A stretch of 64,000 bases of DNA from an uncultured Syntrophaceae bacterium. Its GTDB lineage: Bacteria > Desulfobacterota > SM23-61. The notes under the pieces were generated by a model. That model did not search any database. It was not told the DNA's origin and was given only the letters and a program-made list of their open reading frames with translations. The position numbers and the translations under genes are program-made. The stretch covers positions 1,238-65,237 of the forward strand of contig CAZAGD010000033.1 in assembly GCA_964484485.1 (NCBI GenBank), in the 5' to 3' direction. Positions 1 to 64,000 of this stretch are shown here, in pieces; the stretch's first letter is position 1; every line of letters begins with the position of its first letter.

Positions 1-145
1 AAAATGAAGGGAGGATATTCTTATGCAATTCTTGCATTAATGAGTTGGGAACAAGTGAAGAAATATTCTCCCTTATTCCTGGAAAAAGGATTGATCTTTC
101 AAAGAACAAAGTTATGTCTAGGAAGAGGTAAGGGGGGTTAAAAAA

Positions 146-364
146 ATGGGAAGGAAAATGGTTAAATTTTTTCATGATATTAGAGACTGGGAATTAGAAG
201 AAGTGTTGCAGAAATTTTTAGATAAGGGGCACGAGATTATATCTATACATTATGCGGTCTGTTGGGCTGTGCATGCTCCGTTCGAGGTATATAGTGAAGA
301 TGGAAAGGTTTCTGATAGCTATCCTTTTCATAGTATATTGGTTATTTTCGAAGAGAAAAAATGA
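146..364 (+). CDS. hypothetical small protein (72 aa) overlapping by 4 nt with downstream DUF3987-like gene
   Basis: ORF track; GGGG RBS-like run upstream; translationally coupled (ATGA overlap) to 361..1527; no recognisable motif. Confidence 0.35.
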   Translation: MGRKMVKFFHDIRDWELEEVLQKFLDKGHEIISIHYAVCWAVHAPFEVYSEDGKVSDSYPFHSILVIFEEKK

Positions 365-1527
365 GTTTATTACAATTAGCCAACCCTAAAGATGGGTTTA
401 TTAAAGATTTTATAGAGGTGCTAAATAAGAAAACTGATGCTTCGTTAGCATTTAAGCTTTTCTGCGGAATAGTGCTTGTGGGAGTAGCCCTGGGTAGGAG
501 AATCTGGTTTCCCTATGGAGGGAAAAACCTTTATCCTAATCTTTATGTTTGCCTGTTGGGGGAGAGTGGTATTTCCCGGAAGAGCACCTGCATAAATATC
601 GTGAAGAAGGTTATTAGTCATTTTGAAGAGAATTTAATTGTCTCAGATCAATATTCGCCAGAGCGTTTATTTAAAGACTTATCAGAAAGGTCGCAAGCTA
701 TCTTTCTATATTCTGAATTTGCTGCTGTTTTAAAGTATTTTGAAAGGAGTTATATGGTGGGGATGAAAGAGTGTTTAACTGAGCTTTACGACTGTCCTCC
801 AAAATATAGGCGGAGGTTGCAGAAGGAAGAGATAGTTATTAAGGACCCTGTTATTTCTATTCTGGCGGGGAGCACTCCTGAATGGTTATTTGCAAATATG
901 ACAGAAGAAGATATCCTGGGTGGATTCTTTGGCAGGTTTATTTATGTTATGGAGAGGGAGAGAAAAGAGTTTATTGCTTTGCCGCCTGGAATTAAAGATG
1001 GAGAAATTCACGATTTAGCTGGGCAATTGAATGAGATAAGGCAGGTGGAGGGAGAGGTAAAGATTGATAAGGTGGAGTGGGTATTTGAAAGATTTTCCCA
1101 AGAGAATTATGAAGAAATTTTAAAATCCGGGTCCTCTGGGATAAAAAAAGCTTTTTTAGTGCGGCTCCCTGAGTTTCTCCTCAAAATAGCGATGATTTAC
1201 CATTTTTCTAATTCCAGGGTGCTTAATATTTCGCCTGAAGCGATGAATAATGCTTTGGCTTTAGTAGGATATGTTAAAGAGGCATTAAAGAAGTCTTTGG
1301 AAGAGGACCTGGCCTTGACGCCTGAAATGAGGAACAGGATTAAAATACTTAAGCTTATCCAAAAGGAGCCAGGAATAGAACATGGAAAGCTTTTAAGGAA
1401 TAGCAATTTAACTTCTAAGCAGGTTCATGCCATAATTAATCATCTATTGGAGGAAGGGTCTATTCATATTGAAGGAAAGGGGAGAAAGAATGACCCGAAG
1501 AGGTATTTTGCTGTAAATTTTCTATAA
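361..1527 (+). CDS. DUF3987-like P-loop protein (phage/plasmid primase-helicase associated replication protein) with C-terminal winged-helix
   Basis: Motifs LLGESGISRKST (degenerate Walker A), ILAGSTPEW, GGFFGRF typical of DUF3987/VirE-like replication proteins of satellites and plasmids; C-terminal wHTH-like segment; lies in integrase/tRNA-bounded element. Confidence 0.55.
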   Translation: MSLLQLANPKDGFIKDFIEVLNKKTDASLAFKLFCGIVLVGVALGRRIWFPYGGKNLYPNLYVCLLGESGISRKSTCINIVKKVISHFEENLIVSDQYSPERLFKDLSERSQAIFLYSEFAAVLKYFERSYMVGMKECLTELYDCPPKYRRRLQKEEIVIKDPVISILAGSTPEWLFANMTEEDILGGFFGRFIYVMERERKEFIALPPGIKDGEIHDLAGQLNEIRQVEGEVKIDKVEWVFERFSQENYEEILKSGSSGIKKAFLVRLPEFLLKIAMIYHFSNSRVLNISPEAMNNALALVGYVKEALKKSLEEDLALTPEMRNRIKILKLIQKEPGIEHGKLLRNSNLTSKQVHAIINHLLEEGSIHIEGKGRKNDPKRYFAVNFL

Positions 1528-1611
1528 GTAATTGATAATATTATATATTTTAAAAATCGAATTCGCGCGCGATGTATACCCCCTGTAAGTTACTATAAGA
1601 GTAAGGGATTT

Positions 1612-1790
1612 TTATACGAACGAATTTATTGAATATTTTCTTTAATAATTTCAATATGTTATGCGTTCGTAAATGCGTTCGTAAAATATCTTAGTTACGA
1701 ACGCATTTTTCTGAGTAATATCATAGAATTAGGCTAAAAATTCGTTAAAATGAGTTCGTTCACTTCTCCCTCAAACGAATTCAAAGAAAT
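1612..1790. repeat. AT-rich iteron-like repeat block (TGCGTTCGTAA x2 direct plus inverted TTACGAACGCA; AACGAATTT / AAATTCGTT inverted pair)
   Basis: Read directly: 1659-1683 two tandem ATGCGTTCGTAA, 1696-1708 inverted copy, 1615-1626 ACGAACGAATTT vs 1739-1751 AAATTCGTTAAAA; located immediately downstream of the rep-like gene. Confidence 0.5.
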
Positions 1791-1892
1791 GTCAATTTTT
1801 TGACAAATGAAATTATATTCCTTATATCGCGTGCAAAGATCCTATTTTTTTGATTGACTTAAAACATATGGAAAAATAGAATACCTTAAAAG

Positions 1893-2005
1893 GTTTAAAC
1901 CACCCCCTCCCCGGGTATTAATAAATGGAGTCTCGAAAAGTCTTTCGGATAAAAAATAGTCTTTGAATCTGTCTTCATTCTTCCATGGTGGATTTACTCG
2001 AGATT
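1893..2005 (+). pseudogene. truncated duplicate of the 5' end (and upstream leader) of the AbrB-like gene at 3707
   Basis: ~85% nt identity between 1925-2005 and 3707-3790 (ATGGAGTCTCG.AA.GTCTTT..GATAAAAAATAGT.TTTG.AT.TGTCTTC.TTCTTC.ATGGT...GAGATTA.AA); upstream leaders also similar; copy at 1925 hits a stop after 13 codons. Confidence 0.6.
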
Positions 2006-2057
2006 AGAAGATAGATTATGCGTGAGTTAGCATATTACAAGAAAAGAGGAAAAAATA

Positions 2058-2690
2058 ATGTCTACCCGCTTAGCAGAAATATTCGCAGATGATAAACTAA
2101 CTGAGAAGATAAAAAGACGCTTACCTTACTTATTTCAGCTTGCAGAGTTAGAAAGTTCAAGAGCGGGTAAAACTGGAATGGAAGTTGGCTCAATTAGAGA
2201 AAGGATAATAGTGGCTTTGTTGATTTATAAATTCGGAGAAGAAAATGTGGAAACAGAAATACCGATTACTGAATCAGAAATAGATGCAAAATTATTTGGG
2301 GAGCCTATATCAATCAAAACGATCACGGGTAAGAATTTGGGCGGTGTCAAACTTATATGGACTGTGGATGCTCAGAAGGCAAAAGAATTTCGTGAGAACT
2401 ATTATCCCCATTGCGATATTTTACTTGTTCAAATCAACTGGAATGATAAAGGGGGATTTTATTACATCCCATTATCAACTCAGAAAATGCTTTTTAATAG
2501 AATAGGCAGAGAAAACTATATCAAGCTTCCAAAACCTGGAACAAATCCCAGAGGTGTAGAAATTACTAAAGAGGCATTATCCAGTTTAATTGAAGCAGAA
2601 GATTCAAAAAGCATCTCAATAATCTGGCAAAGAACAAAAATTGAGTTCAATTGCTATAAAAGATGGGTGGATCTATGGAGGGAAGAATAA
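2058..2690 (+). CDS. putative type II restriction endonuclease (R subunit of R-M pair)
   Basis: 210-aa ORF whose stop overlaps the RBS of the downstream methyltransferase; no other family recognisable; assignment by genomic context only. Confidence 0.4.
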   Translation: MSTRLAEIFADDKLTEKIKRRLPYLFQLAELESSRAGKTGMEVGSIRERIIVALLIYKFGEENVETEIPITESEIDAKLFGEPISIKTITGKNLGGVKLIWTVDAQKAKEFRENYYPHCDILLVQINWNDKGGFYYIPLSTQKMLFNRIGRENYIKLPKPGTNPRGVEITKEALSSLIEAEDSKSISIIWQRTKIEFNCYKRWVDLWREE

Positions 2691-2691
2691 A

Positions 2692-3636
2692 ATGGGATTT
2701 AATAGAAGAAAATATGGCACAAAAACAAGTGCATTCGGTTCTCCGGGAAGAATTAATCATGATTCCACTCCTTTTTATACAAGCAAATTGTATGAGGAAT
2801 TGCCCAAAGAGGAGGCAGTCGAATATGTAGAAAATGCCGTTCCATCAGAGTTTATAGATAAAATCATTTGTAAATCTAGTGAAAAAATGAATGAATTACC
2901 TGATAATAGCATTCATTTGATGGTTACATCTCCTCCTTACAATGTAGGAAAAGAATATGACGAGAATCTCACTTTAAATGAATACAGGTCATTCTTAAAA
3001 AGAGTTTGGAGTGAAGTTAGAAGAGTGCTCGTTCCTGGCGGGAGAGTATGTATCAATATTGCTAATCTTGGAAGAAAACCATACATCCCGCTTCATGCTT
3101 TTATAATTGATGATATGCTTGATTTAGGTTTTTTAATGAGAGGAGAAATAATTTGGAATAAAGCATCAAGTGGTAGTCCTTCAACTGCTTGGGGTAGCTG
3201 GCTTTCTGCTAAGAACCCAACGCTTAGGGACATTCACGAATACATTTTGGTCTTTTCGAAAGGAATGTTTTCTAGAGGAAGTTATGTCAAAAGAAAAAGC
3301 ACCATTTCTAAGGAAGAATTTCTTGAGTTTACGAAAAGTGTATGGACATTTGCTGCTGAGCCAGCATCGAAAATAGGACATCCAGCGCCTTTTCCAGTTG
3401 AATTACCTTACAGATTAATTCAGCTTTACACTTTTGAAGGTGAAGTTGTTTTAGACCCTTTTGTAGGAAGCGGGCAAGCTGCAATTGCAGCGATAAAAAC
3501 AAGACGCCACTATGTTGGATACGATATAAACCGAGAATATGTAAAATTGGCGGAAAAAAGAATTAAAGAATTTTCATTAGCGTTTAATGCACCTAAATTG
3601 TTTGAATTCAGAGAGAAATCAGGCAATTTGATATAA
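2692..3636 (+). CDS. DNA methyltransferase, beta-class amino-MTase (N4-cytosine or N6-adenine)
   Basis: Motif IV SPPY (MVTSPPYNVGKEY) preceding motif I FVGSGQ (DPFVGSGQAAIA) = beta-class order; GGAGGG RBS 9 nt upstream of ATG 2692 (ORF track start 2641 probably too early). Confidence 0.85.
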   Translation: MGFNRRKYGTKTSAFGSPGRINHDSTPFYTSKLYEELPKEEAVEYVENAVPSEFIDKIICKSSEKMNELPDNSIHLMVTSPPYNVGKEYDENLTLNEYRSFLKRVWSEVRRVLVPGGRVCINIANLGRKPYIPLHAFIIDDMLDLGFLMRGEIIWNKASSGSPSTAWGSWLSAKNPTLRDIHEYILVFSKGMFSRGSYVKRKSTISKEEFLEFTKSVWTFAAEPASKIGHPAPFPVELPYRLIQLYTFEGEVVLDPFVGSGQAAIAAIKTRRHYVGYDINREYVKLAEKRIKEFSLAFNAPKLFEFREKSGNLI

Positions 3637-3706
3637 TAATTTGGCTTTAAAGGCTTAAATCACCTCAGTCCCGAAGGCTAGAGAGACTGAATGAGGAAAG
3701 AGAGGT

Positions 3707-4099
3707 ATGGAGTCTCGGAAGGTCTTTAAGATAAAAAATAGTTTTTGCATTTGTCTTCCTTCTTCGATGGTAGAGATGCTTGAGATTAAAAAAGGTGATA
3801 GGTGTCAGTTTCTCTTGCTTCCTGGTTATGGGCTTTTAGTTAAGAAAGAAGGAATGGCCGATAGCTTTCATGCGCAAATGGAGGCTATTTCTGATTTGAG
3901 GCAGGAAGCTGATAATATTTTTCATGACTTTAGGCGTAAGGCACGGGGTTTGGTTCACCAGTTTGGTTTTAGGTTAGCTGAAGAATATATTAGTGCCTTA
4001 TTGGATAATTTAAAACGTCCTGCCCAAAGTTTTTTGGCAGAAGAGCAAAAGGTTCCCGACCTTCTTCTAAGTGGGGAAGAAGAAAAGAAGAAGAGTTGA
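3707..4099 (+). CDS. AbrB/MazE (SpoVT-AbrB swapped-hairpin) family DNA-binding protein
   Basis: N-terminus VFKIKNSFCICLPSSMVEMLEIKKGDRCQFLL matches swapped-hairpin beta-barrel pattern; helical C-terminal extension. Confidence 0.45.
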   Translation: MESRKVFKIKNSFCICLPSSMVEMLEIKKGDRCQFLLLPGYGLLVKKEGMADSFHAQMEAISDLRQEADNIFHDFRRKARGLVHQFGFRLAEEYISALLDNLKRPAQSFLAEEQKVPDLLLSGEEEKKKS

Positions 4100-4323
4100 G
4101 CTGAATAAAAAAGGATAGAAAAGATGAAATCATCTTTTAAACTAATCTGCGCAGAAGACCCTAAGATATTAGGAATTGAGAAAAAGAATGGAGATTGGGA
4201 TTAAAACGCATTAGCTGAGCACATAAAAAAATGTGCGGCCTGAAGAGTTTATAAAGAGCAATTAAAGAAGGATTTAGCTAAATTACTAAGGATAGGCTCC
4301 CATAAAAAGAAAGGGCGAGTAAA

Positions 4324-4557
4324 ATGAATAAGAAGCAAAGATGGGTTTTGATTATAGGTGGAATAATCATTGCACAAATGTTATTAAATCCGCCTTTTGA
4401 ATATAAAACTTTAAATGGCGTAACTTATAGTGGGGGATATGGTTGTCTTTTCACGGATTATGGGAGTGGAAAAGGTGTTAATTTAAGTTTATTATTTACG
4501 CAATGGATAGGAGTAATTTTAATATGTGCTATTTTATGGATTGTTTTTAAAAATTGA
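4324..4557 (+). CDS. small membrane protein (2 predicted TM helices)
   Basis: 77 aa, two hydrophobic stretches (VLIIGGIIIAQMLL; GVILICAILWIVF). Confidence 0.35.
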   Translation: MNKKQRWVLIIGGIIIAQMLLNPPFEYKTLNGVTYSGGYGCLFTDYGSGKGVNLSLLFTQWIGVILICAILWIVFKN

Positions 4558-4639
4558 GAATAAAGAATTAAAGCAGTAATTTAGGGGAAAAAGCCATGCA
4601 TTTTTAATCTCTTCTCTTTCCCCAACTAATTATAGAAGG

Positions 4640-5360
4640 GGGTTGAGGGGGAAACGAATTTAGCTGGGGTAGGGGGACTCCAGCGTTAAGAATTTGTTTC
4701 CCCTCATAGCTGCCGCCGCTTTCACCAATGAAAATAGAATGAATGCTAAAGCGGCGAGACCCCGTCCGCCATGATTTTGACGGCTTAGCTGAATAATTAA
4801 GAGAAGAGCGAGAATAAAATTAAATTAAGCTAAAACTTTTCCTTCCCGCAAGGCTCAAGGATTGAGCCCATGGAGAAGGGAAAGTTTTCTCCTTTACAAA
4901 ATTTAGAATAAAGAGGCGGTTTAAAATTGTGCTGGGGGTATCAGGGCTTTGCTTAACCCACTTGGGTGGGCAATTTAGGAAGGGGGTTAAGTGGCCTGAT
5001 ACCAGCCAATTTTGCCTCTTTATTTTAAATTTTGTTTTTTTGGGGGTTGGGTGGGAAAAGAAAAAATTAATCGCGGGGCTTGGGTAAGTGAAAAAATACC
5101 TTTGTTCCGCCCAAAGGCGAAAAAAGCAAAAAGGCTTGGTAGGCCGAGGCTCTGGGTTAAGCCCCCTCCCGCTCCCTATCGGGATCCGGATCCTTGAGGG
5201 CTTAACCTTTCGTCGTTACCGACTCAACCACTCGCCCTTGCCTACAATGCTCCCACCTGGTCGCATTGCTTAACGGCAATGGCTCGGGCAGACCCTCGGC
5301 CTACCAAGCCTTTTTGCCGATCAAAAAAACTTTTTTTCTTACCCAAGCCCCGCAAAAGCT
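4640..5360. ncRNA. candidate large structured RNA or origin-like region: chain of hairpins with nested near-perfect long inverted repeats
   Basis: No ORF >60 aa other than two implausible ones. Hairpins 4644-4704, 4713-4757, 4846-4891. Perfect 11-bp IR 4908-4918/5015-5025 with nested 9- and 8-bp stems. Outer 16-23-bp IR 5073-5096/5330-5353 enclosing perfect 24-bp IR 5126-5151/5293-5311. Recurrent GCTTAAC/GTTAAGC motif. Confidence 0.3.
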
Positions 5361-5965
5361 GCGGCGGCCGCGGCCACATTTTTTTTAATTGAAATTAAAA
5401 CTTTTTAAAGAGAAGCAGTGTAGGATGTTATAAAGGTCTCTCCCAAACCGGGAAACCTCCGCTTACCAGAATAAAGGTAAAAAAGCTAAAAATTAAATTT
5501 TTCCTTTTTTAAGAAATAAGCGAAAGAGACTCGGGCTTAAATTATCGGATTAGCGCAAATATATAAATGCTATTCGAAAAAATGAGTGCGCCATTATACC
5601 AAATCAGTCTTAAAAGATTAGAGATTAGGCTTTAAAATTTGATACCTAACTCAATAATGCTTTTCAAAGAAGATATAAGGCATAGTCAAGTTATAAGTTC
5701 AAGGATTACCTTTAAGCGCTGAGATTTTTCCCGGGATGAATTGAGAAAAAAATTTCTTAAAAAAAAGGGTTCTTCCTTAATTTTGGGGGATGCTTTGATA
5801 TTGTCCGCCATAAAAAGTCTCGTCTAATGGGCTATTATTAAGCCGGGTATTCAAAAAAAATTATTTTTCTATCAAAAAATAATGCTTGACAAGAAAAAAT
5901 TAGTAAGTTATGCTTATAAGTAAGATAGGTATTTAAGATTTAGATATTATGGTGGGGGTGGATGA

Positions 5966-6124
5966 ATGAAAAAGGAAGAGAAAAAATCGAAATCAGTAAG
6001 GTTGCAGGTTCAGCTTGACCCAGAGATAATGAGAGCATTAAGAAGAAGGGCAGCCGATGAATTAAAGACAGTCAGGAAATTAATAATTGAATGGGTGCAG
6101 AGCTGGTCTAAAGAAAAGAAATAG
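5966..6124 (+). CDS. small RHH/Arc-like putative DNA-binding protein (52 aa)
   Basis: ATG 5966 preceded by GGTGGGGGTGG; translation MKKEEKKSKSVRLQVQLDPEIMRALRRRAADELKTVRKLIIEWVQSWSKEKK has beta-strand then two helices typical of ribbon-helix-helix; below ORF-track cutoff. Confidence 0.35.
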   Translation: MKKEEKKSKSVRLQVQLDPEIMRALRRRAADELKTVRKLIIEWVQSWSKEKK

Positions 6125-6157
6125 GATTGGCGGGTGGGCCTGGAAAGGAGGTCCATA

Positions 6158-6280
6158 ATGAAAAAAAGAATAAAGAAAATATTAAGGGAAATCAAAGAGC
6201 AATGCCGTATTGTTATGGAGGATCGGCGGATAAAAGAGAACGATTGGATTGTGGCTCGATTGGGGTTGCATAATATTTAG
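6158..6280 (+). CDS. small basic protein (40 aa), possible partner of RHH ORF
   Basis: AAAGGAGG RBS 7 nt upstream of ATG 6158; MKKRIKKILREIKEQCRIVMEDRRIKENDWIVARLGLHNI. Confidence 0.25.
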   Translation: MKKRIKKILREIKEQCRIVMEDRRIKENDWIVARLGLHNI

Positions 6281-6474
6281 AGCTCTGCGATCTTGGGGAA
6301 AAAGAAGTTGAAAAAGATCCTTGAATAAAAAATTAATGGCGCCACCCGGAACCGGCTAAGGAACCAAGGAGCGCCCGGGCAGGCATGCCAATTAACTGGC
6401 CCACCCACCATTTTATTTATAGCACGGATTGATATGGGAGAGCAATAAAAAATGGAAAAAAATGGAGGTAGTCC

Positions 6475-7539
6475 ATGGGTGTTTATAAAAGGGGGAATGT
6501 TTATTACATAGATTATTATTTTGAGGGAAATAGGATTCGGGAGCGAGTGGGTAAGAATAAAAGACAAGCTGAGTTGGCTCTTGCTTCAAGGAAAGGGGAG
6601 ATTGCTCAAGGGAAATTTAATCTTGAGCGAGTAAAAAAGACTCCTTATTTTGAAGAATTTGCCAAGGAATATTTAGATTGGGCCAAAATCAATCATCGCT
6701 CTTGGGAAAGAATGGATGCAGTGCGGATAAAATGTTTATCGAATTTTTTTTCAGGGAGGCGCTTAAATGAAATCACGCCTTGGCTCATAGAGAAATTTAA
6801 ATCAGAGAGGAAAGATAAAGTAAAGCCGGCGACAATTAACCGAGAGTTGGCCGTGCTCTCGGCCATGCTTTCTCGGGCGATAGAATGGGGGAAGCTTAAT
6901 GAGCATCCTATGAAAGGTGGAAAGGTTAAAAAACTAAGAGAAGATGGCCATAAAGAAAAGATATTAACTGAAGAAGAAGAGAGTCGGCTTTTATCTGTGT
7001 GTAGAGGATGGTTTAAAGAAATGGTGGTTATAGCCTTAGATACCGGAATGCGTCTATCAGAGATAATTGAATTAAAAAAAGAGGATATTGACCTTAATAA
7101 TCATTTAATAAAAGTGAAACATACCAAAAGCGGCAGAGAGAGGAAAATTCCCTTAACTGAAAGAGTATTCTCCATACTGGCAGAGAGGATTAAAGAAGTT
7201 AAAGATTCGGAATTTATTTTTGCCAAAGGAAATGGAAATAAGTTATGGGCTGTAAGGAGTGCCTTTCTTAGGGCTTGTAAGAGAGCTGGTTTTGTTGGTT
7301 TGAGGTTTCATGATCTGCGGCATACCTTTGCTACTCGCTTAGTAACTTCCGGAATTGACCTGGCCACGGTGCAAAAATTACTTGGTCATGAAAATATTCA
7401 AATGACCTTGAGATATTCGCATCCAAGGTCTGAGGATATGAAGCGGGCCATAAAAATTCTTGAGAAGAATGCGGAGAGCAGTCACAAAATGGTCACAAAA
7501 GATGAAATGAAATTATTAAATCTTTGTATAACCCCTTGA
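6475..7539 (+). CDS. int: tyrosine site-specific integrase (phage integrase family)
   Basis: C-terminal catalytic motifs [11 protein letters not shown] and [14 protein letters not shown] (R-H-R-Y); N-terminal arm/SAM-like domain; ends 7 nt from tRNA 3' end. Confidence 0.9.
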
Positions 7540-7545
7540 AATTAC

Positions 7546-7622
7546 TGGCGCGCCCAGCCCGACTCGAACGGGCGACCTACGGATTCGTAGTCCGGCGCTC
7601 TATCCAACTGAGCTATGGGCGC
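7546..7622 (-). tRNA. tRNA-Arg (anticodon ACG)
   Basis: Reverse complement GCGCCCATAGCTCAGTTGGATAGAGCGCCGGACTACGAATCCGTAGGTCGCCCGTTCGAGTCGGGCTGGGCGCGCCA folds as cloverleaf: 7-bp acceptor, D-arm GCTC/GAGC, anticodon loop CTACGAA, T-arm GCCCG/CGGGC, encoded CCA. Confidence 0.9.
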
Positions 7623-7752
7623 GCCCTTAAATAATAAAATACCAGTATCTTTTACCCTTGTCAAATATTGGGTAAAACGCATCTCTCTTTTTTGATCAAT
7701 CCTTCTTGATTGTTCAATAAATTTTATTAGTTATGTTTGTCCAAGAATAAGT

Positions 7753-7917
7753 TTAACTTTTCTTGGAGGTCTTGGTTTGAAAAGTCGTCACCTGCTGCTT
7801 TACTTTCTTACTCTTACAGTCCGGACATTGAAAATCTTTTTTTTCATACTCTTTAAAAGAAATGTTTAAAACAAAAGGTTTACAACAATCTTCGCAAATA
7901 AACTCATAAACAGGCAT
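7753..7917 (-). CDS. FmdB-family zinc-ribbon putative regulatory protein (54 aa)
   Basis: Translated by hand: MPVYEFICEDCCKPFVLNISFKEYEKKDFQCPDCKSKKVKQQVTTFQTKTSKKS; CxxC...CxxC with MPxYEFxC start typical of FmdB family; AGGAGG RBS 7 nt upstream; missed by 60-aa ORF cutoff. Confidence 0.5.
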   Translation of the reverse strand: MPVYEFICEDCCKPFVLNISFKEYEKKDFQCPDCKSKKVKQQVTTFQTKTSKKS

Positions 7918-8112
7918 AAATCATCCTCCTTCTTTTTTAAGAGTTTATCCGCTAAAGCAGAATTCCTTTTTAATATAAGCATGATCAAAAGGGCTATCAA
8001 TGCCAAGGCCTCAAAGAGGCTAAAATTTTTTAAAAATTTTATAGCAGGCCCGTTTATTTTTTCTTTCCTCAAATTATATTTATATTAGCTTAAGGTAAGG
8101 TTTTGAGCAAGG

Positions 8113-8805
8113 GTGATGTCCATGCTTTTATCTTCTTTCCTCGAAGATTTAAGCAGGGAAATATTAAGAATATATGGGCAAATTGATCAAAAAGTTGCTG
8201 CTTTCCAGAAGACTACAGGAATAAAATGCCTTTCCGGGTGTGGCCAATGTTGCGCCTCGGGAAAGGTCAAGATTACGCCCCTGGAGTTTATTCCCTTAGC
8301 CCAGCACTTATTCCAGCGCGGAGAAGCAGATGCCTGGTGGTCATATTTAATTGAAAACCAGGAAGGAACTTGTGTCTTTTTCCGGGAAGATCTAACTAAA
8401 TTTGAGAATGGGCATTGTACAGTATATCCCTGGCGGGCTGCTACTTGCCGTTTATATGGGTTTGGAGTAAAACAAAATAAATACGGGAATCTCGAACCAA
8501 TCACCTGCCAATTTTTGAAAAATGATTTTTATAAGGCAATCAAGGACTTGGATAAAACTAATTCAAAAGATCTATGCCCGAGCTATGATTCTTTTATGGT
8601 TCAAATCGCCTCTCTTGACCCCCTCTTAAGTAAAAACCCCCTACCTGTAAATCAGGCAATTGCTAAGGGTTTAGAAAAATACGCCTTAGTTTTTCAAATA
8701 AATTCTTCCAGAGATTATTTCAATCCTCCAGAATCCGTTCCCTATTTCAATGGCCCTGATTTAACTGAAGGAAATATAAAAGGAAATTCAAGAAGCGAAA
8801 ATTAA
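8113..8805 (+). CDS. YkgJ/UPF0153-family Fe-S or zinc-chelating domain protein
   Basis: CLSGCGQCCASGK (CxxCxxCC) plus downstream Cys cluster GHCTVYPWRAATCRLYGF. Confidence 0.5.
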   Translation: MMSMLLSSFLEDLSREILRIYGQIDQKVAAFQKTTGIKCLSGCGQCCASGKVKITPLEFIPLAQHLFQRGEADAWWSYLIENQEGTCVFFREDLTKFENGHCTVYPWRAATCRLYGFGVKQNKYGNLEPITCQFLKNDFYKAIKDLDKTNSKDLCPSYDSFMVQIASLDPLLSKNPLPVNQAIAKGLEKYALVFQINSSRDYFNPPESVPYFNGPDLTEGNIKGNSRSEN

Positions 8806-9654
8806 GATGACCAGCCCCGCCATTAATAAAAGGCATCCTGGCCAAACCTCTTTAACCCATTGGGTTTCTTTAAAGAATAAAGAACCGACGATCAAAGTCA
8901 TGGGAATCTCAATCTGTTTTACAGCCTCTACATAAGCGGCCACGGATTTAATATAGCCAAAACTGCCAAATATGGTAGCAAAGGCGGCAAAAAACCCCAG
9001 GCTTAAAAAGTAAACAAAATAGCGAGGAAGGAGATACAGATGCTTTGCTGATTGGTAAATAACTATGGGAAAACATATCGCTGAAGCAAAAATATAATTG
9101 GTTAGAGTAGAAAAGAAAGGATCGCCTAATTGGGCAGTTTTCTTAAAAAGGAGAATCGTCGGAGTAAGAGTTAAGGCGGCCAGAAGGGCATAGCGCATTC
9201 CTTTGTCCCGGATTAGAAGAAGCAAGGGCTCGAGCAAAGAGACCCGAGCCTGTCTTATATTTAGTAAATAAATACCCAAAAAACTAATAATTATCCCCAG
9301 GCCTCCCCAAAAATTCACGTTTTCATCTAAGAAAATTACGCCGCAGATGGCCAAAAAAATTACTTGCAGCTTCCAAATAGCTACGGTAACGGAGATGGCC
9401 CCATATTTAAAAGACTTAGATAAGAGAAGGGTGGAAAAGACCTGCATCAATCCAGCCAGAAAAGAATAAATCCAATAGTCCCTACCAACCTCAGGGAGGC
9501 CTTTAAGATAACTGGCGGCCAGAGCAAACGGCAGCAGAAAGAAAAACCTTCCCCAAACATTAATATATTCATCTAAACTATGCCCCAATTTTTTCATGGT
9601 AGCATTTCTGCCTACTTGGCATAAGGCAGAGGCTATGGCAAAAATCCACCACAT
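8788..9654 (-). CDS. EamA/DMT-superfamily membrane transporter
   Basis: 288 aa, ~10 hydrophobic helices, duplicated EamA-like halves. Confidence 0.55.
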   Translation of the reverse strand: MWWIFAIASALCQVGRNATMKKLGHSLDEYINVWGRFFFLLPFALAASYLKGLPEVGRDYWIYSFLAGLMQVFSTLLLSKSFKYGAISVTVAIWKLQVIFLAICGVIFLDENVNFWGGLGIIISFLGIYLLNIRQARVSLLEPLLLLIRDKGMRYALLAALTLTPTILLFKKTAQLGDPFFSTLTNYIFASAICFPIVIYQSAKHLYLLPRYFVYFLSLGFFAAFATIFGSFGYIKSVAAYVEAVKQIEIPMTLIVGSLFFKETQWVKEVWPGCLLLMAGLVILIFAS

Positions 9655-9908
9655 AAATTCAATAAGCCCTTCTATATCTTAGCTAAGTTATTTTTTACAC
9701 CATTGGCCAAGAGTCATTCATTATGGCTAAGCCCCTCGGGTTCGCCAAGGCATCTTTTCTAAAATATTTAACCCCCTCATTAATAGCATAGAAGCCAGGA
9801 GTGTTATTGAAATTTTCTATTTCTTTCTTGATTTGGAGCAACAAATAACCTATATTGAGAGCATAAATTTATTCCAGAAAAGATCTTTGCCGAAAGGTTC
9901 ATAAAAAA

Positions 9909-10478
9909 TTGACCTTAGCGGAAAGAATTAAAGAAATCTTGGCCCAACGACCAAAAGTTTGCCTAAATGATCCGCAGCGCAAACGAGCTGCTGTGCTTAT
10001 CCCGCTTTTTCAAAAAGGGACTGCTTACCACCTCTTAGTTACTAAAAGAACTGAGCAATTACTCCATCACAAAGGGCAGATTTCTTTCCCGGGAGGAAGC
10101 CAGAACCCCGGTGAAGACCTCCTCACTACTGCTTTGCGGGAGGCGCAAGAAGAAATAGGCCTGCGGGCGCAAGATGTAAATATTTTAGGTGAACTTGATG
10201 ATACGAGCACTTTTTCTTCTGATTTTTTAATCTCCCCCTTTGTAGGCTTCATCCCTTATCCTTATCCATTTAAAGTAAATTTTCAAGAGATCGCCGAGAT
10301 AATCGAAATTCCCTGGATTGAATTAACTAATCCCCAAAACTGGCGGCAAGAAATAACTAAGAAAGATGACCATTTTCAACCGCTTTATTTCTTTTATTAT
10401 CAAGATTATCTTATTTGGGGGGCGACCGCCAGAATTTTAAAACAGTTAGTTGATTTGCTCTGCCCCACAGAGAAATAG
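9909..10478 (+). CDS. NUDIX hydrolase, CoA pyrophosphatase-like
   Basis: Nudix box GGSQNPGEDLLTTALREAQEEIGL; TTG start as given by ORF track (uncertain). Confidence 0.65.
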   Translation: MTLAERIKEILAQRPKVCLNDPQRKRAAVLIPLFQKGTAYHLLVTKRTEQLLHHKGQISFPGGSQNPGEDLLTTALREAQEEIGLRAQDVNILGELDDTSTFSSDFLISPFVGFIPYPYPFKVNFQEIAEIIEIPWIELTNPQNWRQEITKKDDHFQPLYFFYYQDYLIWGATARILKQLVDLLCPTEK

Positions 10479-10506
10479 TAAATGTTCTTGGGGAGAAGAG
10501 TTAAGT

Positions 10507-11112
10507 TTATATTTGATCGCTATCTTCAGCGGGCTCTACAAAGACCAAGCTTTTTTTGATTTCTTCAGCCGCTTTTACGCCTTCGGCAAAGGCCAGTTTA
10601 TTTAATTCTTCTGTGCCGCGCGGTATGCGCGCTAAAACGGCCGCGGCCATAGAGGCGGGAGAGACAAGGCCATCTCCGCCAGGAGCAATTTGAATAAGCA
10701 GACTTAAGGCGCCTAAAGCTACGATGTTAGCCATCTGTTCCCGGCCACATTTTTCGCGGGCAATCTTGGTGAAGGGGATCTTGATCACCCGCGGATAAGT
10801 TACTTCCGTAACCAATTGGGAATCGGCCACTAAAATCCCTGCAGGCTTCATTTCAGGAGCTGATTCATCATAGGCCATTTGGTTCATCGCTAGTAAAACA
10901 TCTAAGGCCATAGCTTTGGGATAATCGATCTCTTGATCACTGATGACCACATCAGCCCTACTTGTTCCGCCGCGGGCCGCCGGGCCATAGCTCACCGTCT
11001 GCACCACATATCTTCCCTCATAAATGCCCACGGCCTCAGCCAGAATGATCCCCGCCAAGACCAATCCCTGTCCTCCAGACCCACTTAAACGAATTTCAAA
11101 ACGATCGATCAT
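10507..11112 (-). CDS. 2-oxoacid:ferredoxin oxidoreductase gamma subunit (operon 1)
   Basis: GGQG motif (LSGSGGQGLVLAG) of POR/KOR gamma family; operon with delta/alpha/beta. Confidence 0.8.
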   Translation of the reverse strand: MIDRFEIRLSGSGGQGLVLAGIILAEAVGIYEGRYVVQTVSYGPAARGGTSRADVVISDQEIDYPKAMALDVLLAMNQMAYDESAPEMKPAGILVADSQLVTEVTYPRVIKIPFTKIAREKCGREQMANIVALGALSLLIQIAPGGDGLVSPASMAAAVLARIPRGTEELNKLAFAEGVKAAEEIKKSLVFVEPAEDSDQI

Positions 11113-11143
11113 TTTTTAAATCAAGTCCTTTTGGTGAAATTTT

Positions 11144-12046
11144 TTATATCCGATCGGAAATTTCTCGCCGATCGCTCTCTTCCTTCTCCTCTTTTTCTAC
11201 TTTCGCCGTTAATTGATAAGCAGCCGCTTCCTTTGCTTTCTGCCTTACCTTCTGATACTCCTCTATATAACTGGGAGCCTCCCGATCAACCAAGATGCCA
11301 ATTTCAAATTTCCCTTCCATTTCTTGGGGAGTCATTTTTTTAGCTTTTTCAACGGGGACAGCATTATCACGCTGCCACTTCATCATTTCTATATGGTTGC
11401 CCATTTTATTAAGACGGCCGAAATGCGTATGACATTGACTTATTACTTCTACCACCCCAAACCCTTTCTTTAAAAGAGCTTTCTCGATTAATTGATCAAG
11501 CTGACGTACATGGTAAACTGTTCCCCGAGCCGCAAAGACGGCCCCGGCGCAAGCAGCAAGCTGAGCAATGTTGAATGAATTTTCTACCGAACCATAAATA
11601 GCCGTAGTAGCTCGCTGTCCGTAAGGAGTCGTCGGGGAATATTGACCGCCCGTCATACCATAAATGTTGTTGTTGACTATGATTGCGGTGAGCTCTAAAT
11701 TACGCCGAGCAGCATGAATGAGATGATTGCCCCCAATAGCTGTGGCATCACCATCGCCCATGATGACGATTACTTTTAGCTCCGGCTTGGCCAATTTTAT
11801 GCCGGTAGCAAAAGTCAAGGCTCGCCCGTGGGTGGTATGCAAAGTATTAAAATCCACATAAACGGGCAGTCTACCCGAGCACCCAATTCCCGAAACCAAA
11901 ACAATTTCATCTTTAGAGTAACCTAAATGGTCAATAGCCCTAATTAATGATCCTAAAAGAATACCGATTCCACATCCCGGGCACCAGACATGGGGGAATT
12001 TTTTATCGTGACGCAGATATTTATAAATAAGGGGGCGATCTTCCAT
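11144..12046 (-). CDS. 2-oxoacid:ferredoxin oxidoreductase beta subunit, TPP-binding (operon 1)
   Basis: CPGCG..., GDGD TPP motif (IMGDGDATAIGGNHL); Lys/Glu-rich C-terminal tail. Confidence 0.85.
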   Translation of the reverse strand: MEDRPLIYKYLRHDKKFPHVWCPGCGIGILLGSLIRAIDHLGYSKDEIVLVSGIGCSGRLPVYVDFNTLHTTHGRALTFATGIKLAKPELKVIVIMGDGDATAIGGNHLIHAARRNLELTAIIVNNNIYGMTGGQYSPTTPYGQRATTAIYGSVENSFNIAQLAACAGAVFAARGTVYHVRQLDQLIEKALLKKGFGVVEVISQCHTHFGRLNKMGNHIEMMKWQRDNAVPVEKAKKMTPQEMEGKFEIGILVDREAPSYIEEYQKVRQKAKEAAAYQLTAKVEKEEKEESDRREISDRI

Positions 12047-13191
12047 TATTTGCTAACCTCCTGAATCTTTTCGAGGATTTCCTGTGGTTTGATTATCGTG
12101 CCGTCTATTTTATTAAGCGTCAATACTTTGGTCTTCCCTTGATTAACTCTTTTCACTTCTCGAGAAATCTGCCCCATGTTCATCTCCGGCACCAAAAGTA
12201 TTTTCCCGGCATAAGTTAAAGGTTCCACAAACTTGCGCGGAAATGGCCAAAGAGTGATTAATTTTAAAAGGCCTACTTTCCGCCCCTGAGCTCGAGCTTC
12301 CACCATGGCCCGATGCGCTGCCCGGGCGGAACAACCGTAAGCAATGATAACTATTTCCGCATCCTCTATTTGATAGGCTTCTACAAGTTGAATATCATCG
12401 AAATGAGAAGATATTTTGCGAAAAAGACGCAAAATAAAGGGTTCGATTTCATCTTGGCGGAGGGTGGGAAATCCGCGGATATCGTGGGTTAAACCTGTAA
12501 CATGGTATCGATATCCTTCGCCAAAAATACCCATAGGAGGAACACCCGAACTTGTATCTTCATAAGGCAGGTACCACTCGGGAGGAACGGATGGCTTGAT
12601 GCGGTCGATCACTTCGATCTCGCCAGGGGCGGGCAAGACAATCTTTTCACGCATGTGGGCGATAACTTCATCCAGGAGTAAAATTACAGGCGTGCGATAT
12701 TTTTCGGAAAAGTTAAAGGCTTTCACGGTCAGGGTAAAGCATTCCCAGACCGAAGCGGAGGAAAGGACGATTATGGGGTGATCGCCATGAGTCCCCCACC
12801 GGGCCTGCATTACATCCCCTTGGGCGGGATTGGTCGGTAAGCCAGTACTTGGCCCTCCGCGCATCACATTGACCACCACACAGGGAACTTCGGCCATGCA
12901 GGCGAAGCCTAAATTTTCCTGCATCAAAGAAAAACCTGGACCAGAAGTAGCGGTCATGGACTTGACTCCAGCCAGGGATGCTCCGATTATAGCTCCCATA
13001 CTCGCTATTTCATCTTCCATCTGAATGAAAGTACCATCTTCTTGGGGCAGGCGGTAAGAAAGACGCTCCGCAATTTCGGAAGCAGGAGTAATGGGATAGC
13101 CGGCAAAAAAACGACAGCCCGAATATATAGCCCCTTCTGCACAAGCTTCATTTCCCTGCATTAATTGAGCTTTAGCATCTTTTTTATTCAT
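12046..13191 (-). CDS. 2-oxoacid:ferredoxin oxidoreductase alpha subunit (operon 1)
   Basis: Conserved POR/KOR alpha domain (QGNEACAEGAIYSGCRFFAGYPITPASEI). Confidence 0.85.
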   Translation of the reverse strand: MNKKDAKAQLMQGNEACAEGAIYSGCRFFAGYPITPASEIAERLSYRLPQEDGTFIQMEDEIASMGAIIGASLAGVKSMTATSGPGFSLMQENLGFACMAEVPCVVVNVMRGGPSTGLPTNPAQGDVMQARWGTHGDHPIIVLSSASVWECFTLTVKAFNFSEKYRTPVILLLDEVIAHMREKIVLPAPGEIEVIDRIKPSVPPEWYLPYEDTSSGVPPMGIFGEGYRYHVTGLTHDIRGFPTLRQDEIEPFILRLFRKISSHFDDIQLVEAYQIEDAEIVIIAYGCSARAAHRAMVEARAQGRKVGLLKLITLWPFPRKFVEPLTYAGKILLVPEMNMGQISREVKRVNQGKTKVLTLNKIDGTIIKPQEILEKIQEVSK

Positions 13192-13444
13192 TAACTACTT
13201 CCTCGCCAACAATATTTTTTTCTTTATCTTCCTTTTTCTTCCTGGGTGAGCGGAGAGTGATGGCAAAATCAGGACACCTCAATTCACACATCTGGCAACC
13301 GGTGCACTTTTCCGGATTTTTTACAAAGGGAGTCCCAGATTCATCCTGGCCTAAAGCCTCTACGGGACAGAAAGCCACACATATGCCACATTTCTTGCAC
13401 CAACTTTTAAAAATCTCAATGTTATATTTCCCTTTTTTACTCAT
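13184..13444 (-). CDS. 2-oxoacid:ferredoxin oxidoreductase delta subunit (2x[4Fe-4S] ferredoxin)
   Basis: Two CxxCxxCxxxCP motifs. Confidence 0.8.
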   Translation of the reverse strand: MSKKGKYNIEIFKSWCKKCGICVAFCPVEALGQDESGTPFVKNPEKCTGCQMCELRCPDFAITLRSPRKKKEDKEKNIVGEEVVNE

Positions 13445-13454
13445 CTCTTCCTGC

Positions 13455-14336
13455 CTAATTTTTATCGGCCAATACTTTCTTCATGGTCAAGCCCATCTCG
13501 GCCGGATTCTTCACGACCACCACTCCGGCATCTGCCAGAGCTTTCATTTTGGCTTGGGCGGTGCCCTTTCCTCCAGAGATTATCGCACCAGCATGGCCCA
13601 TTCGTCTTCCCGGGGGGGCATTCTGTCCGGCAATGAAGGCCACCACCGGCTTAGGATAATGACTGTTTTTTATATAGGTAGCTGCTTCTTCTTCGGCCTC
13701 GCCGCCAATTTCGCCGATGAGCAACACGGCCTCGGTCTGCGCGTCTTGGGCAAATAACTTTAAAATATCCACAAAATTTAAACCGATGATTGGGTCTCCT
13801 CCTATGCCTACGCAAGTAGATTGACCTAATCCTAATTGAGTAAGTTGATGAACTGCTTCATAAGTAAGGGTGCCACTCCTCGACACTACGCCTATTTTAC
13901 CAGCTCGATGAATATAACCAGGCATAATGCCAATGCGACATTTATCAGGAGTAATAATTCCTGGACAATTAGGCCCTAAAAGGAGGCTTTTCTTCCCCGC
14001 TAAATAACCTTTAGCTACAACCATGTCTAAGACCGGAATTCCTTCTGTTATACAAACTATTATTTCCACTCCTGCTTCGGCTGCTTCCATGATGGCATCG
14101 GCCGCAAAGGGTCCTGGCACAAAGATCATGGAAGCCTGCGCCCCGGTCTCTTGCACTGCCTCAGCAACTGTATCAAAAACAGGAAGGCCATCTATAGTTG
14201 TGCCTCCTTTCCCGGGGGTGACGCCGCCAACCATCCTCGTCCCATAAGCTAATGATTGGCGCGTATGGAAAAGTCCTTGTTTTCCAGTAATTCCTTGACA
14301 AATGACTTTGGTCTGAGCATCAACCAAAATACTCAT
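13455..14336 (-). CDS. sucD: succinyl-CoA synthetase (ADP/GDP-forming) alpha subunit
   Basis: CoA-binding and phospho-His loop motifs (GITGKQG; [14 protein letters not shown]); immediately upstream of OFOR operon 1, suggesting 2-oxoglutarate specificity. Confidence 0.9.
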
Positions 14337-14499
14337 TTTAATCCCTTTTTTTCTAAATTGAGTTGATCTATCTTAATAAATTTGATCGAAGGGCGTCAAG
14401 GGAAAAAGGTTTCTGCCTTTTATTGCATCACTGAATGGTGGATGACATAGTAATCGAATTATTAGCTACTTTTGTTTTGGAAGGTTACGAGGCATTTTA

Positions 14500-14774
14500 T
14501 CTTAAGAGACTGGGTCGTAATTAATAAATGGCTAACTTTTGGTGAAGGAACCGGAGGCAGGCCAGAGGCAGGCCAGAGGCAGGCATTCATTCAGAATCAT
14601 GAGGCAGTGGCTTTTCCATAGGTACAGGCGGATTTAGAAGCTTGCTCAAATTGCTTAGTTTAACGATCCGCCCACTCTTTGCGGAAAATCGTTGACCGAT
14701 TTTGAACAGCTTCTTCTCCCGCCGATGCTTCTTCATTCATGCCTGCCTCTGGCCTGCCTCTGGCCTGCCTCCGG
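14500..14774. repeat. MITE-like element with ~38-bp terminal inverted repeats built from tandem GGCAGGCCAGAG units
   Basis: 14551-14592 CCGGAGGCAGGCCAGAGGCAGGCCAGAGGCAGGCATTCATTC is the reverse complement of 14743-14774; flank 14500-14550 is re-found (reverse complement) next to a solo copy at 39661-39745. Confidence 0.5.
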
Positions 14775-14839
14775 CCCTTTCTCGCCATGGCGACACAGTC
14801 TCTAATTTAAGAAGGAGTTGGGGGAGTTAGAGATTTTTT

Positions 14840-14880
14840 AATTTCTCGTAGGGCATGCCCTTGGGGCTTGCCGAACCCGC
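14840..14880. repeat. ~45-nt conserved intergenic repeat TTAATTTCTCGTAGGGCATGCCCTTGGGGCTTGCCGAACC (second copy at 59570..59612)
   Basis: Near-identical to 59570-59612 (TTAATTCCTCGTAGGGCCAGCCCTTGGGGCTTACCGAACC); both upstream of plus-strand genes. Confidence 0.45.
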
Positions 14881-15017
14881 TGCGCCACATCCCTAACATT
14901 GGCGCGAAAAGGATTAGAAAAAACTTGACTATTAAGCTCCTTATAGCTCATATTATTTTTAGCGAAGAAAAAAATCTTTGGGAGATTTTTCTAAATTGTT
15001 TGTGGGTGCAATCGAAA

Positions 15018-15269
15018 ATGGAAGGAGAAAATTTATTGGTAGAAAAAGAAAAAAAGAAGCAAGTAAAAATTCATATCAACCCCAAATGGTGTAAGGGTTG
15101 CTATATTTGTGTGGAAATATGTCCGCAAAAAGTTTTGGGCAAAGCAGGTGAAATATCAGAAAAAGGTTTTCAACAAGTAGTGGTGGTTTATCCAGAGAAA
15201 TGTACGGGCTGTCTCCAGTGCGAAATGCTTTGCCCTGATCTAGCTATTAATGTGGAAATAAAAAAGTGA
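15018..15269 (+). CDS. 2-oxoacid:ferredoxin oxidoreductase delta subunit (operon 2), start revised
   Basis: 2x CxxCxxCxxxCP; the paralogue at 13184..13444 is 86 aa, so the MEGENLL start at 15018 is preferred over the ORF-track start 14868, which would run through the repeat element. Confidence 0.7.
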   Translation: MEGENLLVEKEKKKQVKIHINPKWCKGCYICVEICPQKVLGKAGEISEKGFQQVVVVYPEKCTGCLQCEMLCPDLAINVEIKK

Positions 15270-15280
15270 GGTCTGATTAT

Positions 15281-16426
15281 ATGCCTTGGAAAAAAACAAA
15301 GAGTCTTTTGGAACCGGGCTGGTATTTTATGCAAGGAGACGAAGCCTGTGCTGAAGGGGCTCTGGCGGCTGGATGTCGCTTTTATGCTGGCTATCCTATT
15401 ACGCCGGCGAGTGAAATTATGATCCGGATGGTTCACCGCCTCCCCGAAGTAAACGGTGTATTTATCCAGATGGAAGATGAGATTGGGTCTATCTCTTCTG
15501 TAATCGGCGCTTCTTGGGCAGGAGCTAAAGCGATGACGGCCACTTCTGGTCCAGGAATCAGCCTGATGACGGAAAGTATAGGTTACGCGGGTATTACCGA
15601 AACACCTTGCGTTATTGTAGATGTGCAAAGGGCCGGGCCGAGTACGGGGCAAGCTACTCGCCCTGCGCAAGGGGATATCATGCAAGTGAAGTGGGGATGC
15701 CATGGCGACGTGGAAATTATTGCTTTCGCCCCTTGGTCCGTGCAAGAAATGTATGATTTAACCATCAAAGCCTTTAATTGCGCCGAGCGCTTCCGGGTAC
15801 CTACTTTCATTTTAGCCGATGAGGCAGTGGGTCATCTGCGCGAGACTCTATTGATCAAGGAAGAGGTAGAAATATTTGACCGCTATAAAGCACCTGGTTT
15901 GCCTCCTTTCGGTACAGATGAACCCAATGGCGTTCCCCCGATGCCAGCTTTTGGGGAAGGAGCTAATTTATTAGTGACCGGTTCAACTCACGATCCCTGG
16001 GGATTTCGCAAGACCGCTGATCCGCAGATCCAGGCTCGACTTACCGAAAGGTTAGTGCGCAAAGTCAAAGATTTTCGCGCGGAGATTTTGCTAACCGAAG
16101 GGCATTTTCTAACTGACGCCGAAATAGGGGTAATAGCTTATGGGTTCACCGCCCGGGCAGCCTTGGCGGCCATAAAGAAGCTGCGTCAGCAGGGAATAAA
16201 AGTTGGCTTATTACGCCTTATTTCTATTTGGCCTTTTGCAGAAGAGGCTGTTGCCGGACTGGGGCAAAATTGCCGGGTTATATTTGTGCCCGAGATGAAT
16301 AGAGGGCAAATTGCTGGGGAAGCCAAAAAATTCACTTCCACCCCGATTATCCCTTTACCCAAAACTAACGGGGAAGTATTTGAACCAGCAGAGATTGTTG
16401 AAGCCATTAGGAGGAACTTAACATGA
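15281..16426 (+). CDS. 2-oxoacid:ferredoxin oxidoreductase alpha subunit (operon 2)
   Basis: QGDEACAEGALAAGCRFYAGYPITPASEI, paralogous to 12046..13191; GTGAGGT RBS before ATG 15281. Confidence 0.85.
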   Translation: MPWKKTKSLLEPGWYFMQGDEACAEGALAAGCRFYAGYPITPASEIMIRMVHRLPEVNGVFIQMEDEIGSISSVIGASWAGAKAMTATSGPGISLMTESIGYAGITETPCVIVDVQRAGPSTGQATRPAQGDIMQVKWGCHGDVEIIAFAPWSVQEMYDLTIKAFNCAERFRVPTFILADEAVGHLRETLLIKEEVEIFDRYKAPGLPPFGTDEPNGVPPMPAFGEGANLLVTGSTHDPWGFRKTADPQIQARLTERLVRKVKDFRAEILLTEGHFLTDAEIGVIAYGFTARAALAAIKKLRQQGIKVGLLRLISIWPFAEEAVAGLGQNCRVIFVPEMNRGQIAGEAKKFTSTPIIPLPKTNGEVFEPAEIVEAIRRNLT

Positions 16427-17175
16427 ACCCTAAGATCATGGAAATGATCAACACCCAAGCCTTCCCCACACCCTTTTGTCCTGGTTGTGGCCATGGAATT
16501 TTGATGAATGCCATTCTTAGAGCCGTGGCGGAGATGGAGTACGACTTACAGAAAATGCTCTTCGTCTCGGGCATCGGCTGCGCGGCCTGGATTCCGAGTC
16601 CCCACTTCAAAGCAGATACTTTACATACCTTACACGGCCGGGCCATTGCTTATGCTACGGGCGCAAAACTATATAACCCTAATTTAAAAGTAGTCGTAGT
16701 AAGTGGAGACGGAGATCTAAGTTCCATCGGCGGCAATCATCTTATTCACGGGGCGAGAAGGAACATAGACTTAACTGTAATTTGCGCTAATAATAGTATC
16801 TACGGAATGACCGGTGGGCAGGTTGCTTCCACTACTCCCCTTGGTTCCTTAACCACTACCACCCCTCAAGGCAACAAAGAACCGCCGTTCGACCTATGCC
16901 GCTTAGTGAAAGCGGCCGGGGCGACTTTTGTAGCTCGGCAATCGGTAGCTACACCAGTACCGCTCGTGCGTACTTTAAAAAAAGCTTTAGCTCACGTGGG
17001 GTTTGCCTTTGTGGAAGTAATCTCTCCTTGCCCCACGCAATATGGGCGCAGAAATGCCTTTCGTTCACCTTATGAGTTAATAAAGTACCTAAGAGAAAAC
17101 TCTCTTTCCGCAGAAAAGGCCCAAGGCCTTTCTCCTGAGCAGTTACAAGGAAAAATCTTGCTCGGCGAATTTTAA
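16423..17175 (+). CDS. 2-oxoacid:ferredoxin oxidoreductase beta subunit (operon 2)
   Basis: CPGCGHG; VVSGDGDLSSIGGNHL TPP motif. Confidence 0.85.
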   Translation: MNPKIMEMINTQAFPTPFCPGCGHGILMNAILRAVAEMEYDLQKMLFVSGIGCAAWIPSPHFKADTLHTLHGRAIAYATGAKLYNPNLKVVVVSGDGDLSSIGGNHLIHGARRNIDLTVICANNSIYGMTGGQVASTTPLGSLTTTTPQGNKEPPFDLCRLVKAAGATFVARQSVATPVPLVRTLKKALAHVGFAFVEVISPCPTQYGRRNAFRSPYELIKYLRENSLSAEKAQGLSPEQLQGKILLGEF

Positions 17176-17198
17176 ACTAAAAGGAGATCTAACGACTT

Positions 17199-17735
17199 AT
17201 GAGTTTGACCCAAATTCGTTTTGCCGGCTTGGGCGGGCAAGGAATTATTCTCATGGGCGAAATATTGGGCGAAGCCGCCGCCTTAGATAAAAAGTACGTC
17301 GGCCAAACTTCTTCTTATGGCTCCGAAGCACGCGGGTCGGCCTGCCGCGCCGATGTGGTTATTTCTGATTCTTGGATTGATTATCCAGAAGTTACCGCAG
17401 CAGATGTCCTGGTTTGTATGGCCCAGGGAGCTTATGATTTAAACATCACTAAGGTAAATCACGAAAGCGGATTAATTTTCTATGACTCCCAATTGGTAAA
17501 GCCTGACCAGGAATCTAAGCTGCGCCATATACCCGTGCCAGCGACGGAAAAAGCTTTGAGCGAGCTGGGCAATAAAATGGTGGCTAATATGCTCCTCTTA
17601 GGAGCAGTGGTCAAGATTATGAATTTAGTAAGCAGAGAGGCTTTACAAAAAGCTCTCCTGAACAGAGTTCCCGCTTCTATTTTAGAATTGAACCAGAAAG
17701 CTTTAGCTTTGGGATTTGAATTAGAAATTATCTAA
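17199..17735 (+). CDS. 2-oxoacid:ferredoxin oxidoreductase gamma subunit (operon 2)
   Basis: FAGLGGQGIILMG motif. Confidence 0.8.
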   Translation: MSLTQIRFAGLGGQGIILMGEILGEAAALDKKYVGQTSSYGSEARGSACRADVVISDSWIDYPEVTAADVLVCMAQGAYDLNITKVNHESGLIFYDSQLVKPDQESKLRHIPVPATEKALSELGNKMVANMLLLGAVVKIMNLVSREALQKALLNRVPASILELNQKALALGFELEII

Positions 17736-17749
17736 AAGAATAGAAAGGT

Positions 17750-19060
17750 TCAGCGGGGTACGGGAGTCATCTGGCTAGGCAAAAAAGTGGCGATTTCCGG
17801 AAAGAGCACAATAAGGACTACGGCGGCCACCATCAGGAGAAAATAAGGCGCTGCTGCCCGAGCTATATAGACAATGGAATGTCCGGTAAGTCCTTGCAAG
17901 ACAAACAAATTGAAGCCTACGGGAGGGGTAATTTGGGCCATCTCGACCACGATAACGATAAAAATCCCGAACCAAATAAGATTAAAACCTGCTTGTTGGA
18001 CCATGGGCAGCAATACCGCCATAGTTAATACCACCATAGAGATGCCGTCGAGGAAGCAGCCCAGGATAATAAAAAAGACGGTTAAGGCAAAGATTAGTTG
18101 GTTGGGCGAGAGCTGCAGTTCACCTATCCACTGGGCTAAATTTCGCGGTAAACCCGTAAAGCCCATGGCCAAGGATAGAAAAGACGATCCGGCTAAGATC
18201 AACATGATCATGGCTGAAGTCTTGGTTGCGCCCAAAAGGCTGTCCACGAAAGTGCGCCAATTCATTGTCCCTTGAAACCAAGACAACAAAAGAGCTCCTA
18301 CTACACCTAAAGCTGCCGATTCCGTCGGGGTAGCATATCCCCCATAAATCGATCCCAAAACGAATAATATAAGCAGCCCCACCGGAATTAATCCTTTGGA
18401 AGCCTTCAATTTTTGCCAAAAGTTCATCCGGATATCATTGGGCGGAACTTTATCCGAATTGAGGAAGGACCAAATTCCTATATAGCCCATGAAGAGCGCG
18501 GCCAACATTATTCCAGGCAAGACGCCGGCAATAAAAAGCTGGGCGATAGATGTATCTGTGGCTACTCCATAAACAATCATAATTATTGAAGGGGGTATTA
18601 ATAATCCCAACGTTCCCGATCCTGCTAAACTACCCACGATCATCATTTCGGGATATTTGCGCTTGCGTAGTTCCGGGATAGACATTTTGCCAATGGTCAC
18701 TGCCGTTGCTGCCGAAGATCCAGATATAGCGGCAAAAATGGCACAGCCTGCAACATTAGTTTGCATCAATCGACCTGGTAAATTTCCCATCCAAGGAGAG
18801 AGTCCATCGAATAAGTCTTCGGACAAGCGCGAGCGAAAAAGGATATCGCCCATCCAGACAAAGAGAGGTAAGGCGGTGAGAGTCCAACTGGAGAGAGAGC
18901 CCCAAACGGTAGTGGCCATGGCATCGCCAGCCGGCCGCGTGGTAAAAAGTGCCATAGAAATCCAAGCCACGCCCATGAGAGATAGACCTACCCACACACC
19001 TGAACCGAGTAAGATAAAGAGGCTGAACAGAAATATAATAGTCAATAAAGCATCAGTCAT
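17750..19060 (-). CDS. dctM: TRAP transporter large permease (DctM family)
   Basis: 436 aa polytopic membrane protein with DctM-like repeats. Confidence 0.85.
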   Translation of the reverse strand: MTDALLTIIFLFSLFILLGSGVWVGLSLMGVAWISMALFTTRPAGDAMATTVWGSLSSWTLTALPLFVWMGDILFRSRLSEDLFDGLSPWMGNLPGRLMQTNVAGCAIFAAISGSSAATAVTIGKMSIPELRKRKYPEMMIVGSLAGSGTLGLLIPPSIIMIVYGVATDTSIAQLFIAGVLPGIMLAALFMGYIGIWSFLNSDKVPPNDIRMNFWQKLKASKGLIPVGLLILFVLGSIYGGYATPTESAALGVVGALLLSWFQGTMNWRTFVDSLLGATKTSAMIMLILAGSSFLSLAMGFTGLPRNLAQWIGELQLSPNQLIFALTVFFIILGCFLDGISMVVLTMAVLLPMVQQAGFNLIWFGIFIVIVVEMAQITPPVGFNLFVLQGLTGHSIVYIARAAAPYFLLMVAAVVLIVLFPEIATFLPSQMTPVPR

Positions 19061-19071
19061 TTATGGCCATC

Positions 19072-19587
19072 TTATTCTTTTGTAACCTCTCCCCCAGCCT
19101 TTAAGAGGATTACCAGTTTATCGATCAAAGCACAGGCCAACACTACTGTACCTATTGCCATGCTTGACTGGGGTATCCAAAGGGGCAGAGGAATAAGGCC
19201 TTGACTCATTTCATTGATCTGCCAAGAAACGATGGTCATCTTGACACTGTACCAAGCAAAAAAGCTGGCTATTATGGACCCCAGAGCGTGACTCCAAATC
19301 TCCATAACTTTTCGCTTGGGGTCGGATAAACGTTCAATAACTAAGCTTACGCGGATGTGCTCTTTGGCATGGAAAGTGTAAGAAAATCCCAAAAAAGATG
19401 CCGCAGCCATAGAGTAACCCGCGAATTCATCCATGCTACGCACAGCAAAGCCAAAAATAGCTCCGGCCAAAGCAGTCAAGATACAAAAAGCTATGCCGAC
19501 CATGAAAATTCCGGCCAAAATTCCACAAATCCAATAAAGAGTATCCAAAAATTTACGCAAAACATTACCCCTGGCGTAATTTTCCAA
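19072..19587 (-). CDS. dctQ: TRAP transporter small permease (DctQ family)
   Basis: 171 aa, 4 TM, between dctP and dctM. Confidence 0.75.
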   Translation of the reverse strand: MENYARGNVLRKFLDTLYWICGILAGIFMVGIAFCILTALAGAIFGFAVRSMDEFAGYSMAAASFLGFSYTFHAKEHIRVSLVIERLSDPKRKVMEIWSHALGSIIASFFAWYSVKMTIVSWQINEMSQGLIPLPLWIPQSSMAIGTVVLACALIDKLVILLKAGGEVTKE

Positions 19588-19689
19588 ATGTTATGGAATA
19601 AATAATAAAGGTATAGCTTATGCAGGTCTTAGAGGGAATTTAGGCCCGCTTTTCGCAGGCCTAAATTTAGCTGCCAAAATTTTATATAA

Positions 19690-20679
19690 CTACATTTTTT
19701 GGTAGGCAGCAAGTAATTTCTTTCCATCTTCTCCTGCTTTTTTCAGCCATTCGTCAATCATAATTTTCCCGGCTTCGCTCAGTCCCTTTTTCAGTTCGGG
19801 GCTAGGTAATTGGACTATCATACCGTTCTTTTTCAAGATTTCCACAGATTCAGTTGTTACCTTTTTGCTAGCTTCCCAGCCCGCAGCTTCTGCTTTCTTG
19901 GCTTCTTCTATTAAAATATCTTGGGTGGCTTTATCAAGCTTGTTAAAGCTGCTTTTATTCACGATGACCATGTTCTTAGGCTGCCAGGCTTGGGTGTCAT
20001 AATAGTACTTCACTTGCTCCCAAACTTTACTGTCCACGCCTGTGGCTCCCGAGGTCATCATGGCGTTAACTTTGCCTGTAGCCAGCGCTTGGCTCAGCTC
20101 GGCCGCCTGAATAGTTACTGGCCGAGCCTTCAATAGTTCAGCGAGGCGCATAGTGGCTGGGTTATAAGCTCGCCAGGCTAAGCCTTCCAGGTCTTTTACT
20201 GTTTTTAACTCTCGGTTACAATACAACCCTTGGGGGGGCCAGGGGACAGCATAAAGTAACATCATGCCATGGGCATCAAGATATTTTTCCACAAAAGGCT
20301 TTTGGGCCATATACAACTTCCATACTTGATCATAGCCAGTAGCCAAGAAGGGAATACCGTCTGCTTCGAATATTGGGTATTCATGGGCTAACAATGACAT
20401 TAAAACCTCCCCGATTTGGGCCTGGCCAGTCTGCACTGCTCTTTTGATTTCGGGGGCTTTAAAAAGGGATGCTCCGGCATGGACTACAATCTGCAATTTT
20501 CCGCCAGTCCGCTGTTTAACCGCATCAGCAAATTTTTGGCCGTTGACGCTATGAAAATTAGTTACAGGATAAGCCATAGGCATATCCCATTTGGTCTGGG
20601 CCCAACTTAAAGAAAGGCCCAGGCAAAGCGTCAAGAAACTTACTAAGGAAATAATAAAAATGTTCTTCTTAAAACCCAT
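19690..20679 (-). CDS. dctP: TRAP transporter solute-binding protein (DctP family), likely C4-dicarboxylate
   Basis: Signal peptide; DctP-family periplasmic binding protein pattern; TCA context. Confidence 0.8.
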   Translation of the reverse strand: MGFKKNIFIISLVSFLTLCLGLSLSWAQTKWDMPMAYPVTNFHSVNGQKFADAVKQRTGGKLQIVVHAGASLFKAPEIKRAVQTGQAQIGEVLMSLLAHEYPIFEADGIPFLATGYDQVWKLYMAQKPFVEKYLDAHGMMLLYAVPWPPQGLYCNRELKTVKDLEGLAWRAYNPATMRLAELLKARPVTIQAAELSQALATGKVNAMMTSGATGVDSKVWEQVKYYYDTQAWQPKNMVIVNKSSFNKLDKATQDILIEEAKKAEAAGWEASKKVTTESVEILKKNGMIVQLPSPELKKGLSEAGKIMIDEWLKKAGEDGKKLLAAYQKM

Positions 20680-20868
20680 AATTTTACCCTCCTATTGGTG
20701 ATTTTTACGTAAATCTTAAAGGTAAAAATCCTTAATTTTTAGAATGATAACTAACTAAAGATAAAAGGTCAACAATTTTTTGCTTGCTATATTCATTTTA
20801 TTGAATATAGGCGAAAGGAAGGGAAGTAAGTTAAATTTAGGGGCTGATTTGGAGGTTAATGAAATAAT

Positions 20869-22044
20869 TTAAAAATCTTTTTTTCCTTTTACCAATTCGA
20901 TAATTTTCTGAGCTGCCTCAGCCATATTGCTGTATGTTTTAATATTTAAACCAGATTCTTCTAATATCTTCCTCCCCAATTCCACGTTCGTCCCTTCCAT
21001 CCGAATCACCAAGGGAACGGGTAAAGGATTTTCGCGGAGGGCTTCGACAATACCTTCCGCATAGCTATCACAGCGGGTTATTCCGCCAAACATATTCACA
21101 AAAATTCCTTTAACTTTAGGATCGGAAGATAGCAGGCTGAAAGCATTGCGAATGACTTCTTTGGAAGCACCGGCGCCAGCATCCAAAAAATTAGCCGGCT
21201 CTCCACCATAACAGCGAAGAAGATCTAAGGTCGCCATCCCTAAACCCGCGCCGTTGACGATGCAACCAATATTCCCGGGAAGGCTAACGAATCTAAGATT
21301 TAGTCTTTCCGCTTCCAAGTCTCGCGGATCTTCTTGTTCAAAATCACGCAGGGCTAAAAGGTCAGGATGGCGAAAGAGAGCATTGTCGTCAATTTCCATT
21401 TTGGCGTCTAAAGCGACTAAATCACCGGCAACGGTCAAAGCCAAAGGATTAATCTCGGTGAGTACACAGTCGTTATCCATGAAAGCTCGGTAAAGAGCCA
21501 AGCTTACGGCTGACCACTTACCTATAGTATTTCCCGCTAAGCCCAACTCAATAGCCAAACGTCTTCCTTGGAAAAGAGTAAGCCCGCAGCCGGGCTCAGC
21601 TATTATTTTCTTTATCTTTTCGGGGGATCTTGAGGCTACTTCTTCAATTTCTACTCCCCCTTCAGCGCAACCGATCATAGCCACTCGGCCTTTTTGTCGA
21701 TCAATGGTTACTCCTATATAAAATTCCTGGGCTATGGGAATACTTTCTTCTACCAACACCCGGCTCACCTTTTTCCCTGCTGGGCCTGTCTGCTGGGTGA
21801 CCAATTTGGAGCCGATTAATTGGCGAGCAACTTGGGCGACTTCTTGATAATTCCTTACTTGGCTAATTCCTCCCCATTTCCCCCTTCCACCGGCATGAAT
21901 TTGGGATTTTACCACAAATGGGCCTGAACCAATTGCTCGGGCAGCGGCCTCGGCCTCGGCGATCGTAAAAGCTACTTGTCCTTTTGGTATTTTAATTCCA
22001 TAGCGAGCCAAAATTTCTTTGGCTTGGTACTCGTGAATGTGCAC
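20869..22044 (-). CDS. sucC: succinyl-CoA synthetase beta subunit
   Basis: ATP-grasp N-terminus MHIHEYQAKEIL, conserved SucC motifs. Confidence 0.9.
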   Translation of the reverse strand: MHIHEYQAKEILARYGIKIPKGQVAFTIAEAEAAARAIGSGPFVVKSQIHAGGRGKWGGISQVRNYQEVAQVARQLIGSKLVTQQTGPAGKKVSRVLVEESIPIAQEFYIGVTIDRQKGRVAMIGCAEGGVEIEEVASRSPEKIKKIIAEPGCGLTLFQGRRLAIELGLAGNTIGKWSAVSLALYRAFMDNDCVLTEINPLALTVAGDLVALDAKMEIDDNALFRHPDLLALRDFEQEDPRDLEAERLNLRFVSLPGNIGCIVNGAGLGMATLDLLRCYGGEPANFLDAGAGASKEVIRNAFSLLSSDPKVKGIFVNMFGGITRCDSYAEGIVEALRENPLPVPLVIRMEGTNVELGRKILEESGLNIKTYSNMAEAAQKIIELVKGKKDF

Positions 22045-22094
22045 AGGCTACTCCTCTTATTAAAAACTCCCCTGCTAAATCTATTTACTAAAAT

Positions 22095-22793
22095 TTAATA
22101 TTTCTCACTGAGCACTTTCTTCTTCAATTCGCCAATTGCCCAAGTGGGATTAAGAGATTTAGGACAGATAGTGCAATTGAATATAGTATGGCATCGCCAA
22201 AGGCCATGGCGATTATCTAAAATCGGTAGGCGCTCAGCAAATCCCTCATCGCGCGAGTCAAAGCAATATCGGTAAGCTTTGAGCAGGGCTGCTGGTCCCA
22301 AAAATTGGGGATCAGCCCAATAGGAAGGACAAGAGGAAGTGCAAGCGCCACAGAGGATGCATTCATAAGAGCCATCGATTTTTTTTCTATCGGTGACGCT
22401 TTGATAACGCTCTTTGTCCGTTGGCGGTGTGCCGGCAATTAAATAGGGTTTGACGGCTTCATATTTTTTATAAAAATCTTCCATATCAACCGCCAGGTCT
22501 TTGATTACGGGAAAATGCCGCAAGGGTTCGATTTCAATCACCCCTTGGCCCAGAGACTTAACCTGAGTCTCGCAGGCCAGCCGATTCAATCCGTTGATCG
22601 TCATGGCGCAAGAACCGCATATGCCATGACGGCAAGAACGGCGGAAGGTAAGACTACCATCTTGTTTCCATTTTATTTCATTCAACACATCTAAGATGGT
22701 CATCCCCTCCTGTACATCTACCTGATAGTTTTTATAATATGGCTTTTGGTCTTCATCTGGATTAAATCTGAAAATTTTAAAGGTCTGGATCAT
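22095..22793 (-). CDS. sdhB: succinate dehydrogenase / fumarate reductase iron-sulfur subunit
   Basis: 2Fe-2S (CRHGICGSC) and 4Fe-4S/3Fe-4S Cys motifs. Confidence 0.9.
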   Translation of the reverse strand: MIQTFKIFRFNPDEDQKPYYKNYQVDVQEGMTILDVLNEIKWKQDGSLTFRRSCRHGICGSCAMTINGLNRLACETQVKSLGQGVIEIEPLRHFPVIKDLAVDMEDFYKKYEAVKPYLIAGTPPTDKERYQSVTDRKKIDGSYECILCGACTSSCPSYWADPQFLGPAALLKAYRYCFDSRDEGFAERLPILDNRHGLWRCHTIFNCTICPKSLNPTWAIGELKKKVLSEKY

Positions 22794-22804
22794 CGCTCTG
22801 CTCC

Positions 22805-24562
22805 TTAAAATTTTCTTTCTTCTGGTTGGAAACGGGTAACGACTACTGGCTTATAATCCAAGCGAATTCCCGCTTCTGTCTTCCAGGCTAAGGTATGTTT
22901 CATCCAGTTAATATCGTCTCGCTTGGGGAAATCAGTCCGGTAATGGGCTCCCCGACTTTCAGTACGCGCTAATCCACCCACCACGATAGTTTCTACAAAA
23001 TCCAGCATATTGCCTAACTCTATGGCGTCTAAAAGTTCGGTATTGAACCTTTGACCTTTATAGCCCACGCTGATCTCCCGATAACGCCCCTGTAAAGACT
23101 TAATAATCTCCAGTTGCTTTTTCAGCAGTTTTTCTTCTCGGAAGATGCCACAGTTGACCATCATTGTTTGTTGTAATTCTTCGCGAATAGCCGCGGGACT
23201 TTCTTTTCCTTGAGCGGCTAACAACCCTTCTATTTTAGCTCGGCTTCTCTCCATAGCATCTTTGGGGAGATCTATTTTTTCTGCTCCGCCATTAATAAAT
23301 TTGCTCATGGCTCGTCCTGTTCTGCGTCCATATACTGCACAGTCCATGGTGGAGTTGCATCCCAGACGATTTGCCCCATGGACGGATACACAAGCACATT
23401 CCCCCGCAGCGTAAAAGCCTATGACTGGAGTATTTTGGGCATCTTTTACCACTTGGCCATGGACATTGGTAGGTATACCACCCATAGCATAATGGGCGGT
23501 GGGCAAAATTGGCACCAAATCAGTGACGGCATCAATTCCAGCGAACTTAAGGATTAATTCATGGATCTGGGGTAATTTCTCTAAAATCGCTGCTCGGCCC
23601 AAGTGCCGAAGGTCCAGGTGCACATAACCTTTCCCGCCAATACCTCGGCCCTCATCAATTTCCCTTTGAATGGACCGGGAAACTACATCTCGGGGAGCGA
23701 GCTCCATTTTGGCGGGAGCGTATTTTTCCATAAAGCGTTTACCTTCGTTATTGATTAGATAGCCGCCTTCGCCACGGGCTCCTTCGGTAACTAAAACCCC
23801 CGAAGGGTAAAGCCCTGTAGGATGGAACTGCACAAATTCCATATCTTCTAAGGGGAGTCCGGCCTGTAAAACTATGGCCATTCCATCTCCTGTATTTGAT
23901 AAAGCATTGGTATTGACTTTCCACGCTCGGGCATACCCTCCGGTGGCGAACATGACTGCTTTAGCATGGAAAATATGCAAACCGCCATGTTGCATATCCC
24001 AAGCGACGACGCCACAGCAAGTATTGTCCTTTAAAATTAAATCTAAAACAAAGAATTCGTTATAAAAACGAACATCATGCTTGAGGCATTGTTCGTAAAG
24101 AGTATGCAACATGGCATGCCCAGTGCGATCTGCGGCATAGCAAGCCCGCCGAATTGGTCCTTTACCAAAATTGCTATAATGACCGCCAAACTCGCGCTGG
24201 GCAATTTTTCCACTCTCCGTGCGGCTAAAAGGGCAGCCCATATGCTCTAATTCATAGGCAACTTCTATGGCCTCGCGCACTAAAATCTCCTGCGCATCTT
24301 GATCACCCAAATAATCTGCGCCCCGGACGGTGTCATAGAGGTGCCATTCCCAGCTATCCTCTTCCATATTTCCTAAGGGAGCAGCCGTTCCTCCTTGCGC
24401 GGAGATAGAATGAGAGCGGGTGGGAAAGACTTTGGAAAGAACAGCCGTATCTATGGAGCGACTCGTCTCCAGCGCGGCATAAAGACCGGCGATTCCCGCC
24501 CCGACAATTACCACATCATGTTCATGAATCATCATCATCCTCCATTTTGTTTCATCCCCCAA
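22805..24562 (-). CDS. sdhA: succinate dehydrogenase / fumarate reductase flavoprotein subunit
   Basis: FAD fold [10 protein letters not shown], covalent-FAD His region [10 protein letters not shown]; true start may be the internal MMMIHEH. Confidence 0.9.
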
Positions 24563-24641
24563 ACGATGAATGGATTTAACTTAAAAAGCTTTTCATTATT
24601 CTCTGCGTTCGCAGGTAGCGACCTCTGCGGTAAAAAAATTT

Positions 24642-24944
24642 TTAACTACCAAAAGGCACTATAGTTACCACCCCTAAAATAAGAAAAGTTATGCCCACTA
24701 TCCAGGTCAAGCCGAAAAGGGAAACGCGCAACCAAGCGGTGTGTACGTAGTCAGCAATTATTATCCAAAAGCCATTCAAAATATGATAAAGAAGGAGAAG
24801 CACAAAGAAAAGGTGAAAGAATTTCCAAAAGGGGCTGCCCAGATCAACAGGTGAGATACCCCAATGAACCGCGCCTAAATGGATAACCAAGATCAGAACA
24901 ATCAAAATCCCGCTAATCCTTTGAAATAGCCAATTAAAAGCCAT
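24642..24944 (-). CDS. succinate dehydrogenase membrane anchor subunit (SdhD-like)
   Basis: 100 aa, 3 TM, adjacent to sdhC/A/B. Confidence 0.6.
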   Translation of the reverse strand: MAFNWLFQRISGILIVLILVIHLGAVHWGISPVDLGSPFWKFFHLFFVLLLLYHILNGFWIIIADYVHTAWLRVSLFGLTWIVGITFLILGVVTIVPFGS

Positions 24945-24953
24945 ATTCCCCTC

Positions 24954-25277
24954 CTATAAAGCAGTCAGAGAGCCTAAGAAAAAGATTACTCCCAAGACGA
25001 TCATCACCCAAAAGAGTTTCTTATGGTAGAGCGCACCCTGCCCAAAATCAATGATTAATACGCGCACCCCATTTAGGGTATGATAGATCAAAAAGGCCAT
25101 GAGTAGCGCGACCATAACCTTATGGGTAAGAAAATCGCTTAGCGCTGCCAAACCTTTCTGATCATATTTCATCCCGAATTGAGCCAATATATGGAGCAGC
25201 AGATAAATTCCTAAAGCTGCGCCAGTGATCCTATGGATCAACCAAGCTATTGCTCCTGTTTGCCAACGATAACGCAT
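24954..25277 (-). CDS. succinate dehydrogenase cytochrome b subunit (SdhC-like)
   Basis: 107 aa, 3 TM with conserved His. Confidence 0.6.
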   Translation of the reverse strand: MRYRWQTGAIAWLIHRITGAALGIYLLLHILAQFGMKYDQKGLAALSDFLTHKVMVALLMAFLIYHTLNGVRVLIIDFGQGALYHKKLFWVMIVLGVIFFLGSLTAL

Positions 25278-25364
25278 ATTCTTCTCCTTTTTTCCAAAAG
25301 AGGACGCCGATTGACCCGCTATCTTTTTCTTCCGGAAAGTCTGAGTTAATCTGCGTCCAAATTT

Positions 25365-25919
25365 CTACCGGGCATATTGGGCCATGCCCTGCTGGTACAA
25401 GTCATTTCCATAAATATCATTGACGACAATTACGGGAAAATTTTCCACCTCCAGCCGGCTTATGGCTTCCGGACCAAGATCCTCGTAAGCTACCACCTCA
25501 GCTTTCTTTATGGCCTTGGCTAAAAGGGCGCCTGCTCCACCCGTGGCCGCGAAATAAACTGCTTTATATTTTTTCATGGCTTCCACTACCTCTTTTTTGC
25601 GCATGCCTTTGCCGATCATGCCTTTTAAGCCTACTTCCATAAGCTTAGGAGAATAGGCGTCCATACGGCCACTAGTAGTAGGACCGGCAGAGCCAATAAC
25701 TTGCCCCGGCTTAGCGGGCGCTGGTCCCACGTAATAGATCACTTGTCCTTTGAGATCTATGGGCAAAGGCTTCCCTTCCTGGAGTAAGTCAAAAAGGCGT
25801 TTGTGGGCCGCATCCCGGCCTGTATAAATAACGCCGCTTAAAAGGACTTTATCACCTGCTTTTAATTTTTCCACATCCGCATCTGTAAGAGGAGTTTTTA
25901 AACGAATTGGGCCACTCAT
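25365..25919 (-). CDS. class I fumarate hydratase, beta (C-terminal domain) subunit
   Basis: Fe-S hydro-lyase beta domain motifs (LSGVIYTGRDAAHKR; AVYFAATGGAGAL). Confidence 0.85.
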   Translation of the reverse strand: MSGPIRLKTPLTDADVEKLKAGDKVLLSGVIYTGRDAAHKRLFDLLQEGKPLPIDLKGQVIYYVGPAPAKPGQVIGSAGPTTSGRMDAYSPKLMEVGLKGMIGKGMRKKEVVEAMKKYKAVYFAATGGAGALLAKAIKKAEVVAYEDLGPEAISRLEVENFPVIVVNDIYGNDLYQQGMAQYAR

Positions 25920-25934
25920 TTTTCATCTCCTTCC

Positions 25935-26798
25935 TTAAATAATTGCTTCCTTATGCCGATGAGCATGGCAATTAAGGTTAATGGCTAAAGGAAAGCTGGC
26001 AATATGGCAAGGGATCATCTCAGCATGGACAGCTAAAGCAGTTATCCGGCCTCCTAACCCCTGGGGGCCGATCCCCAAATTATTTATGCGGGCCAATAGA
26101 TCTTCTTCCAGGGCGGCCAGTTCTGGATCTGGATTCTTCTGCCCTAAGGGGCGTAAAAGAGCTTTTTTAGCAATCAAAGCGGCCTGCTCATAAGTTCCGC
26201 CAATACCAACGCCCACTACTACTGGTGGACAAGGATTGGAACCAGCCTGTTTTACCCACTCCACAACTCTTTTTTTCAACCCTTCTTTTCCTTCAGAAGG
26301 ACTTAACATCATCACCGTAGACATGTTTTCACTCCCCCCACCTTTGGGGGCAACCGTGATCTTGATTTTATCACCCGGGACCATTTCCAGATGAATAATA
26401 GCCGGGGTATTATCTTTCGTATTTACCCGGGAAAAACAATGGCAGGCTGATTTTCTTAGATATCCTTCTTTATACCCCTGGCGGACACCTTCATTAATGG
26501 CCGCATTAAAATCTCCGCCCGTAATATGCACATCCTGTCCCAACTCCACAAAAACAACGGCCAAACCGGTATCCTGGCAGATGGCCACTTGTTCTTCGCG
26601 AGCTATACGGGCATTCTCTTTAAGCTGCTGAAAAACCTCGCGGCCCACAGGCGACTCCTCCATTTTTTCAAATTTATCAAAAGCAGCCAGCACATCCTCT
26701 CCTAAATAAAGATTAGATTCAATACATAGATTTTTGACGACTTCTGTTATCTGACTAGCGTAAACTTCTCTCATCTTCAACCTCCTTACGGCAAGCAT
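25935..26798 (-). CDS. class I fumarate hydratase, alpha (catalytic N-terminal domain) subunit
   Basis: Fe-S hydro-lyase alpha domain (CQDTGLAVVFVELG; Cys ligands). Confidence 0.85.
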   Translation of the reverse strand: MLAVRRLKMREVYASQITEVVKNLCIESNLYLGEDVLAAFDKFEKMEESPVGREVFQQLKENARIAREEQVAICQDTGLAVVFVELGQDVHITGGDFNAAINEGVRQGYKEGYLRKSACHCFSRVNTKDNTPAIIHLEMVPGDKIKITVAPKGGGSENMSTVMMLSPSEGKEGLKKRVVEWVKQAGSNPCPPVVVGVGIGGTYEQAALIAKKALLRPLGQKNPDPELAALEEDLLARINNLGIGPQGLGGRITALAVHAEMIPCHIASFPLAINLNCHAHRHKEAII

Positions 26799-26886
26799 GA
26801 AGGAGGGACCAAATAATTATCTTCGTCCCTCCTTATTTTATTCTGGTAAATCTTTTTCCTCCTTTACCCCGAGGAAAAATTTCTGC

Positions 26887-28224
26887 TTATTTTTCCGTGT
26901 AAGCAGGGATTATTCCTTTTTCCATTAAAACCTGCGTTTCCATTCTGGCTCTGCGGATCGTTTCTGAGGCTTTTTGGAAAAGTTCTTCTTTACTCAATTT
27001 GATGCGGGCCACTCCCTGCTCAATGGCTTTCAAAGCTGTGGCCACGGCCTGCCTGGGGAATACTTCCCATTCCTCCATGGTGGGCAGGATATAGTCTTCT
27101 CTAAGGCCTTTATCTTCCGCACACTTAGCTAATTCGAGAGCGGAGGCAATGCACATTTCATCGGTAATCGTCCGGGCCATAACATCAAGAGTGCCGCGGA
27201 AAATGGCGGGGAAACAGAGACTATTGTTAACCTGGTTGGGAAAATCAGAACGCCCCGTAGCCACAATTTTAGCTCCACCTTCTTTGGCCTCCCAGGGATA
27301 TATTTCCGGGATGGGATTGGCGCAGGCGAAAACGATAGGATCTTTGGCCATTTTCTTTATCCACTCTTTTTTAATCACATCAGGTCCAGGTTTGGCCAAG
27401 GCAATAACTGCATCTGCTCCTTCCATTGCTTCCGCTATCCCACCCTGCCTTTGTTCGGCATTAGTAATCTGGCAGAAGTGCCATTTTTCTTTAAATTCTT
27501 TCTGCGTATCAGTCCGTCCTTTGTGCAAAGTACCTTTTGAATCGACCATAATTATTTTTCCCGGATCAGCCCCGGCCGCAATAAGAATCCGAGCGGTAGC
27601 GATATTAGCCGCACCGGCGCCGATCAAAGTTAAGCGGGCTTTATCTAATTTCTTGCCCACCACTTTTAAGGCATTCACCAAACCCGCTAAAGTTACCGCG
27701 GCTGTCCCCTGCTGGTCATCATGCCAAACGGGAATTTTGGCCTCTTTCCGCAGCGTATCCAAGATGTAGAAACATTTGGGTTGGGATAAATCTTCCAGGT
27801 TGATCCCCCCAAAACAAGGAGAGATTATTTTTACTGTTTTAATAATCTCATCAGGGTCTTTAGTATCCAAAGTAATCGGCCAGGCATCGACCCCACCCAG
27901 ATACTTGAAAAGAATGGCTTTACCCTCCATAACCGGGATAGCCGCCTCAGGACCAATATCTCCCAATCCTAAAACCCGAGTGCCATCGGAAACTACAGCG
28001 ATCATGTTGGCCTTATTAGTATGCTCAAAAACTTTCTCGGGATGAGCTTCAATATCCCGGCAGGCCGCGGCCACGCCCGGAGTATACCAAATGGCAAAAT
28101 CGTCAAATGTACGCACCGGGCATTTGAGAGTAGAAGAAATCTTCCCTTTGTAAAAGGGGTGCATCTTTAAAGCATCCGCCGAAGGCTTTTTGGATCTTGC
28201 TAATAATTCTTCTTTAGTTAACAT
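26887..28224 (-). CDS. NAD(P)-dependent malic enzyme (oxaloacetate-decarboxylating malate dehydrogenase)
   Basis: Short-type malic enzyme; Rossmann GAGAANIATARIL; divalent-cation site. Confidence 0.85.
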   Translation of the reverse strand: MLTKEELLARSKKPSADALKMHPFYKGKISSTLKCPVRTFDDFAIWYTPGVAAACRDIEAHPEKVFEHTNKANMIAVVSDGTRVLGLGDIGPEAAIPVMEGKAILFKYLGGVDAWPITLDTKDPDEIIKTVKIISPCFGGINLEDLSQPKCFYILDTLRKEAKIPVWHDDQQGTAAVTLAGLVNALKVVGKKLDKARLTLIGAGAANIATARILIAAGADPGKIIMVDSKGTLHKGRTDTQKEFKEKWHFCQITNAEQRQGGIAEAMEGADAVIALAKPGPDVIKKEWIKKMAKDPIVFACANPIPEIYPWEAKEGGAKIVATGRSDFPNQVNNSLCFPAIFRGTLDVMARTITDEMCIASALELAKCAEDKGLREDYILPTMEEWEVFPRQAVATALKAIEQGVARIKLSKEELFQKASETIRRARMETQVLMEKGIIPAYTEK

Positions 28225-28302
28225 GTCTTCCTCCTTTTTTTCTGCGCCGTTTTAAATTTTCCTTATTTTTACCTCTTTCTTCCAATAAAGCAAAGACAAA
28301 TT

Positions 28303-29979
28303 TTAAAGTTTAGTTATTGGTTCATATTCCCCGAACACCTCCCGTAAAACATCGCATATTTCCCCCAAGGTGCAGTAAGCCCGCACACAGTCCAAGATAG
28401 GATACATCAAATTGCCATCACCTTGGGCCACTTGGCGTAATTCCTTTAAAGAACTCTTTACTTTTTCGCCATCTCTTTCTCGCCTTAATTCGGCCAATCT
28501 TCTGACCTGTACTTCCCTTACCCGGGGGTCAACCTTCAATAATCCTTTTGGCGGGGGCTCTTTGGTCTGAAACCTGTTTACCCCCACAATAACCCTTTCT
28601 CCACGCTCGATCTCCTTCTGATACCTGTAAGCGCTCTCCTGAATTTCCTGCTGGATATAACCTTTTTCAATCGCCGCTACTGCTCCGCCCAGTTGGTCAA
28701 TCTTGGCTAGGTAAGCGCTGGCCCTTTTCTCTATCTCCTCGGTGAGTTTCTCGATATAAAAAGAACCTCCCAAAGGATCTATGGTTTCGGCCACTCCTGA
28801 TTCATAGGCAATTAATTGCTGGGTGCGCAAGGCGATCTGGACCGATTGCTCTGAAGGTAAAGCCAAAGCCTCATCCATGGAGTTGGTGTGCAAAGACTGG
28901 GTTCCGCCTAAGACGGCAGCCAAAGCCTGCCAAGCAACCCGAATTATATTATTGAAAGGCTGCTGGGCGGTTAGTGTACACCCCGCGGTTTGGGTATGAA
29001 AGCGGAGCATTAAGGAGCGCGGATTGCGAGCATGAAACCTTTCTTTCATGATCTTGGCCCAGAGCCTGCGGGCCGCGCGGAATTTGGCTATTTCTTCTAA
29101 GAAATCAAGGTGAGCGTTGAAGAAAAAGGAAATCCGCGGGCCAAAAACATCCACGTCTAAACCGGCTTTCTGCGCGGCTTCCACATAAGCTATGCCATTG
29201 GCTAAAGTAAAGGCTACTTCCTGCACCGCGGTACACCCGGCCTCCCGCATATGATAGCCACTAATACTAATCGTATTCCAATTGGGGACTTTTTGGGCAC
29301 AATATTCAAAGGTATTCGTAATGATCCGCATGGAATGCTGAGGTGGAAAGATGTAAGTTCCCCGCGAGGAATATTCTTTTAAAATATCATTCTGGATGGT
29401 GCCGTTAAGCTGGTCGGGAGAAACCCCTTGTTTTTCAGCAACCACAATATACATAGCTAAAAGGATGGCTGCTGGAGCGTTGATGGTCATGGAGGTAGAA
29501 ACTTTTTCTAAGGGAATTTGGTCGAAGAGAATCTCCATATCCCGCACGGAATCAATGGCTACGCCCACTTTACCCACTTCTCCTTGGGCTAAAGGATGAT
29601 CCGAGTCATAACCAATTTGCGTCGGCAAATCAAAAGCCACGGAAAGACCTGTTTGCCCTTGATCTAAAAGATAGCGATAGCGTTTGTTCGTATCTTCAGC
29701 GGTGCCGAAGCCGGCGTACTGCCGCATGGTCCAGAAACGACCTCGATACATGGTGGGCTGCACGCCGCGGGTATATGGATATTCTCCAGGTAAGTTTAGA
29801 TTAGCTAGGTAATCCAATTCGGCAATATCCGCGGGGGTATAGATCCTTTGGATAGGTATGCCGGAAGTGGTCTGAAACTCCTTCTTTCTTTCTGGGTTTT
29901 TCACCAAAGACTTCTCCACCGTCTCCGTCCATTTTTTAACATTTTCTTCAATTTCGGCTATTTTTTTGGGGTCGAACAT
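28303..29979 (-). CDS. methylmalonyl-CoA mutase large-subunit catalytic (substrate-binding TIM barrel) domain protein; no B12-binding domain in this ORF
   Basis: Acyl-CoA mutase family N-terminal barrel motifs ([20 protein letters not shown]; [23 protein letters not shown]); 558 aa ends before cobalamin-binding domain. Confidence 0.85.
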
Positions 29980-30008
29980 AGGCTTTCCCTCTCTGAGCTA
30001 AAATTTCT

Positions 30009-31892
30009 TTAAAGTTTACTGCTCATCTTGGGCTTGCTTTTATCTTGGCTTTTCTTTTTAATCAATATTTCTTCTTCTTTTTCGGCCTTGGCTAAATCTT
30101 CGAACTTAATATCTAAGCCACAAACGCCAACAATTTGCCCAATTTTATCTCTAATAGGGGCCGAGACGGTTAAACATAAACGCCCAGTTATCTTCGAAGT
30201 ATACAGTTCACTCACGTGCACCTGTCCATCTTTTAAAGGTTCGATAAACCAGGAACGGTCAGAGTAGTCTTCATGTAAACCGACTATTTCATATTTCGCC
30301 TTATCCACCACTTGGGTAATATTCTTGGTGATCTTCCGTCCTTCTAAATCGGTAACGTAAGCGAATTGAATAAAGGGGTGGTCGGCCACTAATTTCAGCA
30401 AAAGGGGCTCAATTAGCTTCGGTTTCATAGACTTTAAAGGAGCAGCTTCAATAATTTCTTCTATAAGATGAGCAGCCATTTTATGGGCGCGGGTCTTGAT
30501 GCGGTCAAAATCCGAGACGAAAAACTCGGGCAGATGTTTTCGGGCTTGCCGTTCCATCTCGGTATGCGAAATACTGGTGACCCTGCCTTCGTTATACTGG
30601 TCCATCACCCATTTATAAATTTTAGCTATCCCGGGATGTCGTTTGTCTACCCTCTTTTCCGGTGGTAGCTTTAAGTGGGTGTTCACCCAATGGGCAATCC
30701 CTGCCAGGCCTGATTTGTCAGTAATGATAATGGACATTGGTCGTTTGAGAATCTTGGCGGTATTGAAGATATTATATATTTCCGCCGACTTGGCTAAAGC
30801 ATCTATATGGATGCCCGCCCCCGTAGTATTAAAATCCAGTCCTACCAAGGGATAATTGATGGGAATATGCACCCCCATCTCTCTTTCCGCGTATTGCGCG
30901 ATGTCGGTAATCACGGTAGTATCGATACCGTTTGTTTCTCCGCGCAAGGCAATGTACTCAATGATCAAGGCCTCCAAGGGCGTATTCCCCGTTCTTTCTC
31001 CCAACCCCAAGATGGCTCCATTAGCTGCTGCGCAACCATATAGCCAAGCCGTGGTGGCATTTATAAGCACTTTATGGAAGTCGTTATGCCCATGCCATTC
31101 TAAAAGTTCTCCGGGCACTCCTGCCTCATCAATCATGGTACGTACTAATTTGTCTACAGCGCGGGGCAAAGCTGCGCCCGGATAAGTAACTCCATAGCCC
31201 AAGGTATCGCAAAGGCGGATTTTGACCGGCATTCCACTTTTTTCCCGGAGCCTCATCAAGGCTTGGGCAAAAGGGACGCAGAACCCAAAGATGTCGGCCC
31301 GGGTTACATCTTCGAAATGACATCGCGGAATAATACCTGCGTCCAGGGCAGCTTCGACAATGTCCAGATATTCATCAAATACTTGCCTTCTTTTCTTGCC
31401 CAGTTTCAAAAAAATATGGTAATCGGAAACAGAAGTGAGGATACCTGTTTCTTTTAAGCCCATTTCTTTGACTAATTTTAGATCCTTTTTGTTGGCCCGG
31501 ATCCAACCCGTAATTTCTGGGTACGGATAACCTTTCTCTAAACATTTGGTTACCGCTTCTTGGTCGCGCTGGCTGTATAAAAAAAATTCTGTTTGCCTAA
31601 TTACCCCCTGCGGTCCCCCTAACTTGTGCAGCATGTCAAATAAATCTACAATCTGTTTGACGGTGAAAGGAGGTCGGGCTTGTTGCCCATCTCTAAAAGT
31701 AGTATCGGTGATAAAAAATTCTTTTGCCGGACAAAGAGGAATTATTTTGTGATCAAAATCAATCCGGCTTACTTCTTCATAAGGGAAAACTTCCCGTTGC
31801 AAATTTGGTTCGGCCACATCTTGTAAATCTAAGCGCCAAAATTTAGTATGTTCGTGGGTCAGCAACCGGCGTTCTTCATCCCACTTGGCCAT
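30009..31892 (-). CDS. DRE-TIM/HMGL-like 2-oxoacid:acyl-CoA condensing enzyme of long-form LeuA type (isopropylmalate/citramalate/homocitrate/Re-citrate synthase family) with C-terminal Cache/PAS-like domain
   Basis: DTTFRDGQQ, HFEDVTRAD, LCDTLGYG, HGHNDF...LGLGERTGNTPLE motifs; N-terminal PYEEV segment like long-form LeuA. C-terminal ~200 aa FAYVTDLEGRKI...DRSWFIEPLKDGQVHVSELYTSKITGRLCLTVSAPIRDKIGQIVGVCGLDIKFEDL matches Cache/PDC sensor pattern, not the LeuA dimer regulatory domain. Confidence 0.6.
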   Translation of the reverse strand: MAKWDEERRLLTHEHTKFWRLDLQDVAEPNLQREVFPYEEVSRIDFDHKIIPLCPAKEFFITDTTFRDGQQARPPFTVKQIVDLFDMLHKLGGPQGVIRQTEFFLYSQRDQEAVTKCLEKGYPYPEITGWIRANKKDLKLVKEMGLKETGILTSVSDYHIFLKLGKKRRQVFDEYLDIVEAALDAGIIPRCHFEDVTRADIFGFCVPFAQALMRLREKSGMPVKIRLCDTLGYGVTYPGAALPRAVDKLVRTMIDEAGVPGELLEWHGHNDFHKVLINATTAWLYGCAAANGAILGLGERTGNTPLEALIIEYIALRGETNGIDTTVITDIAQYAEREMGVHIPINYPLVGLDFNTTGAGIHIDALAKSAEIYNIFNTAKILKRPMSIIITDKSGLAGIAHWVNTHLKLPPEKRVDKRHPGIAKIYKWVMDQYNEGRVTSISHTEMERQARKHLPEFFVSDFDRIKTRAHKMAAHLIEEIIEAAPLKSMKPKLIEPLLLKLVADHPFIQFAYVTDLEGRKITKNITQVVDKAKYEIVGLHEDYSDRSWFIEPLKDGQVHVSELYTSKITGRLCLTVSAPIRDKIGQIVGVCGLDIKFEDLAKAEKEEEILIKKKSQDKSKPKMSSKL

Positions 31893-32550
31893 AAATTCCC
31901 CTAACTTTGGCGTTTCTTTTCTTGGAAATTCTGCGGGATAAATTATTTATCTGGCTCTGCACCAGAAAGTCAATTATTTCCTCTTTGCGAAAATACGGCT
32001 TTAAGATCCACCGACGCAAAACTCCGAAAACACCGCTGAAGACTAAGAAATTGGCTTCTAAAAAAGGGTCAAACGCCCCTGGCCCCAACTCACTAATCAA
32101 CCTTTGAAAATGATCAACAATTTCGAATTCTTTCTGCAAAATAACCTTTAAATAATCTTTTTTTACGTAACGCGCTTGCGTATAAGAAAGCATTACTTGA
32201 TCTTCCAATTCCATGGCTGCTTCCACAAAAGCTCGGTAATTAATTTTGAGCCGCGCCAAAGGGTCAGCTACCTGACAAGTCCTCGATCTAACTTTAGCAA
32301 AAAAATTAACCACATAATTTTCGAAAAAAAGATAGAGAATATCATCTTTGGAACTAACATAATCATAGATACTGCCCAAACTGAGACCTGCTTCGCGAGC
32401 TATCTCCCGCACGGTTGCTTTATGGAAGCCCTTCCTTTTGAATACTTGGATAGCTCCCGCAATGATTTGCCGCCTTTTTTCATCCACTAATTTGGCATCT
32501 TTAACTTGGGCTTTGATTAGCATAGGCGCCCTTGGCGAACGAATGTTCAT
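31876..32550 (-). CDS. TetR/AcrR-family transcriptional regulator
   Basis: N-terminal HTH VREIAREAGLSLGSIYDYVSSKDDIL; first gene of the long minus-strand array. Confidence 0.8.
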   Translation of the reverse strand: MNIRSPRAPMLIKAQVKDAKLVDEKRRQIIAGAIQVFKRKGFHKATVREIAREAGLSLGSIYDYVSSKDDILYLFFENYVVNFFAKVRSRTCQVADPLARLKINYRAFVEAAMELEDQVMLSYTQARYVKKDYLKVILQKEFEIVDHFQRLISELGPGAFDPFLEANFLVFSGVFGVLRRWILKPYFRKEEIIDFLVQSQINNLSRRISKKRNAKVRGIYGQVG

Positions 32551-32620
32551 TCATAGAGCATTATAAATCCCTGACGTTTTCTGTCAAGTGAAAATTTGGC
32601 TGATGGTCGATAACTTTTTA

Positions 32621-32713
32621 AATTCTAGTCTAATTCAAGGGGGAGGAGAGGCTCAATTTTAAATTCCAGCTTAATTCAGGCGGGAGGAAGATAGGCTCTC
32701 CCCCTCCCGCCTG
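32621..32713. promoter_or_regulatory. direct repeats (AATTC.AGC.TAATTCA.G.GGGAGGA x2) plus 11-bp hairpin CAGGCGGGAGG/CCTCCCGCCTG in tetR-gap divergent intergenic region; candidate operator
   Basis: Read directly at 32621-32654, 32662-32699 and hairpin 32677-32687/32703-32713; TTGACA -35-like hexamer at 32772 before gap. Confidence 0.3.
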
Positions 32714-32792
32714 TTTCCTGATGGTGAGAAACATTAAAACGGTTAGAAGGTAAGCCAGCTCTAAAGGCTTTGACAAATTCCCCCCTTGATGA

Positions 32793-33845
<1,053 letters not shown>

Positions 33846-33946
33846 AATTTTTATTCTCCTCTTGGCTCTTTAAAATGAACTATAGGAATGGTGGCCCAAT
33901 TTAGAAGGCTGATTAATAGACTTTTTTATAATCCGAAAGCCATGCT

Positions 33947-36900
33947 ATGACTGTAAACCGCCAGTTGGAAGAAGTGCAGAAAGAATTAAGAGCCCGGGAA
34001 ATTCCCCAAGAAGTCCTTGAATCGGCCGCCCTCCAAAAGAATCTCCAAGAAACATCTGTGGCCCAGCTCCAAATTGATCCCAAATATGAAGTGCTCATAG
34101 AGACGGTAGAAGGTTATCGGGGCATTCAGAAAGCTGCCGAAACCTTGCTCTTTGAGTTGCATCATCCCTTTAAAAATTGGGAAATAATCTTGCGGGAAAT
34201 GCGCTCTTTTGCCTTAAAGTATTTTACCGCCTACAGCCGTCATCCTCGCGGGTCCCAAGCCATATCCGCCATTATTGATGTCTTTTTTGAGGCTATAAGC
34301 CAGGTTAACTCTGATAGCTTACAAATAAAAGCTATCGATTATTTGCTCAATTATTTGGAAAAGATCGTTAATGAGCTAAACGGCCAAAATCATGGCGAAA
34401 TTTGGCCGATATTGCAACTTACTTGTCAGCGTTTGGCTTCCCTTCCTGACCAGCAATTTTTTTATTTGGCTTCCAGCCATATCCCTTTAAAAAAGATCGG
34501 GCAGGCTTTATTGCTTAAACTCCCCGAAAATTCTTTTTTACCGGAATTTAATAATCTTTTCATGCGCAGCCTGAAAATTACCTACGCTTATTGGCTGCAA
34601 GAAGAAGATCCGCTCTGCTGGTTTGATAAAGCGGGATCTGCGCCAGTTCTGGGCGAGCAATTAAAATATCCAGATGTCCTCCATTTAATTTCTCATCAAC
34701 ACTTAAAGTCTCTGGTTCAAGAGTTAGAAAATTTTTCGGGCCAGGAAGAATTTAAAAGTAATGGCTCTCTGCAGCTTCTCCGTCATCTCTTGACCTTCCC
34801 TTCCTACTTAGACATAGTACGGGCTTACAAAGAAATTCCTCACCTTTGGCCTGCTCCGCAAACGGCGGAAAAAGAAATTCCTCTTTTAGAGAATAAAAAA
34901 ATATTAGCCCTCTTTAAAATAATGGAAATTCCCGGGCTAAAAGATATTCACGAAGAAACTTTAAGGGAAATTAATCATACGCTCGTGGAACTCATCCGCC
35001 AAGAACCGCCGGAACGGATGCGCGAATTTCTAATTAAGACTTTTTCCCTCCTCAAGTCCAGTATGGAAAATTACCCCCATACGGCCTTGCAGTGCATCCA
35101 AACCTTAGGCGCAGAAATTTTTAATCAAGGTTATAGCCCTTTGGTGGAAGTCTTCTTAGAGTTAGTCTTACATTTCGGTTTTCAATACCCTAATGTGCAG
35201 GGGGTGGACACAAATTGGCAGTTAATCTGCAATCCCTGCCATTTGCTCAATGTGCGGGTCTGGTTGGATATTATTGGCCGAAATCCGAAATGGTGTAGTA
35301 CGCTCCTTTCGGCCCTCATAATTAACTTAAAATTAGCAGGCATTTGCATAAGGGATACTGATCTTTTTCAAAAAGAAGTAAGCAAACTGCTCAATGCCGA
35401 AATTGAGCCCGTCTACAATTTAATCAAGCAATTAGCGAAATTATTTCCCGTATATTTCAACGAAATTGGGGCGGAAGGAGAATTACGCGAGGCTACCACC
35501 GAGATAGATGAAATTACTTATCGTAAGGATCTCCTCATTCATTTTCTCCGTAAACAAAGTCATGTGGAGAGTAGTAATCTCATCGAGGATTTCGTTAGGG
35601 AAATAATCCGTTTTTGGCGCTTAAGAGATAAAGAGGGGTTAAAGAATTTTCTACCGGCGGAGATTTGGGGAAAGATAGAGATTACCGGCCCTTTCATCGA
35701 TGAAGTTAATTATATCGTTCAAAAGATCTTTGCCGAGAAAAGGCTCCAGAGCGAAAAGGATCTTTTAGGTCTAACCGATCGTGAACTGTCCGCCTTTATG
35801 GCTGCCTTGCCGGATGTGGCGGAGACGGAAAAGAAACGGGTCTCTTTGTTAATCAAGATTTACCGGCTTATTAATCAGAAGTATAACTTAGGCTTTCAGG
35901 AAATTGCCGCCCATTTGCAGGAAGCTTCCCGCTGGGGCTTCGAGGGCTTGGATGCTCTTTTACGGGTTATCGAGCGCAACGACCCCGAAGAATGTCTGGA
36001 ACATATCTTGTCCTATCTGGAAAATTTGAAGAAAATTATTCTTTCCCCCCAAAAATTCGAAGCCCGGGAAGATATCTACCGCAAACGGCATATAGCAGCT
36101 GACATTCCCTCTCTGTATGGTCGCTATCGCGAGCGGAAATTCGATGCCTTAGGTTTAACTTTTCGTTTAGAAAATTTGGCGAATATCTATTTTGAAAGAC
36201 TCATCGACTCTTTAGATCTTTCCTTTATTACTCGGGCTACCTTTTTTAAAATCATCTCCTGTTTGCGTTATCTCATGCGGGCTATCGAATTAGATGGCAT
36301 CTTTTCGCCGCGGCTTAATACCCAGCTTATGCTCTTAGAAAAATCTTTAGAGATAAAGCGCTTCACTTTTATGCAGTACCTGGACATATTCCGCGGCTTC
36401 TCCGAAGGAGTTAAAGATGTCATTTCCGTTTATTATGTGAATGCCCATAAAAATAACTTGGAGCTTTTAATTTGGCAAATGGGTAAAAAGAATATTCTGC
36501 CCAAATATCTGCCCCCTTCCGCTGAAGAAATTGGCCCCCATGAGTTTGTCCATCAAATAGGTGAAAAATTTATTCGCGATCTGATCGCTAATACTTTTGG
36601 CCTGCAGTACTTGGATATTTTCTTGGCGCGAATTCAACAAACGCTGGCCGAGCAGAGAGAAACTTTGAACGAAGCTGACCTCGATTTGCTGATGACTTAT
36701 GACCCCAAAAAAGTATGTTGTTTAATCCACCATCCCAATCGCTTGACTAATGATCTAATTCATTTGGGGAGTAAAGGGTATAACTTAGTGGTCTTAGCTT
36801 CCGAAGGCATCCCCGTACCTCCCGGCTTTATTCTGACTACGGAAGTATTCCGCTGCCTAAGGATAATTGAACGTTATCGGCACGCCCACGACCATTTGGA

Positions 36901-38242
36901 ACGGGAAGTCCGCTTTGGCCTGCAGCAAATTGAAAAAGCCACCGGACGTGAATTCGGTAATCCGCAACGGCCGTTACTCTTGGCCGTGCGCAGCGGGTCC
37001 ACAATATCTATGCCAGGGATGATGGCCACTTTATTAAATGTGGGTATAAATGAGGAGATCGTAGAAGGGTTGATCCGCTTCACGGGGGAAACTTGGTTTG
37101 CTTGGGATAATTATCGGCGTTTTATCCAATCCTGGGGCATGTCTTATGGGATTGAACGGGAAGTTTTTAACGAGATCATGCGCCACTTCAAAGCTAAGTA
37201 CAGAGTAGAAAAGAAGAGACAATTCTCCGGGGAAGAAATGAAAGAAATAGCTCTAGCCTATCGCCGCGCCGTCGAAGAAAGACATATCACTATCTATGAA
37301 GATCCCTGGGCCCAATTACAAGTAGCCATTAAACAAGTCCTTTCTTCTTGGAATTCCATCAAAGCCAGGCAATACCGAGAAATTATGGGTATTTCCGACT
37401 ATTGGGGAACGGCGGTGATTGTGCAAGCGATGGTCTTTGGTAATCTCAGCCTCTCCTCGGGCAGCGGGGTAGTCTTCACGGCCCATCCCTACCGAAAAAT
37501 TAGACGGGTGGCCCTGTGGGGTGATTTTACTCCCGGCAACCAAGGGGAAGATATTGTCGGGGGCTTAGTCTCTACTTATCCCATCTCCAAAGAACAAAAA
37601 GAATTGGAGGGAAGGGAAGAAGACTTGGAGGAAGCCTTCCCTAAAATATATAAGCGTTTATTTGAGATTGCCAAAACATTAGTCTATGAGAAAAAGTGGA
37701 ACCCCCAAGAAGTGGAGTTTACTTTCGAAAGCCCAGAAGAAAATAGTCTATACATTCTGCAGACCCGCGATATGGTCTCAACTAAAAGGGAAAAATTTGA
37801 GGTATTTACACCCTCGCCCTCTCTGCAAGAGAGTTTTTTGAGTAAGGGAATTGGCGTAAGCGGGGGGGCCCTTTCCGGGCGGGTAGTATTTAACTTAGAA
37901 GAGATTCATCATTGGCGCAGGTTGGAGCCAACGACTCCGCTCATTCTTGTTCGATCCGATACAGTGCCGGAAGATATCCAGGAAATTTCCTTAACCAATG
38001 GGTTGCTCACGGCAAAAGGCGGCCAAACTTCTCACGCGGCGATCGTGGCTTTTGAATTGGATAAGACGGCCGTGGTAGGTTGCCGCGGTTTAATAGTTTT
38101 AGAAAATGAAGGAAGACTTTTTATTAATCACGTGGAAATAAAGAGAGGTGACTTCCTCAGCTTAGACGGTAGAAAGGGTTTAGTTTATTTGGGCAAGCAT
38201 GAAATTAAGGCAGAAGAAGATCTCCCCACTTTTTTAGTTTAA
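33947..38242 (+). CDS. 1431-aa multidomain protein: novel ~920-aa N-terminal region fused to PPDK/PEP-synthase-type ATP-grasp nucleotide-binding domain and phospho-histidine swivel domain; lacks the PEP/pyruvate-binding TIM barrel (putative dikinase-like phosphotransferase)
   Basis: Residues ~930-1230 match PPDK_N (GYNLVVLASEGIPVPPGFILTTEVF; LLLAVRSGSTISMPGMMATLLNVGINEE); residues ~1340-1420 match the PEP-utilising mobile domain (GGQTSHAAIVAFELDKTAVVGC); ORF stops right after the swivel domain. Confidence 0.6.
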   Translation: MTVNRQLEEVQKELRAREIPQEVLESAALQKNLQETSVAQLQIDPKYEVLIETVEGYRGIQKAAETLLFELHHPFKNWEIILREMRSFALKYFTAYSRHPRGSQAISAIIDVFFEAISQVNSDSLQIKAIDYLLNYLEKIVNELNGQNHGEIWPILQLTCQRLASLPDQQFFYLASSHIPLKKIGQALLLKLPENSFLPEFNNLFMRSLKITYAYWLQEEDPLCWFDKAGSAPVLGEQLKYPDVLHLISHQHLKSLVQELENFSGQEEFKSNGSLQLLRHLLTFPSYLDIVRAYKEIPHLWPAPQTAEKEIPLLENKKILALFKIMEIPGLKDIHEETLREINHTLVELIRQEPPERMREFLIKTFSLLKSSMENYPHTALQCIQTLGAEIFNQGYSPLVEVFLELVLHFGFQYPNVQGVDTNWQLICNPCHLLNVRVWLDIIGRNPKWCSTLLSALIINLKLAGICIRDTDLFQKEVSKLLNAEIEPVYNLIKQLAKLFPVYFNEIGAEGELREATTEIDEITYRKDLLIHFLRKQSHVESSNLIEDFVREIIRFWRLRDKEGLKNFLPAEIWGKIEITGPFIDEVNYIVQKIFAEKRLQSEKDLLGLTDRELSAFMAALPDVAETEKKRVSLLIKIYRLINQKYNLGFQEIAAHLQEASRWGFEGLDALLRVIERNDPEECLEHILSYLENLKKIILSPQKFEAREDIYRKRHIAADIPSLYGRYRERKFDALGLTFRLENLANIYFERLIDSLDLSFITRATFFKIISCLRYLMRAIELDGIFSPRLNTQLMLLEKSLEIKRFTFMQYLDIFRGFSEGVKDVISVYYVNAHKNNLELLIWQMGKKNILPKYLPPSAEEIGPHEFVHQIGEKFIRDLIANTFGLQYLDIFLARIQQTLAEQRETLNEADLDLLMTYDPKKVCCLIHHPNRLTNDLIHLGSKGYNLVVLASEGIPVPPGFILTTEVFRCLRIIERYRHAHDHLEREVRFGLQQIEKATGREFGNPQRPLLLAVRSGSTISMPGMMATLLNVGINEEIVEGLIRFTGETWFAWDNYRRFIQSWGMSYGIEREVFNEIMRHFKAKYRVEKKRQFSGEEMKEIALAYRRAVEERHITIYEDPWAQLQVAIKQVLSSWNSIKARQYREIMGISDYWGTAVIVQAMVFGNLSLSSGSGVVFTAHPYRKIRRVALWGDFTPGNQGEDIVGGLVSTYPISKEQKELEGREEDLEEAFPKIYKRLFEIAKTLVYEKKWNPQEVEFTFESPEENSLYILQTRDMVSTKREKFEVFTPSPSLQESFLSKGIGVSGGALSGRVVFNLEEIHHWRRLEPTTPLILVRSDTVPEDIQEISLTNGLLTAKGGQTSHAAIVAFELDKTAVVGCRGLIVLENEGRLFINHVEIKRGDFLSLDGRKGLVYLGKHEIKAEEDLPTFLV

Positions 38243-38318
38243 CCTTTACCCAGAAGGTTTATAGCCATTGAATTTTCCCAGAAAATTTTGGATATAAAAA
38301 TAAACAGGGAGGGTATAG

Positions 38319-39611
38319 ATGAATAGCCAGTTAAAGGTGGAGTTTGTGGAGAAAGAAAATAAAAAGAGTTCTTTGAAGTTGGGCATAAACGGTCTGGGGC
38401 GCATCGGCAAATTAACTCTTTGGCATCACGTAGCGCGGGGATATTTTGCGGAATTGATCGTAAATATAGGGCGGGAGGCTGGAAGAAGTCTCCAGGATGT
38501 AGCAGACTACATAGTTCATGACAGCACTTACGGTCATTTAGCTAACTATCTTTTTGGATATAAGGGTGGGCGAGTTATTGAGAATCTTAATGAGGAACAT
38601 GGCACGATGTTAGTTAATGGAGTGCCCGTGACCATCCTGCGCCGAGATCGTAATCCAAAAGATTTGCCATGGAAACAAATGCAGGTGCCCATAATAGTGG
38701 AGGCTACGGGCAAGTTTTTGGACCCGACCGCTCCACCAGATTTTAAAAATGGTTCTATCAAGGGACACTTAGCTGCCGGCGCTCAAAAAGTGTTGGTTTC
38801 TGCTCCTTTCAAGATCAAAGATAAATCTCTGCCTATGCCTGAAGAAGCAATTACTATGGTCATGGGCATAAACGACCACCAGTATCAAGCGCTCAAGCAT
38901 AATATTATCTCGGCCGCTTCTTGTACAACCACTTGCTTGGCTTTTATGGTTAAACCGCTCCTTGATTATTTTGGGGCGGATAGGATTTTAAGTGCCTCCA
39001 TGGTCACCGTGCACGCCGCCACTGGTTCCCAGGAAGTTTTAGATCGTCTTCCTGATCCCAAAGCGGATGACCTTAGAAAAAACAGGTCTATTATGAACAA
39101 TATAATCCTCACCTCTACTGGAGCAGCTAAAGCCTTGGCTTTAGTCATTCCCGAAATGAAGAAAATCGGGTTTATTGCTGAATCGGTGCGCATTCCTACT
39201 AATACCGGCTCTTTGATAGTCTTGGTGGTAAATATTCAGGATGAAAACTTAGAAAATCCCATAAATCGAGAAAAAATCAATCAAGTTTATCAGCGCGCCG
39301 CGGCCACTTATATGCAGAAATACCTTTGCTTTAGTGAAAGGCAAAACGTATCTTCCGATATAATTGGCACTCCCTTTGCGGCGGCCATTATCGAGGGAGC
39401 GGAAACCCATACACGCACTGCCCATATTTGCGTGGATCTGGCCAAGATTCCTGGACTTCCCAAAGAAATTTCTGCACCAAAAGGCTCTTGCCTCGTTGAA
39501 ATCCCGGTCACTCAAGCTGTCGTTTACGGTTGGTACGATAATGAATTGGGCAGCTATACCAATATGTTGGGAGACTTAACCGTCAAAGTGGCTGAAGAAC
39601 TCCTTCTTTAA
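38319..39611 (+). CDS. divergent GAPDH-family dehydrogenase paralogue (430 aa) with N-terminal extension and large insertions
   Basis: GINGLGRIGK NAD motif, SAASCTTTCLAFMVKPL catalytic Cys, VHAATGSQ, WYDNELGSY; about 95 aa longer than canonical gap. Confidence 0.6.
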   Translation: MNSQLKVEFVEKENKKSSLKLGINGLGRIGKLTLWHHVARGYFAELIVNIGREAGRSLQDVADYIVHDSTYGHLANYLFGYKGGRVIENLNEEHGTMLVNGVPVTILRRDRNPKDLPWKQMQVPIIVEATGKFLDPTAPPDFKNGSIKGHLAAGAQKVLVSAPFKIKDKSLPMPEEAITMVMGINDHQYQALKHNIISAASCTTTCLAFMVKPLLDYFGADRILSASMVTVHAATGSQEVLDRLPDPKADDLRKNRSIMNNIILTSTGAAKALALVIPEMKKIGFIAESVRIPTNTGSLIVLVVNIQDENLENPINREKINQVYQRAAATYMQKYLCFSERQNVSSDIIGTPFAAAIIEGAETHTRTAHICVDLAKIPGLPKEISAPKGSCLVEIPVTQAVVYGWYDNELGSYTNMLGDLTVKVAEELLL

Positions 39612-39660
39612 AATTTCCTTTTAAATCCTCAAGTTAAGAATAAGAAAGCAAAGATTAAAT

Positions 39661-39745
39661 TCTGGCCTGCCTCCGGCCTGCCTTTAGCCCCTTCACTAAA
39701 TGTTAGCTATTTATTAATTATGACCCAGTCCCATAGGAGCAAGGA
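39661..39745. repeat. solo copy of the GGCAGGCC-type repeat plus conserved flank (family of element at 14500..14774)
   Basis: CTGGCCTGCCTCCGGCCTGCC followed by CCTTCACTAAATGTTAGCTATTTATTAATTATGACCCAGTC; matches reverse complement of 14500-14592. Confidence 0.45.
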
Positions 39746-39846
39746 CTCAAAATTTGTTTTTAAATGGCCCTGAATTTTTTGCTTGACATACTACATATAG
39801 TGGATTAAATTATTTCCCATACTAAATATGCTATTTTGTATGGGGG

Positions 39847-42057
39847 TTGGATATGGAACCAGCAAGCCAAAAAATGGGGGCAAAAGGAGCTAATTTGCCA
39901 TTAAATCCTTTTAAGGCGGCGCTAAAAGAAACGACTGATCTCGCCCTCTTCGTGCGCACTTCCAGTGAAACTATTTCCGACTGGAATAGGCAGAGAATTG
40001 TGGATGCTCTCTTAAGAGAGACGAACATTGCCCAAGAGGTGGCCGAAAAAATAAGCCGCGAAGTGGAAGAACAAATCATTTCTTCGAAGATCTCTTTAGT
40101 TACCGCTCCTTTGATTCGCGAACTGGTGGATGCTAAACTAATCGAATATGGCCTGGAAGAAGCACGGAAAAAGCACACCCGTTTGGGAGTCCCGCTTTAT
40201 GATGTTGATCAGCTTATCCTCCATCCCAATCGCGAGAATGCCAACGTTCCCCATGGCCCCGAAGCTACTAATCTTACTTTGGCCGAACGCATAAAAAAAG
40301 AATATGCGCTCCTCAATGTTTTTTCTCAGGAAATTGGCGATGCCCATATGCGGGGAGATATCCACCTCCATGATTTAGGTTTTATTGACCGCCCTTACTG
40401 CTCCGGACAATCTTTAGAATATATTAAAAAATTTGGCCTCAATCTTCCCAACTCTCTTTCTATGGCCAAACCGGCTAAACATCCAGAGGTCTTATTGGCC
40501 CACATGGTTAAGTTTGCGGCCGCTTTGCAAAGTCATTTTGCCGGGGCCATCGGTTGGGATGCAGTCAATCTATTCTTTGCTCCTTATTTAGTAGGGCTCA
40601 GTGATCGGGAGATACATCAATTAGCCCAGATGCTTATTTATGAATTTTCCCAACAGGCCGTGGCCCGGGGAGGCCAAGCCATTTTTACGGACATTAATCT
40701 TTATTGGGAAGTACCTAAACATTTTGAAAAAGTTATGGCCATCGGTCCTGGAGGGGAATTTACGGGAAAAACTTATGCGGAATATGCACCCGAAGCGCAA
40801 AGATTCGTTTGGGCCCTTTTTGATGTTTACCGCGAAGGAGATGCCGTAGGTAGGCCCTTCTTCTTTCCCAAACCTCTGGTGCACATTACGGAAAAATTCT
40901 TCCAGACCCCAGGCCATTTAGACTTCTTAGCCCATATTTGTGAAGTGGCGGCCGAAAAAGGGAATACTTACTTTGTTTTTGACCGGGGGAGCACGGCCAA
41001 GGTTTCCGAATGCTGTCGGTTGAGTTTCAAATTAGAAGAAGCCGACTTAGAAGATGCCCAATATCCTTGGCGGATGCGCTATTGTGCTCTGCAGAATGTT
41101 ACGCTGAACTTACCGCGTCTGGCCTATCAAAGCGGCGGCAGCGATGACCAGCTTTTTAATAAGATTGCCCAAGTTTTTAATATAGCTGTGCAGGCTCATC
41201 TGCAGAAGAAAGCCTTCTTAGAGAGATTATTGGCCTTGGGAGCAGATGGTCCGTTAGCTCTGCTCACCATGAATAAAGATGGCCTCCCTTATTTGCGGCT
41301 GGGGCGAGCCACTTATTTAATCGGCATGGTGGGCCTTAACGAAATGGTGCAAATCCACTTGGGGAAGCAACTCCATGAATCTGACGAAGCCTTGAAATTT
41401 GGGTTGAAGGTAATTGCTTATATGAAACTCTTGGCTGACAAAATGAGTCGGCAATATAATATGCGCTTCGTGTTAGAACAAACACCTGCAGAATCGACGG
41501 CCTACCGTTTTGCTAAGCTTGATCTGCGCGACTTTTCTCCGCGGGCGGGGTATATTGTCAAAGGTGATATTTCGCGGGGCGAAATTTACTATAGCAATTC
41601 TACCTACCTAAATGTCGGCGCCCCCCTGAACCCCATCGAGCGGGTGCGCAAAGAAGGTCTTTTCCACCCCTTGATAGAAGCAGGTGCTCTAACTCACCTT
41701 TGGTTGGGGGAGGCGCGGCCGTCTAAAGATTCCTTGGCCAACTTCATCATTAAAGTTTTCCGCAATTCGCAAAATGACCAAATCGCCTTTTCACCAGAAT
41801 TTACGGCCTGCCCTGATTGCGCCAGAACATCCCGTGGTCTCCAAGCAAAGTGTCCCTACTGCGGTTCGGCAAATGTGGAAGGAATAACGCGGATAACCGG
41901 TTATTTTACCAAGATCTCCAGTTGGAACAAGGGCAAATTAGGAGAATTAAAGGACCGCTTCCGCAATCAAAATTATTTCTTAGAAAAAGATGGGGGAGTA
42001 GCTAAAGATAATCGTCCTTGGTCGTTTCGAGAAGAAACTTCCAGAACCTTCGTCTAA
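39847..42057 (+). CDS. nrdD: anaerobic ribonucleoside-triphosphate reductase (class III RNR)
   Basis: N-terminal ATP-cone (NRQRIVDALLRE), C-terminal Zn ribbon CPDCARTS...CPYCGS and glycyl-radical motif TRITGY. Confidence 0.85.
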   Translation: MDMEPASQKMGAKGANLPLNPFKAALKETTDLALFVRTSSETISDWNRQRIVDALLRETNIAQEVAEKISREVEEQIISSKISLVTAPLIRELVDAKLIEYGLEEARKKHTRLGVPLYDVDQLILHPNRENANVPHGPEATNLTLAERIKKEYALLNVFSQEIGDAHMRGDIHLHDLGFIDRPYCSGQSLEYIKKFGLNLPNSLSMAKPAKHPEVLLAHMVKFAAALQSHFAGAIGWDAVNLFFAPYLVGLSDREIHQLAQMLIYEFSQQAVARGGQAIFTDINLYWEVPKHFEKVMAIGPGGEFTGKTYAEYAPEAQRFVWALFDVYREGDAVGRPFFFPKPLVHITEKFFQTPGHLDFLAHICEVAAEKGNTYFVFDRGSTAKVSECCRLSFKLEEADLEDAQYPWRMRYCALQNVTLNLPRLAYQSGGSDDQLFNKIAQVFNIAVQAHLQKKAFLERLLALGADGPLALLTMNKDGLPYLRLGRATYLIGMVGLNEMVQIHLGKQLHESDEALKFGLKVIAYMKLLADKMSRQYNMRFVLEQTPAESTAYRFAKLDLRDFSPRAGYIVKGDISRGEIYYSNSTYLNVGAPLNPIERVRKEGLFHPLIEAGALTHLWLGEARPSKDSLANFIIKVFRNSQNDQIAFSPEFTACPDCARTSRGLQAKCPYCGSANVEGITRITGYFTKISSWNKGKLGELKDRFRNQNYFLEKDGGVAKDNRPWSFREETSRTFV

Positions 42058-42121
42058 GATGTAAAATGATAACTTATAAACTAAGAGAAAATTTTCATGG
42101 GCCGAAAGGAGGGGAAAAGAA

Positions 42122-42370
42122 ATGACGCTCTTTGTCAAAGAAGGATGCGCTAAGTGTGAATATGTGAAAAAAAGCGTCGATTTGGCTAAGTTAGGAGTCA
42201 AAGTGGAAGTGTTAAGTCCGGACAACCCAGATTCCTTAGCCCATTTGGCCTGGCACGAATTAGTAAAAGTAGCCGAAACCCAAATGCCTATCTTAGTCTT
42301 GGATGACTCTTCTTCTCTTACGGGAGCCATACGCATAAAGAATTATCTCCTTGCGCTGAGTCAAAATTAG
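42122..42370 (+). CDS. glutaredoxin-like small redoxin (CxxC) associated with nrdDG
   Basis: 82 aa, EGCAKCEYVKK CxxC motif, thioredoxin-fold pattern. Confidence 0.55.
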   Translation: MTLFVKEGCAKCEYVKKSVDLAKLGVKVEVLSPDNPDSLAHLAWHELVKVAETQMPILVLDDSSSLTGAIRIKNYLLALSQN

Positions 42371-42407
42371 GAAGAAATTTTTGTCAATTATTTAACTCCA
42401 AGGACAT

Positions 42408-43190
42408 ATGGCATATTCAATCAAAGGGTTTTTAGAAACTTCTTTTTCCGATTGGCCGGGGAAAGTGGCCGCTGTTCTTTTTCTCCCCTATTGTAACTTT
42501 CGTTGTCTTTATTGCCATAATTACGAGCTTATTCTTCATCCGGAAAAATTTCCCGACTTCCCCCTTTTAGAAATCATTAAAAAAATTTCCTTAAACCGCG
42601 ATTGGATTGATGGCGTCTGCCTCACTGGGGGAGAACCAACCATCCATCGCTGGCTCCCCGCGCTCCTCCGTTTTTTAAAAGAAAAATTGGGGCAGGATAT
42701 GCCTATTAAGCTGGACACCAATGGTTCCGCGCCCCAAGTCTTGGAAAAACTTATTCAAGAAAAGTTAGTAGATTATGTGGCCATGGACTTGAAAGCGCCC
42801 TTAATCGTAGAGCGCTACGAAGAGGTGGTGGGTGTGTCTCTGGGTGAAGAGGGCTTAGGCAACATTAAAAAAAGCATAATGACCCTCCTTTCCCAGAAAG
42901 TTGATCATGAATTCCGGACTACTATAGTTCCTGCTCTTCTCCAAGAAAAAGAAATTTATGAAATGGCCCGAACAATTAAGGGCGCGCAACGTTATACTCT
43001 GCAAAATTTTAATCCTCGCCAAACTTTAGCGGAAAATTTGCGAAACTGCAAACCTTTGGATGAACTTACTTTGCAACGGCTGCAGAAGAACGTTACGGAA
43101 ATAATCAGGGCGAATAATTGTCCGGATAAATCCCCAATTAAGCAGGAAGATATCAGTCTAAATAAGTTATTTATCTCTTACGCAAAGTAA
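42408..43190 (+). CDS. nrdG: anaerobic ribonucleotide reductase activating protein (radical SAM)
   Basis: CNFRCLYCHN CxxxCxxC radical-SAM motif; position after nrdD. Confidence 0.8.
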   Translation: MAYSIKGFLETSFSDWPGKVAAVLFLPYCNFRCLYCHNYELILHPEKFPDFPLLEIIKKISLNRDWIDGVCLTGGEPTIHRWLPALLRFLKEKLGQDMPIKLDTNGSAPQVLEKLIQEKLVDYVAMDLKAPLIVERYEEVVGVSLGEEGLGNIKKSIMTLLSQKVDHEFRTTIVPALLQEKEIYEMARTIKGAQRYTLQNFNPRQTLAENLRNCKPLDELTLQRLQKNVTEIIRANNCPDKSPIKQEDISLNKLFISYAK

Positions 43191-43210
43191 TTGGGAAAGG
43201 CAACTTATAT

Positions 43211-43789
43211 ATGAAAGAGGCCATCAGCAGGATAATCCAGGAAAGCGTTGATTTAAAATTGCGCTTTGGGCAAAAATACGGAGAAACGCTGAGCCAAGTA
43301 ATTAAGCTCATCGTGGAAGCTTTTAAAGCTGGTAATAAACTCCTTCTTTTTGGCAATGGAGGGTCGGCTGCGGATGCTCAACACCTGGCCGCCGAGTTTA
43401 TAAATCGTTACCTGATTGAACGTCCCCCTTTACCGGCCATTGCTTTGACTACCGATACTTCAGTACTTACCAGCATTAGCAATGATTATAGTTTTCAAGA
43501 TGTTTTTGTAAAGCAGATCAAAGCTTTGGGAAAAGCTGGAGATGTGGCTATAGGTATTTCCACCAGTGGCGCATCGGTCAATGTGATCAAAGGCATAAAA
43601 TTGGCCAAGGAAATGGGCCTAAAAACGATTGCGTTAGTCGGCGGAGATGGGGGAGAACTGGCCAAGATCGCTGATTTAGCTTTGATCGTGGAGTCGACCA
43701 GCACGCCGCGTATTCAGGAAGTGCATATTACCATCGGCCATATTATCTGCGAAATGGTTGATCTCATGCTTTTCCAAAAACCCCTTTAG
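43211..43789 (+). CDS. gmhA: SIS-domain sedoheptulose-7-phosphate isomerase (GmhA-like)
   Basis: GNGGSAADAQHLAAEF and SIS fold motifs. Confidence 0.75.
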   Translation: MKEAISRIIQESVDLKLRFGQKYGETLSQVIKLIVEAFKAGNKLLLFGNGGSAADAQHLAAEFINRYLIERPPLPAIALTTDTSVLTSISNDYSFQDVFVKQIKALGKAGDVAIGISTSGASVNVIKGIKLAKEMGLKTIALVGGDGGELAKIADLALIVESTSTPRIQEVHITIGHIICEMVDLMLFQKPL

Positions 43790-43800
43790 GGAGGCTGCTT

Positions 43801-44808
43801 ATGGCGGAGCTGAAAAAGGGGTGGTCCATTAAGCCTATTTCTTTAGCCCGTGTGCGTACTTCTTCCCTTAAGGGGAAAAAGAGCCTGGTTAACACGCAGG
43901 ACTTCGCTCATCCTCTGCAGGCGCCAGCCACTTTTAAAGAATTTTTGGCCAATCTTCCCCGCATCTTGGCGGCCCAGGATTTTCGGGAATTAATCGCCCG
44001 CCTTAAGAAAGCCTACCAAAAAAACAGGCCTATTCTCTTAGGCATGGGCGCTCATCCCATCAAAGTAGGCTTAAGTCCTTTAATAATTCAGCTTATGGAA
44101 AAAGGGATCCTCCACGGAGTAGCGATGAATGGGGCGGGCATTATCCATGATTTTGAAATCGCTTTGGCGGGAAAAACATCGGAAGATGTGGCGGCCGAAA
44201 TCAGCAGCGGATCATTCGGCATGACCAAGGAAACTGGGAAATTTCTCAATCAGGCCATAAAAGAAGGATGGGCTAAAAGATGGGGTCTGGGGTACGCGGT
44301 GGGCGAAATGATCAGGCGAGAGAAATTCCCCTTTGGGGAGATGAGTATCACTGCTGCCGGAGTACGGATGGGTATTCCTGTAACTGTCCATGTGGGGATC
44401 GGTACAGATGTTATCCATATGCACCCCGAAGCCCAGGGGGAAGCCATAGGGGGAGCAAGCCACATAGATTTTCGCCTTTTCGCCAAATTAATTTCCCAGC
44501 TGGAAGGAGGAGTTTATTTAAACCTGGGTTCGGCAGTAATTTTGCCTGAAGTCTTCTTGAAAGCCTTGACTTTAGCGCGCAATTTGGGGTACCGGGTAAA
44601 AGATTTTACAACCGCTAATATGGATTTCATTCCTCATTACCGCCCTTTAACTAATGTCGTTCGCCGCCCCACCCTGACTGGTGGAAAGGGGTTTCACTTT
44701 ACCGGACACCATGAAATAATGTTTCCTCTTTTAGTGGCCGCCCTTTTAGAAGAAATCACCCCTATGGAAAAAACTCCGGCGCTTAAAAAATCTCGGCGGG
44801 CTAAATAA
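43801..44808 (+). CDS. conserved hypothetical protein (335 aa)
   Basis: ORF with good coding character; no family confidently recognised from memory. Confidence 0.35.
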   Translation: MAELKKGWSIKPISLARVRTSSLKGKKSLVNTQDFAHPLQAPATFKEFLANLPRILAAQDFRELIARLKKAYQKNRPILLGMGAHPIKVGLSPLIIQLMEKGILHGVAMNGAGIIHDFEIALAGKTSEDVAAEISSGSFGMTKETGKFLNQAIKEGWAKRWGLGYAVGEMIRREKFPFGEMSITAAGVRMGIPVTVHVGIGTDVIHMHPEAQGEAIGGASHIDFRLFAKLISQLEGGVYLNLGSAVILPEVFLKALTLARNLGYRVKDFTTANMDFIPHYRPLTNVVRRPTLTGGKGFHFTGHHEIMFPLLVAALLEEITPMEKTPALKKSRRAK

Positions 44809-45604
44809 ACTTTTTTAAAGCTTGTAAATTGGGGAAGAGGTGTTCTTTTAAGTGGGGCTCGATAGTGAGGATGGGTTGCAATTGGTGAGCCCGCAGCGCC
44901 GAGAAGAGGGCGGCAAAATCTATCAAGCCCTGGCCTAAAGGTAAATGTTCATCTGCTTGCCGATGATTGTCATGAAGATGAATTTCCAGCAGATAGGGGG
45001 CAAGGATTTCTACCCATTTCCCGAGGGCTACCTGAGAGAAGATATGACCGTGCCCCGTGTCCAAACAATAACCGAAAAAGGGCGAGTTTATAGCTTGCAG
45101 AAGTTTATGCAGAATGGAGGGATTTTCTTCAAAAACATTTTCTACAGCTAAGCGCACCGAAAGTTTTTCCGCTATTTTGACTAACGGCCGCCAAGTAAGC
45201 AAGCTTTTTTCTAACCACAAATCCACGTCATCATCATAACGGAAACGATCATATCCCGGATGAAAAATTATTGTGCGCGGAGAGAAAAGGGGAACAAGGT
45301 CCATGACCTGATGAAAGCGCCAGAAGGTAACCTGACGAATTAGCGTATCGACCGCTCCCGGATTTAAATCCATAAAAGGGGCGTGGAAAGTAATAGACAA
45401 ATTTTTTTCCTTTAGCTGCTGAGCAATTTTTTCCGCCTCAGCCCAGCTTAAATGGTCAAGAATTTGGGCACTGAAATATATCTCTGGTTGGATCCCCATT
45501 TCTAAAATCGAGAATACATTCTCCGCCAGCATGGGAAAGGGGATGTTAACCTGGATTTTTTTTAATATCTCTTCCATACTGTTATTGGGTTCGGCCAAAA
45601 TCAA
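44801..45604 (-). CDS. xylose-isomerase-like TIM-barrel sugar-phosphate isomerase/epimerase family protein
   Basis: LEIHLHDN...DEHLPLGQGLIDF metal-binding pattern of AP-endonuclease-2/XylA-like TIM barrel. Confidence 0.55.
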   Translation of the reverse strand: MILAEPNNSMEEILKKIQVNIPFPMLAENVFSILEMGIQPEIYFSAQILDHLSWAEAEKIAQQLKEKNLSITFHAPFMDLNPGAVDTLIRQVTFWRFHQVMDLVPLFSPRTIIFHPGYDRFRYDDDVDLWLEKSLLTWRPLVKIAEKLSVRLAVENVFEENPSILHKLLQAINSPFFGYCLDTGHGHIFSQVALGKWVEILAPYLLEIHLHDNHRQADEHLPLGQGLIDFAALFSALRAHQLQPILTIEPHLKEHLFPNLQALKKFI

Positions 45605-46389
45605 GTTCCTTTCTGCGAACTAACTACTTCTACCTGAAAGTTAGCAATCTTTTTGGCGGAAGCCGCCTCCTCATAAAATTTCGTAAAAACAATCATAAAG
45701 GGAATTGCTTTGCCCGGGGGAATATTTACATTGGCGAAAGTCTCTCCAAATTGGGCGGCCAGACTCTTTTCTATGGCCTCGGGGGGAAAATTTTTAAGAT
45801 CTTCTTCCAGAAGAATATTGCCGCAATAACTCGACCTCTCCTCGATTTTGCCACCCTGAGCATCTAAAAGAGTTCCTTTAACTTTTATAAAACTGCGCGG
45901 CTCACTCCATCGATTCACCGCTTCTCCTTCTACGACAAATATCCTCTGGCGGTGCTTATTTTCTAAATAATAGCCCCTTATTTTCTCCAAAGAGATAAAG
46001 CCCGGCCCGCTTTTCTTAAACCCGAGGTAAGATCTGAGTAGGGAATAATAATAATGACCCCTTTCTTTAAGGAAAGAGTTCGGCCCGACCTGTCCTAATC
46101 CATAGATTAAGCCGGCCAGAATTAAAATTATAATTAAAATTAGCGCGCCTTTTCTGGCCCCCGAAGATTTGGATGTAGCCCAGCCTTTAACTTTTTTTTC
46201 AGCTTGGGTAGAAATTTGCGGGGGAGCTGGCGGGAATTCAGCTTCTCGTGGCTCGGCTGACAGCGCCGGCCCGGGGGAGATGAAAAAGATGTGTTGGCAT
46301 TTAGAACAGCGCGCCTTGGCTCCTCCTTCAGGGATACGCTCCTCAGCCAATTTAAATTTGGTCAAACAACTTGGGCAAGTGATGATCAT
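45601..46389 (-). CDS. MJ0042-type zinc-ribbon protein with TM helix and DUF3426-like C-terminal domain
   Basis: MIITCPSCLTKFKL...RCSKCQHIF zinc ribbon; Pro-rich linker; one TM. Confidence 0.5.
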   Translation of the reverse strand: MIITCPSCLTKFKLAEERIPEGGAKARCSKCQHIFFISPGPALSAEPREAEFPPAPPQISTQAEKKVKGWATSKSSGARKGALILIIILILAGLIYGLGQVGPNSFLKERGHYYYSLLRSYLGFKKSGPGFISLEKIRGYYLENKHRQRIFVVEGEAVNRWSEPRSFIKVKGTLLDAQGGKIEERSSYCGNILLEEDLKNFPPEAIEKSLAAQFGETFANVNIPPGKAIPFMIVFTKFYEEAASAKKIANFQVEVVSSQKGT

Positions 46390-46430
46390 TTTTGTTTTTT
46401 TATCAAAGAATTTTCTCTTTCGGCTCCCAA

Positions 46431-46934
46431 TTAAATAATATAAATGCCGCGCAAGTTGCGGTATTCCTCGGCGCAGTCTAATCCATAGCCGACCACAAAA
46501 TGGTCCGGAATTTTAAAGCCTATGTAATCGGCCTCAAAATTTACTCGGCGCCGCTGCGGCTTGTCTAAAAGGGCAACTACTTTCAAAGAACGCGGCCTGC
46601 GGGCTTTCAAGCAGCGGCATAGGTAACGCAGGGTAATTCCAGTATCTATGATGTCTTCTATTACTAACACATCCTTTCCCTTAATGGGCATTTCCAAATC
46701 CTTGGTTAGTTTTATTTTTCCGGAAGAACATTGCCCTGAACCATAGCTGGCCAAGCGCACAAAATCCATTTTCACAGGAACAGTCATCTTGCGGACTAGA
46801 TCAGCCATAAAAATAAAGGCACCTTTCAAAATGCCCACTAAAAGGACCTCTTTTCCCGCGTAATCTCGGGATATTTGCTGCGCCAGAACACTGACTTTTT
46901 TCTGAACTTCTTTCTCTGATAATAGTAGCTTCAT
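46431..46934 (-). CDS. hpt: hypoxanthine-guanine phosphoribosyltransferase
   Basis: PRPP-binding motif VLVIEDIIDTGITL; start revised to MKLLLSEKE (ATG 46934), ORF-track start 47192 too long. Confidence 0.8.
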   Translation of the reverse strand: MKLLLSEKEVQKKVSVLAQQISRDYAGKEVLLVGILKGAFIFMADLVRKMTVPVKMDFVRLASYGSGQCSSGKIKLTKDLEMPIKGKDVLVIEDIIDTGITLRYLCRCLKARRPRSLKVVALLDKPQRRRVNFEADYIGFKIPDHFVVGYGLDCAEEYRNLRGIYII

Positions 46935-47124
46935 AATGGAATTGAGTATATTTATTTTTAAAAAAAATGTAAAGATAGAATTTGGCTGATTCTCTAACCA
47001 TTTACCTTCTTGACTTACCTTAAAGATAAAAATAATCTTGCCAAAAGGTGAATGATAAGATAAAAATTTTTCAGAACAAAAAAGGAGAAATTCATTCTTC
47101 CGGGAGAAAAAAGAAAGGAGACTT

Positions 47125-47907
47125 ATGGAAGAAAGGCGCATAAAAAAATTGGCCGAGATGTTACTGAAGGCGGAGTGTGAAAAAAAGCCCATTCCTCCTT
47201 TAACTGAGACAGACCCAGATATAGGCGTGGAAGAGGCTTACCAGATTCAGCTCCACCTCATCGAACGCAAAAAAGCAACTGGCCGAGTGGTGGTGGGTAA
47301 AAAGATTGGTTTGACTTCTTTGGCCATGCAGGCCATGTTAGGGGTAAAAGAGCCGGATTATGGGCATATCTTAAATGATATGATAATTATGGAAGGAGAA
47401 AAAATTAAATTGGCTGATCTTATAGCTCCGCGCTTAGAAGGAGAGATCGCTTTTATTTTAAAGGAAGATCTTCAGGGGCCCGGAGTTACTATTTCCGAGG
47501 TGCTCCGCGGCAGCGCCGGGATCATGCCTGCTTTAGAAATAATTGATAGCCGTATCCGCGACTGGAAGATCAAACTCCCGGATACAGTTGCCGATAATGC
47601 TTCCAGCGCCCGGGTTGTCTTAGGCGGAAAACTCACTCCCCTCCTCAATTTAGATTTGCGTACAGTAGGGATGGTCTTGGAGAAGAATGGAGAAATTATA
47701 GCCACCGCCGCTGGCGCAGCCGTGTTAGGGCACCCGGCCCAGGCCGTAGCTTGGTTAGCTAACAAATTGGCCACTTATGGCCTGACCTTGCGCAAAGGAG
47801 AAATTATTCTCTCGGGCTCTTTAACTGCGGCCCTCCCTATTGCTCCGGGAGACTTTTTCCGCGCAGATTTCGGCCACTTGGGAGATGTTAAAATAAAATT
47901 TGCTTAA
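47125..47907 (+). CDS. 2-keto-4-pentenoate hydratase / 2-oxohept-3-enedioate hydratase family (MhpD/HpaH, FAH-fold)
   Basis: Family pattern incl. conserved hydratase core; 260 aa. Confidence 0.65.
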   Translation: MEERRIKKLAEMLLKAECEKKPIPPLTETDPDIGVEEAYQIQLHLIERKKATGRVVVGKKIGLTSLAMQAMLGVKEPDYGHILNDMIIMEGEKIKLADLIAPRLEGEIAFILKEDLQGPGVTISEVLRGSAGIMPALEIIDSRIRDWKIKLPDTVADNASSARVVLGGKLTPLLNLDLRTVGMVLEKNGEIIATAAGAAVLGHPAQAVAWLANKLATYGLTLRKGEIILSGSLTAALPIAPGDFFRADFGHLGDVKIKFA

Positions 47908-47942
47908 AAAAATTTAAATATCACTCAAAAGTGGTACGGCTA

Positions 47943-49043
47943 TTAATTATTAGGCAAATTATTTAAAACCCAAAAAGATTCATCCCGAAGGGCAATTTTT
48001 ACTTTTTTACCTCTCCAAAGTTCTAAATTTCTGAAAGCATAGTTGGGAATGTTGATTTCAAAATTTACTTTTCCTTCTTTAGTTTGGAAATTAATTAGAC
48101 GGTATCCACCTTTATCAATAAAATCTATAATCTCTCCTTCCAAAATATTTTTTTTTAGCGCCTCCTTAACAGGTTTTTCTTCCCTAAGGATCATTACTTC
48201 CTCAGGCCGAATAAAAAGATCGATTTCTTTATCTCCTCCATCATAAAGAGTAGCGGGAATGGAAAGAAGAAGACCATTTAAACTCCAAAAATGTCTCTGT
48301 AGATTTTCATCCCTTTTGAGAAATTCCGCACGGTAAATGTTCCTCAATCCGAGAAATTGGGCTACTTTTTTAGACTTTGGTCTTAAAAATATTTCTTCTT
48401 TGGTTCCTACCTGCTCCACTTTTCCATCGATAAAAACAGTAATTCGATCAGCCAACGAATAGGCTTCTTCAAAATCATGGGTTACGCATAAAATTGTGGG
48501 TCGGAAGGAATCATGAATAGCTTTAAGGAGCTGTTGAATCTCAAATTTAATGCCCGGGTCTAGTCCGGTAAAAGGTTCGTCAAGGAGAAGGAGTTTAGGC
48601 TTTGAGGCCAATCCCCTTAGCAAGGCCACCCGTTTCTTTTCTCCCCCACTAAGACGAGCGGGATAGCGATCAAGAAGCCCTTCAAGTTTCATAATGGAAA
48701 TTAAATTATTAATATAGGATTCATAATCCTTTAAAGGAAGGCTCCGCGCCCTTATTCCATAAAGAATATTCTCTATAACCTTCATATGAGGAAAGAGAGC
48801 CAAGTCTTGAGGCACGTAAGAAATTTCCCTCTTTTCAGGAGAAAGATTTTGAATCTCTTTCCCTTCAATCCAGATCTTCCCCTTTCTGGGCTTATGAAGA
48901 CCAATGATTGATTCGAGGATCAAGGTTTTTCCACTGCCTGTTGGCCCGAGAAGATAGTGGAAATCTCCTTGGTTAATCTCCAGATTAAGATCAAAAAATT
49001 TGAAAGATTTTAAGACGATGGTTAGCCCTTCGACCTTAATCAT
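47943..49043 (-). CDS. modC: molybdate/tungstate ABC transporter ATP-binding protein with C-terminal TOBE domain
   Basis: Walker A GPTGSGKT, LSGGEKKRVALLRGL signature, Walker B LLLDEP; C-terminal TOBE-like domain. Confidence 0.8.
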   Translation of the reverse strand: MIKVEGLTIVLKSFKFFDLNLEINQGDFHYLLGPTGSGKTLILESIIGLHKPRKGKIWIEGKEIQNLSPEKREISYVPQDLALFPHMKVIENILYGIRARSLPLKDYESYINNLISIMKLEGLLDRYPARLSGGEKKRVALLRGLASKPKLLLLDEPFTGLDPGIKFEIQQLLKAIHDSFRPTILCVTHDFEEAYSLADRITVFIDGKVEQVGTKEEIFLRPKSKKVAQFLGLRNIYRAEFLKRDENLQRHFWSLNGLLLSIPATLYDGGDKEIDLFIRPEEVMILREEKPVKEALKKNILEGEIIDFIDKGGYRLINFQTKEGKVNFEINIPNYAFRNLELWRGKKVKIALRDESFWVLNNLPNN

Positions 49044-49812
49044 ATCGAAATTTCTTACCGGTCAAGCGCACGCCATAAAGGGCTAAAATTCCTAAAAGTA
49101 CTAAGACTAAAATCAGAATAACAGACTTTTCAATATTGGCCGAAGCTAAGGCGGTAAATATGGCAATAGGCATAGTTTCAGTTTTTCCTGGCATGGCACC
49201 TGCGAGGGTAACGGTAGCTCCAAATTCACCTACGGCTTTGGCCCAAGAGAGAATAACCGAGGCCAGGAGGCCGCGAAAAGAAAGGGGCAAGGTAATTAGA
49301 TAAAAGGTCTGCCATGGCGAAGAGCCCAGCGATCGAGCGACAGCTTCATACCGGGGAGAGATCTCATCCAGAGAAGCTTTCATTAATCGGGTGGCCAAGC
49401 CGGCGACGGTGGCAAATTGAGCTAAGATAATTCCGGGGACCTCAAAGACGAAAAAAATACCTTTATTTTGGATTAAATTCCCTAAGGGAGTGTTAAAAAA
49501 AACAAGGAAAGAAGCTCCCAGAGCAATAGGGGAAAGGATCAGGGGAATTTCTAAGAAGGCATCAATAAGACTTTTCCCTCTAAAATCAAAACGCGAAAGA
49601 GCATAAGCGGAAGGAAGCGCAATAAGGATAGCCAAGAAGGTAGCCAGCGTGGCGGCCGTTAGACTAAGGCGGATCGAATATAAAGTATAAGGATTTAGCA
49701 ATGCTTCCCAGAAACCTTTTCCGCCAACGAAATAGAAAAGAGAAAAGATTAAAACCAAATAAAAAAGAAAAATGCCAAGTGCTGCCCCAATCATGGCCCC
49801 GCGAAAGCTCAT
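49036..49812 (-). CDS. modB: molybdate/tungstate ABC transporter permease
   Basis: 6 TM; EAA-like loop; overlaps modC and the binding-protein gene. Confidence 0.8.
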   Translation of the reverse strand: MSFRGAMIGAALGIFLFYLVLIFSLFYFVGGKGFWEALLNPYTLYSIRLSLTAATLATFLAILIALPSAYALSRFDFRGKSLIDAFLEIPLILSPIALGASFLVFFNTPLGNLIQNKGIFFVFEVPGIILAQFATVAGLATRLMKASLDEISPRYEAVARSLGSSPWQTFYLITLPLSFRGLLASVILSWAKAVGEFGATVTLAGAMPGKTETMPIAIFTALASANIEKSVILILVLVLLGILALYGVRLTGKKFRYD

Positions 49813-50738
49813 AGCTTCCTTTTACTCCATTCTCTGGGAAGAGCATATTCTCCACCTACTGGTGTATCAGGTTTGGTAAAACGGCGACTTTCTTGCAGGT
49901 CCATTAAATAATTATATTTCCGGAAAATATTTTTTCCTTCAGGTGATAAAAGGAAATTGATAAAATTTTGGGCTCCCGTTTTGTTTTGAGTGAATTTTGA
50001 AATACCGATGGGAATATAGCCAATTCTTGGAATTTCTTCTGGCTTTAAATAGATCGTCTCAATTCTTTTGGGATCCCAATATTGGAAAACCCTCCAACCG
50101 ATCACTGCATCCACCGCTTTAAAGGAGATGGCATTCGCTGTTTTTTCACAACTTTCTGCATAATTAATTAAATTTTTCTTTAAATTCTCTTTCTCAGTGG
50201 GATTTAAATTTTTTTCTATAATTTCTACTGCATAAATTCCCACACAAACATATTCAGGATTAGCAATAGCTACCCGGATTCCTGGTTTAGTTAAATCTTT
50301 AAGAGAATAGATTCTTTTAGGATTCCCCCTTTGCACATTAATAGCAGGAATAAGATAAACCACAATTCTCTCTGTTTCGGAAAAGACCAAGCCTTCTTTT
50401 TTAGCTTGTTCCATAAAATCCGAAGATCCCGGGAAAAAAACATCTCCTTTTTTAGCTAATTTCATCTGTGAAAGGAGGAAGCCTGACCCTCCAAAAGCGC
50501 TGTCGACAGGGATGGCATATTTTCTTTGAAAAAGTTGGACGACTTCTTCGGTAGCAGGCTTGCTGGCTGCTCCTGCCAAAAGAAGTAACCGGGAAGAAGC
50601 AAAGGCTTCTTGGAAAATGCCTATTGATATAAAAAATACCAAAAGAATAAGCCTTGATTGATAATAGATTTTTCTCATCCACATACTTTTTGGAAAAAAA
50701 GAAAAGGGACCGGCTAATTTTGGGAGATAGGGAAGCAT
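49809..50738 (-). CDS. molybdate/tungstate ABC transporter substrate-binding protein (ModA/WtpA-like)
   Basis: Signal/TM then oxyanion-binding protein fold pattern; start possibly at internal MRKIYYQ. Confidence 0.65.
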   Translation of the reverse strand: MLPYLPKLAGPFSFFPKSMWMRKIYYQSRLILLVFFISIGIFQEAFASSRLLLLAGAASKPATEEVVQLFQRKYAIPVDSAFGGSGFLLSQMKLAKKGDVFFPGSSDFMEQAKKEGLVFSETERIVVYLIPAINVQRGNPKRIYSLKDLTKPGIRVAIANPEYVCVGIYAVEIIEKNLNPTEKENLKKNLINYAESCEKTANAISFKAVDAVIGWRVFQYWDPKRIETIYLKPEEIPRIGYIPIGISKFTQNKTGAQNFINFLLSPEGKNIFRKYNYLMDLQESRRFTKPDTPVGGEYALPREWSKRKL

Positions 50739-50857
50739 ATAATTAATTTCTTTGTGGTTGTTTCTGCAATTGGTGGTTAACCGCCAGCTTTCCGTAATAA
50801 CCTCTAAAACATCCCACCAATTTATTTTATTATTATAAGAATTAAAATGGTATTAAT

Positions 50858-51484
50858 TCAACATTTTAGAGCACAGGGTTGGATCACTCCTCTTAAAATA
50901 TGGGCAGCTCCTCTATAAAAATCTTCCTTAGTATTTTCTAAAACCTTGTCCGAAAAGATTGGCACCCATAATCTCATATGCTCTCTAAGGAAATCGTCCC
51001 TTAATTCCAAATTTCGAGAAGCTTCTTGACGCCGCCCTTCTTCAAAATCTTGGATAATTTTTTGAGTCAAATAATATAAAAATTCCAGTTCTATACCAAG
51101 GTAATCATCAGGCATGCTGTAAAGATCTTTCACGGCCATTCCTGCCTCAAGATATCGCTTTCTTACCATAATAGTCTCCTCAGTCATTAATGCTGGTGTC
51201 TCAGACAAATAAAATGAGGCATAAGGAACGGCCGGAGGGTTTTTAGGGCCGATGAATAAACGGGTATATTCGAAAGTAAGGTCTTCTAAGTATTCATTTA
51301 TTCTGTGTAAATTTTTATTTGCTGAAATAGCTAATAATTTTAGTCCATAATCTACCTCATCCTCCACCTCTTCAGGAAGCGTGATCTGGGCAATTTCCAT
51401 GATGAATTCTCTGGTAGGCTCTTTTAAAAATAATAACCTTAAGAGATTGTACAAATAGACTTCTTCTTTTAATTCATCGATCAT
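50858..51484 (-). CDS. TorD/DmsD-family redox-enzyme maturation chaperone
   Basis: 208 aa helical protein with TorD-family pattern, immediately downstream of molybdoenzyme catalytic subunit. Confidence 0.6.
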   Translation of the reverse strand: MIDELKEEVYLYNLLRLLFLKEPTREFIMEIAQITLPEEVEDEVDYGLKLLAISANKNLHRINEYLEDLTFEYTRLFIGPKNPPAVPYASFYLSETPALMTEETIMVRKRYLEAGMAVKDLYSMPDDYLGIELEFLYYLTQKIIQDFEEGRRQEASRNLELRDDFLREHMRLWVPIFSDKVLENTKEDFYRGAAHILRGVIQPCALKC

Positions 51485-51544
51485 TATTACCTCATTTAAG
51501 TCAAAATCGAACTGCCCAAAGGGGAGTTCTCCCCTTTGGGCTAT

Positions 51545-54427
51545 TTATGCCTTTTTAACCCTAACCATCATATCGGCATAGCAGGGCTGTCCCATGATTG
51601 GGCTCAGGGCATCTGGATCACAGAGCATGTTATGGTCCGGCGTATAGTCTTTGCTATTGTAGGCAGGCCCCAGACCTGGACTAAATCTTCCTCCGGCACC
51701 AAAGCCTATTTTTATCACACCGGGTCTTATGCCCCCTGAGACGTATGCTTTGCCCCTCTGTGATTTGCCAATCGGATTTTCTATAATTACAAGATCGCCC
51801 GTCTTAATCCCCAGCTTCTGCGCATCATTATAGTTAATCCAGATTGTTCCCACAGAATAAGTATTTGCTTTGAATTTTAGGCGCAGGGGTTTCATTGGCT
51901 GATCACCTACAGGCATTGCTTCAGGCACGGTAGCTACAAATTCATTGTTCATCGGTAGCCATAAACCCTCGGCCTTTATTTCGCCGAGCCATGGTACCAT
52001 CTGTGTTCCAGTCATAGCGTGGTGGACTCTTCCTGTAATAAGTTGGAAGGGGAAATCTTTCGCATATTTCTTATATTCAGGATTTGTATAAGGGTTCCAC
52101 TTTGTTTCAAACCAATAAAAGGTGGATGGGAATTTGTCAAAACCGATCTGTTTAAGGCCCAATGGAACTTCCCCGCCGGCCTTTTCTATCTTGGCATTAT
52201 GCCCAGCATATCCTCCATAACGCCTATCACCATCTTTCCAATCAAATTTGAACTCAATGAGTCTGGTCGAAGTAGGTGGCCAGACCTTGTGTGGCTCATC
52301 TTTTGTCGACCACTTATACCTATACCAACTCATGGGCCATACGGCGACACCCTTATTTTTTCTGAGCCATGACACCGTAACAGGTTCACCGATTATTTCC
52401 TTTTTCTCATGGTCAATTTTGACATTCCCCTTCTCAAGCGACTCAGGTGTGCCTATGATTTTATATCCTTCGGGATATTGCGGATAGGGGAGGGGCGTGC
52501 CTATATTGGGTTTATCGGGAGTTTTCAGTATAAGGTCATTGGCAAATTCCTCTTCTGTCTTATACTTTTCCCAGAAGTCTCCAGGGTGGATATCCTTATC
52601 GCCCAGTTCATGTAATTTTTTGGCAAGCATATTCATTATATCCGTGGGGTTTTTGCTCTCATGAAGAGGTTTGATAACCGCGTCTCTAACATATCCAAGG
52701 GGCATAGGAGGATAGATGTCTGACCAGCTTATTCTTTCAGCCCCACTCGCCTCGGGAAGAATTACGTCGGCATAAAGGGCACTCTCCAGATTGAGTGTGT
52801 CAATAAATACAAAAAGCTCAAGCTTGTAATTGCCTGCTGCATCTTTTGTGGTTAATGCTGCCTTCCATCTCCAGGTTGCAGAAGCAGTTACTACGGAATT
52901 ACCTGTCCTTAATATATAAGCTTTTATGGGATACTTATGTCCTCTGAATGGGCCATATCTTATCTTTACCTCGTTTCCTTCAAAGAATTCAGGATAATCA
53001 CCCACCACATCATCCCATGCTGATGGATATTTACTTCCGAAGAGGTCTTTATGGAGCTCGCTTACCTTCCCTTCCACCTCTTTTCCATCAATTGTACGTT
53101 TTACTTTTCGGTCAATAAAGCGGCCCTTTTCTACCCATGACATGTGCCTTGCCGTATGTCCGCCACCTTTACCCCACTTCATTATCTCTGTGTCAATGAT
53201 GCCACCAGGGGCGTCAAAGTTTCCGGTAATCACATTAAGGGCCACACCAAGGATGGAAGCACAGTATCCGTTAAAATGGTGACCAGGAGACTGCATGCCC
53301 CAGACTAGGGCTGCTGGTTTAGTTATACCAAAAGTATGGGCAAGGTCTGCAATATCCTCTTTCATAAGGCCTGTTCTATCAGCTGCCCATTCCAGGCTGA
53401 AGTAGCTAAGCCCATTTATGGGGTCCTTTTTGGCCCACCAGGCTTTAAATGCCTCCTCAAACTCATCCCACCCTACGGAATATTTCTTAAAGCTCCAGTC
53501 AATATATTTTCTATTCGGGTCATCCTGTTTGTCATTCTCCAGGATGTATCTGAGTATTGCTCCGAATAAGTCCCCATCAGTCCCAGGACGAGGGGCAAGC
53601 CACTTATCGGCCATTGCTGCCGTATTGCTTAGGGATGGGTCTATGACGATCACTTTACAACCATTCTCTACCATGGCCCCGACCGTGCCTCTGTTTTCAT
53701 AAAATATCCTGGTAGCCACAAATGGATTCCAGCCATTATAGATGATGAGTTTTGTTTTATAAGACATATCCTTTTTCAATGAACCATCCGGCTGTCTCAC
53801 ATAAACTGGCCTCATAATATCAGGCTCCCATCTTTTCCCACCAACCATGAGTTTTGGTCCATGCCTTCTTGGGGTATCACATATGGAGCCATGTTCGACA
53901 CAATTAGGAGTTCCGAAGGCAAAGAAGAGTCTCCAGTACTGGTCTCTGTCTGTTACATCGCCAGTATCCATTATGATAGATTCAGGACCGTATTTATTTT
54001 TAATCGTAATAAGTTTTTTTCCTATATAATCAATTGCCTCATCCCATGATACTCTCTTAAACTTCCCTTCTCCCCTTTCACCAACCCTTATCATTGGGTA
54101 TTTTAGCCGGTAAGGTGAATAAACGAGCTGTCCCAGAGCCGCCGCCTTAGCGCAGGCAATTCCATCATTTAAAGGCACGTGGGAATTACCATAAATCTTG
54201 TGCAACCTTCCGCCTTTTACCCACACCTCCAATCCACATTCACTGGGACACATGACGCAAGCAGTGTATTTTACTTCATATTTACTCATAGCTACTTGCA
54301 TTGCTTCTGCCTCTGCTGGACATATATTTTTTAATGAGATTAGGCCCGTATTATGTAAAGCAGTTATACTTCCCAAAGCTGCCGCATATTTTAAAAATAA
54401 TCTTCTTGATATTTGCATATTCTTCAC
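51545..54427 (-). CDS. TAT-exported molybdopterin (Mo-bisPGD, DMSO-reductase family) oxidoreductase catalytic subunit (Ttr/Psr/Arr/Arx-like)
   Basis: Twin-arginine signal MKNMQISRRLFLKYAAALGSITAL; N-terminal CxxCxxxC...C 4Fe-4S motif; 960 aa. Confidence 0.85.
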   Translation of the reverse strand: MKNMQISRRLFLKYAAALGSITALHNTGLISLKNICPAEAEAMQVAMSKYEVKYTACVMCPSECGLEVWVKGGRLHKIYGNSHVPLNDGIACAKAAALGQLVYSPYRLKYPMIRVGERGEGKFKRVSWDEAIDYIGKKLITIKNKYGPESIIMDTGDVTDRDQYWRLFFAFGTPNCVEHGSICDTPRRHGPKLMVGGKRWEPDIMRPVYVRQPDGSLKKDMSYKTKLIIYNGWNPFVATRIFYENRGTVGAMVENGCKVIVIDPSLSNTAAMADKWLAPRPGTDGDLFGAILRYILENDKQDDPNRKYIDWSFKKYSVGWDEFEEAFKAWWAKKDPINGLSYFSLEWAADRTGLMKEDIADLAHTFGITKPAALVWGMQSPGHHFNGYCASILGVALNVITGNFDAPGGIIDTEIMKWGKGGGHTARHMSWVEKGRFIDRKVKRTIDGKEVEGKVSELHKDLFGSKYPSAWDDVVGDYPEFFEGNEVKIRYGPFRGHKYPIKAYILRTGNSVVTASATWRWKAALTTKDAAGNYKLELFVFIDTLNLESALYADVILPEASGAERISWSDIYPPMPLGYVRDAVIKPLHESKNPTDIMNMLAKKLHELGDKDIHPGDFWEKYKTEEEFANDLILKTPDKPNIGTPLPYPQYPEGYKIIGTPESLEKGNVKIDHEKKEIIGEPVTVSWLRKNKGVAVWPMSWYRYKWSTKDEPHKVWPPTSTRLIEFKFDWKDGDRRYGGYAGHNAKIEKAGGEVPLGLKQIGFDKFPSTFYWFETKWNPYTNPEYKKYAKDFPFQLITGRVHHAMTGTQMVPWLGEIKAEGLWLPMNNEFVATVPEAMPVGDQPMKPLRLKFKANTYSVGTIWINYNDAQKLGIKTGDLVIIENPIGKSQRGKAYVSGGIRPGVIKIGFGAGGRFSPGLGPAYNSKDYTPDHNMLCDPDALSPIMGQPCYADMMVRVKKA

Positions 54428-54431
54428 CCTC

Positions 54432-55097
54432 CTACTGGTTGATTAAGCCATCGGCTATTTTAAATACTTCTTTATCTGGGACAATGAAATATACCCTCGG
54501 CTTCAGTCCATAGTCTGGATTCCAAACCTCTGTTTTCACGGATGCTTTGAGTTTAGAAATCGCACTGTTCGGGTCATTTAAATCTCCGAAGAACCTTGCC
54601 CTCCCTGCACAGTTACGGATACATGTGGGTTCTTCAATACCTGAGGCAAGCCTATGACTGCAAAAGTCGCACTTATCAACGGTTCTTAAATCTTTCGCTC
54701 TCTTCCCCCTAACCTCTTCCACATCCTTGGCGTATTTAGACGGGTCGTTCTTTACAAGAAGATGAGGATGGAGAAATCTCGCTCCATAGGGACATGCCTT
54801 GACACACCGTCCACAGCCAATGCATAAATCCCGGTTTACCATTACCACACCATCTTCCCTTTTATAAGTAGCTCCCTTCACAGGACATGGGAGGACACAT
54901 GCCGGCTCATCACACTGGTTACAGATTTTGGGGAAGAAATACCTTTTTGCCTTTGGATACTCGCCTGCGTCGGCAATATCCACTTTTGACCTAAACTTGC
55001 CCACGGGAACGCCATTCTCCATTTTGCAACTCACCTGGCAAGATGTACAGCCTACGCACTTGCGCAGGTCCACAATTAATGCGTAATTTTTGCCCAT
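54432..55097 (-). CDS. 4Fe-4S ferredoxin-type electron-transfer subunit of the molybdoenzyme (DmsB/PsrB/ArrB-like)
   Basis: Four Cys clusters (CVGCTSCQVSC; CNQCDEPAC; CIGCGRCVKAC; CDFC); start placed at ATG 55097 with GGGGG RBS. Confidence 0.8.
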   Translation of the reverse strand: MGKNYALIVDLRKCVGCTSCQVSCKMENGVPVGKFRSKVDIADAGEYPKAKRYFFPKICNQCDEPACVLPCPVKGATYKREDGVVMVNRDLCIGCGRCVKACPYGARFLHPHLLVKNDPSKYAKDVEEVRGKRAKDLRTVDKCDFCSHRLASGIEEPTCIRNCAGRARFFGDLNDPNSAISKLKASVKTEVWNPDYGLKPRVYFIVPDKEVFKIADGLINQ

Positions 55098-55132
55098 AAT
55101 TACCCCCTTTCCCAAATTTTTTAAAAATTATC

Positions 55133-55148
55133 AGCAATTCTTATGCCA
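55133..55148 (-). promoter_or_regulatory. sigma-54 (-24/-12) promoter TGGCATAAGAATTGCT upstream of the molybdoenzyme operon
   Basis: Minus-strand reading of 55133-55148 gives TGGCAT-N5-TTGCT matching TGGCAC-N5-TTGCW at 15/16 positions with correct spacing; ~25 nt upstream of start codon; sigma-54 activator encoded immediately upstream. Confidence 0.5.
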
Positions 55149-55236
55149 GACTTAAGTATATGGATGGTTTCAGATATTTGTTATGGAGTAGTGCTAAATG
55201 ATTGAGCAGGTGTGCAGAAACTGAACAGATTTTTAT

Positions 55237-56616
55237 TTATTCCTCTTCTAATTTTTTCCGCAAGGTGTTCCGCGATATGCCCAAGAGTTTCGCTGCTTGA
55301 ACTTGATTTCCTTCGGTAGCCTCAAGGGCCTTTCTGATCATCTTCTTCTCGACCTTTTTCAGCACTTCATCAAAAATATATGCGCCTTTACTTTGCAAAG
55401 CCAATTGCGCGAGTTCTTCTGTGATTTTGTCAAAATCATGATTATGACGCTTTTGCTCAGAAAAACTATTAAGGAGCTCAACGGAAAGATAATCACCCTT
55501 GGAAAAAACCACTGCTCTTTGGATTGTATTTTCTAATTCTCTTACATTCCCAGGCCAGGAATATGATTTAAATTTTGCAAGTGTTTCCGAAGTCATGCCT
55601 TTTATCGTCTTACCAAATTTTTGATTATACTTATGAATAAAATAATTAATAAGTTCAGGAATATCCTCTTTTCTTTCCCGCAAAGGTGGCACATTTATAT
55701 TGACTACATTTATCCGATAATAAAGGTCTTCTCGGAAACAGCCCTTTTCTACTAACTCCTCAAGTTTCTTGTTTGTGGCAGTAATAATCCGTACATCTGT
55801 TTTGATTGACTCTGGGCTGCCCAGCCTTTGGATCTCACCATCTTGGAGCACGCGTAATAGCTTTGCCTGTAAAGGAAGAGCCATATCTCCAATTTCATCA
55901 AGGAATAGAGTACCTTTATGGCACTGTTCAAATTTCCCAAGGCGTTTAAAATCCGCACCGGTAAATGCCCCCCGCTCATAACCAAAAAGTTCCGCTTCCA
56001 GGAGCTGCTCTGGTATGGCCGAGCAATTAATCGCCATAAAAGGCTTTTCTGCTCGGCTACTGTAATGGTAAATGGCCCGGGCTATTAATTCTTTGCCTGT
56101 TCCGCTTTCTCCCTTTATAAGAATTGGCGCATCAGTTGGAGCTATCTGACCTATCTGTTTATAAATTTCAAGCATCTGCGGGCTCTTGCCTATAATTTTT
56201 TCCCCTCCTCCAAAATCTTGAAATTCGTTAAAGGTGACGACCTCTTGCATCATTTTTTTTACATTAAGGGCATTCTTAACCCGCATAAGTAATTCATCAT
56301 TATTAAACGGCTTAGGAATATAATCATACGCTCCTAATTTCATGGCCCATATCGCTTTTTCCGTTGTGCTAAAGGCCGTCATCATAATTACTTGAATTTT
56401 AGCATCTACGGCTTTTATTCTTCGTAATACCTCAAGGCCATCCATTTCAGGCATTCTGACATCCATGATTACCAAGTCTGGTTTCATATCATTTAACAAC
56501 ATTAAGGCATCTGTTCCGCTGGCCGCGGTATAAACAATATACCCTTCAGATTGCAGGAATCTTTTAAGCGAATAACAGATTGCTCTTTGATCATCAACCA
56601 CGAGTATTTTATTCAT
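55237..56616 (-). CDS. sigma-54-dependent response regulator (NtrC family: REC + AAA+ + Fis-HTH)
   Basis: Receiver Asp region LVIMDVRMP; Walker A GESGTGKE; GAFTGA motif (ERGAFTGAD); C-terminal HTH QAAKLLGISRNTLRKK. Confidence 0.9.
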   Translation of the reverse strand: MNKILVVDDQRAICYSLKRFLQSEGYIVYTAASGTDALMLLNDMKPDLVIMDVRMPEMDGLEVLRRIKAVDAKIQVIMMTAFSTTEKAIWAMKLGAYDYIPKPFNNDELLMRVKNALNVKKMMQEVVTFNEFQDFGGGEKIIGKSPQMLEIYKQIGQIAPTDAPILIKGESGTGKELIARAIYHYSSRAEKPFMAINCSAIPEQLLEAELFGYERGAFTGADFKRLGKFEQCHKGTLFLDEIGDMALPLQAKLLRVLQDGEIQRLGSPESIKTDVRIITATNKKLEELVEKGCFREDLYYRINVVNINVPPLRERKEDIPELINYFIHKYNQKFGKTIKGMTSETLAKFKSYSWPGNVRELENTIQRAVVFSKGDYLSVELLNSFSEQKRHNHDFDKITEELAQLALQSKGAYIFDEVLKKVEKKMIRKALEATEGNQVQAAKLLGISRNTLRKKLEEE

Positions 56617-57998
56617 ATAATTAAAGGTATTCGTACCGTAAAGGTCGTCCCCGGCCCATTATTTTCGAAACTAATATCCCCATTATGGAAGTTAACAATA
56701 TTATGGTAAGCTATCCAAAGACCGAGTCCTGTGCCTTCAACCTTGGTGGTGAAAAATGGGTCAAATATTTTATTTTTTATCTCTTCGCTAATACCACCCC
56801 CGGAATCTGAAATGGAGATAAAGACGTGGCCGTCATCCGGTCTGCTTGTTACTCTAAGTCTACCTCCATTTGGCATAGCCTCAATAGCATTAAGAACAAT
56901 ATTAAGCAAAGCCTGCTCAAGCAATGTTTTATCACCTTTTATGGGGGGAAGTTTGGATAGTTTTAACTCCGTCTCAATTTTTCGGTCTTTTATCTGAAAT
57001 CGCATTAGCTTTAAGACTTGTTTTATTAGGGAATTAAGATATACATCAGAGACGTTAAATTCATCACTTCGGGCAAACTTGAGAAATCTATTCAAAAGGT
57101 TCTCCATATGTTCGACTTCCACAAGGATTACTTCTATATCTTCTTGCGTTAGCTGGGGATTATTCTTAAACGCCTGAAATAAAACTTTAATAGAGGTAAG
57201 GGGGTTTCTTATTTCATGAGCAAAGCCCGCAGAGAGTCTTCCGAGAGCTGTTAGTTTCTCCGTCCTGAGCATATTTTTATAAGAATCTTCCATTCGCTCC
57301 TTATATAACTTGAGTTCTTGAGATAGATTATTAAAGGCATTTGCTAATTCCCCAATTTCATCCTTAGAATTTATCTCGACCATCCTCCCAAAATGCCCTT
57401 TAGACAGGCTGTGGGAAAAATCTACGAGTCTGTAGAGGGGCTTAGTAATAACTTTGCCCAAACTGCTTGATAAAGCCAAACTGATTATTAAGCCAAATAT
57501 CGTTAGCGTTAGAACAATATTACGGACTCTGGTTAAAGAATGAGTAATTCGCTCTTGCTTCATGCCTATATGCAGCTCTGCCTCCAAACCGTCGAACATC
57601 TTTATGCCAAAGTCTCTTATAAAACCGATCTCCGTCTCTAATAACTTTGCGGAAATATTTTTTGGAGTTGTAGGATTCCATTGCAATAGATCTGCGGGAT
57701 AGCCATCTTTAAAAGTGTGCACAAGAATATATCCTTCTGGGTCTGTAACATATATGTATTCAATATCTCTTTCATTTTTAAGAATATCCTCAAGCGCTTC
57801 CTCTATTTTAAAACGATCATGGAGCAACACATAATCGGCTATTATATTCGACAAATTCCTAACCAAGGATTCACCCTCTTTCAATAATTCTACCTCCATG
57901 GTTTTAGCAACCAAATTTCTGACCGCCATTCCTATGAGCAGTCCCAAAGCTACGACAATAACCGAATTTAATATGACTATCTTGACCCAGAGTTTCAT
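56613..57998 (-). CDS. sensor histidine kinase (TM + HAMP-like + HisKA + HATPase)
   Basis: H-box FAHEIRNPLTSI, N/G boxes (NAIEAM; DSGGGI; GTGLGL); start placed at MKLWVKIV (57998) adjacent to the upstream gene stop. Confidence 0.8.
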   Translation of the reverse strand: MKLWVKIVILNSVIVVALGLLIGMAVRNLVAKTMEVELLKEGESLVRNLSNIIADYVLLHDRFKIEEALEDILKNERDIEYIYVTDPEGYILVHTFKDGYPADLLQWNPTTPKNISAKLLETEIGFIRDFGIKMFDGLEAELHIGMKQERITHSLTRVRNIVLTLTIFGLIISLALSSSLGKVITKPLYRLVDFSHSLSKGHFGRMVEINSKDEIGELANAFNNLSQELKLYKERMEDSYKNMLRTEKLTALGRLSAGFAHEIRNPLTSIKVLFQAFKNNPQLTQEDIEVILVEVEHMENLLNRFLKFARSDEFNVSDVYLNSLIKQVLKLMRFQIKDRKIETELKLSKLPPIKGDKTLLEQALLNIVLNAIEAMPNGGRLRVTSRPDDGHVFISISDSGGGISEEIKNKIFDPFFTTKVEGTGLGLWIAYHNIVNFHNGDISFENNGPGTTFTVRIPLII

Positions 57999-58930
57999 TT
58001 TACGGAGAGGTATTTGTGCACGAGTTCTTTTACCTCGGCTAAGCAACCATCTTTGTACAAAGTAAACCCATTGGGCATCTCTGTCTTATCCCAATCTATA
58101 ACCATTCCGGAATGCTTGTTTTTGGGGTCGAAGGCCATTAAAGCTTCTTTCACTGCCCTTAAAATGATGGGGTCAACATTTTTATTGGCACAAATAAGGC
58201 TGCTCGGATAGGGTTTTGAGATAGCGATAATCTTGAGCTTTCCTTGAGTTGCTAATCTTTGAGCAAGTGTATCTTGCATCCCGCCTGCTTCGTATTCACC
58301 ATTCAAGATGGCTCTGGCAGTATTGGCGTGAGAGCCTGTAAAAATATAACTTTTTAAATCCGCCAATCTCACCCCCGCATCTTCAAGCATCTTTCGGGGG
58401 ATAATATGGCCTTGGGTGGAGAATCTGTCGCCGAAGGCGAATGATCGCCCTTTCAGGTCCTTGATCGATTTAAAAGGGCTATCTATTTGAGTTACAATAG
58501 CAGCATGATATTCTGCCTTCCCTTCGGCATTAAGTCCCATTACTAGACATTTGGTCTCATGTTTCTCCTTGGCCAGAACACAATTAACAGGCCCAAGAGC
58601 AGCAAAATTAGTAACTCCCCGTCCTAAATTTTCCACGGTATCTTCGTATTTTTCGGTAAATCTTAGAGAAAATTTGTATCCCGAATAATTCTCCAAATAA
58701 CGAAGAAAAGGCAAATATATTCGGACTTCCTCTCTGGGACTGAGTCTAAGATCAAAACCAAATTTCAAAATATCCTCGGCAGGTTGCCGGAAAGAATTTT
58801 TAGAAATTATAGGAGTGCGTTGATAAAGGCTTACTTTTTTAGCAACTTCTTCGTCTCCGCAATTTATAATCAGAAGGGGGAAAAGCAAGTAGGCTAATTT
58901 CTTAATAGCCTTAAAATTGTTAACCTTCAT
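57995..58930 (-). CDS. periplasmic PhnD-like (phosphonate-ABC-type) solute-binding protein, probable ligand sensor partnered with the kinase
   Basis: Signal peptide; PhnD/SsuA-like fold pattern; translationally coupled to HK gene. Confidence 0.65.
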   Translation of the reverse strand: MKVNNFKAIKKLAYLLFPLLIINCGDEEVAKKVSLYQRTPIISKNSFRQPAEDILKFGFDLRLSPREEVRIYLPFLRYLENYSGYKFSLRFTEKYEDTVENLGRGVTNFAALGPVNCVLAKEKHETKCLVMGLNAEGKAEYHAAIVTQIDSPFKSIKDLKGRSFAFGDRFSTQGHIIPRKMLEDAGVRLADLKSYIFTGSHANTARAILNGEYEAGGMQDTLAQRLATQGKLKIIAISKPYPSSLICANKNVDPIILRAVKEALMAFDPKNKHSGMVIDWDKTEMPNGFTLYKDGCLAEVKELVHKYLSVK

Positions 58931-59569
58931 TTCTTCTCCCCTTGCTTTCCGCCTATATTATTTTCTTTACTATACTCACAAATTTGGCACCTTAGCCGGA
59001 GACCCGAGAATACAGAAGTGCCTTTCATCATCTTTTTTAATCACCCATAAGGGTAATTTTATCTAATTAAATTAGGAATGTGAAGCATTTTATAAACCCT
59101 TTCTGAAGGGCCAGGAAAACTGCTCAAATAATAAATGGGAAATAAGTGTGGTCATTCTTGCTCCGAAAAAACCTGGTAAATTCAAAATGTTTTTTGGGCT
59201 GCTCCTTGCGCAAGAATTAATTAAGGGCAACGGCTTTTGTAGATTCGCTCATCTCTGTGTGCTCGGGGGGCCTTCGGCGGCTAAGATTAAAATGCTATCT
59301 TCTGCGTCCTCGGCGCTCTTGGCGGTGAAACCCTTCAGCATTTATGGCTTGCCGCATACGGCCAGGGATGAGCCCTGGGCCTACGCCATACTCCGATGCC
59401 TAATGCCTCATATATTAATCGGAGCAATTAAATATTTACAGCTATGACTCTTATCTTACTCCGGGGTCTGGCTTTATCGAGTTTCCCCAATGAAAATTTC
59501 TCGTAATTACCCATAAGAAATAAAACCAAATGCGGCAAGGGACAAGCCCTTGCGCTACATTAAAGATTT

Positions 59570-59612
59570 TATTAATTCCTCGTAGGGCCAGCCCTTGGGG
59601 CTTACCGAACCA
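59570..59612. repeat. second copy of ~45-nt intergenic repeat (see 14840..14880)
   Basis: TTAATTCCTCGTAGGGCCAGCCCTTGGGGCTTACCGAACC. Confidence 0.45.
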
Positions 59613-59827
59613 CCCATGAAGATGGCGCTTATTTTATGCTCCCATTAATAAAACCTTATATAAAAATGGCTACATGTCTCAGAAGTTATTATTTGCGAAT
59701 TTGCATCTTAAAAGCTAAAGCTCCCGCCCTTCAGTGAGGTATGATTAGAGGTCTTCTTTTTTTCTTGACAAGATAAGCCGCTTATATTATTTTGTATACT
59801 AATTATTTTAAAGCCGGAAAAATACGC

Positions 59828-60241
59828 ATGCCTTCCTATGAGGAGTGTTTAGTTTTTCTTTTAGCCAAGGCTTATCAAAAAGCCCATGCAGCTTTTAAGC
59901 AAAAACTCGCTCCCTACGGAATTACTCCCGTCCAACATCTCATTTTAGCCGTCCTGGCCGAAGAAGATTCTCTTGCGCCCGCAGAAATTTCGGACAGGAT
60001 TCTCATGGATGGGGCAACTCTCTCGGGAGTCCTGGACCGAATGGCCGAAGCTGGTCTTATTAGAAAAGAAGAAAATCCGCAGGATCGGCGGTCGTTAAAA
60101 ATATCTTTGACAGCCAAAGCCAAAAAAATGTGTGCTGACCTGGCCACCCAAAGAAAAGCCATAAATGAGGAATTGACGGCTAAATTTACTCTGGAAGAGA
60201 AAATTTTACTCAAAAGATTGCTCAAAGATTTAAAAGAGTAA
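59828..60241 (+). CDS. MarR-family transcriptional regulator
   Basis: wHTH pattern (APAEISDRILMDGATLSGVLDRMAEAGLIRKEENPQDRRS); ATG 59828 preferred to TTG 59792. Confidence 0.8.
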   Translation: MPSYEECLVFLLAKAYQKAHAAFKQKLAPYGITPVQHLILAVLAEEDSLAPAEISDRILMDGATLSGVLDRMAEAGLIRKEENPQDRRSLKISLTAKAKKMCADLATQRKAINEELTAKFTLEEKILLKRLLKDLKE

Positions 60242-60243
60242 TT

Positions 60244-60257
60244 ATTTGTATACAAAT
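60244..60257. promoter_or_regulatory. perfect 14-bp palindrome ATTTGTATACAAAT between marR and the nitroreductase gene; related half-site TTTGTATACTAA at 59789..59801 upstream of marR; candidate MarR operators
   Basis: Read directly; palindrome is self-complementary; second copy lies ~30 nt upstream of marR ATG. Confidence 0.4.
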
Positions 60258-60305
60258 TAATAAACGGGGAATATAAAAAGGCAGGAGCTGGAGAGAAAGG
60301 GGTCC

Positions 60306-61187
60306 ATGATTTACATAAAGGAGGAAAAATGCACTAACTGTGGCTTATGTGTTTCCGTATGCGTGCGCCGAATTCTCCGCCTGGGCGATAAAGGAGCAGA
60401 AATAACTGATTCCAATATGTGTTTTTATTGTGGTCATTGCAAAGCGGTCTGCCCGGCAGATGCTTTTTATTTTAGCGAAGGTAATGACCAATTCTTACCG
60501 GTTATTTCCAAAAGGGAGATTCCTCAGCCGGCTATTTTTTTCCGTTTCTTAAGGCGACGCCGCAGTCTACGGGTTTACGAAGATCGTTTAGTAGAAAAGA
60601 CTAAATTAAAAATGTTAATCGAGGCCGGCCGCTATGCACCTACAGGGTCAAACCGGCAAGCCTGTGAATTTGTGGTAGTTAGTGGGCGGCCAATGGTAGA
60701 CCAGATTTGCGAGTTAGCCATTGCTAACCTCTATGAACAAGGGCAGGAAATTAGAAAGGCAATTAGGGAGTATCAAAATTTACAGCAACCTCTACCTGCG
60801 GAATTCTCAGTAAAACAAAATTTCCCCCCCATTTGGGAACGGATCGCGAAAAAGTGGCAAGAAGGGGAAGACCAGCTCCTCCATCATGCTCCTGCTTTGA
60901 TCATTATCCATATGGATAAAAAGGCTGCTACTACTCCGGAGATAGACGCGGCTATTGCGGCTACTCATATGATCCTCTTGGCCGAAACCTTAGGTTTGGG
61001 AACATGCTTTATTGCCTTTCTCATCTGGGCCATAGAAAACTCTGCAGATTTAAAAAGGCTGCTCCAGATCCCTGATTACCACCAAGCGCTGATTGCTTTT
61101 ACCGTAGGCTATCCTGCTGTTCAATATCTAAGAGTAGTAGCCCGAAACCAGGCGCGCGTTAAATGGCTGGGGGAATACATTGACTAA
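60306..61187 (+). CDS. ferredoxin-nitroreductase fusion protein (N-terminal 2x[4Fe-4S], C-terminal nitroreductase fold)
   Basis: CTNCGLCVSVC and CGHCKAVCP motifs then nitroreductase-family core (RRSLRVYED...APTGSNRQ). Confidence 0.7.
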   Translation: MIYIKEEKCTNCGLCVSVCVRRILRLGDKGAEITDSNMCFYCGHCKAVCPADAFYFSEGNDQFLPVISKREIPQPAIFFRFLRRRRSLRVYEDRLVEKTKLKMLIEAGRYAPTGSNRQACEFVVVSGRPMVDQICELAIANLYEQGQEIRKAIREYQNLQQPLPAEFSVKQNFPPIWERIAKKWQEGEDQLLHHAPALIIIHMDKKAATTPEIDAAIAATHMILLAETLGLGTCFIAFLIWAIENSADLKRLLQIPDYHQALIAFTVGYPAVQYLRVVARNQARVKWLGEYID

Positions 61188-61207
61188 TACGGAAAGGAGG
61201 AAGCAAA

Positions 61208-62281
61208 ATGCCCCACGAGGTTTATAAAAGGTTGTGTCAGGCTATGGCGCAAAGGGGAGGGCCTTACCCAGGACTTGACATTCCTGAATTTTACGATTTA
61301 GCCCAAGAACTTTTCACTTTAGCCGAAGCCGAAGTATCGGCCGCGATGCCCCGTAAACCTGCTCCGGCCTCGATAATTGCCCAGCAGTTGGGCAAAAAGG
61401 AAGAGGAGGTACACCTTATTCTCGAGGCCATGGCGAATAAGGGTCTTTGCAGCACTTTTGTAGCCGACGAACGCCGCTATTATGTGCCCTCTCCCTTCGT
61501 ACCCGGAATCTTTGAATTTCAATTTATGCGGGGCACTAAAACGGAGCGAGATAGAAAAATTGCTAAATTAATTCATGCCTATAAAAATGCTGTGGACCGC
61601 CTTTCCCCTGTTCAACCAATTTCCTTTCCTTTTAACCGAGTTATCCCTGTAGGAGTAACCCTGCGTCCCGATTCGCGCGTCCACACTTTTAATCAAGTTT
61701 ACTCTTATATTGACCGTTACGATCCCATCGCGGTCTCTACTTGCTTTTGCCGCCACGAAGCAAAGCTTTTGGATGAGAAAGATGATTGTGGAAAGCCTGA
61801 TGATGTATGCCTGCAATTTGGCTTGGGAGCAGCTTATGTGATTGAAAGAGGTTTGGGCAAGAAGGTGAGTAAAGAAGAAGCTAAGGAGGTTTTGCAAAAA
61901 GCTGAAAAAGCTGGCTTGGTCCATGCCAGCTTGAATACGCAAGAAATTGATTTTATCTGTAATTGTTGTCCCTGTCATTGCCTCATTCTAAAGCGGGCTT
62001 TAAGCCAGCCCAAACCAGGAAAAGTGCTTTATTCTGGTTACCAGCCGGTTTATCAACCGGAGTTATGTACGGGTTGTGGCACTTGTGCGGAGAGGTGTCC
62101 GGCAAAAGCAGTAAACCTAAAAGATAATATTCCTCAACTCGATACTGACCGCTGTTTTGGCTGCGGAATATGCGCTTCCAGCTGCCCAATTGAGGCTATC
62201 ACCATGGAAGTTAAACCAGAAACTCCCCCGCCGCCCTTGAATCGGAAAGAGTTACGACAGGCTTTAGAAATGAACCGTTAA
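61208..62281 (+). CDS. Fe-S protein with C-terminal 2x[4Fe-4S] ferredoxin domain and Cys-rich central region
   Basis: CTGCGTCAERCP and CFGCGICASSCP motifs; additional CxxC/CNCCPCHC cluster; N-terminal region unassigned. Confidence 0.5.
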   Translation: MPHEVYKRLCQAMAQRGGPYPGLDIPEFYDLAQELFTLAEAEVSAAMPRKPAPASIIAQQLGKKEEEVHLILEAMANKGLCSTFVADERRYYVPSPFVPGIFEFQFMRGTKTERDRKIAKLIHAYKNAVDRLSPVQPISFPFNRVIPVGVTLRPDSRVHTFNQVYSYIDRYDPIAVSTCFCRHEAKLLDEKDDCGKPDDVCLQFGLGAAYVIERGLGKKVSKEEAKEVLQKAEKAGLVHASLNTQEIDFICNCCPCHCLILKRALSQPKPGKVLYSGYQPVYQPELCTGCGTCAERCPAKAVNLKDNIPQLDTDRCFGCGICASSCPIEAITMEVKPETPPPPLNRKELRQALEMNR

Positions 62282-62307
62282 AATTGATCCTTTATAGGGA
62301 GGCCATA

Positions 62308-63180
62308 ATGAAAAATAGTGCAGATCTAAAAAATCTAAGCTCTTGGGTGGAATCTTTAATTAAAGATTTTATAAACCATTCTCCAGAAAATACATTAAAA
62401 AATAAAGCCAATGAAAAAGCTTGGGATGACCCCCTGGTGGGCTTTGCCCCGGGGAGTGATCAATTATTTCAAGATTTCAAAACTTATGTGGGCGAATTTC
62501 ATTGGACTCCTCTGGAAATATTTGTTAAGACTTTTCCCACATGGACAGGCCAGGTTGAAGACCTCACAGTAATTTCTTGGATTTTGCCGCAGACCGAGAG
62601 AACCAAAGCTGATAACCGGCAAGAAACAGCGTTCCCTTCCGAGAGATGGGCCCGCGCGCGGATTTTTGGTGAAGAAGTGAACGTCAAACTTCGCCAACAT
62701 GTGGTGGCTAAATTACAGGAAAGAGGTATCTTAGCCGTAGCCCCTATGCTCTCCCCTTTTTGGGAGCAAAAAATATCTCCTCGTTTTGGATATGCTTCTA
62801 CTTGGTCGGAGAGACATGCCGCTTACGCGGCTGGGTTAGGAACTTTTGGCCTTAGCGATGGCCTAATTACGCCTAAAGGAAAGGCTATGCGCTGTGGCTC
62901 TGTAGTGGCAAATATAAAGCTTCCTCCGACTTCCCGCCCTTACTCTGATCATCAAGCTTATTGTTTATTCTTTTCTAAGGGAATCTGCGGCAAATGTATA
63001 AAAAGGTGCCCGGCTCAAGCTATTAGTGAAAAAGGGCATGACAAAGTTAAATGCCGCAATTATATGCATCCCCTTATAGAAGAATATGTGGAAAAAAACT
63101 TTGGCTTTAAAGGCTACGGATGCGGCCTATGCCAAACAGGGGTTCCTTGCGAATCTGGCATCCCCCTGACTGATGCTTGA
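62308..63180 (+). CDS. QueG/reductive-dehalogenase-like 4Fe-4S protein (short form)
   Basis: AAGLGTFGLSDGLITPKGKAMRCGSV resembles the QueG GLGWIGKN..LLITP..G motif; CGKCIKRCPAQAI cluster; GGGAGG RBS before ATG 62308. Confidence 0.45.
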   Translation: MKNSADLKNLSSWVESLIKDFINHSPENTLKNKANEKAWDDPLVGFAPGSDQLFQDFKTYVGEFHWTPLEIFVKTFPTWTGQVEDLTVISWILPQTERTKADNRQETAFPSERWARARIFGEEVNVKLRQHVVAKLQERGILAVAPMLSPFWEQKISPRFGYASTWSERHAAYAAGLGTFGLSDGLITPKGKAMRCGSVVANIKLPPTSRPYSDHQAYCLFFSKGICGKCIKRCPAQAISEKGHDKVKCRNYMHPLIEEYVEKNFGFKGYGCGLCQTGVPCESGIPLTDA

Positions 63181-63228
63181 AAGCTGTTTAGCAAACATTT
63201 GATCCCTGAAAAAAAGAAAAGGTGACCT

Positions 63229-63954
63229 ATGATTATTTTTGATGCTGCTTTTCGGCAAAAAATGAGAGAAAAATTGGAAGTGGAACTTTTAGGAGTGGCC
63301 TCTATAGATGAAAAAACTCCTCCCGAAATAAAAAATCAAGCCGCGGCCCTTCTTCCGGGAGCAAAATCAGTCATAGTTATGGGCAAAGAGATTTTTAAAG
63401 AAGTGGTCGCCCTTCTTTCCCCAGCTAAACAAGTCGGAGAAGCTGAACCTGGAGAATTATTTGGCCCCCATAGCGATTTTTTAAACAGCCGATTAACCAG
63501 AGCAGTCTACGACTTGGCAAGTTTTTTACACAAAGAAGGCTATCGCTGTCTGCCTCTCCCCGCGGCCGGTTGTCCAACTGATCAAAGATTTTTAAAAGCC
63601 ATTTTTTCTTATAAGCATGCCGCTCAACTGGCAGGTCTGGGAGTAATTGGCCGACATGGACTACTCATTACGCCCCAATACGGACCTCGCGTAAGGCTGG
63701 CATGTTTGCTTACGGACGCCCTTTGGGAACCATCTCCGGCTTTGCCCAAAAATTTCTGTTTAAACTGTGCCGCTTGTATTTCAGCTTGCCCCTCCCAAGC
63801 TTTACAGATGCCTAAAAATGGAGAATTATATACGATGAATAAATTTGCCTGTCGCACTTATCGCCAGGCAGGCTTAACCTGCAGCGTTTGTTTGAAAACA
63901 TGTGCCGAGGTTTTAGAAAAAAAGGATAGAGGGGGAATGGGCAAATCTATTTAA
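63229..63954 (+). CDS. QueG/reductive-dehalogenase-like 4Fe-4S protein, paralogue of 62308..63180
   Basis: LAGLGVIGRHGLLITPQYGPRVRL and CLNCAACISACPSQAL; shares motif order with upstream gene. Confidence 0.45.
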   Translation: MIIFDAAFRQKMREKLEVELLGVASIDEKTPPEIKNQAAALLPGAKSVIVMGKEIFKEVVALLSPAKQVGEAEPGELFGPHSDFLNSRLTRAVYDLASFLHKEGYRCLPLPAAGCPTDQRFLKAIFSYKHAAQLAGLGVIGRHGLLITPQYGPRVRLACLLTDALWEPSPALPKNFCLNCAACISACPSQALQMPKNGELYTMNKFACRTYRQAGLTCSVCLKTCAEVLEKKDRGGMGKSI

Positions 63955-64000
63955 TTTGCGTTTAATATTTTAAAAAGGAGGCCTAAATGTTTCAAACTAA

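Follow-up and report, generated by a model that had tools for sequence, protein, structure and literature searches.

We find that the first 7,545 nucleotides of the stretch of DNA analysed here (64,000 nucleotides, hereafter the window), which belongs to an uncultured Thermodesulfobacteriota bacterium of hot-spring mats, probably represent, when the whole explanation is judged jointly, the right-hand part of a mobile integrative element that was put into paralogue A of the tRNA-Arg(ACG) gene by its own tyrosine integrase. The element is a genuine mobile element of an already known kind, namely the integrase/AlpA/DUF3987 "satellite-like" islands. Its features are presented in Table 1.

Table 1. 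Features of the element and of its integration target (window positions)
Feature	Position	Strand	Evidence
3' part of 72-aa CxxC...CxxC zinc-ribbon-like ORF	1-131	+	Start 87 nt upstream of window
72-aa ORF	146-364	+	ORF list; overlaps rep start (ATGA)
Replication protein (rep), DUF3987 AAA+ (MCM-like, SF6) helicase with C-terminal winged helix-turn-helix	361-1527	+	PF13148 6e-18; PF13412 (HTH_24) 2e-6
Putative replication origin, iterons in AT-rich DNA right after rep	1528-1860		Repeat search
Sigma70-like promoter just ahead of upstream repeat copy	1854-1882		Promoter scan
Upstream copy of ~130-150-nt direct repeat flanking R-M pair	1877-2010	+	Repeat search, 104 nt at 77%
Type II restriction endonuclease, ThaI family	2058-2690	+	PF15514 1.3e-98, full-length model; PADLOC REase_II 7e-92
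DNA methyltransferase, N4/N6 (beta) class	2692-3636	+	PF01555 (N6_N4 MTase) 1.7e-47; PADLOC MTase_II 1e-138
Downstream repeat copy, functional leader and 5' end of 130-aa gene	3641-3795	+	Repeat search, alignment
130-aa protein, weak AbrB/MazE (SpoVT-type) N-terminal domain, candidate regulator	3707-4099	+	MazE_antitoxin E 0.015; TIGR02609 1.3e-5, below cut-off
77-aa hydrophobic two-segment small protein	4324-4557	+	ORF; gene called on L001
Hairpin-dense non-coding block, ~0.8 kb	4590-5400		Inverted repeats and folding
Hairpins of the block	H1 ~4605-4815; H2 4832-4890; H3 4896-5035; H4 5073-5353		
Intrinsic terminator	5358-5385	+	Terminator scan
Back-to-back promoter-like sites, within 5860-5914	5886-5914 (TTGACA-17-TATGCT); 5892-5863	+; -	Promoter scan
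52-aa Arc/CopG-like ribbon-helix-helix (RHH) protein, weak call	5966-6124	+	phrog_2639 'Arc-like repressor' 2.9e-4; Pfam RHH E ~0.09
40-aa ORF (orf40) between RHH gene and int	6158-6280	+	Gene called on L002
Tyrosine integrase (int)	6475-7539	+	PF00589 6e-40; R..HxxR..Y present
att identity block, 49-nt tRNA 3' part (anticodon stem to CCA)	7546-7594	-	Shared with junction contig L003
tRNA-Arg(ACG), paralogue A, encoded CCA, integration target	7546-7622	-	ARAGORN; Rfam tRNA 64.4 bits

Extent of the element and its attachment site

The left end of the element lies beyond the recovered DNA. On a metagenome contig (L001) the element reaches at least 1.2 kb (1228 bp recovered) to the left of the window, and its known span is at least 8.8-8.9 kb; the source contig (66,871 bp) holds at most 2.9 kb more on this side. 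The additional DNA encodes two HTH_17 (AlpA/Xis-like) proteins of 84 aa (5e-11) and 70 aa (1e-4), which match PHROG excisionase families, and completes the 72-aa CxxC ORF (1141-1359 of L001, window -87 to 131), for which Pfam zinc-ribbon matches are only faint. The GC content of positions 1-7545 is 37.3% as compared to 43.8% for the remainder of the window (lowest 7.5-kb window elsewhere 41.0%), and their tetranucleotide distance is 0.022 as compared to a maximum of 0.015 elsewhere in the window. Genes to the right of the tRNA are chromosomal (Zn-ribbon, CxxCxxCC, EamA, NUDIX and 2-oxoacid:ferredoxin oxidoreductase) and are kept on many contigs. The abrupt switch to chromosomal genes described in a preliminary description of this DNA and the compositional skew that it proposed to look for are both present, while the uniform composition and the gene order fixed among relatives, which it had named as signs against an insertion, are contradicted by the data.

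The integrase matches phrog_1 at 2e-77 and the PDB integrase 5c6k at 1e-26, its N-terminal arm-binding and SAM-like domains being weak (Arm-DNA-bind_2 3.5e-4). As described earlier, its gene abuts the 3' end of the tRNA gene, the stop codon ending 6 nt (7540-7545) before the encoded CCA end, and the sequence GTAATTTC (7545-7538), directly after the CCA, is common to all elements at this tRNA site. One contig with an attP-type junction of the kind expected after excision exists (L003). In it the int stop is followed by 6 nt, by the 3'-terminal 49 nt of the tRNA gene and then by unrelated AT-rich DNA; the junction is of either the attP or the tandem-array type. The 49-nt block, which differs from that in the window by one mismatch in the anticodon, is of the classical anticodon-stem-to-3'-end type and makes a specific junction, unlike a random join. 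A second att copy is present neither in the 64-kb window nor in the 1228 bp recovered upstream, where the preliminary description had expected a direct repeat of the tRNA 3' segment; attL was not recovered.

Replication module, cargo and non-coding block

The replication protein, correctly recognised before as being of the DUF3987 type, keeps the conserved G-x-S-x3-RK[ST] and SEF motifs and matches PHROG 'DNA primase/helicase' families at up to 3e-31. Top Foldseek matches of its AF2 model (pLDDT 85.5) are MCM2-7 subunits (E 3e-7), and its family comprises 8194 representatives; there are relatives in which this helicase is joined to a DnaG-type primase. Experiments have established DUF3987 as a 5'-3' helicase that acts in the replication module of an MGE (PMC11724360). 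The ORF overlapping the rep start is identical on four metagenome contigs and has no family match in Pfam and PHROG profile searches. Iterons, also noted earlier, follow the rep gene: there are exactly three copies of GCGTTCGTAA in a stretch of 42 bp (1663-1672 and 1675-1684 direct, 1695-1704 inverted) and none in the rest of the 64 kb, with degenerate copies at 1614-1623, 1741-1748 and 1755-1762. Relatives of rep at 41-47% identity retain the order HTH_17, small ORFs, rep and iterons with the GTTCG core found here (GATTCGTTCGCAC three times in L099, AAAGTCGTTCGCA twice in L100 and L101), as well as the RHH-small ORF-int module, and iteron arrays also lie 3' of the rep gene in L112. The integrase of L100 is 58% identical to that of the element, and the places of the RHH gene and of orf40 upstream of it are taken by an RHH_10 gene (4.5e-5) and a 58-aa ORF.

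The R-M pair is complete as had been described, with the ThaI endonuclease and methyltransferase genes adjoining at 2058-3636 and the latter called on L001 from the ATG at 2692. The ThaI prototype recognises CGCG, and a TSPPY motif in the translation of the methyltransferase suggests that it is of the N4-cytosine type. The cargo being one single R-M system, the term "defence island" used for it is an overstatement. Alignment and translation show that the repeat copy upstream of the pair reproduces the leader of the 130-aa gene and its first ~30 codons, interrupted by many stops. The AbrB-like and RHH-like regulators of the preliminary description are present as ORFs, but the family calls come from sub-threshold matches. 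For the 77-aa protein, Pfam, PHROG and PADLOC searches gave no family match. The region 5860-5914, which contains the back-to-back promoter-like sites and a palindrome (5860-5883), is a candidate operator/promoter of the RHH-orf40-int operon.

The non-coding block, earlier called repeat-dense, is dense in inverted repeats forming hairpins and not in direct repeats. Folding gave MFE z-scores of -9 for the + strand and -17 for the - strand; H3 folds better on the + strand, where a U-run follows, and H4 on the - strand. The block has no Rfam family, no credible ORF and no blastn match in plasmids or phages. It would be an oriT or a single-strand origin/promoter if the element were an integrative plasmid or mobilisable element with conjugative or mobilised transfer, which we regard as unlikely. 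The element does possess its own replication genes and iteron origin, a phage-hijacking gene is absent from the known part, and the long imperfect hairpins (140 and 281 nt), which have their like at one other locus only in the 64 kb, presumably resemble ssDNA-active elements of conjugative plasmids. However, profile searches of the ~8.8 kb known revealed no relaxase, coupling protein, secretion gene or known oriT, and the core trio of genes is that used to detect satellites. In addition, G.U asymmetry in H3 (7 vs 0) and H4 (7 vs 1) favours opposite strands, which argues for selection at the RNA level and not at the DNA level.

The same searches gave no capsid, packaging or phage structural match, which speaks against the still less probable reading that this is a full-size temperate prophage, of which we see the end with the integrase and replication genes while its structural, lysis and packaging genes lie further left. 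There the element does continue beyond the recovered DNA, PHROG families match the rep, int and HTH_17 proteins, and rep relatives at 26-32% identity are found in phage replication modules on IMG/VR contigs of 15-58 kb, such as L115 with Erf, exonuclease, HNH and primase-polymerase beside the rep relative. Nevertheless, the source contig leaves little room on the left, int and rep have no close DNA or protein match in IMG/VR, and nothing besides small ORFs, HTH_17, rep and int is seen along the 4.6-7.4 kb of the closer relatives L099, L100 and L101.

Occupancy of the tRNA site in other populations

Copies of the element 99.8-100% identical to it are present on contigs of seven assemblies from other datasets, and at least four different elements occupy the same tRNA in other populations (metagenome contigs). 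Other integrases lie at this tRNA on L009, L103 and L105, the mosaic variants L004 and L005 have the same int with different DNA upstream of 6446, and in a related MAG, where the flanking chromosome is only 89% identical, another integrase is found at the site. The sole "empty-site" contig (L006) has tRNA A linked to the flanking DNA of paralogue B. Since it reads CCA-TGCCTCC, as compared to CCA-GTAATTTC in all element-bearing contigs, it is more likely a hybrid of the two tRNA-Arg paralogues, probably a recombinant or a chimera, than an empty site.

Such hybrid joins at the tRNA, the missing attL and the pseudogene fragment flanking the R-M pair would suit an immobile, decaying remnant island with junction contigs that are assembly artefacts, but this is very improbable as the main ORFs are all intact, int retains its catalytic residues, near-identical copies contrast with the diverged chromosome and different integrase of the related MAG, site occupants vary among populations and L003 is a specific junction. 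The varied occupants, this junction, the upstream HTH_17 genes and the composition instead support what had been proposed, a mobile element that has the integrase and tRNA-Arg as its boundary and a left end lying beyond the window.

Relation to known elements and a possible life cycle

The PICMI model requires three markers, int, AlpA (PF12728) and DUF3987 (PMC10803314), which also define the 'type C PICI' category of SatelliteFinder (PMC10085698). The element has the same trio (tyrosine integrase PF00589, AlpA/HTH_17 PF12728 and DUF3987 primase/helicase), which is shared by P4-like satellites. It also resembles PICMI in its small size and low gene number, its extensive non-coding regions and a cargo of one defence system (PMC10803314, PMC10085698), and PICMI are flanked by direct repeats from site-specific integration, of which attL was not recovered here. 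PICMI lie next to fis, whereas the element resides in tRNA-Arg and has two HTH_17 genes, an RHH gene before int and the known span given above; its host is a member of the Thermodesulfobacteriota and not of the Vibrionaceae or Enterobacteria. In contrast to PICMI, P4 and PICI, its genes are co-directional with int last, adjoining the att site, and it is not known to be induced or packaged; the known part contains neither P4 markers (sid, psu, delta, epsilon) nor PICI markers (terS, ppi, cpm). Of the earlier proposal of a phage satellite or integrative-mobilisable island, the fit of the core to satellite models stands, while hijacking, packaging and relaxase genes were not seen. Since neither a helper phage nor a packaging signal or a hijacking gene has been identified, it is the core trio that carries the satellite reading.

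The replication module is similar to that of SaPI/PICI (Pri-Rep and, directly 3' to its gene, an iteron origin) in that an initiator-helicase gene is followed by iterons flanking AT-rich DNA, with an iteron core conserved among relatives. The helicase here, however, is DUF3987 MCM-like without a primase domain, and neither a Stl-type master repressor nor a packaging module was recognised in the known part. The pAgo-associated MGEs, which encode the AgaPP primase-polymerase and a PriCT-DUF3987 helicase (AgaPH) and are integrated at tRNA genes (PMC11724360), are likewise islands with integrase, DUF3987 replication helicase, HTH proteins and defence cargo; the present element is much smaller, lacks an AEP primase-polymerase and PriCT, and carries a Type II R-M system instead of pAgo. 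R-M units inserted with long target duplication, or integrase-linked at tRNA genes, have been described (Furuta et al. 2010, PMC2853133), and the present pair is alike in forming a compact unit of ~1.6 kb that has direct repeats of more than 30 bp on either side and is carried by an element with an integrase, located in a tRNA gene. However, the repeats here are only 73-77% identical as compared to mostly >90% in published cases (PMC2853133), one copy is a pseudogene fragment, and the insertion of the unit is putative.

A life cycle can be proposed from these features. As long as the element is integrated, the promoter of the RHH-orf40-int operon may be under the control of the Arc-like RHH protein, and excision would come about by recombination between the 49-nt repeats derived from the tRNA, carried out by Int with one or both HTH_17 proteins. 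Once the element is circular, the DUF3987 helicase would bind the GCGTTCGTAA iterons through its winged helix, then open the AT-rich origin and recruit host priming and polymerase. The 0.8-kb hairpin block may act as a cis element or an RNA element. The ThaI-type R-M pair would be accessory cargo for defence and/or addiction, which may have joined the element at a later time, coming to lie between diverged duplicates of the AbrB-like gene's 5' end. Because the part seen has no capsid, packaging, relaxase or secretion genes, the element would be transferred as a 'hitcher' carried by a helper, most likely a phage, like PICMI, P4 and PICI-type satellites.

Integration of the element into tRNA-Arg(ACG)

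The right-hand part of the mobile element occupies positions 1-7545 of the window and abuts a tRNA-Arg(ACG) gene with an encoded CCA end (Rfam score 64.4 bits), which is the sole tRNA found by ARAGORN in the 64-kb window and is referred to here as paralogue A. The stop codon of the tyrosine integrase gene lies 6 nt from the CCA end, and the adjoining tRNA is intact. The catalytic R-H-R-Y set, read from the translation, is complete (TGMR, HDLRH and LRYSH), and the integrase matches phrog_1 (2e-77) and integrases of the PDB (best 1e-26). The proposal of the preliminary description that a mobile element is bounded here by integrase and tRNA-Arg is borne out by this arrangement. The skew in GC or codon usage suggested there as a check was seen in the composition: GC content is 37.3% in 1-7545 vs 43.8% in the rest of the window, where the lowest 7.5-kb window has 41.0%, and the tetranucleotide distance of the element is 0.022, all other 7.5-kb windows being at or below 0.015. 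Details of the genes and other features are presented in the table.

The recombining segment is delimited by the metagenome contig L003 (JGI 3300010308), which corresponds to window 6263-7594 and then diverges. Past the integrase stop codon this contig reads AATTAC and then TGGCGCGCCCAGCCCGACTCGAACGGGCGACCTACGGATTCtTAGTCCG, which equals the last 49 nt of the tRNA (anticodon stem up to and including the CCA) except for a single anticodon mismatch; it is followed by 97 nt of unrelated AT-rich DNA. Elements that integrate into tRNA genes classically have an identity block of this kind, spanning the anticodon stem-loop through the 3' end (established; summarised in PMC2853133). L003 represents either an attP from the circular, excised form or a junction between tandem copies, and it delimits the recombining repeat in both cases alike. 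Candidate arm-type sites, picked by eye and statistically insecure, comprise two copies of TTTTGTGAC in the P' arm, TTGTGAT in the arm of L003 and two copies of TGTGATA in the L009 element's P' arm. The mechanism of integration and excision is well supported by anatomy and comparison.

On the left side, contig L001 (ENA ERZ27245602) matches window 1-4635 at 99.8% identity and extends 1228 bp further upstream; its divergence from the window begins at 4623-4628, just short of the contig end. AlpA-type (HTH_17) genes are located on it 200-760 bp left of the window. No second copy of the tRNA 3' segment, which would mark the left junction (attL), is present in the window or in the 1228 bp upstream, and therefore the left end is located over 1.2 kb to the left of the window. 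The absence of an att copy in this span and the continuing HTH_17 genes agree with the earlier statement that the left end is outside the window. Since the source contig is 66,871 bp long, it can hold at most 2.9 kb more on the left side. No homologue was found for the truncated 103-aa ORF with which L001 begins on the left, so that the contig could not be extended leftwards, and look-ups with the 72-aa and 130-aa ORFs returned shorter contigs only. Searches of genome contigs with the Rep protein and the CxxCxxCC flank protein gave no parent or related genome, a scan of metagenome contigs with a TadA fragment gave relatives at most 78% identical and no attL, and exact and protein scans of IMG/VR (integrase, rep, att plus GTAATTTC junction, L003 arm) gave no close match.

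Occupants of the tRNA-Arg hotspot

The chromosomal flank of paralogue A (Zn-ribbon, CxxCxxCC, EamA present or absent, NUDIX, oxidoreductase) occurs on many contigs, most of which break at or near the tRNA. In every contig that continues past the CCA, with the exception of L006, GTAATTTC comes first and is followed by at least four distinct elements, namely the window type and those on L009, L103 and L105. L009 carries another integrase and comes from a MAG with an 89% identical flank, while the L105 integrase is only 24% identical to that of the window. Despite this, the window and L105 share 17 nt after the CCA (GTAATTTC being window 7538-7545), and GTAATTTC follows the CCA in L107 as well. 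Probably the attB identity block reaches past the tRNA, or one element replaces another through recombination there. Contigs L004 and L005, from other samples, carry the window integrase at 100% identity with unrelated DNA (their positions 1-29) upstream of 6446, 29 nt before the start codon. Position 6446 is a recombination breakpoint between element variants, and the identical integrase with differing upstream DNA indicates that the elements are mosaic. Comparison with relatives, proposed earlier as a check on the insertion, thus reveals the same tRNA occupied in other ways (L009, L103, L105) as well as variants of the element itself (L004, L005).

Besides A, the species possesses another tRNA-Arg(ACG), paralogue B. 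The two differ at three positions, their last 33 nt being identical. Paralogue B resides in the array serS, tRNA-Ser, tRNA-Ser, a small (100-aa) ORF, tRNA-Arg B, tadA, tRNA-Ser, tRNA-Ser, dnaX, which was recovered on five contigs. In L006 (3565-3700; ENA ERZ27245602 k141_123163) the Zn-ribbon gene and tRNA A are joined directly to tadA at the CCA, so that the contig has the body of paralogue A and the downstream flank of paralogue B (100% identical to L094-L096). Most simply, L006 would be a recombinant of A and B, or a chimera assembled over the 33 nt that they share, rather than the ancestral empty site. Possibly the junction arose by integrase-mediated recombination between the two paralogues, which would rearrange the chromosome by inversion or deletion. 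The reading of L006 as an empty site was rejected on the paralogue-B locus of the five contigs and on the CCA-GTAATTTC junction in all other tRNA-A contigs; no verified empty site is present among the contigs recovered. The linkage of tRNA-Arg and tadA is also found in L011, a relative with 73% TadA identity, and the synteny is ancestral.

Several features of these loci were observed in passing. TadA is the deaminase whose bacterial substrate is tRNA-Arg(ACG), and tRNA-Arg(ACG) B lies directly upstream of tadA in L094 (8887-9569), L095, L096, L097, L098 and L011. Both paralogues have a mismatch at anticodon-stem position 27:43, C.U in A and U.C in B. L094 7966-8370 contains two copies of the initial 36 nt of tRNA-Ser(TGA), with a GC-rich repeat and the gene of a small GIY-YIG nuclease (PF01541 on L097) between them and the intact tRNA restored downstream. 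The arrangement looks like a homing-type insertion into the anticodon region of the tRNA. The EamA gene (8788-9654, between NUDIX and CxxCxxCC) is present in the window, L006, L102, L107 and L110 and absent from L103, L104, L105, L106 and L108, all of which otherwise encode the identical oxidoreductase protein; it is a strain-level indel beside the hotspot.

Gene content, cargo and replication module

All credible genes of 1-7545 are on the plus strand. The ORFs described earlier as AbrB-like and RHH-like regulators (130 and 52 aa) are present, but both labels correspond to sub-threshold matches alone. The idea that the two 72-aa ORFs form a split primase zinc finger was discarded, as they have no similarity to the primase-fused relatives.

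Features of the element, its upstream extension on contig L001 and the adjoining tRNA
Feature	Position	Strand	Details
Cut ORF	L001 upstream part		103 aa
HTH_17 protein	L001 upstream part		70 aa; 1e-4; PHROG excisionase match
HTH_17 protein	L001 upstream part		84 aa; 5e-11; PHROG excisionase match
ORF	L001 upstream part		36 aa
CxxC...CxxC ORF	L001 upstream part into window		72 aa
ORF	146-364	+	72 aa
DUF3987 + winged-HTH protein (Rep)	361-1527	+	388 aa
Direct repeat, upstream copy	1877-2010		
Restriction endonuclease, ThaI family	2058-2690	+	PF15514 1-203 of 203, 1e-98
N4/N6 methyltransferase	2692-3636	+	PF01555 1-221 of 221, 2e-47
Direct repeat, downstream copy	3641-3795		
ORF	3707-4099	+	130 aa; MazE_antitoxin E 0.015, TIGR02609 1e-5 (sub-threshold)
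ORF, hydrophobic	4324-4557	+	77 aa
Hairpin block (H1-H4)	4590-5400		
Hairpin H3	4896-5035		
Hairpin H4	5073-5353		
Canonical terminator	5358-5385	+	
Back-to-back promoter-like sites + palindrome	5860-5914	both	ahead of RHH gene
ORF	5966-6124	+	52 aa; Arc-like PHROG 3e-4 (sub-threshold)
ORF	6158-6280	+	40 aa
Tyrosine integrase	6475-7539	+	354 aa; PF00589 6e-40; N-terminal arm-binding and SAM-like domains weak
tRNA-Arg(ACG), paralogue A	7546-7622	-	

The restriction-modification (R-M) pair described earlier as complete proves to be so, with full-length PF15514 and PF01555 domains, the two genes 1 nt apart and a Type II call by PADLOC (REase_II + MTase_II). PADLOC identified no other defence genes. 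The specificity of the R-M pair is predicted, from family membership only, to be CGCG; this site occurs 6 times in the element vs 5.9 expected, i.e. without depletion. The methyltransferase carries a TSPPY motif, which is an established pointer to N4-cytosine methylation. Such methylation by this enzyme is plausible and would fit a hot-spring organism. The dataset JGI 3300022548 is a co-assembly from a hot-spring mat (PMC7490370).

Direct repeats of ~130-150 nt with 73-77% identity bracket the R-M pair (2058-3636). The downstream copy covers the 5' part of the 130-aa gene together with its leader, and the upstream copy is a version of this segment riddled with stops. R-M insertions with long target duplications share with this arrangement both R and M inside, an insert below 20 kb and flanking direct repeats longer than 30 bp (PMC2853133), whereas here the repeats are unusually diverged and the contigs recovered include neither an uninserted allele nor an element variant free of the R-M genes.

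The Rep protein matches 'DNA primase/helicase' families of PHROG. Its AlphaFold model, built with 13 homologues, has a pLDDT of 85.5, and its best structural match is to MCM2-7 subunits (E 3e-7). As modelled, Rep is predicted to consist of an AAA+ core and a C-terminal winged helix resembling MCM2-7. The model is in keeping with published work in which a DUF3987 protein from the replication module of a tRNA-integrated mobile element was shown to be a 5'-3' helicase (PMC11724360). The DUF3987 family comprises 8194 cluster representatives at E <= 1e-3, the commonest being stand-alone forms of ~390 aa, and closer relatives have this domain joined to zinc-finger/Toprim primase domains of the DnaG type.

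Directly 3' of rep, AT-rich DNA contains the iteron GCGTTCGTAA three times in 42 bp (two direct, one inverted). This 10-mer is absent from the rest of the 64 kb, and degenerate copies lie close by. In related elements with a 41-47% identical Rep, iterons with the same GTTCG core also follow rep, namely GATTCGTTCGCAC three times in L099 and AAAGTCGTTCGCA twice in L100 and in L101; a more distant viral contig likewise has iteron arrays directly 3' of rep. The features of an iteron-type origin are therefore all found here: at least three short repeats beside the initiator gene, AT-rich sequence and conservation in relatives. Because the relatives have GTTCG-core iterons at the same position, the Rep-iteron origin is the best-supported functional assignment of the element, and we infer that Rep binds the iterons.

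The non-coding block and comparison of the element with satellite models

No credible ORF is present in 4560-5960. The hairpin block within this region folds far more stably than shuffled sequences (z of -9 on the plus strand and -17 on the minus strand), the strong folding on both strands being due to several long imperfect hairpins. H3 folds 11 kcal/mol better on the plus strand (G.U pairs 7 vs 0) and is followed by a U-run, while H4 folds 23 kcal/mol better on the minus strand (G.U pairs 7 vs 1), where a U-rich run follows. These asymmetries suggest convergent structured transcripts. We consider it improbable, though worth stating, that the block is neither junk nor a simple terminator and that H1-H3 (plus) and H4 (minus, with its promoter back-to-back with that of RHH-int) are convergent structured RNAs that would form an undescribed RNA-based module for control or helper exploitation in a satellite-like element. 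To our knowledge, no satellites have been characterised in Thermodesulfobacteriota.

Searches with the block gave no Rfam family beyond the noise level and no blastn match in plasmid and phage collections. No further copy exists within the window, leaving a MITE or multi-copy status without support, and its origin by tandem duplication was rejected as the direct matches are short and weak. Other assemblies have breaks inside it, at 4635 and 5217. Of the eight GGTTAAGY sites in the 64 kb, four fall in 4951-5207 as two inverted pairs within H3 and H4, so that the inner stems of these two large hairpins are alike (GCTTAACCC/GGGTTAAG). Elsewhere in the window the sole other long inverted repeat is at 14544-14781, in the intergenic gap 14337-14867; its 57-nt arms are 86% complementary, 124 nt apart and made up of three GGCAGGCCAGA-type units.

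The mandatory markers of the PICMI satellite model are an integrase (PF00589), AlpA (PF05930/PF12728) and a DUF3987/DUF5906 primase, co-localised (PMC10803314). All three are co-localised in our element as the integrase, the AlpA/HTH_17 genes of L001 and DUF3987. PICMIs insert downstream of fis, whereas the element resides in tRNA-Arg(ACG). The same trio is designated 'type C PICI' by SatelliteFinder, a class which according to its authors may cover functional and defective satellites as well as other mobile elements (PMC10085698). PICI, cfPICI and P4-like satellites are marked by hijacking or packaging genes (terS, ppi, cpm or capsid genes; sid, psu, delta, epsilon), for which, as for head or packaging families in general, none of the ORFs in the known 8.8 kb of the element gave a match with Pfam and PHROGs. 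Relaxase, coupling protein and T4SS genes had no match in the same 8.8 kb (Pfam, PHROG), and in the absence of a relaxase or T4SS gene membership among IMEs or ICEs is unsupported.

The related elements L099-L101 consist of the same two modules, HTH_17 - small ORFs - rep - iterons and RHH - small ORF - integrase. In L100, whose integrase is 58% identical, the modules are divergent and adjacent, whereas in the window they are co-directional with the cargo between them. With its R-M system, the element is a genuine, small, integrative and self-replicating 'hitcher' at a tRNA-Arg hotspot, and it is probably active. It may transfer as a phage satellite or as a mobilisable element.

The class defined by integrase, AlpA and DUF3987 has so far come mainly from Proteobacteria and Firmicutes. 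The element extends this 'hitcher' class to an uncultured hot-spring lineage of Thermodesulfobacteriota. It documents tRNA-Arg as a heavily used integration hotspot with several competing elements, presents an R-M unit nested between long diverged direct repeats, and offers in the rep-iteron pair a clean case of an iteron core kept across 41-47% protein identity. These features leave current concepts unchanged; the structured non-coding block is the only part of the element that could change them.

Follow-up and report, generated by a model that had tools for sequence, protein, structure and literature searches.

A ThaI-type restriction-modification (R-M) cassette has most probably (probability about two in three) inserted into the promoter-proximal part of an AbrB/MazE-like gene, and the insertion was accompanied by a long duplication of the target. 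The locus is part of a small tRNA-Arg integrative element, a mobile genetic island, within the 64-kb window, that is, the whole stretch of 64,000 nt that was analysed and to which all coordinates refer. The restriction gene R (2058-2690) and the methyltransferase gene M (2692-3636) lie exactly between two copies of a direct repeat, as the original prediction had it, and the AbrB/MazE-like gene follows intact behind the second copy.

The repeat is real. An identity of ~85% had been predicted for its coding part, and ungapped pairwise alignment of 1925-2005 with 3707-3787 gave 67 of 81 identical positions (83%), with 85% over the first 60 nt. The best other 81-mer on either strand of the window matched the reference copy at 40 of 81 positions, against a background mean of 21 matches (sd 4.1), and a repeat search returned this pair as the longest direct repeat found in the window (D1, 1925-2028 and 3707-3810, spacing 1782). 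The leaders ahead of the two coding parts match as well, again as predicted: 23 of the first 32 aligned nucleotides are identical (P ~1e-6 at a 30% background), and over 43 nt the identity is 60%, plus a 22-nt indel whose additional nucleotides lie in the downstream leader (3685-3706). At its maximal extent the repeat covers about 1877-2028 and 3637-3810, with a core at 1886-2011 and 3646-3793; its right edge is fuzzy because the final 20 nt match at 11 of 20 positions (P 0.017). Only two copies are present in the 64 kb. No tRNA or Rfam match was found at the repeat when the window was searched, and across positions 1-9000 a tRNA was the sole Rfam match. The same structure was recovered in assemblies from other samples, one covering window positions 1-4635 at 99.8% (L002) and one covering 1257-4006 at 99.4% with both copies on a single contig (L022), and it is therefore not an assembly artefact. 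Chance similarity or an assembly chimera, in favour of which we can name the metagenomic origin of the sequence and nothing more, is vanishingly improbable: it is already refuted by the extent of the match relative to the window maximum and by the independent contigs that span both copies, and the translated upstream copy also resembles the N-terminus of the AbrB-like family.

The direction of the event is given by related elements. It had been proposed to look in related islands for an uninterrupted AbrB-like gene, and in 11 of 11 relatives we found exactly that, a single promoter-leader-gene unit; the loci L004-L011 and L012-L019 carry this unit with neither stub nor R-M genes. A stub without R-M genes, which would have spoken against the prediction, was looked for among the relatives and none was found. 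Each window copy aligns to the relatives' single copy. Since the relatives have one unit and no R-M genes, R-M is the insertion, flanked by a duplicated target of 130-175 bp that takes in the -10 region, the 5′ untranslated region and the first 28-34 codons. These empty sites belong to related elements, with AbrB-like proteins of at most 76% amino acid identity, and not to a strain of the same element; no empty version of the element itself turned up in the databases searched, where all relatives of its DUF3987 protein other than itself were at most 51% identical. Two origins had been offered at the outset. Insertion with target duplication is supported by comparison with every related element, and exchange mediated by the repeats has gained indirect support from the reciprocal-chimera pattern described below.

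The insert itself is ~1.6 kb long (2012/2029-3636) and consists of a 5′ untranslated region, R and M, which are its only real open reading frames; the list of open reading frames contained no transposase or integrase between the copies. In the closest other ThaI cassette (L024, 81% nucleotide identity) homology covers window positions 2016-3608, and the insert is therefore essentially R-M alone. R (plus strand) encodes 210 aa and is preceded by a Shine-Dalgarno sequence, GAGGA, 8 nt upstream. The original prediction saw no recognisable nuclease motif in this protein and called its specificity unknown, which proved wrong: R is a Type IIP restriction endonuclease of the ThaI family, matching Pfam ThaI (PF15514) over its full length (E 1.3e-98, profile positions 1-203 of 203) and crystallised R.ThaI (PDB 3NDH) over 208 of 210 residues (3NDH residues 17-224, E 1.4e-88). 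Because both matches run end to end, the expected site is CGCG, and R is expected to cut it, when unmethylated, at CG^CG. M (plus strand, 314 aa) starts 1 nt past the R stop and encodes a beta-class N6/N4 DNA methyltransferase with the motif order SPPY ... FVGSG (N6_N4_Mtase profile, E 1.5e-47); its last ~9 codons fall outside the part conserved among other cassettes. Its nearest solved relatives are TTHA0409-like and N4-cytosine methyltransferases, so by family it should protect through cytosine methylation, probably N4. Together, we infer, the two enzymes would be a host defence and, after loss, would stabilise the element. The window has no deficit of CGCG (observed/expected 1.12), and avoidance of the site as a mark of long residence was thus not seen there.

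The promoter scan of 1500-4700 predicted no promoter belonging to the cassette itself ahead of R, and a scan from the stub to the start of the AbrB-like gene returned no terminator-like site. There is no open reading frame between the stub and R, so no C-protein controller gene lies there. This differs from C-protein-controlled R-M systems, in which a small helix-turn-helix controller is located upstream of R or overlaps it; the sole regulator-like gene here lies downstream of M and belongs to a different fold class.

What precedes the cassette is the promoter of the interrupted gene. A sigma-70-like promoter on the plus strand at 1854-1882 (TTGACT-17-TAGAAT, 10/12 match) was the best hit of the scan and the sole strong promoter-like site in 1500-4700, and the family alignment shows its homology to a TTGACA promoter that relatives conserve ahead of their AbrB-like gene. 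At present it probably drives the stub, R and M, and perhaps the AbrB-like gene behind them. The leader part of the upstream copy (1877-1924, plus strand) holds the -10 box, CCTTAA-N4-GTTTAA repeats with the palindrome GGTTTAAACC (1892-1901) and a C-rich tract, and lacks the 22 nt that bear the 3′ arm of a hairpin and the Shine-Dalgarno sequence. Its coding part (1925-2028, plus strand), of the stub type ATGGAGTCTCGAAAAGTCTTTCGG..., is, as predicted, a dead remnant of the 5′ end of the AbrB-like gene: it reads MESRKVFRIKNSL up to a stop at codon 14, then ICLHSSMVDLLEIRR up to a second stop at codon 30. The stub also alters two family-invariant residues (K8R and P18H), and these changes together with the two stops imply that a long time has elapsed in any scenario. 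Its first 87 nt contain 14 private substitutions (5 synonymous, 9 non-synonymous, two stops), and its dN/dS is compatible with neutrality (P 0.13-0.35), a ratio drawn from too few sites.

The downstream copy retains what the stub has lost. Its leader part (3637-3706, plus strand, from sequence and family alignment), with the downstream-type sequence GGCTTTAAAGGCTTAAATCACCTCAGTCCC, contains TAATTT, GCTTTA-N4-GCTTAA repeats, a hairpin formed by CCTCAGTC (3663-3670) and GACTGAatGAGG (3685-3696), and the Shine-Dalgarno sequence GGAAAGAGAGGT; the repeats lie 48 nt from the ATG, as they do in distant family members. Inspection of the sequence shows that TGATATAAT, a perfect extended -10 element with no -35, lies across the M stop codon (3629-3637, plus strand); the scan demanded a -35 and so did not report it. 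It is a possible secondary promoter of the AbrB-like gene. This gene (3707-4099, plus strand, 130 aa) takes its first ~85-104 nt from the downstream copy, and the regulator survives the insertion because that copy retains the ribosome-binding site and the whole gene. Its label as AbrB-like, part of the original prediction, found weak support: the Pfam MazE_antitoxin (E 0.015) and NCBIfam doc_partner (E 1.3e-5) matches were each under the cut-off, and a profile of the family alignment searched against PDB reached AbrB at E 0.8. The AlphaFold model is of low confidence (pLDDT 58.7) with a beta-beta-alpha-beta-beta N-terminus, and its best Foldseek matches were MazE, VapB, SpoVT and AbrB, none of them significant (best E 0.088). 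The exact protein occurs elsewhere only on short contigs or beside R-M genes. The family alignment had no match in the genome collection; viral contigs matched neither it nor the leader DNA pattern, and the plasmid collection matched neither the cassette DNA nor the AbrB-like protein.

Comparison with L006, the closest relative free of R-M genes, revealed that the two window copies look like reciprocal chimeras switching at the ATG and not like simple decayed twins. L006 agrees with the upstream copy at 16 of the 17 leader sites that differ between the copies, and with the downstream copy at 14 of 15 differing coding sites (leader/coding contrast, Fisher 7e-7). It thus combines the upstream leader with the downstream coding sequence, and the switch falls between -1 and +11. 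The 22-nt gap is common to the upstream copy and L006; the 48-nt spacing, the hairpin and the Shine-Dalgarno sequence of the downstream leader are common to distant family members. Private changes amount to 16 of 43 positions (37%) in the downstream leader versus 14 of 87 (16%) in the stub (P 0.014). The L006 gene has no Shine-Dalgarno sequence ahead of it and shows a dN/dS of ~0.35 relative to the window gene; for its protein (P0002) the gene caller had chosen an internal start. Outgroup polarisation of the coding sites conflicts, in that site 10 unites the window copies and sites 12 and 45 unite the downstream copy with L006, so rooting the three copies by outgroup was not decisive. The stub holds the ancestral state at 3 of ~8 sites, with ~2.7 expected by chance, and hence shows no excess.

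Of the routes to this arrangement we favour, at somewhat under half of the total probability, homologous recombination near the ATG. The R-M unit would have borne a diverged allele of the same segment and recombined with the element near the ATG, in the simplest version by Campbell-type integration of a circle (M, leader, 5′ codons, R) through a single crossover. The product would be an upstream copy made of resident leader and donor coding stub, and a downstream copy made of donor leader and resident coding sequence; the upstream copy would thereby retain the resident promoter and leader, now ahead of R-M. Both illegitimate junctions, the one between codon ~30-34 and the R 5′ untranslated region and the one between the M stop and the -10 region, would have formed beforehand, in a related element. 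The greater divergence of the leader is expected for a diverged functional allele, because non-coding sequence diverges faster than coding sequence. Twins that decay neutrally from one moment should not show it, which supports the recombinational route. The mosaic nature of the elements counts for it too. Neither a donor allele nor a circular form was seen. Tentatively, an R-M circle with one long repeat may have left one element and entered another, related element through one homologous crossover at the conserved gene start. If so, the locus would preserve a trace of 'release and re-insertion', a step in the proposed life cycle of R-M units that has not yet been documented, and the duplication would be a portable homology arm by which a promoterless, originally integron, R-M cassette moves among diverged mobile elements.

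Duplication in situ followed by complementary decay, with the upstream copy keeping promoter and leader, the downstream copy keeping coding sequence and Shine-Dalgarno, and no later recombination, needs the fewest events and agrees with every criterion of the published class discussed below. The private changes of the stub fit neutral decay (P 0.13), and function alone predicts a boundary between conserved and decayed sequence at the ATG, so that complementary decay would produce the same switch as recombination. Two features alone speak against it, namely how the 22-nt indel is polarised and how unequally the two halves have diverged: either the upstream copy and L006 each lost the same 22 nt separately, or 22 nt inserted into the downstream leader fortuitously restored the family-wide 48-nt spacing, hairpin and Shine-Dalgarno sequence, and both are unlikely; and relaxed halves should decay equally, which 37% versus 16% do not. 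We regard this account as unlikely. Still more doubtful, though it can be combined with either insertion route, is the idea that L006-type relatives are secondary products, in which recombination between the repeats deleted R-M. It would explain why L006 is exactly upstream leader plus downstream coding sequence and why L006 lacks a Shine-Dalgarno sequence though its gene is otherwise conserved, but the other scenarios yield the same pattern. L006 differs in its Rep module and integrase and so does not descend directly from the window element, and at site 10 it has the outgroup state where both window copies share a derived one.

That an integron integrase used a secondary GTT site of the AbrB-like gene to insert the cassette, with a later rearrangement restoring the gene, is very improbable here, even though close relatives of the cassette lie in attC-like arrays: the L064 cassette sits among five attC-like repeats at intervals of 0.9-1.8 kb, a canonical GCCTAAC...GTTAGGC site is present in L024, L085 has attC-like flanks, and GTTAG(G/A) boxes occur 31-36 nt before R in L031, L032, L037 and L058. 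In the window, GTTAGCA (2026-2032, plus strand), 32 nt 5′ of the R start, resembles the R′ core of attC and is likely, by this resemblance, to mark the 5′ edge of the cassette. It departs from the G|TTRRRY consensus at one base, and such boxes were present in only 5-6 of 47 loci. The junction at this edge, after the 5′ end of the AbrB-like gene, reads GAGTTAGCATATTACAAG and shows a microhomology, (C/G)AGTT; the target reads CAG/TTT, which the integron reading counts in its favour. No attC (a structured RYYYAAC...GTTRRRY site) lies between M and the next gene, and a motif-plus-fold scan of positions 1-9000 returned none but an unrelated match at 4951-5052. The repeat was also considered as an attC or other structured site and rejected, as the composite unit folds like its shuffles (z -1.2 and -1.0 for the two strands). 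The integrase of the element is the sole recombinase and scores far under integron-integrase cut-offs (82.7 bits against TIGR02249, cut-off 265), there is no attI, and a target duplication of 130-175 bp is not a product of integron insertion. The missing attC largely refutes insertion by an integron.

ThaI cassettes are 80-86% identical at the protein level across distant bacterial and archaeal phyla. Flanking repeats were significant at 5 of the 50 screened loci that had R, a nearby M and both flanks (L047, L057, L064, L085 and L091); L064 and L085 among these are attC-like arrays. A resemblance to target duplications is confined to L091 (25 nt, perfect) and perhaps L047 (25 nt), each lacking an empty site for comparison. 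The screen thus gives no general rule of flanking repeats for ThaI cassettes. Cassettes in attC-like arrays, alongside the attC-less, repeat-flanked form, provide material on transposase-free movement of R-M genes.

The locus is a further example of a known mode of R-M entry. R-M gene insertions with long target duplication were reportedly described by Nobusato et al. in 2000. The class was surveyed by Furuta, Abe & Kobayashi (2010, PMC2853133), with duplications of 46-423 bp and repeats that are 93-100% identical; that screen kept no archaeal cases. Its criteria are an insert below 20 kb that includes R and M and no other mobility genes, a direct repeat longer than 30 bp, alignment of both repeats to a single empty-site copy, and a repeat that is neither tRNA/att nor multi-copy (PMC2853133). 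By all five criteria the window locus belongs to the class, with the empty site taken from related elements. It shares with the published cases a short insert of R and M only, without mobility genes, and direct repeats of 130-175 bp that far exceed transposon target duplications, are unique in their surroundings, are not tRNA and align to an empty-site copy. It differs in that its copies are 83% identical and look like reciprocal chimeras, near-identity being typical of the class and not a formal criterion. Its target, moreover, is a promoter and gene start inside an integrative element, as opposed to intergenic DNA of a chromosome; related elements, in place of a conspecific strain, supply the empty site; and the host is uncultured whereas the published cases are from cultured bacteria.

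PMC2853133 cites Sadykov et al. (2003) and Kobayashi (2002) for Campbell-type (single-crossover) integration and for the amplification or release of R-M units through repeats. The window resembles such cases in that each flanking repeat looks like a recipient/donor chimera with a single switch point, going by the pattern relative to L006; it differs in that neither a circular intermediate nor a donor allele nor tandem amplification was seen, and complementary decay may also explain the pattern. Small Type II R-M genes, or defence genes, are known as cargo of integron gene cassettes (bioRxiv 10.1101/2024.07.02.601686). The window cassette is like these in being compact, with R and M co-directional, no predicted promoter before R and a GTTAG box at 32 nt, and unlike them in that its repeats are target sequence and not recombination sites, and in having no attC, attI or integron integrase. 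In the ThaI system of Thermoplasma acidophilum, R is homologous throughout and CG^CG would be the shared cleavage site; the M partner is classified by family alone. This locus is a clear instance of R-M insertion with long target duplication, found in an uncultured lineage and carried by a small integrative element. By setting R-M behind a resident promoter and sparing the regulator, the insertion illustrates a simple way for mobile elements to take up a defence cassette that has no promoter of its own. Should homologous re-insertion be what produced the chimeric repeats, the source samples would allow a direct test of the release and re-infection that has been hypothesised for R-M mobility.

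The surrounding element is compact. A DUF3987 and winged-helix protein, its replication or primase-helicase-like gene, lies at 361-1527 (plus strand), followed at 1560-1800 by iteron-like ACGAAC/GTTCGT repeats that include the 14-nt arms of a perfect palindrome (1671-1684 and 1695-1708); this region is the presumed origin. The tyrosine integrase (6475-7539, plus strand) is adjacent to tRNA-Arg(ACG) (7546-7622, minus strand), the attachment site flank of the element. Across such elements Rep and Int modules are swapped, with segment identities from 84 to 92%. A conserved non-coding block at 4605-5863 is almost invariant among the available sequences, with no usable covariation. The GC content is 35.5% in the cassette, 37% in the island and 44% in the rest of the window.

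We compared the start of the AbrB-like gene (3707-4099) with the DNA upstream of the R-M pair and found 67 of 81 bases identical between 1925-2005 and 3707-3787 in an ungapped alignment. The next best 81-mer match to the reference copy on either strand of the 64-kb window reaches only 40/81, and the similarity lies far above the background of such matches (mean 21, sd 4). A repeat search identified 1925-2028 and 3707-3810 as the longest direct repeat within the first 8 kb, with a spacing of 1782. The leaders of the two copies (1877-1924 and 3637-3706) are identical at 23 of the first 32 aligned nucleotides (P about 1e-6), and the downstream leader carries 22 additional bases (3685-3706). Translation of the upstream copy gives MESRKVFRIKNSL, a stop after 13 codons, ICLHSSMVDLLEIRR and a further stop at codon 30. 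The interval between the copies is taken up by R (2058-2690) and M (2692-3636). Roughly 130-175 bp of target, from the -10 box to codon 28-34, flank R-M on each side. These observations bear out the original prediction of a real repeat with similar leaders, a dead upstream stub and R and M between the copies. The same arrangement is present in independent contigs of other samples at 99.2-99.8% identity, among them L022, a single 2.75-kb contig with both copies.

The prediction had also described R as lacking a recognisable nuclease motif, which was incorrect: R covers the whole Pfam ThaI model (PF15514, E 1.3e-98) and matches 208 of 210 residues of crystallised R.ThaI (PDB 3NDH, E 1.4e-88). 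M is a beta-class N6/N4 methyltransferase in which SPPY precedes FVGSG (Pfam E 1.5e-47), and a TTHA0409-like methylase and N4-cytosine methyltransferases are among the solved structures nearest to it. Judged by the known ThaI enzyme, CG^CG is the expected R site, and m4C would then be the natural candidate for the modification made by M. Since CGCG is not avoided in the window (148 occurrences, O/E 1.12), an active R would need an active M. Across the whole window, CTAG is strongly rare (20 observed vs 113 expected, O/E 0.18) and ACGT moderately so (O/E 0.64). The flanking 130-aa protein is weakly AbrB/MazE-like, with matches below the respective cut-offs (Pfam E 0.015; NCBIfam doc_partner E 1.3e-5). 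Its low-confidence AlphaFold model (pLDDT 58.7) has an N-terminal beta-beta-alpha-beta-beta arrangement, as in the swapped-hairpin fold, and the top Foldseek matches are MazE, VapB, SpoVT and AbrB (best E 0.088).

The AbrB-like family is small, with 11 clusters among 5.8 billion proteins and 12 metagenome loci. Outside the window's own lineage the gene is single-copy in every member, and neither a stub nor an adjoining R-M gene is present in any of them. Distant members (46-53% amino acid identity) share a strongly conserved upstream region, forming a unit of TTGACA-17-TTAAAT, two GCTTA(A) repeats, a GC hairpin, a Shine-Dalgarno sequence and ATG. Both window copies align to it. For the upstream copy the alignment starts at that copy's own promoter (TTGACT-17-TAGAAT, 1854-1882), for the downstream copy at the -10 region, which starts directly after the M stop codon. 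Measured against the family layout, R-M is therefore an insertion, in agreement with the predicted insertion with target duplication. With L024, the nearest of the other ThaI cassettes (81% nucleotide identity), homology extends over 2016-3608, and the insert thus comprises little beyond a 30-45-nt 5' UTR, R and M. A search for the same element without R-M found none, and for its DUF3987 protein no relative exceeded 51% identity. In the distant loci L012-L019, the promoter and 5' UTR of the AbrB-like gene (about 100 nt upstream of it in each), with the hairpin GGCTCCCC...GGGGAGCC, are unusually well conserved for a leader, given the protein identity of these members. At a further locus (L020, 81-2550), an IS21-family element (IstA 496 aa, IstB 258 aa) interrupts the AbrB-like gene at codon 45, giving rise to the truncated fusion ORF P0011.

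Furuta, Abe and Kobayashi (2010; PMC2853133) named four features that define R-M insertion with long target duplication: both genes lie inside the insert, the insert is shorter than 20 kb and free of other mobile elements, the repeats exceed 30 bp, and both repeats align to a single sequence of an insert-free genome. All four are present here; the finding is genuine, and the locus belongs to this known class rather than to a new kind of system. It differs in that the pair is 83% identical, compared to 93-100% for published pairs (PMC2853133), and in that the empty site comes from related elements instead of a conspecific genome.

What raises the locus above routine is the chimeric structure of its repeats. 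As reference for both copies we used the single copy of L006, the closest R-M-free relative (76% amino acid identity), and its near-identical siblings. At leader sites that differ between the window copies, L006 agrees with the upstream copy at 16 of 17, and at differing coding sites it agrees with the downstream copy at 14 of 15 (Fisher 7e-7 for the switch). Such a switch at the ATG is what complementary decay of twins predicts, and pure duplication in situ followed by decay would produce it. However, the upstream leader shares with L006 a 22-nt gap that removes the hairpin 3' arm and the Shine-Dalgarno sequence, and private divergence is higher in the downstream leader (16/43) than in the stub (14/87; P 0.014). 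Neither the shared indel nor the unequal divergence is expected from complementary decay, and both go unexplained by duplication in situ, a route that we regard as unlikely though not negligible. In the downstream leader, the repeat-to-ATG spacing is exactly 48 nt, as in distant members.

Both features would follow if a resident allele of L006 type had undergone homologous crossover, close to the ATG, with an R-M unit whose allele of the segment was more diverged. Campbell-type integration of a circle ordered M-leader-5' codons-R would join resident leader to donor coding sequence upstream, and donor leader to resident coding sequence downstream; the observed copies fit this pattern. Homologous exchange is plausible because the elements are mosaic, with swapped Rep and integrase modules and segment identities from 84 to 92%. 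We put the probability that such a crossover with an R-M unit carrying a diverged allele produced the present locus at roughly 40-45%; polarising the coding sites by outgroups and stub dN/dS were not decisive. A compatible addition, which we consider unlikely, is that L006-type elements are secondary products of R-M loss through repeat-by-repeat recombination. The chimeric repeats may record repeat-mediated movement of the R-M unit between related elements and, if so, represent a step that the originators of the class only hypothesised, without experimental evidence (PMC2853133).

The best promoter-like site in 1500-4700 is 1854-1882. The scan revealed no promoter-like site between stub and R or between M and the AbrB-like gene, and nothing resembling a terminator from the stub to where the AbrB-like gene begins. 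R and M are one base apart, each with its own Shine-Dalgarno sequence, and transcription from the resident promoter would run across the untranslatable stub into both. The M stop lies within TGATATAAT (3629-3637), a perfect extended -10 element that, judging from its sequence, could give the AbrB-like gene a separate start. Paired GCTTAA-like repeats directly 3' of the -10 are kept in both leaders; if they are an operator of the AbrB-like protein, it would control the R-M operon as well as itself. Like Type II systems on other mobile elements, the pair would be expected to act against incoming DNA and to make loss of the element costly.

To R, 4131 relatives were found at E<=1e-10. The best 120 of these are 80-100% identical and bear names from Fervidobacterium, Thermoplasmatales, Thermodesulfobacteriota, Nitrospirota, Elusimicrobia, Bacteroidales, Methanoliparum and others, and a scan of species-representative genomes yielded 68 ThaI loci from equally diverse bacteria and archaea. 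The ThaI cassette is thus very widely transferred and R unusually well conserved; R proteins from very distant bacterial and archaeal phyla (P0012-P0131, L026-L093) are 80-86% identical. We screened the 1-kb flanks of R-M for repeats in the window, L024, L025 and the 68 loci. With the window excluded, 5 of 50 loci containing R, an M close by and both flanking regions had significant repeats, unrelated between loci: L057 (220 nt, 85% identical), L064 (170 nt, 91%), L085 (113 nt, 73%), L091 (25 nt, 100%) and L047 (25 nt, 96%). The L064 repeat occurs in five copies at 0.9-1.8-kb spacing, resembling an attC array, and R-M is a single cassette within it (750-6052, Spirochaetia genome). The attC-like flanks of L085, again around a single cassette (3373-3478 and 4994-5102, Bacteroidia MAG), end in GTTAGCG and GTTAGGT, and the L024 pair, likewise a single cassette, lies in an array with a canonical GCCTAAC...GTTAGGC site (6082-6148), on a metagenome contig with a TIR-domain cassette as well. 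The window cassette starts at GTTAGCA, 32 nt before R, and GTTAG(G/A) boxes stand at the same distance in L031, L032, L037 and L058. The window cassette probably descends from an integron cassette, in line with a report that integrons are enriched in small Type II systems (bioRxiv 10.1101/2024.07.02.601686). Neither an attC downstream of M nor an integron integrase was found in the window, which largely rules out integron recombination as the entry route into this locus. In L091 (WOR-3 MAG), R and M are both broken into pieces, the cassette retains an attC-like 3' end, AACGGCGTATAA, and the perfect direct repeat (3408-3432 / 5022-5046) overlaps the stop codon of a 1127-aa gene; this may be a 25-nt target duplication and a second such insertion of the cassette family. 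In L057 (Ignavibacteriales genome), R-M lies between the 220-nt repeats (3162-3380 / 5051-5266), and a nucleotidyltransferase gene fragment is also repeated nearby (3029-3092 / 6598-6661).

The R-M locus sits on a small integrative element that carries a replication-type gene (DUF3987 + wHTH, 361-1527). After this come an iteron-like region, the block with the repeats, R-M and the AbrB-like gene, a 77-aa gene, a block of conserved non-coding DNA (4605-5863), a small RHH-like ORF and a tyrosine integrase gene (6475-7539) that abuts tRNA-Arg(ACG) (7546-7622). GC content is 37% in the element, 35.5% in the cassette and 44% in the remainder of the window. The iteron-like region, directly 3' of the DUF3987 gene, has about eight ACGAAC/GTTCGT copies (1560-1800), including those in CGCGCGCG at 1564-1571 and in a palindrome pair of 14 nt that is perfect (1671-1684 / 1695-1708); 14 of the 17 mismatches between L022 and the window fall in 1523-1647. 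L006 has another repeat, CTGTTGCCA, after its different Rep gene. Its exact 79-nt terminal overlap (1-79 / 9045-9123) is as expected of a circular 9.0-kb molecule, although it lies in the inverted-repeat region and so may stem from assembly; the same element adjoins genes of chromosomal type in L004 and L005. The non-coding block is 84-92% conserved with the L004-L009 elements, and 4605-5154 (~92%) exceeds the adjoining protein gene (84.6%). Very stable hairpins are predicted, no Rfam match was found at E<=1, and the available copies vary too little for a covariation test; candidate identities for the block are a structured RNA, an origin and an att region. Within it, a ~135-bp segment (5155-5288) is bounded by 29-nt inverted repeats (5126-5154 / 5289-5317, 97% complementary) with outer arms at 5073-5118 / 5308-5353. 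This segment looks like an invertible DNA switch of the element: it is reversed in L004, L005, L008 and L009, and window 5126-5318 matches the minus strand of L004 (4853-4661, 87.6%), with the flanks matching the plus strand.

Follow-up and report, generated by a model that had tools for sequence, protein, structure and literature searches.

Two long and almost perfect inverted repeats, one nested inside the other, occupy a non-coding stretch of a small integrative island in a Thermodesulfobacteriota MAG and raise the question of what such a structure is for. The initial annotation of the window, the 64,000-nucleotide stretch of DNA analysed here, offered three readings: a structured ncRNA, a cruciform-forming origin or oriT, and a nested MITE insertion. 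Our analysis gives this proposal partial support, favouring the structured single-strand, ncRNA-like reading over the other two.

The structure, termed H5, is a giant hairpin of ~280 nt with the two inverted repeats as its closing helices. The outer repeat, GCGGGGCTTGGGTAAG(T)GAAAAAA, pairs 5073-5096 with 5330-5353 over 23 bp with one T bulged. The inner repeat (5126-5154/5289-5317) is 29 nt long and 97 % complementary, its first 24 nt (5126-5149 with 5294-5317) pairing perfectly and its single mismatch being C.C at 5150/5293. Repeat detection and fold z-scores both bore out the nested repeats described in the initial annotation, which had located the outer repeat correctly and the inner one, given as 5126-5151 and 5293-5311, a few bases off. 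The smaller stems that it placed inside are likewise present, namely GGTTAAGCC at 5155-5164 with GGGCTTAACC at 5198-5207, GGATCCGGATCC at 5183-5194, and CATTGC/GCAATG at 5264-5282. Neither H5 arm motif occurs elsewhere in the 64-kb window, where only one further inverted repeat is of comparable length. Folded as RNA, H5 reaches -150.2 kcal/mol on the plus strand compared with -89.7 ± 5.1 for shuffled sequences (z = -11.8), and -174.1 kcal/mol on the minus strand (z = -12.6), energies matched by 0/100 shuffles. DNA energy parameters return the same structure and the same strand preference (z ~ -12.8), so a folded single strand of DNA would fit the covariation described below equally well. G.U pairs are all but missing from the two closing helices, a trait that suits DNA-level inverted repeats better than RNA helices.

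A conserved module of 1.26 kb contains five long hairpins, of which H5 is the last (Table 1). The module is common to two unrelated types of island from hot-spring bacteria: that of the window, an integrase/primase-helicase type at tRNA-Arg, and a second type with its att site at tRNA-Glu, the att region being 99.2 % identical in L078 and L080. Blastn alignment with the related islands L078-L083 gave ~92 % nucleotide identity over 4605-5154 and ~84 % over 5289-5863. Between the two island types Rep is 22 % and Int 33 % identical, compared with 84-92 % nucleotide identity for the module, which is better conserved than the genes around it. The islands encode a Zn-ribbon/Toprim primase and a DUF3987 helicase with a winged helix, carry all of their genes on the plus strand, and in the window have a tyrosine integrase gene 1.1 kb downstream of H5, a layout reminiscent of P4 and PICI elements.

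Table 1 Features of the conserved module and its right border in the window
Feature	Position	Strand	Remarks
Gene-free module	4605-5865		Five long hairpins H1-H5, terminator, AT-rich conserved right part
H1, two hairpins (4614-4647 and 4648-4703)	4614-4703	+	-43.6 on + vs -34.5 on -
H3 hairpin	4832-4888	+	Inverted repeat; fold
H4, 140-nt nested hairpin, then T7 (5036-5042)	4896-5042	+	22-bp outer stem 4896-4917/5014-5035, 95 %
H5 outer stem, left arm	5073-5096		Relatives identical but for one base
Side hairpin in left linker	5098-5118	-	Followed by ATTTTTT on -, terminator-like; sequence diverged from L078, pairing kept
H5 inner stem P1, left arm	5126-5154		Outer 20 nt invariant in all alleles
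Hypervariable core, 134 nt	5155-5288	-	G-rich sense strand is minus; inverted relative to relatives
Core P4	5155-5207	-	Fold
Core P3, GUAA loop	5208-5227	-	Fold
Core P2	5234-5283	-	Fold
H5 inner stem P1, right arm	5289-5317		Pairs with 5126-5154
H5 outer stem, right arm	5330-5353		5289-5357 almost invariant between island types
GC-rich hairpin with T8, intrinsic-terminator-like	5358-5385	+	Kept in relatives despite substitutions
AT-rich right part, conserved blocks	5386-5865		Block 5781-5865 also conserved in L084
Sigma-70-like promoter TTGACA-17-TATGCT	5886-5914	+	Right limit of module

Several parts of the module carry signals of their own. A motif, CCTCATAGCTGCCGC, that follows H1 (to ~4718) was found again in the distant relative L084, in which H1 itself is represented by a weak collinear nhmmer match together with this common motif. 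A G+C-rich hairpin followed by a U-run, as in an intrinsic terminator, is present at 5358-5385 on the plus strand, at 5098-5118 on the minus strand and in H4 with its T7 run. H4, whose T7 run is kept in the relatives, looks like a terminator for plus strand transcripts, and the site at 5358-5385 appears to close the structured part of the module on the same strand. The match of H5 itself to an intrinsic terminator is loose, since the hairpin is 281 nt long and has U-runs on the minus strand in the window lineage only. Consensus RNA structure is poorly supported in 5386-5865. The promoter at the right limit precedes an Arc/RHH-like gene (5966-6124) and the integrase gene (6475-7539), and no convincing promoter was seen adjoining H5 on either strand. 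The position of the terminator-like H4 and T7 upstream of H5 counts against an ncRNA reading.

To compare H5 between islands we collected related loci through homologues of an AbrB-like neighbour and then retrieved their contigs. The core enclosed by the inner arms occurs as three distinct alleles, each exactly 134 nt in length, and those of the window, L078 and L080 have a four-helix architecture in common, consisting of the long stem P1 and three hairpins. The P1 inner helix measures 29-32 bp with arms 97-100 % complementary across the alleles, and one of its pairs is compensated between alleles from G-C to A-U. Over the three alleles 94.7 % of the cells are paired and 11 pairs have changed on both sides, against 6.4 ± 1.4 in shuffles (0/500 reach 11) and 1-3 in slid controls, statistics that are weak given that no more than three distinct alleles are available. 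Compensation is complete in P3 (GUCG/CGAC, GCUU/AAGC, GUCG/UGAC), whose loops, GUAA, GCAA and GUAA, keep the GNRA form. Conservation of pairing in homologous loci had been put forward in the initial annotation as a check on its proposal, and the retention of the fold through compensated changes supports the structured ncRNA-like option.

The alleles differ in both sequence and orientation. L083 and L080 show 58 differences in 6,217 nt, 56 of which are confined to the inner hairpin; outside it the two are 99.97 % identical, and their comparison yielded no second variable site. The core is therefore a single hypervariable spot between otherwise identical islands. Divergence between alleles begins within the arms and not at their outer ends. 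The window core has an identity of 0.86 to that of L078 and 0.75 to that of L080 after reverse-complementing, and of ~0.5 in the same orientation. This inverted core was also found in L001, an independent contig of the same island, and the opposite orientation in L078, L079, L080, L082, L083 and L094. Orientation is constant within a lineage (2/2 window-type assemblies and 6/6 of the other type) and differs only between lineages. In more distant relatives (L084, L087/L088 and L101) the same AbrB-like gene is likewise followed by a nested giant hairpin of similar kind. That of L101 is one continuous nested hairpin with a three-hairpin core and shares the motif CCCG(A)TAGGGAGCGG(G)AG, while the five copies of the L087-type island are identical over the hairpin and so uninformative.

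Strand preference was assessed from wobble pairs and from folding energies. H1-H4 contain 16-19 G.U pairs on the plus strand versus 4-7 on the minus strand. The helices of H1-H4 show six one-sided changes. All are wobble transitions between G.U and either G-C or A-U, which remain paired on the plus strand and would give an A.C mismatch on the minus strand in one lineage; those in H1 keep G.U pairs on the plus strand, and four one-sided changes between H4 and its L078 counterpart all give G.U there. H4 folds at -66.1 on the plus and -55.5 on the minus strand. For H5 the values are -180 on plus versus -168 on minus in L078, -167 versus -153 in L080, and -148 versus -171 in the window; folding of L101 gave no clear-cut preference. 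The favoured strand is thus plus for H1-H4 and for the H5 of the relatives, and minus for the H5 of the window. In a linker helix of the window, A.C mismatches on the plus strand become G.U pairs on the minus strand, and the minus strand of the window has U-runs after P1, the side hairpin and the outer stem that are absent in the relatives. The wobble asymmetry points to a function exercised by a single strand.

Searches against known families and sequence collections placed neither H5 nor the module. At gathering thresholds the only Rfam match in the window was tRNA-Arg, and for positions 4400-6100 the 4,227 models gave, at E ≤ 10, noise of 11-22 bits compared with thresholds of 39-176; in L078, L080, L084, L087, L088 and L069 Rfam matched tRNAs only. 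The families named in the initial annotation for such a scan (GOLLD, ROOL, OLE, retron and HEARO) were accordingly without a match, as were ribozymes and C4/CI-type RNAs, and since Rfam offers none, the designation of H5 as RNA is drawn from covariation and wobble asymmetry only. No reverse transcriptase, as expected of a retron, was found among the island proteins with Pfam, PHROGs, NCBIfam or PADLOC. The earlier remark that no RT or nuclease is adjacent holds for the reverse transcriptase; as for nucleases, a gene for a ThaI restriction endonuclease is located 2.4 kb upstream. Positions 4560-5960 had no blastn match in phage and plasmid databases. Exact searches with the arm 17-mer GGCTTGGTAGGCCGAGG returned only single chance matches in viral contigs and 185,579 GTDB species genomes, this 17-mer including a variable arm position (CCGAGG vs CCAAGG) and so representing one arm variant only; a gapped arm pattern had no match in viral contigs. 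The invariant part of the arms reads GCAAAAAGGCTTGGTAGG-N(150-175)-CCTACCAAGCCTTTTTGC. A locus search based on the integrase found none in viral data and seven loci in metagenomes, 0/7 with the hairpin. A covariance model of the core found no further copies in the window or the fetched loci, and six-frame pseudo-proteins of the region used as queries had no match among the candidates listed. Three further candidates were rejected. GTTAAGC/GCTTAAC does not qualify as an attC site, as GTTAAGC comes first on both strands, which is the wrong order, and there is no IntI, the island integrases being ordinary phage-type enzymes. Guidance of integration in the manner of a bridge RNA does not agree with L078 and L080 sharing an att region yet differing in core, nor DGR-type mutagenesis with the lack of a reverse transcriptase and with changes that are compensatory and not adenine-specific.

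From sequence comparison we infer that H5 exerts its function as one folded strand, most probably of RNA, and four other explanations were weighed against this. H5 might be a DNA replication element, that is a stem-loop origin or single-strand priming site for the primase-helicase of the island, which we consider unlikely. Its three-hairpin core of ~134 nt resembles G4-type ssi priming signals, the islands do encode a primase and a winged-helix-bearing helicase, pairing in the closing helices is perfectly Watson-Crick, folding as DNA is just as significant and no promoter was found. The pattern is also very like that of the pRN plasmid family, in which an essential stem-loop of ~100 nt lies downstream of the primase-helicase gene, works when relocated, and is itself the one stretch not conserved between conserved flanks, yet folds alike in all plasmids (PMC4234260). 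Both systems combine a primase-helicase-winged-helix protein with a variable stem-loop of conserved flanks and fold; unlike the pRN1-family origin, however, H5 belongs to bacterial hosts with a Toprim/DnaG-like primase in place of the pRN1 prim-pol, and is separated from the Rep gene by 3.5 kb. Immediately behind the helicase gene both island types have an iteron cluster of their own (window 1610-1710; L080 6528-6740 and 6815-6849), the usual form of a Rep-specific origin. A k-mer search found no iterons inside the module. Specificity is moreover reversed: identical Rep genes accompany cores differing at >50 positions, while Reps that are only 22 % identical accompany nearly the same arms and an 86 %-identical core. 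The strong G.U asymmetry of H1-H4 is typical of RNA. With iterons located elsewhere, hairpin alleles that do not track Rep, and no relaxase present, the origin or oriT suggested at the outset is disfavoured.

The perfect repeats, their inverton-like length and spacing, and the occurrence of both orientations among relatives recall fimS, Hin/Gin and the Bacteroides promoter invertons, in which a short repeat-flanked segment is likewise found both ways round. A phase-variable inverton still active here, in which a site-specific recombinase would invert the 134 bp enclosed by the 29-bp arms and so switch between ON and OFF, is nevertheless quite improbable. Frequent recombination between the arms could account for how nearly identical they are and for their concerted change from G-C to A-T, the islands carry tyrosine recombinase genes, and contigs of the window's island break inside the module in several assemblies. 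Yet these breaks (4635, 5217 and 5649) lie away from the arm boundaries, with no inverted or direct repeat in the sequence at 4635 and 5649, orientation is fixed per lineage, no dedicated invertase gene is found in the islands, and the arms are identical despite the divergence of the integrases and of the att sites. Perfect 29-bp arms around a structured, hypervariable interior with no promoter-like site or constrained ORF are also atypical of invertons. An oversized bidirectional terminator or insulator, in which H4 and H5 simply halt transcription, convergent or read-through, in the space separating the cargo and RHH-integrase operons, would agree with the U-runs that follow H4 on plus and, in the window, H5 on minus, with the further terminator at 5358-5385, and with an RHH promoter that begins just past the module in islands whose genes all face one way; we regard it as decidedly improbable, as termination needs no fixed 134-nt core, three conserved hairpins, GNRA loop or allelic hypervariability, the module is 1.26 kb long and better conserved than its neighbours, and the minus strand U-runs are absent in relatives. 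There is only a slim chance that H5 is a nested foldback element or MITE, in which a unit of 192 bp with 29-bp terminal inverted repeats entered an older hairpin and different members of the family, in either orientation, occupy that one site. Like Correia, ERIC and RUP elements it has 20-30 bp terminal inverted repeats enclosing 100-200 bp that are non-coding and fold as RNA, and different alleles do occur in both orientations at one site in otherwise identical DNA. Unlike them, H5 is single copy: neither the window nor ~160 kb of related loci contains another, and the 17-nt arm variant gave single chance matches only in the species genomes. The H5 flanks show no target-site duplication, its position in the conserved collinear module is fixed, divergence starts inside the arms, L101 has the same architecture as one continuous hairpin, and covariation of the interior is unexpected for a MITE. 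The insertion initially proposed is not upheld by these observations.

The explanation we tentatively prefer, while rating it somewhat short of an even chance, is that H5 is a structured ncRNA domain, as yet unclassified, and that its perfect arms serve cassette exchange and inversion as well. The module would move as a unit between small integrative primase-helicase islands of thermophilic Thermodesulfobacteriota. In the relatives it may be read as one structured plus strand RNA of ~0.8 kb that runs downstream of the AbrB-like operon and ends at the terminator at 5358-5385. In the RNA the arms could pair into a long duplex, which would display the core or allow its release by RNase III-type processing; in the DNA they would be a 29-bp inverted-repeat substrate in which recombination between arms turns the core around, and exchange with other members of the family may replace one core allele by another. 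Candidate specificity determinants for RNA-RNA or RNA-protein recognition of a putative partner are the P2 and P4 tips, which vary between alleles and whose diversity is presumably kept among co-circulating islands. The flipped core of the window lineage is apparently read from the minus strand, which folds best, turns the A.C mismatches of the linker into G.U pairs and carries the U-runs.

A more far-reaching proposal, to which we assign a low probability, is that the core acts within a large mobile-element RNA as a specificity cassette that can be exchanged and flipped, with the invariant arms as dedicated recombination handles, and serves immunity, incompatibility or interference. Islands would then swap and invert RNA alleles as an RNA counterpart of shufflons or antigenic cassettes, the targets possibly being co-resident elements or their helper phages. 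In antisense and immunity RNAs such as ColE1 RNAI/RNAII, R1 CopA, P4 CI RNA and P1/P7 c4, pairing is kept while loops and stems diversify between co-resident replicons, and P4 is, like the islands here, a satellite with an integrase and a primase-helicase. H5 differs from these RNAs in size and in its long closing helices, and has no sequence or Rfam similarity to them. It also resembles the large GOLLD, ROOL and HEARO/omega RNAs of prophages and mobile elements, which run to several hundred nt with dense helices and lie in integrative elements beside an integrase and a tRNA att site; they further share with it an unknown or accessory function and G+C-rich helices in an A+T-rich context. Unlike these, the present structure matches no Rfam family and has no IscB/TnpB-type nuclease partner, and to our knowledge a hypervariable, invertible core with perfect 29-bp arms has not been described for any of these families.

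If the module is RNA, it would add an unclassified structured element of ~0.8 kb, from a poorly studied thermophilic phylum, to the short list known from bacterial mobile elements, and its new property relative to known classes would be a domain of fixed size that is replaced wholesale and can be flipped at perfect arms. Such wholesale replacement would provide a concrete and testable example in which diversifying selection or cassette exchange acts on a structure that is non-coding. Were H5 instead a DNA origin or priming hairpin, the idea of the pRN1-type variable stem-loop would extend to bacterial integrative elements.

Protein coding within the module was rejected, as the 52-aa ORF at 4929-5087 has 12 nonsynonymous versus 1 synonymous codon differences. 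A homologue search with this pseudo-ORF gave one cluster only, and exact look-up of the spurious ORFs found none. The hypervariability and inversion of the core, the 1.26-kb conserved module and the minus-strand folding preference had no place in the initial annotation. Public annotations carry a spurious 52-aa gene across H4/H5, and assemblies tend to break within the module, which is therefore easily missed.

The giant nested hairpin, hereafter H5, is a real and conserved element. An inner repeat of 29 nt (5126-5154/5289-5317), 97 % complementary with one C.C mismatch, is enclosed by an outer repeat of 23 nt (5073-5096/5330-5353) with one bulged T. This bears out the nested long inverted repeats of the initial annotation, whose inner-stem coordinates were a few bases off while the remaining description was correct; the smaller stems that it named are likewise found in the sequence. 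The 306-nt H5 stretch folds at -150.2 kcal/mol on the plus strand (shuffles ~-90; z = -11.8) and at -174.1 kcal/mol on the minus strand (shuffles ~-106; z = -12.6), with DNA energy parameters giving the same picture as RNA folding. Neither arm motif occurs again within the 64-kb window, where one single other inverted repeat of similar length is present. That repeat (14544-14781; 57-nt arms, 86 % complementary, 124 nt apart) has arms consisting of three tandem GGCAGGCCAGA units and is intergenic, between divergent chromosomal genes of a 2-oxoacid oxidoreductase/succinyl-CoA ligase cluster.

H5 sits alongside other long hairpins in a 1.4-kb geneless gap (4558-5965), of which 4560-5420 as a whole folds with a z of ~-14. 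The surrounding island is integrated at tRNA-Arg(ACG) (7546-7622) with all of its genes on the plus strand; its restriction-modification pair, a ThaI-type restriction endonuclease and an N4/N6 DNA methyltransferase, is cargo between the helicase and AbrB-like genes. Going by the names given to identical chromosomal proteins, the genome that carries it is a MAG of Thermodesulfobacteriota derived from hot-spring metagenomes.

Features of the hairpin-bearing island and iteron clusters of both island types (window coordinates unless L080 is named)
Feature	Position	Strand	Remarks
DUF3987 helicase	361-1527	+	with winged helix
Iterons, window	1610-1710		TACGAACG[A/C]ATTT x5, direct and inverted
ThaI restriction-modification pair	2058-3636	+
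AbrB/antidote-like protein	3707-4099	+
77-aa membrane protein	4324-4557	+	directly before gap
H1	4614-4703		long hairpin in gap
Weaker hairpin	~4713-4760		in gap
H3	4832-4888		hairpin in gap
H4	4896-5035		nested hairpin, 22-bp outer stem
H5	5073-5353		last long hairpin in gap
Terminator-like hairpin + T8	5358-5385	+	conserved; closes structured part
Sigma-70-like promoter	5886-5914		good; precedes Arc/RHH-like gene
Arc/RHH-like gene	5966-6124	+	after gap
Tyrosine integrase	6475-7539	+
Iterons, L080	6528-6740, 6815-6849		CTGTTGCCA x6 and three 10-bp-spaced TTTTGRGCAAT units

Searches by DNA similarity, arm pattern and integrase returned no copies of the hairpin, and relatives were reached through homologs of the AbrB-like neighbor. 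A 72 %-identical homolog is present on contigs from nine samples (L078-L083, L094, L097-L099), of which L097-L099 end short of the hairpin. These contigs carry a different island, encoding a 383-aa integrase, two HTH_17 proteins, a DnaG-type Zn-ribbon, a 592-aa Toprim-DUF3987 primase-helicase, the AbrB-like protein and a 322-aa protein. One of them, L080 (9,123 nt), has ends that overlap exactly by 79 bp and therefore represents a 9,044-bp circle of this second type, which integrates at tRNA-Glu(CTC) with an att core at ~1304-1354 of L080 by comparison with integrated copies. The helicases of the two island types are only 22 % identical and the integrases 33 %, yet nucleotide identity is ~92 % across window 4605-5154 and ~84 % across 5289-5863, so the hairpins form part of a shared 1.26-kb module. 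To judge from these identities, the module has either moved between very different elements or been kept far more constant than the genes. The only ORF called within it, a publicly annotated 52-aa ORF across H4/H5 (window 4929-5087; L080 8676-8834), differs at 12 nonsynonymous versus 1 synonymous codon positions and was therefore rejected as spurious and non-coding.

More distant islands, with AbrB-like proteins 47-50 % identical to that of the window, also carry 1-2 kb of geneless DNA with nested giant hairpins 3′ of this gene. L084 has an outer stem of 22 nt and a perfect inner one of 26 nt, gives weak but collinear nhmmer hits and shares the CCTCATAGCTGCCGC motif; L087/L088 have stems of 16 and 38 nt; and in L101 triple-nested stems enclose a three-hairpin core of 102 nt sharing CCCG(A)TAGGGAGCGG(G)AG with the P4 hairpin of H5. 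The architecture thus recurs across an island family and is not the recent palindromic duplication considered in the initial annotation. An 830-nt geneless region between AbrB-like and RHH genes in L069 (560-1390), a related island with a 60 %-identical integrase, shares no sequence similarity with the window module and folds with a z of -14.9 on the strand opposite RHH and -8.0 on the other. Immediately 5′ of the RHH promoter, a block of 85 nt (5781-5865; TTTGATAT.GTCC...AAAAGTCTCGTCTA..GGGCTATTATT.AGCC) is kept in L084 (5416-5533) and in the RHH-less island type, and may be a protein-binding site.

Same-orientation alignments between the island types break off precisely where the 29-bp arms give way to the core. 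The 134-nt core between them (5155-5288) aligns to relatives only when reverse-complemented, with an identity of 0.86 to L078 and 0.75 to L080 as against ~0.5 otherwise. Both linkers, the left one including its side hairpin, are unchanged in position, which limits the flip to the segment between the inner arms. Another assembly gives the window orientation as well, in L001, an independent contig of this island that starts within the core and crosses the right arm, and the second island type has the opposite one in six assemblies; orientation is constant within each lineage among the assemblies reached. In this genome the perfect arms have bounded an inversion, and in its relatives the replacement of a cassette.

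Three core alleles (window, L078 type and L080) are each exactly 134 nt in length. L083 and L080 differ at 58 of 6,217 nt, with 56 of the 58 differences within the inner hairpin (L080 8893-9044), the remainder 99.97 % identical and the primase-helicase (Rep) genes identical. Such confinement excludes ordinary drift as the source and requires either that a diverged cassette was imported by recombination inside the outer 20 nt of the arms, which are invariant, or targeted diversification of some form. All three alleles share a common fold: the inner-arm helix P1 (29-32 bp), a long hairpin P2 with variable tip, a 4-6-bp hairpin P3 with a GNRA loop (GUAA, GCAA, GUAA) and a fully compensated stem (GUCG/CGAC, GCUU/AAGC, GUCG/UGAC), and P4, conserved at its base (GGUUAAGCC/GGCUUAACC) and variable at its tip. 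In a four-row core alignment 94.7 % of cells are paired, and both-sided pair changes number 11, compared with 6.4 +/- 1.4 in shuffles (0/500) and 1-3 with partners slid, statistics that with three distinct alleles are indicative only. The pairing pattern, whose lack of conservation in homologous loci was among the refuting conditions of the initial annotation, is nevertheless kept and points to a constraint on structure.

The most likely reading, to us quite possible though short of probable, is that H5 forms one domain of a large, structured ncRNA module carried by mobile islands. For the ncRNA option of the initial annotation, the conserved compensated pairing was found and a matching Rfam family was not. 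The strongest rival, a DNA-level replication origin or priming hairpin, appears unlikely. It draws on the pRN1 plasmid family, where conserved flanks enclose a single unconserved stretch, an essential stem-loop 3′ of the primase-helicase gene that folds alike in all members (PMC4234260), being likewise variable in sequence and constant in fold. However, in either island type a separate iteron cluster occupies the A+T-rich gap immediately 3′ of the primase-helicase gene, and these island-specific clusters are the likely origins; islands with the same Rep differ in their cores, those with 22 %-identical Reps have similar ones, and H5 and the Rep gene are 3.5 kb apart. The origin option of the initial annotation is disfavored on these grounds; its nested MITE lacks both a target-site duplication and any second copy in the window or related loci. 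A pure terminator leaves the fixed-length, covarying, hypervariable core unexplained, and an active inverton lacks an invertase, promoter and within-lineage heterogeneity; these last three readings together take up the probability left by the RNA domain and the origin or priming hairpin. Retron, attC, bridge-RNA-like and DGR readings each failed on a defining feature.

Strand preference bears on whether the folded molecule is RNA. The long hairpins H1-H4 fold better on the plus strand in both island types, with 16-19 G.U pairs as against 4-7 on the minus strand, and 6/6 changes that affect one side of a helix are wobble transitions, which keep the pair on the plus strand and would give an A.C mismatch on the minus. 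H5 favors the plus strand in L078 (-180 vs -168) and L080 (-167 vs -153) and the minus strand in the window (-171 vs -148). There, A.C mismatches of the linker helix on the plus strand are G.U pairs on the minus, and G-to-A differences clustered at 5056-5066 and at 5120-5125 (unpolarised, with no outgroup) give minus-strand U-runs directly after P1, the side hairpin and the outer stem. Wobble pairing that differs between the strands, together with the retention of a GNRA loop, leads us to favor a single-strand function as RNA. A folded single strand of DNA would instead fit the reproduction of the strand asymmetry by DNA parameters, the two closing helices nearly without wobble pairs and the lack of an evident promoter adjoining H5.

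Contigs of the same island (L005, L006, L001, L007-L009, L065) end inside the module at 4635, 5217 and 5649, those from at least four metagenome assemblies stopping at exactly two common positions. No same-island contig spanning the module was found and no repeats account for the break points, which may reflect module variants coexisting in populations. L003/L004 begin with 29 bases (1-29) without match ahead of window position 6446, and L002 (1333-1429) departs from the window at 7594, within tRNA-Arg, probably at the att boundary or at an empty or alternative site. The gene following the AbrB-like gene differs in each related island (the 77-aa membrane protein, 322 aa, WYL, 199 aa, 209 aa), and this position looks like a cargo/defence hotspot.
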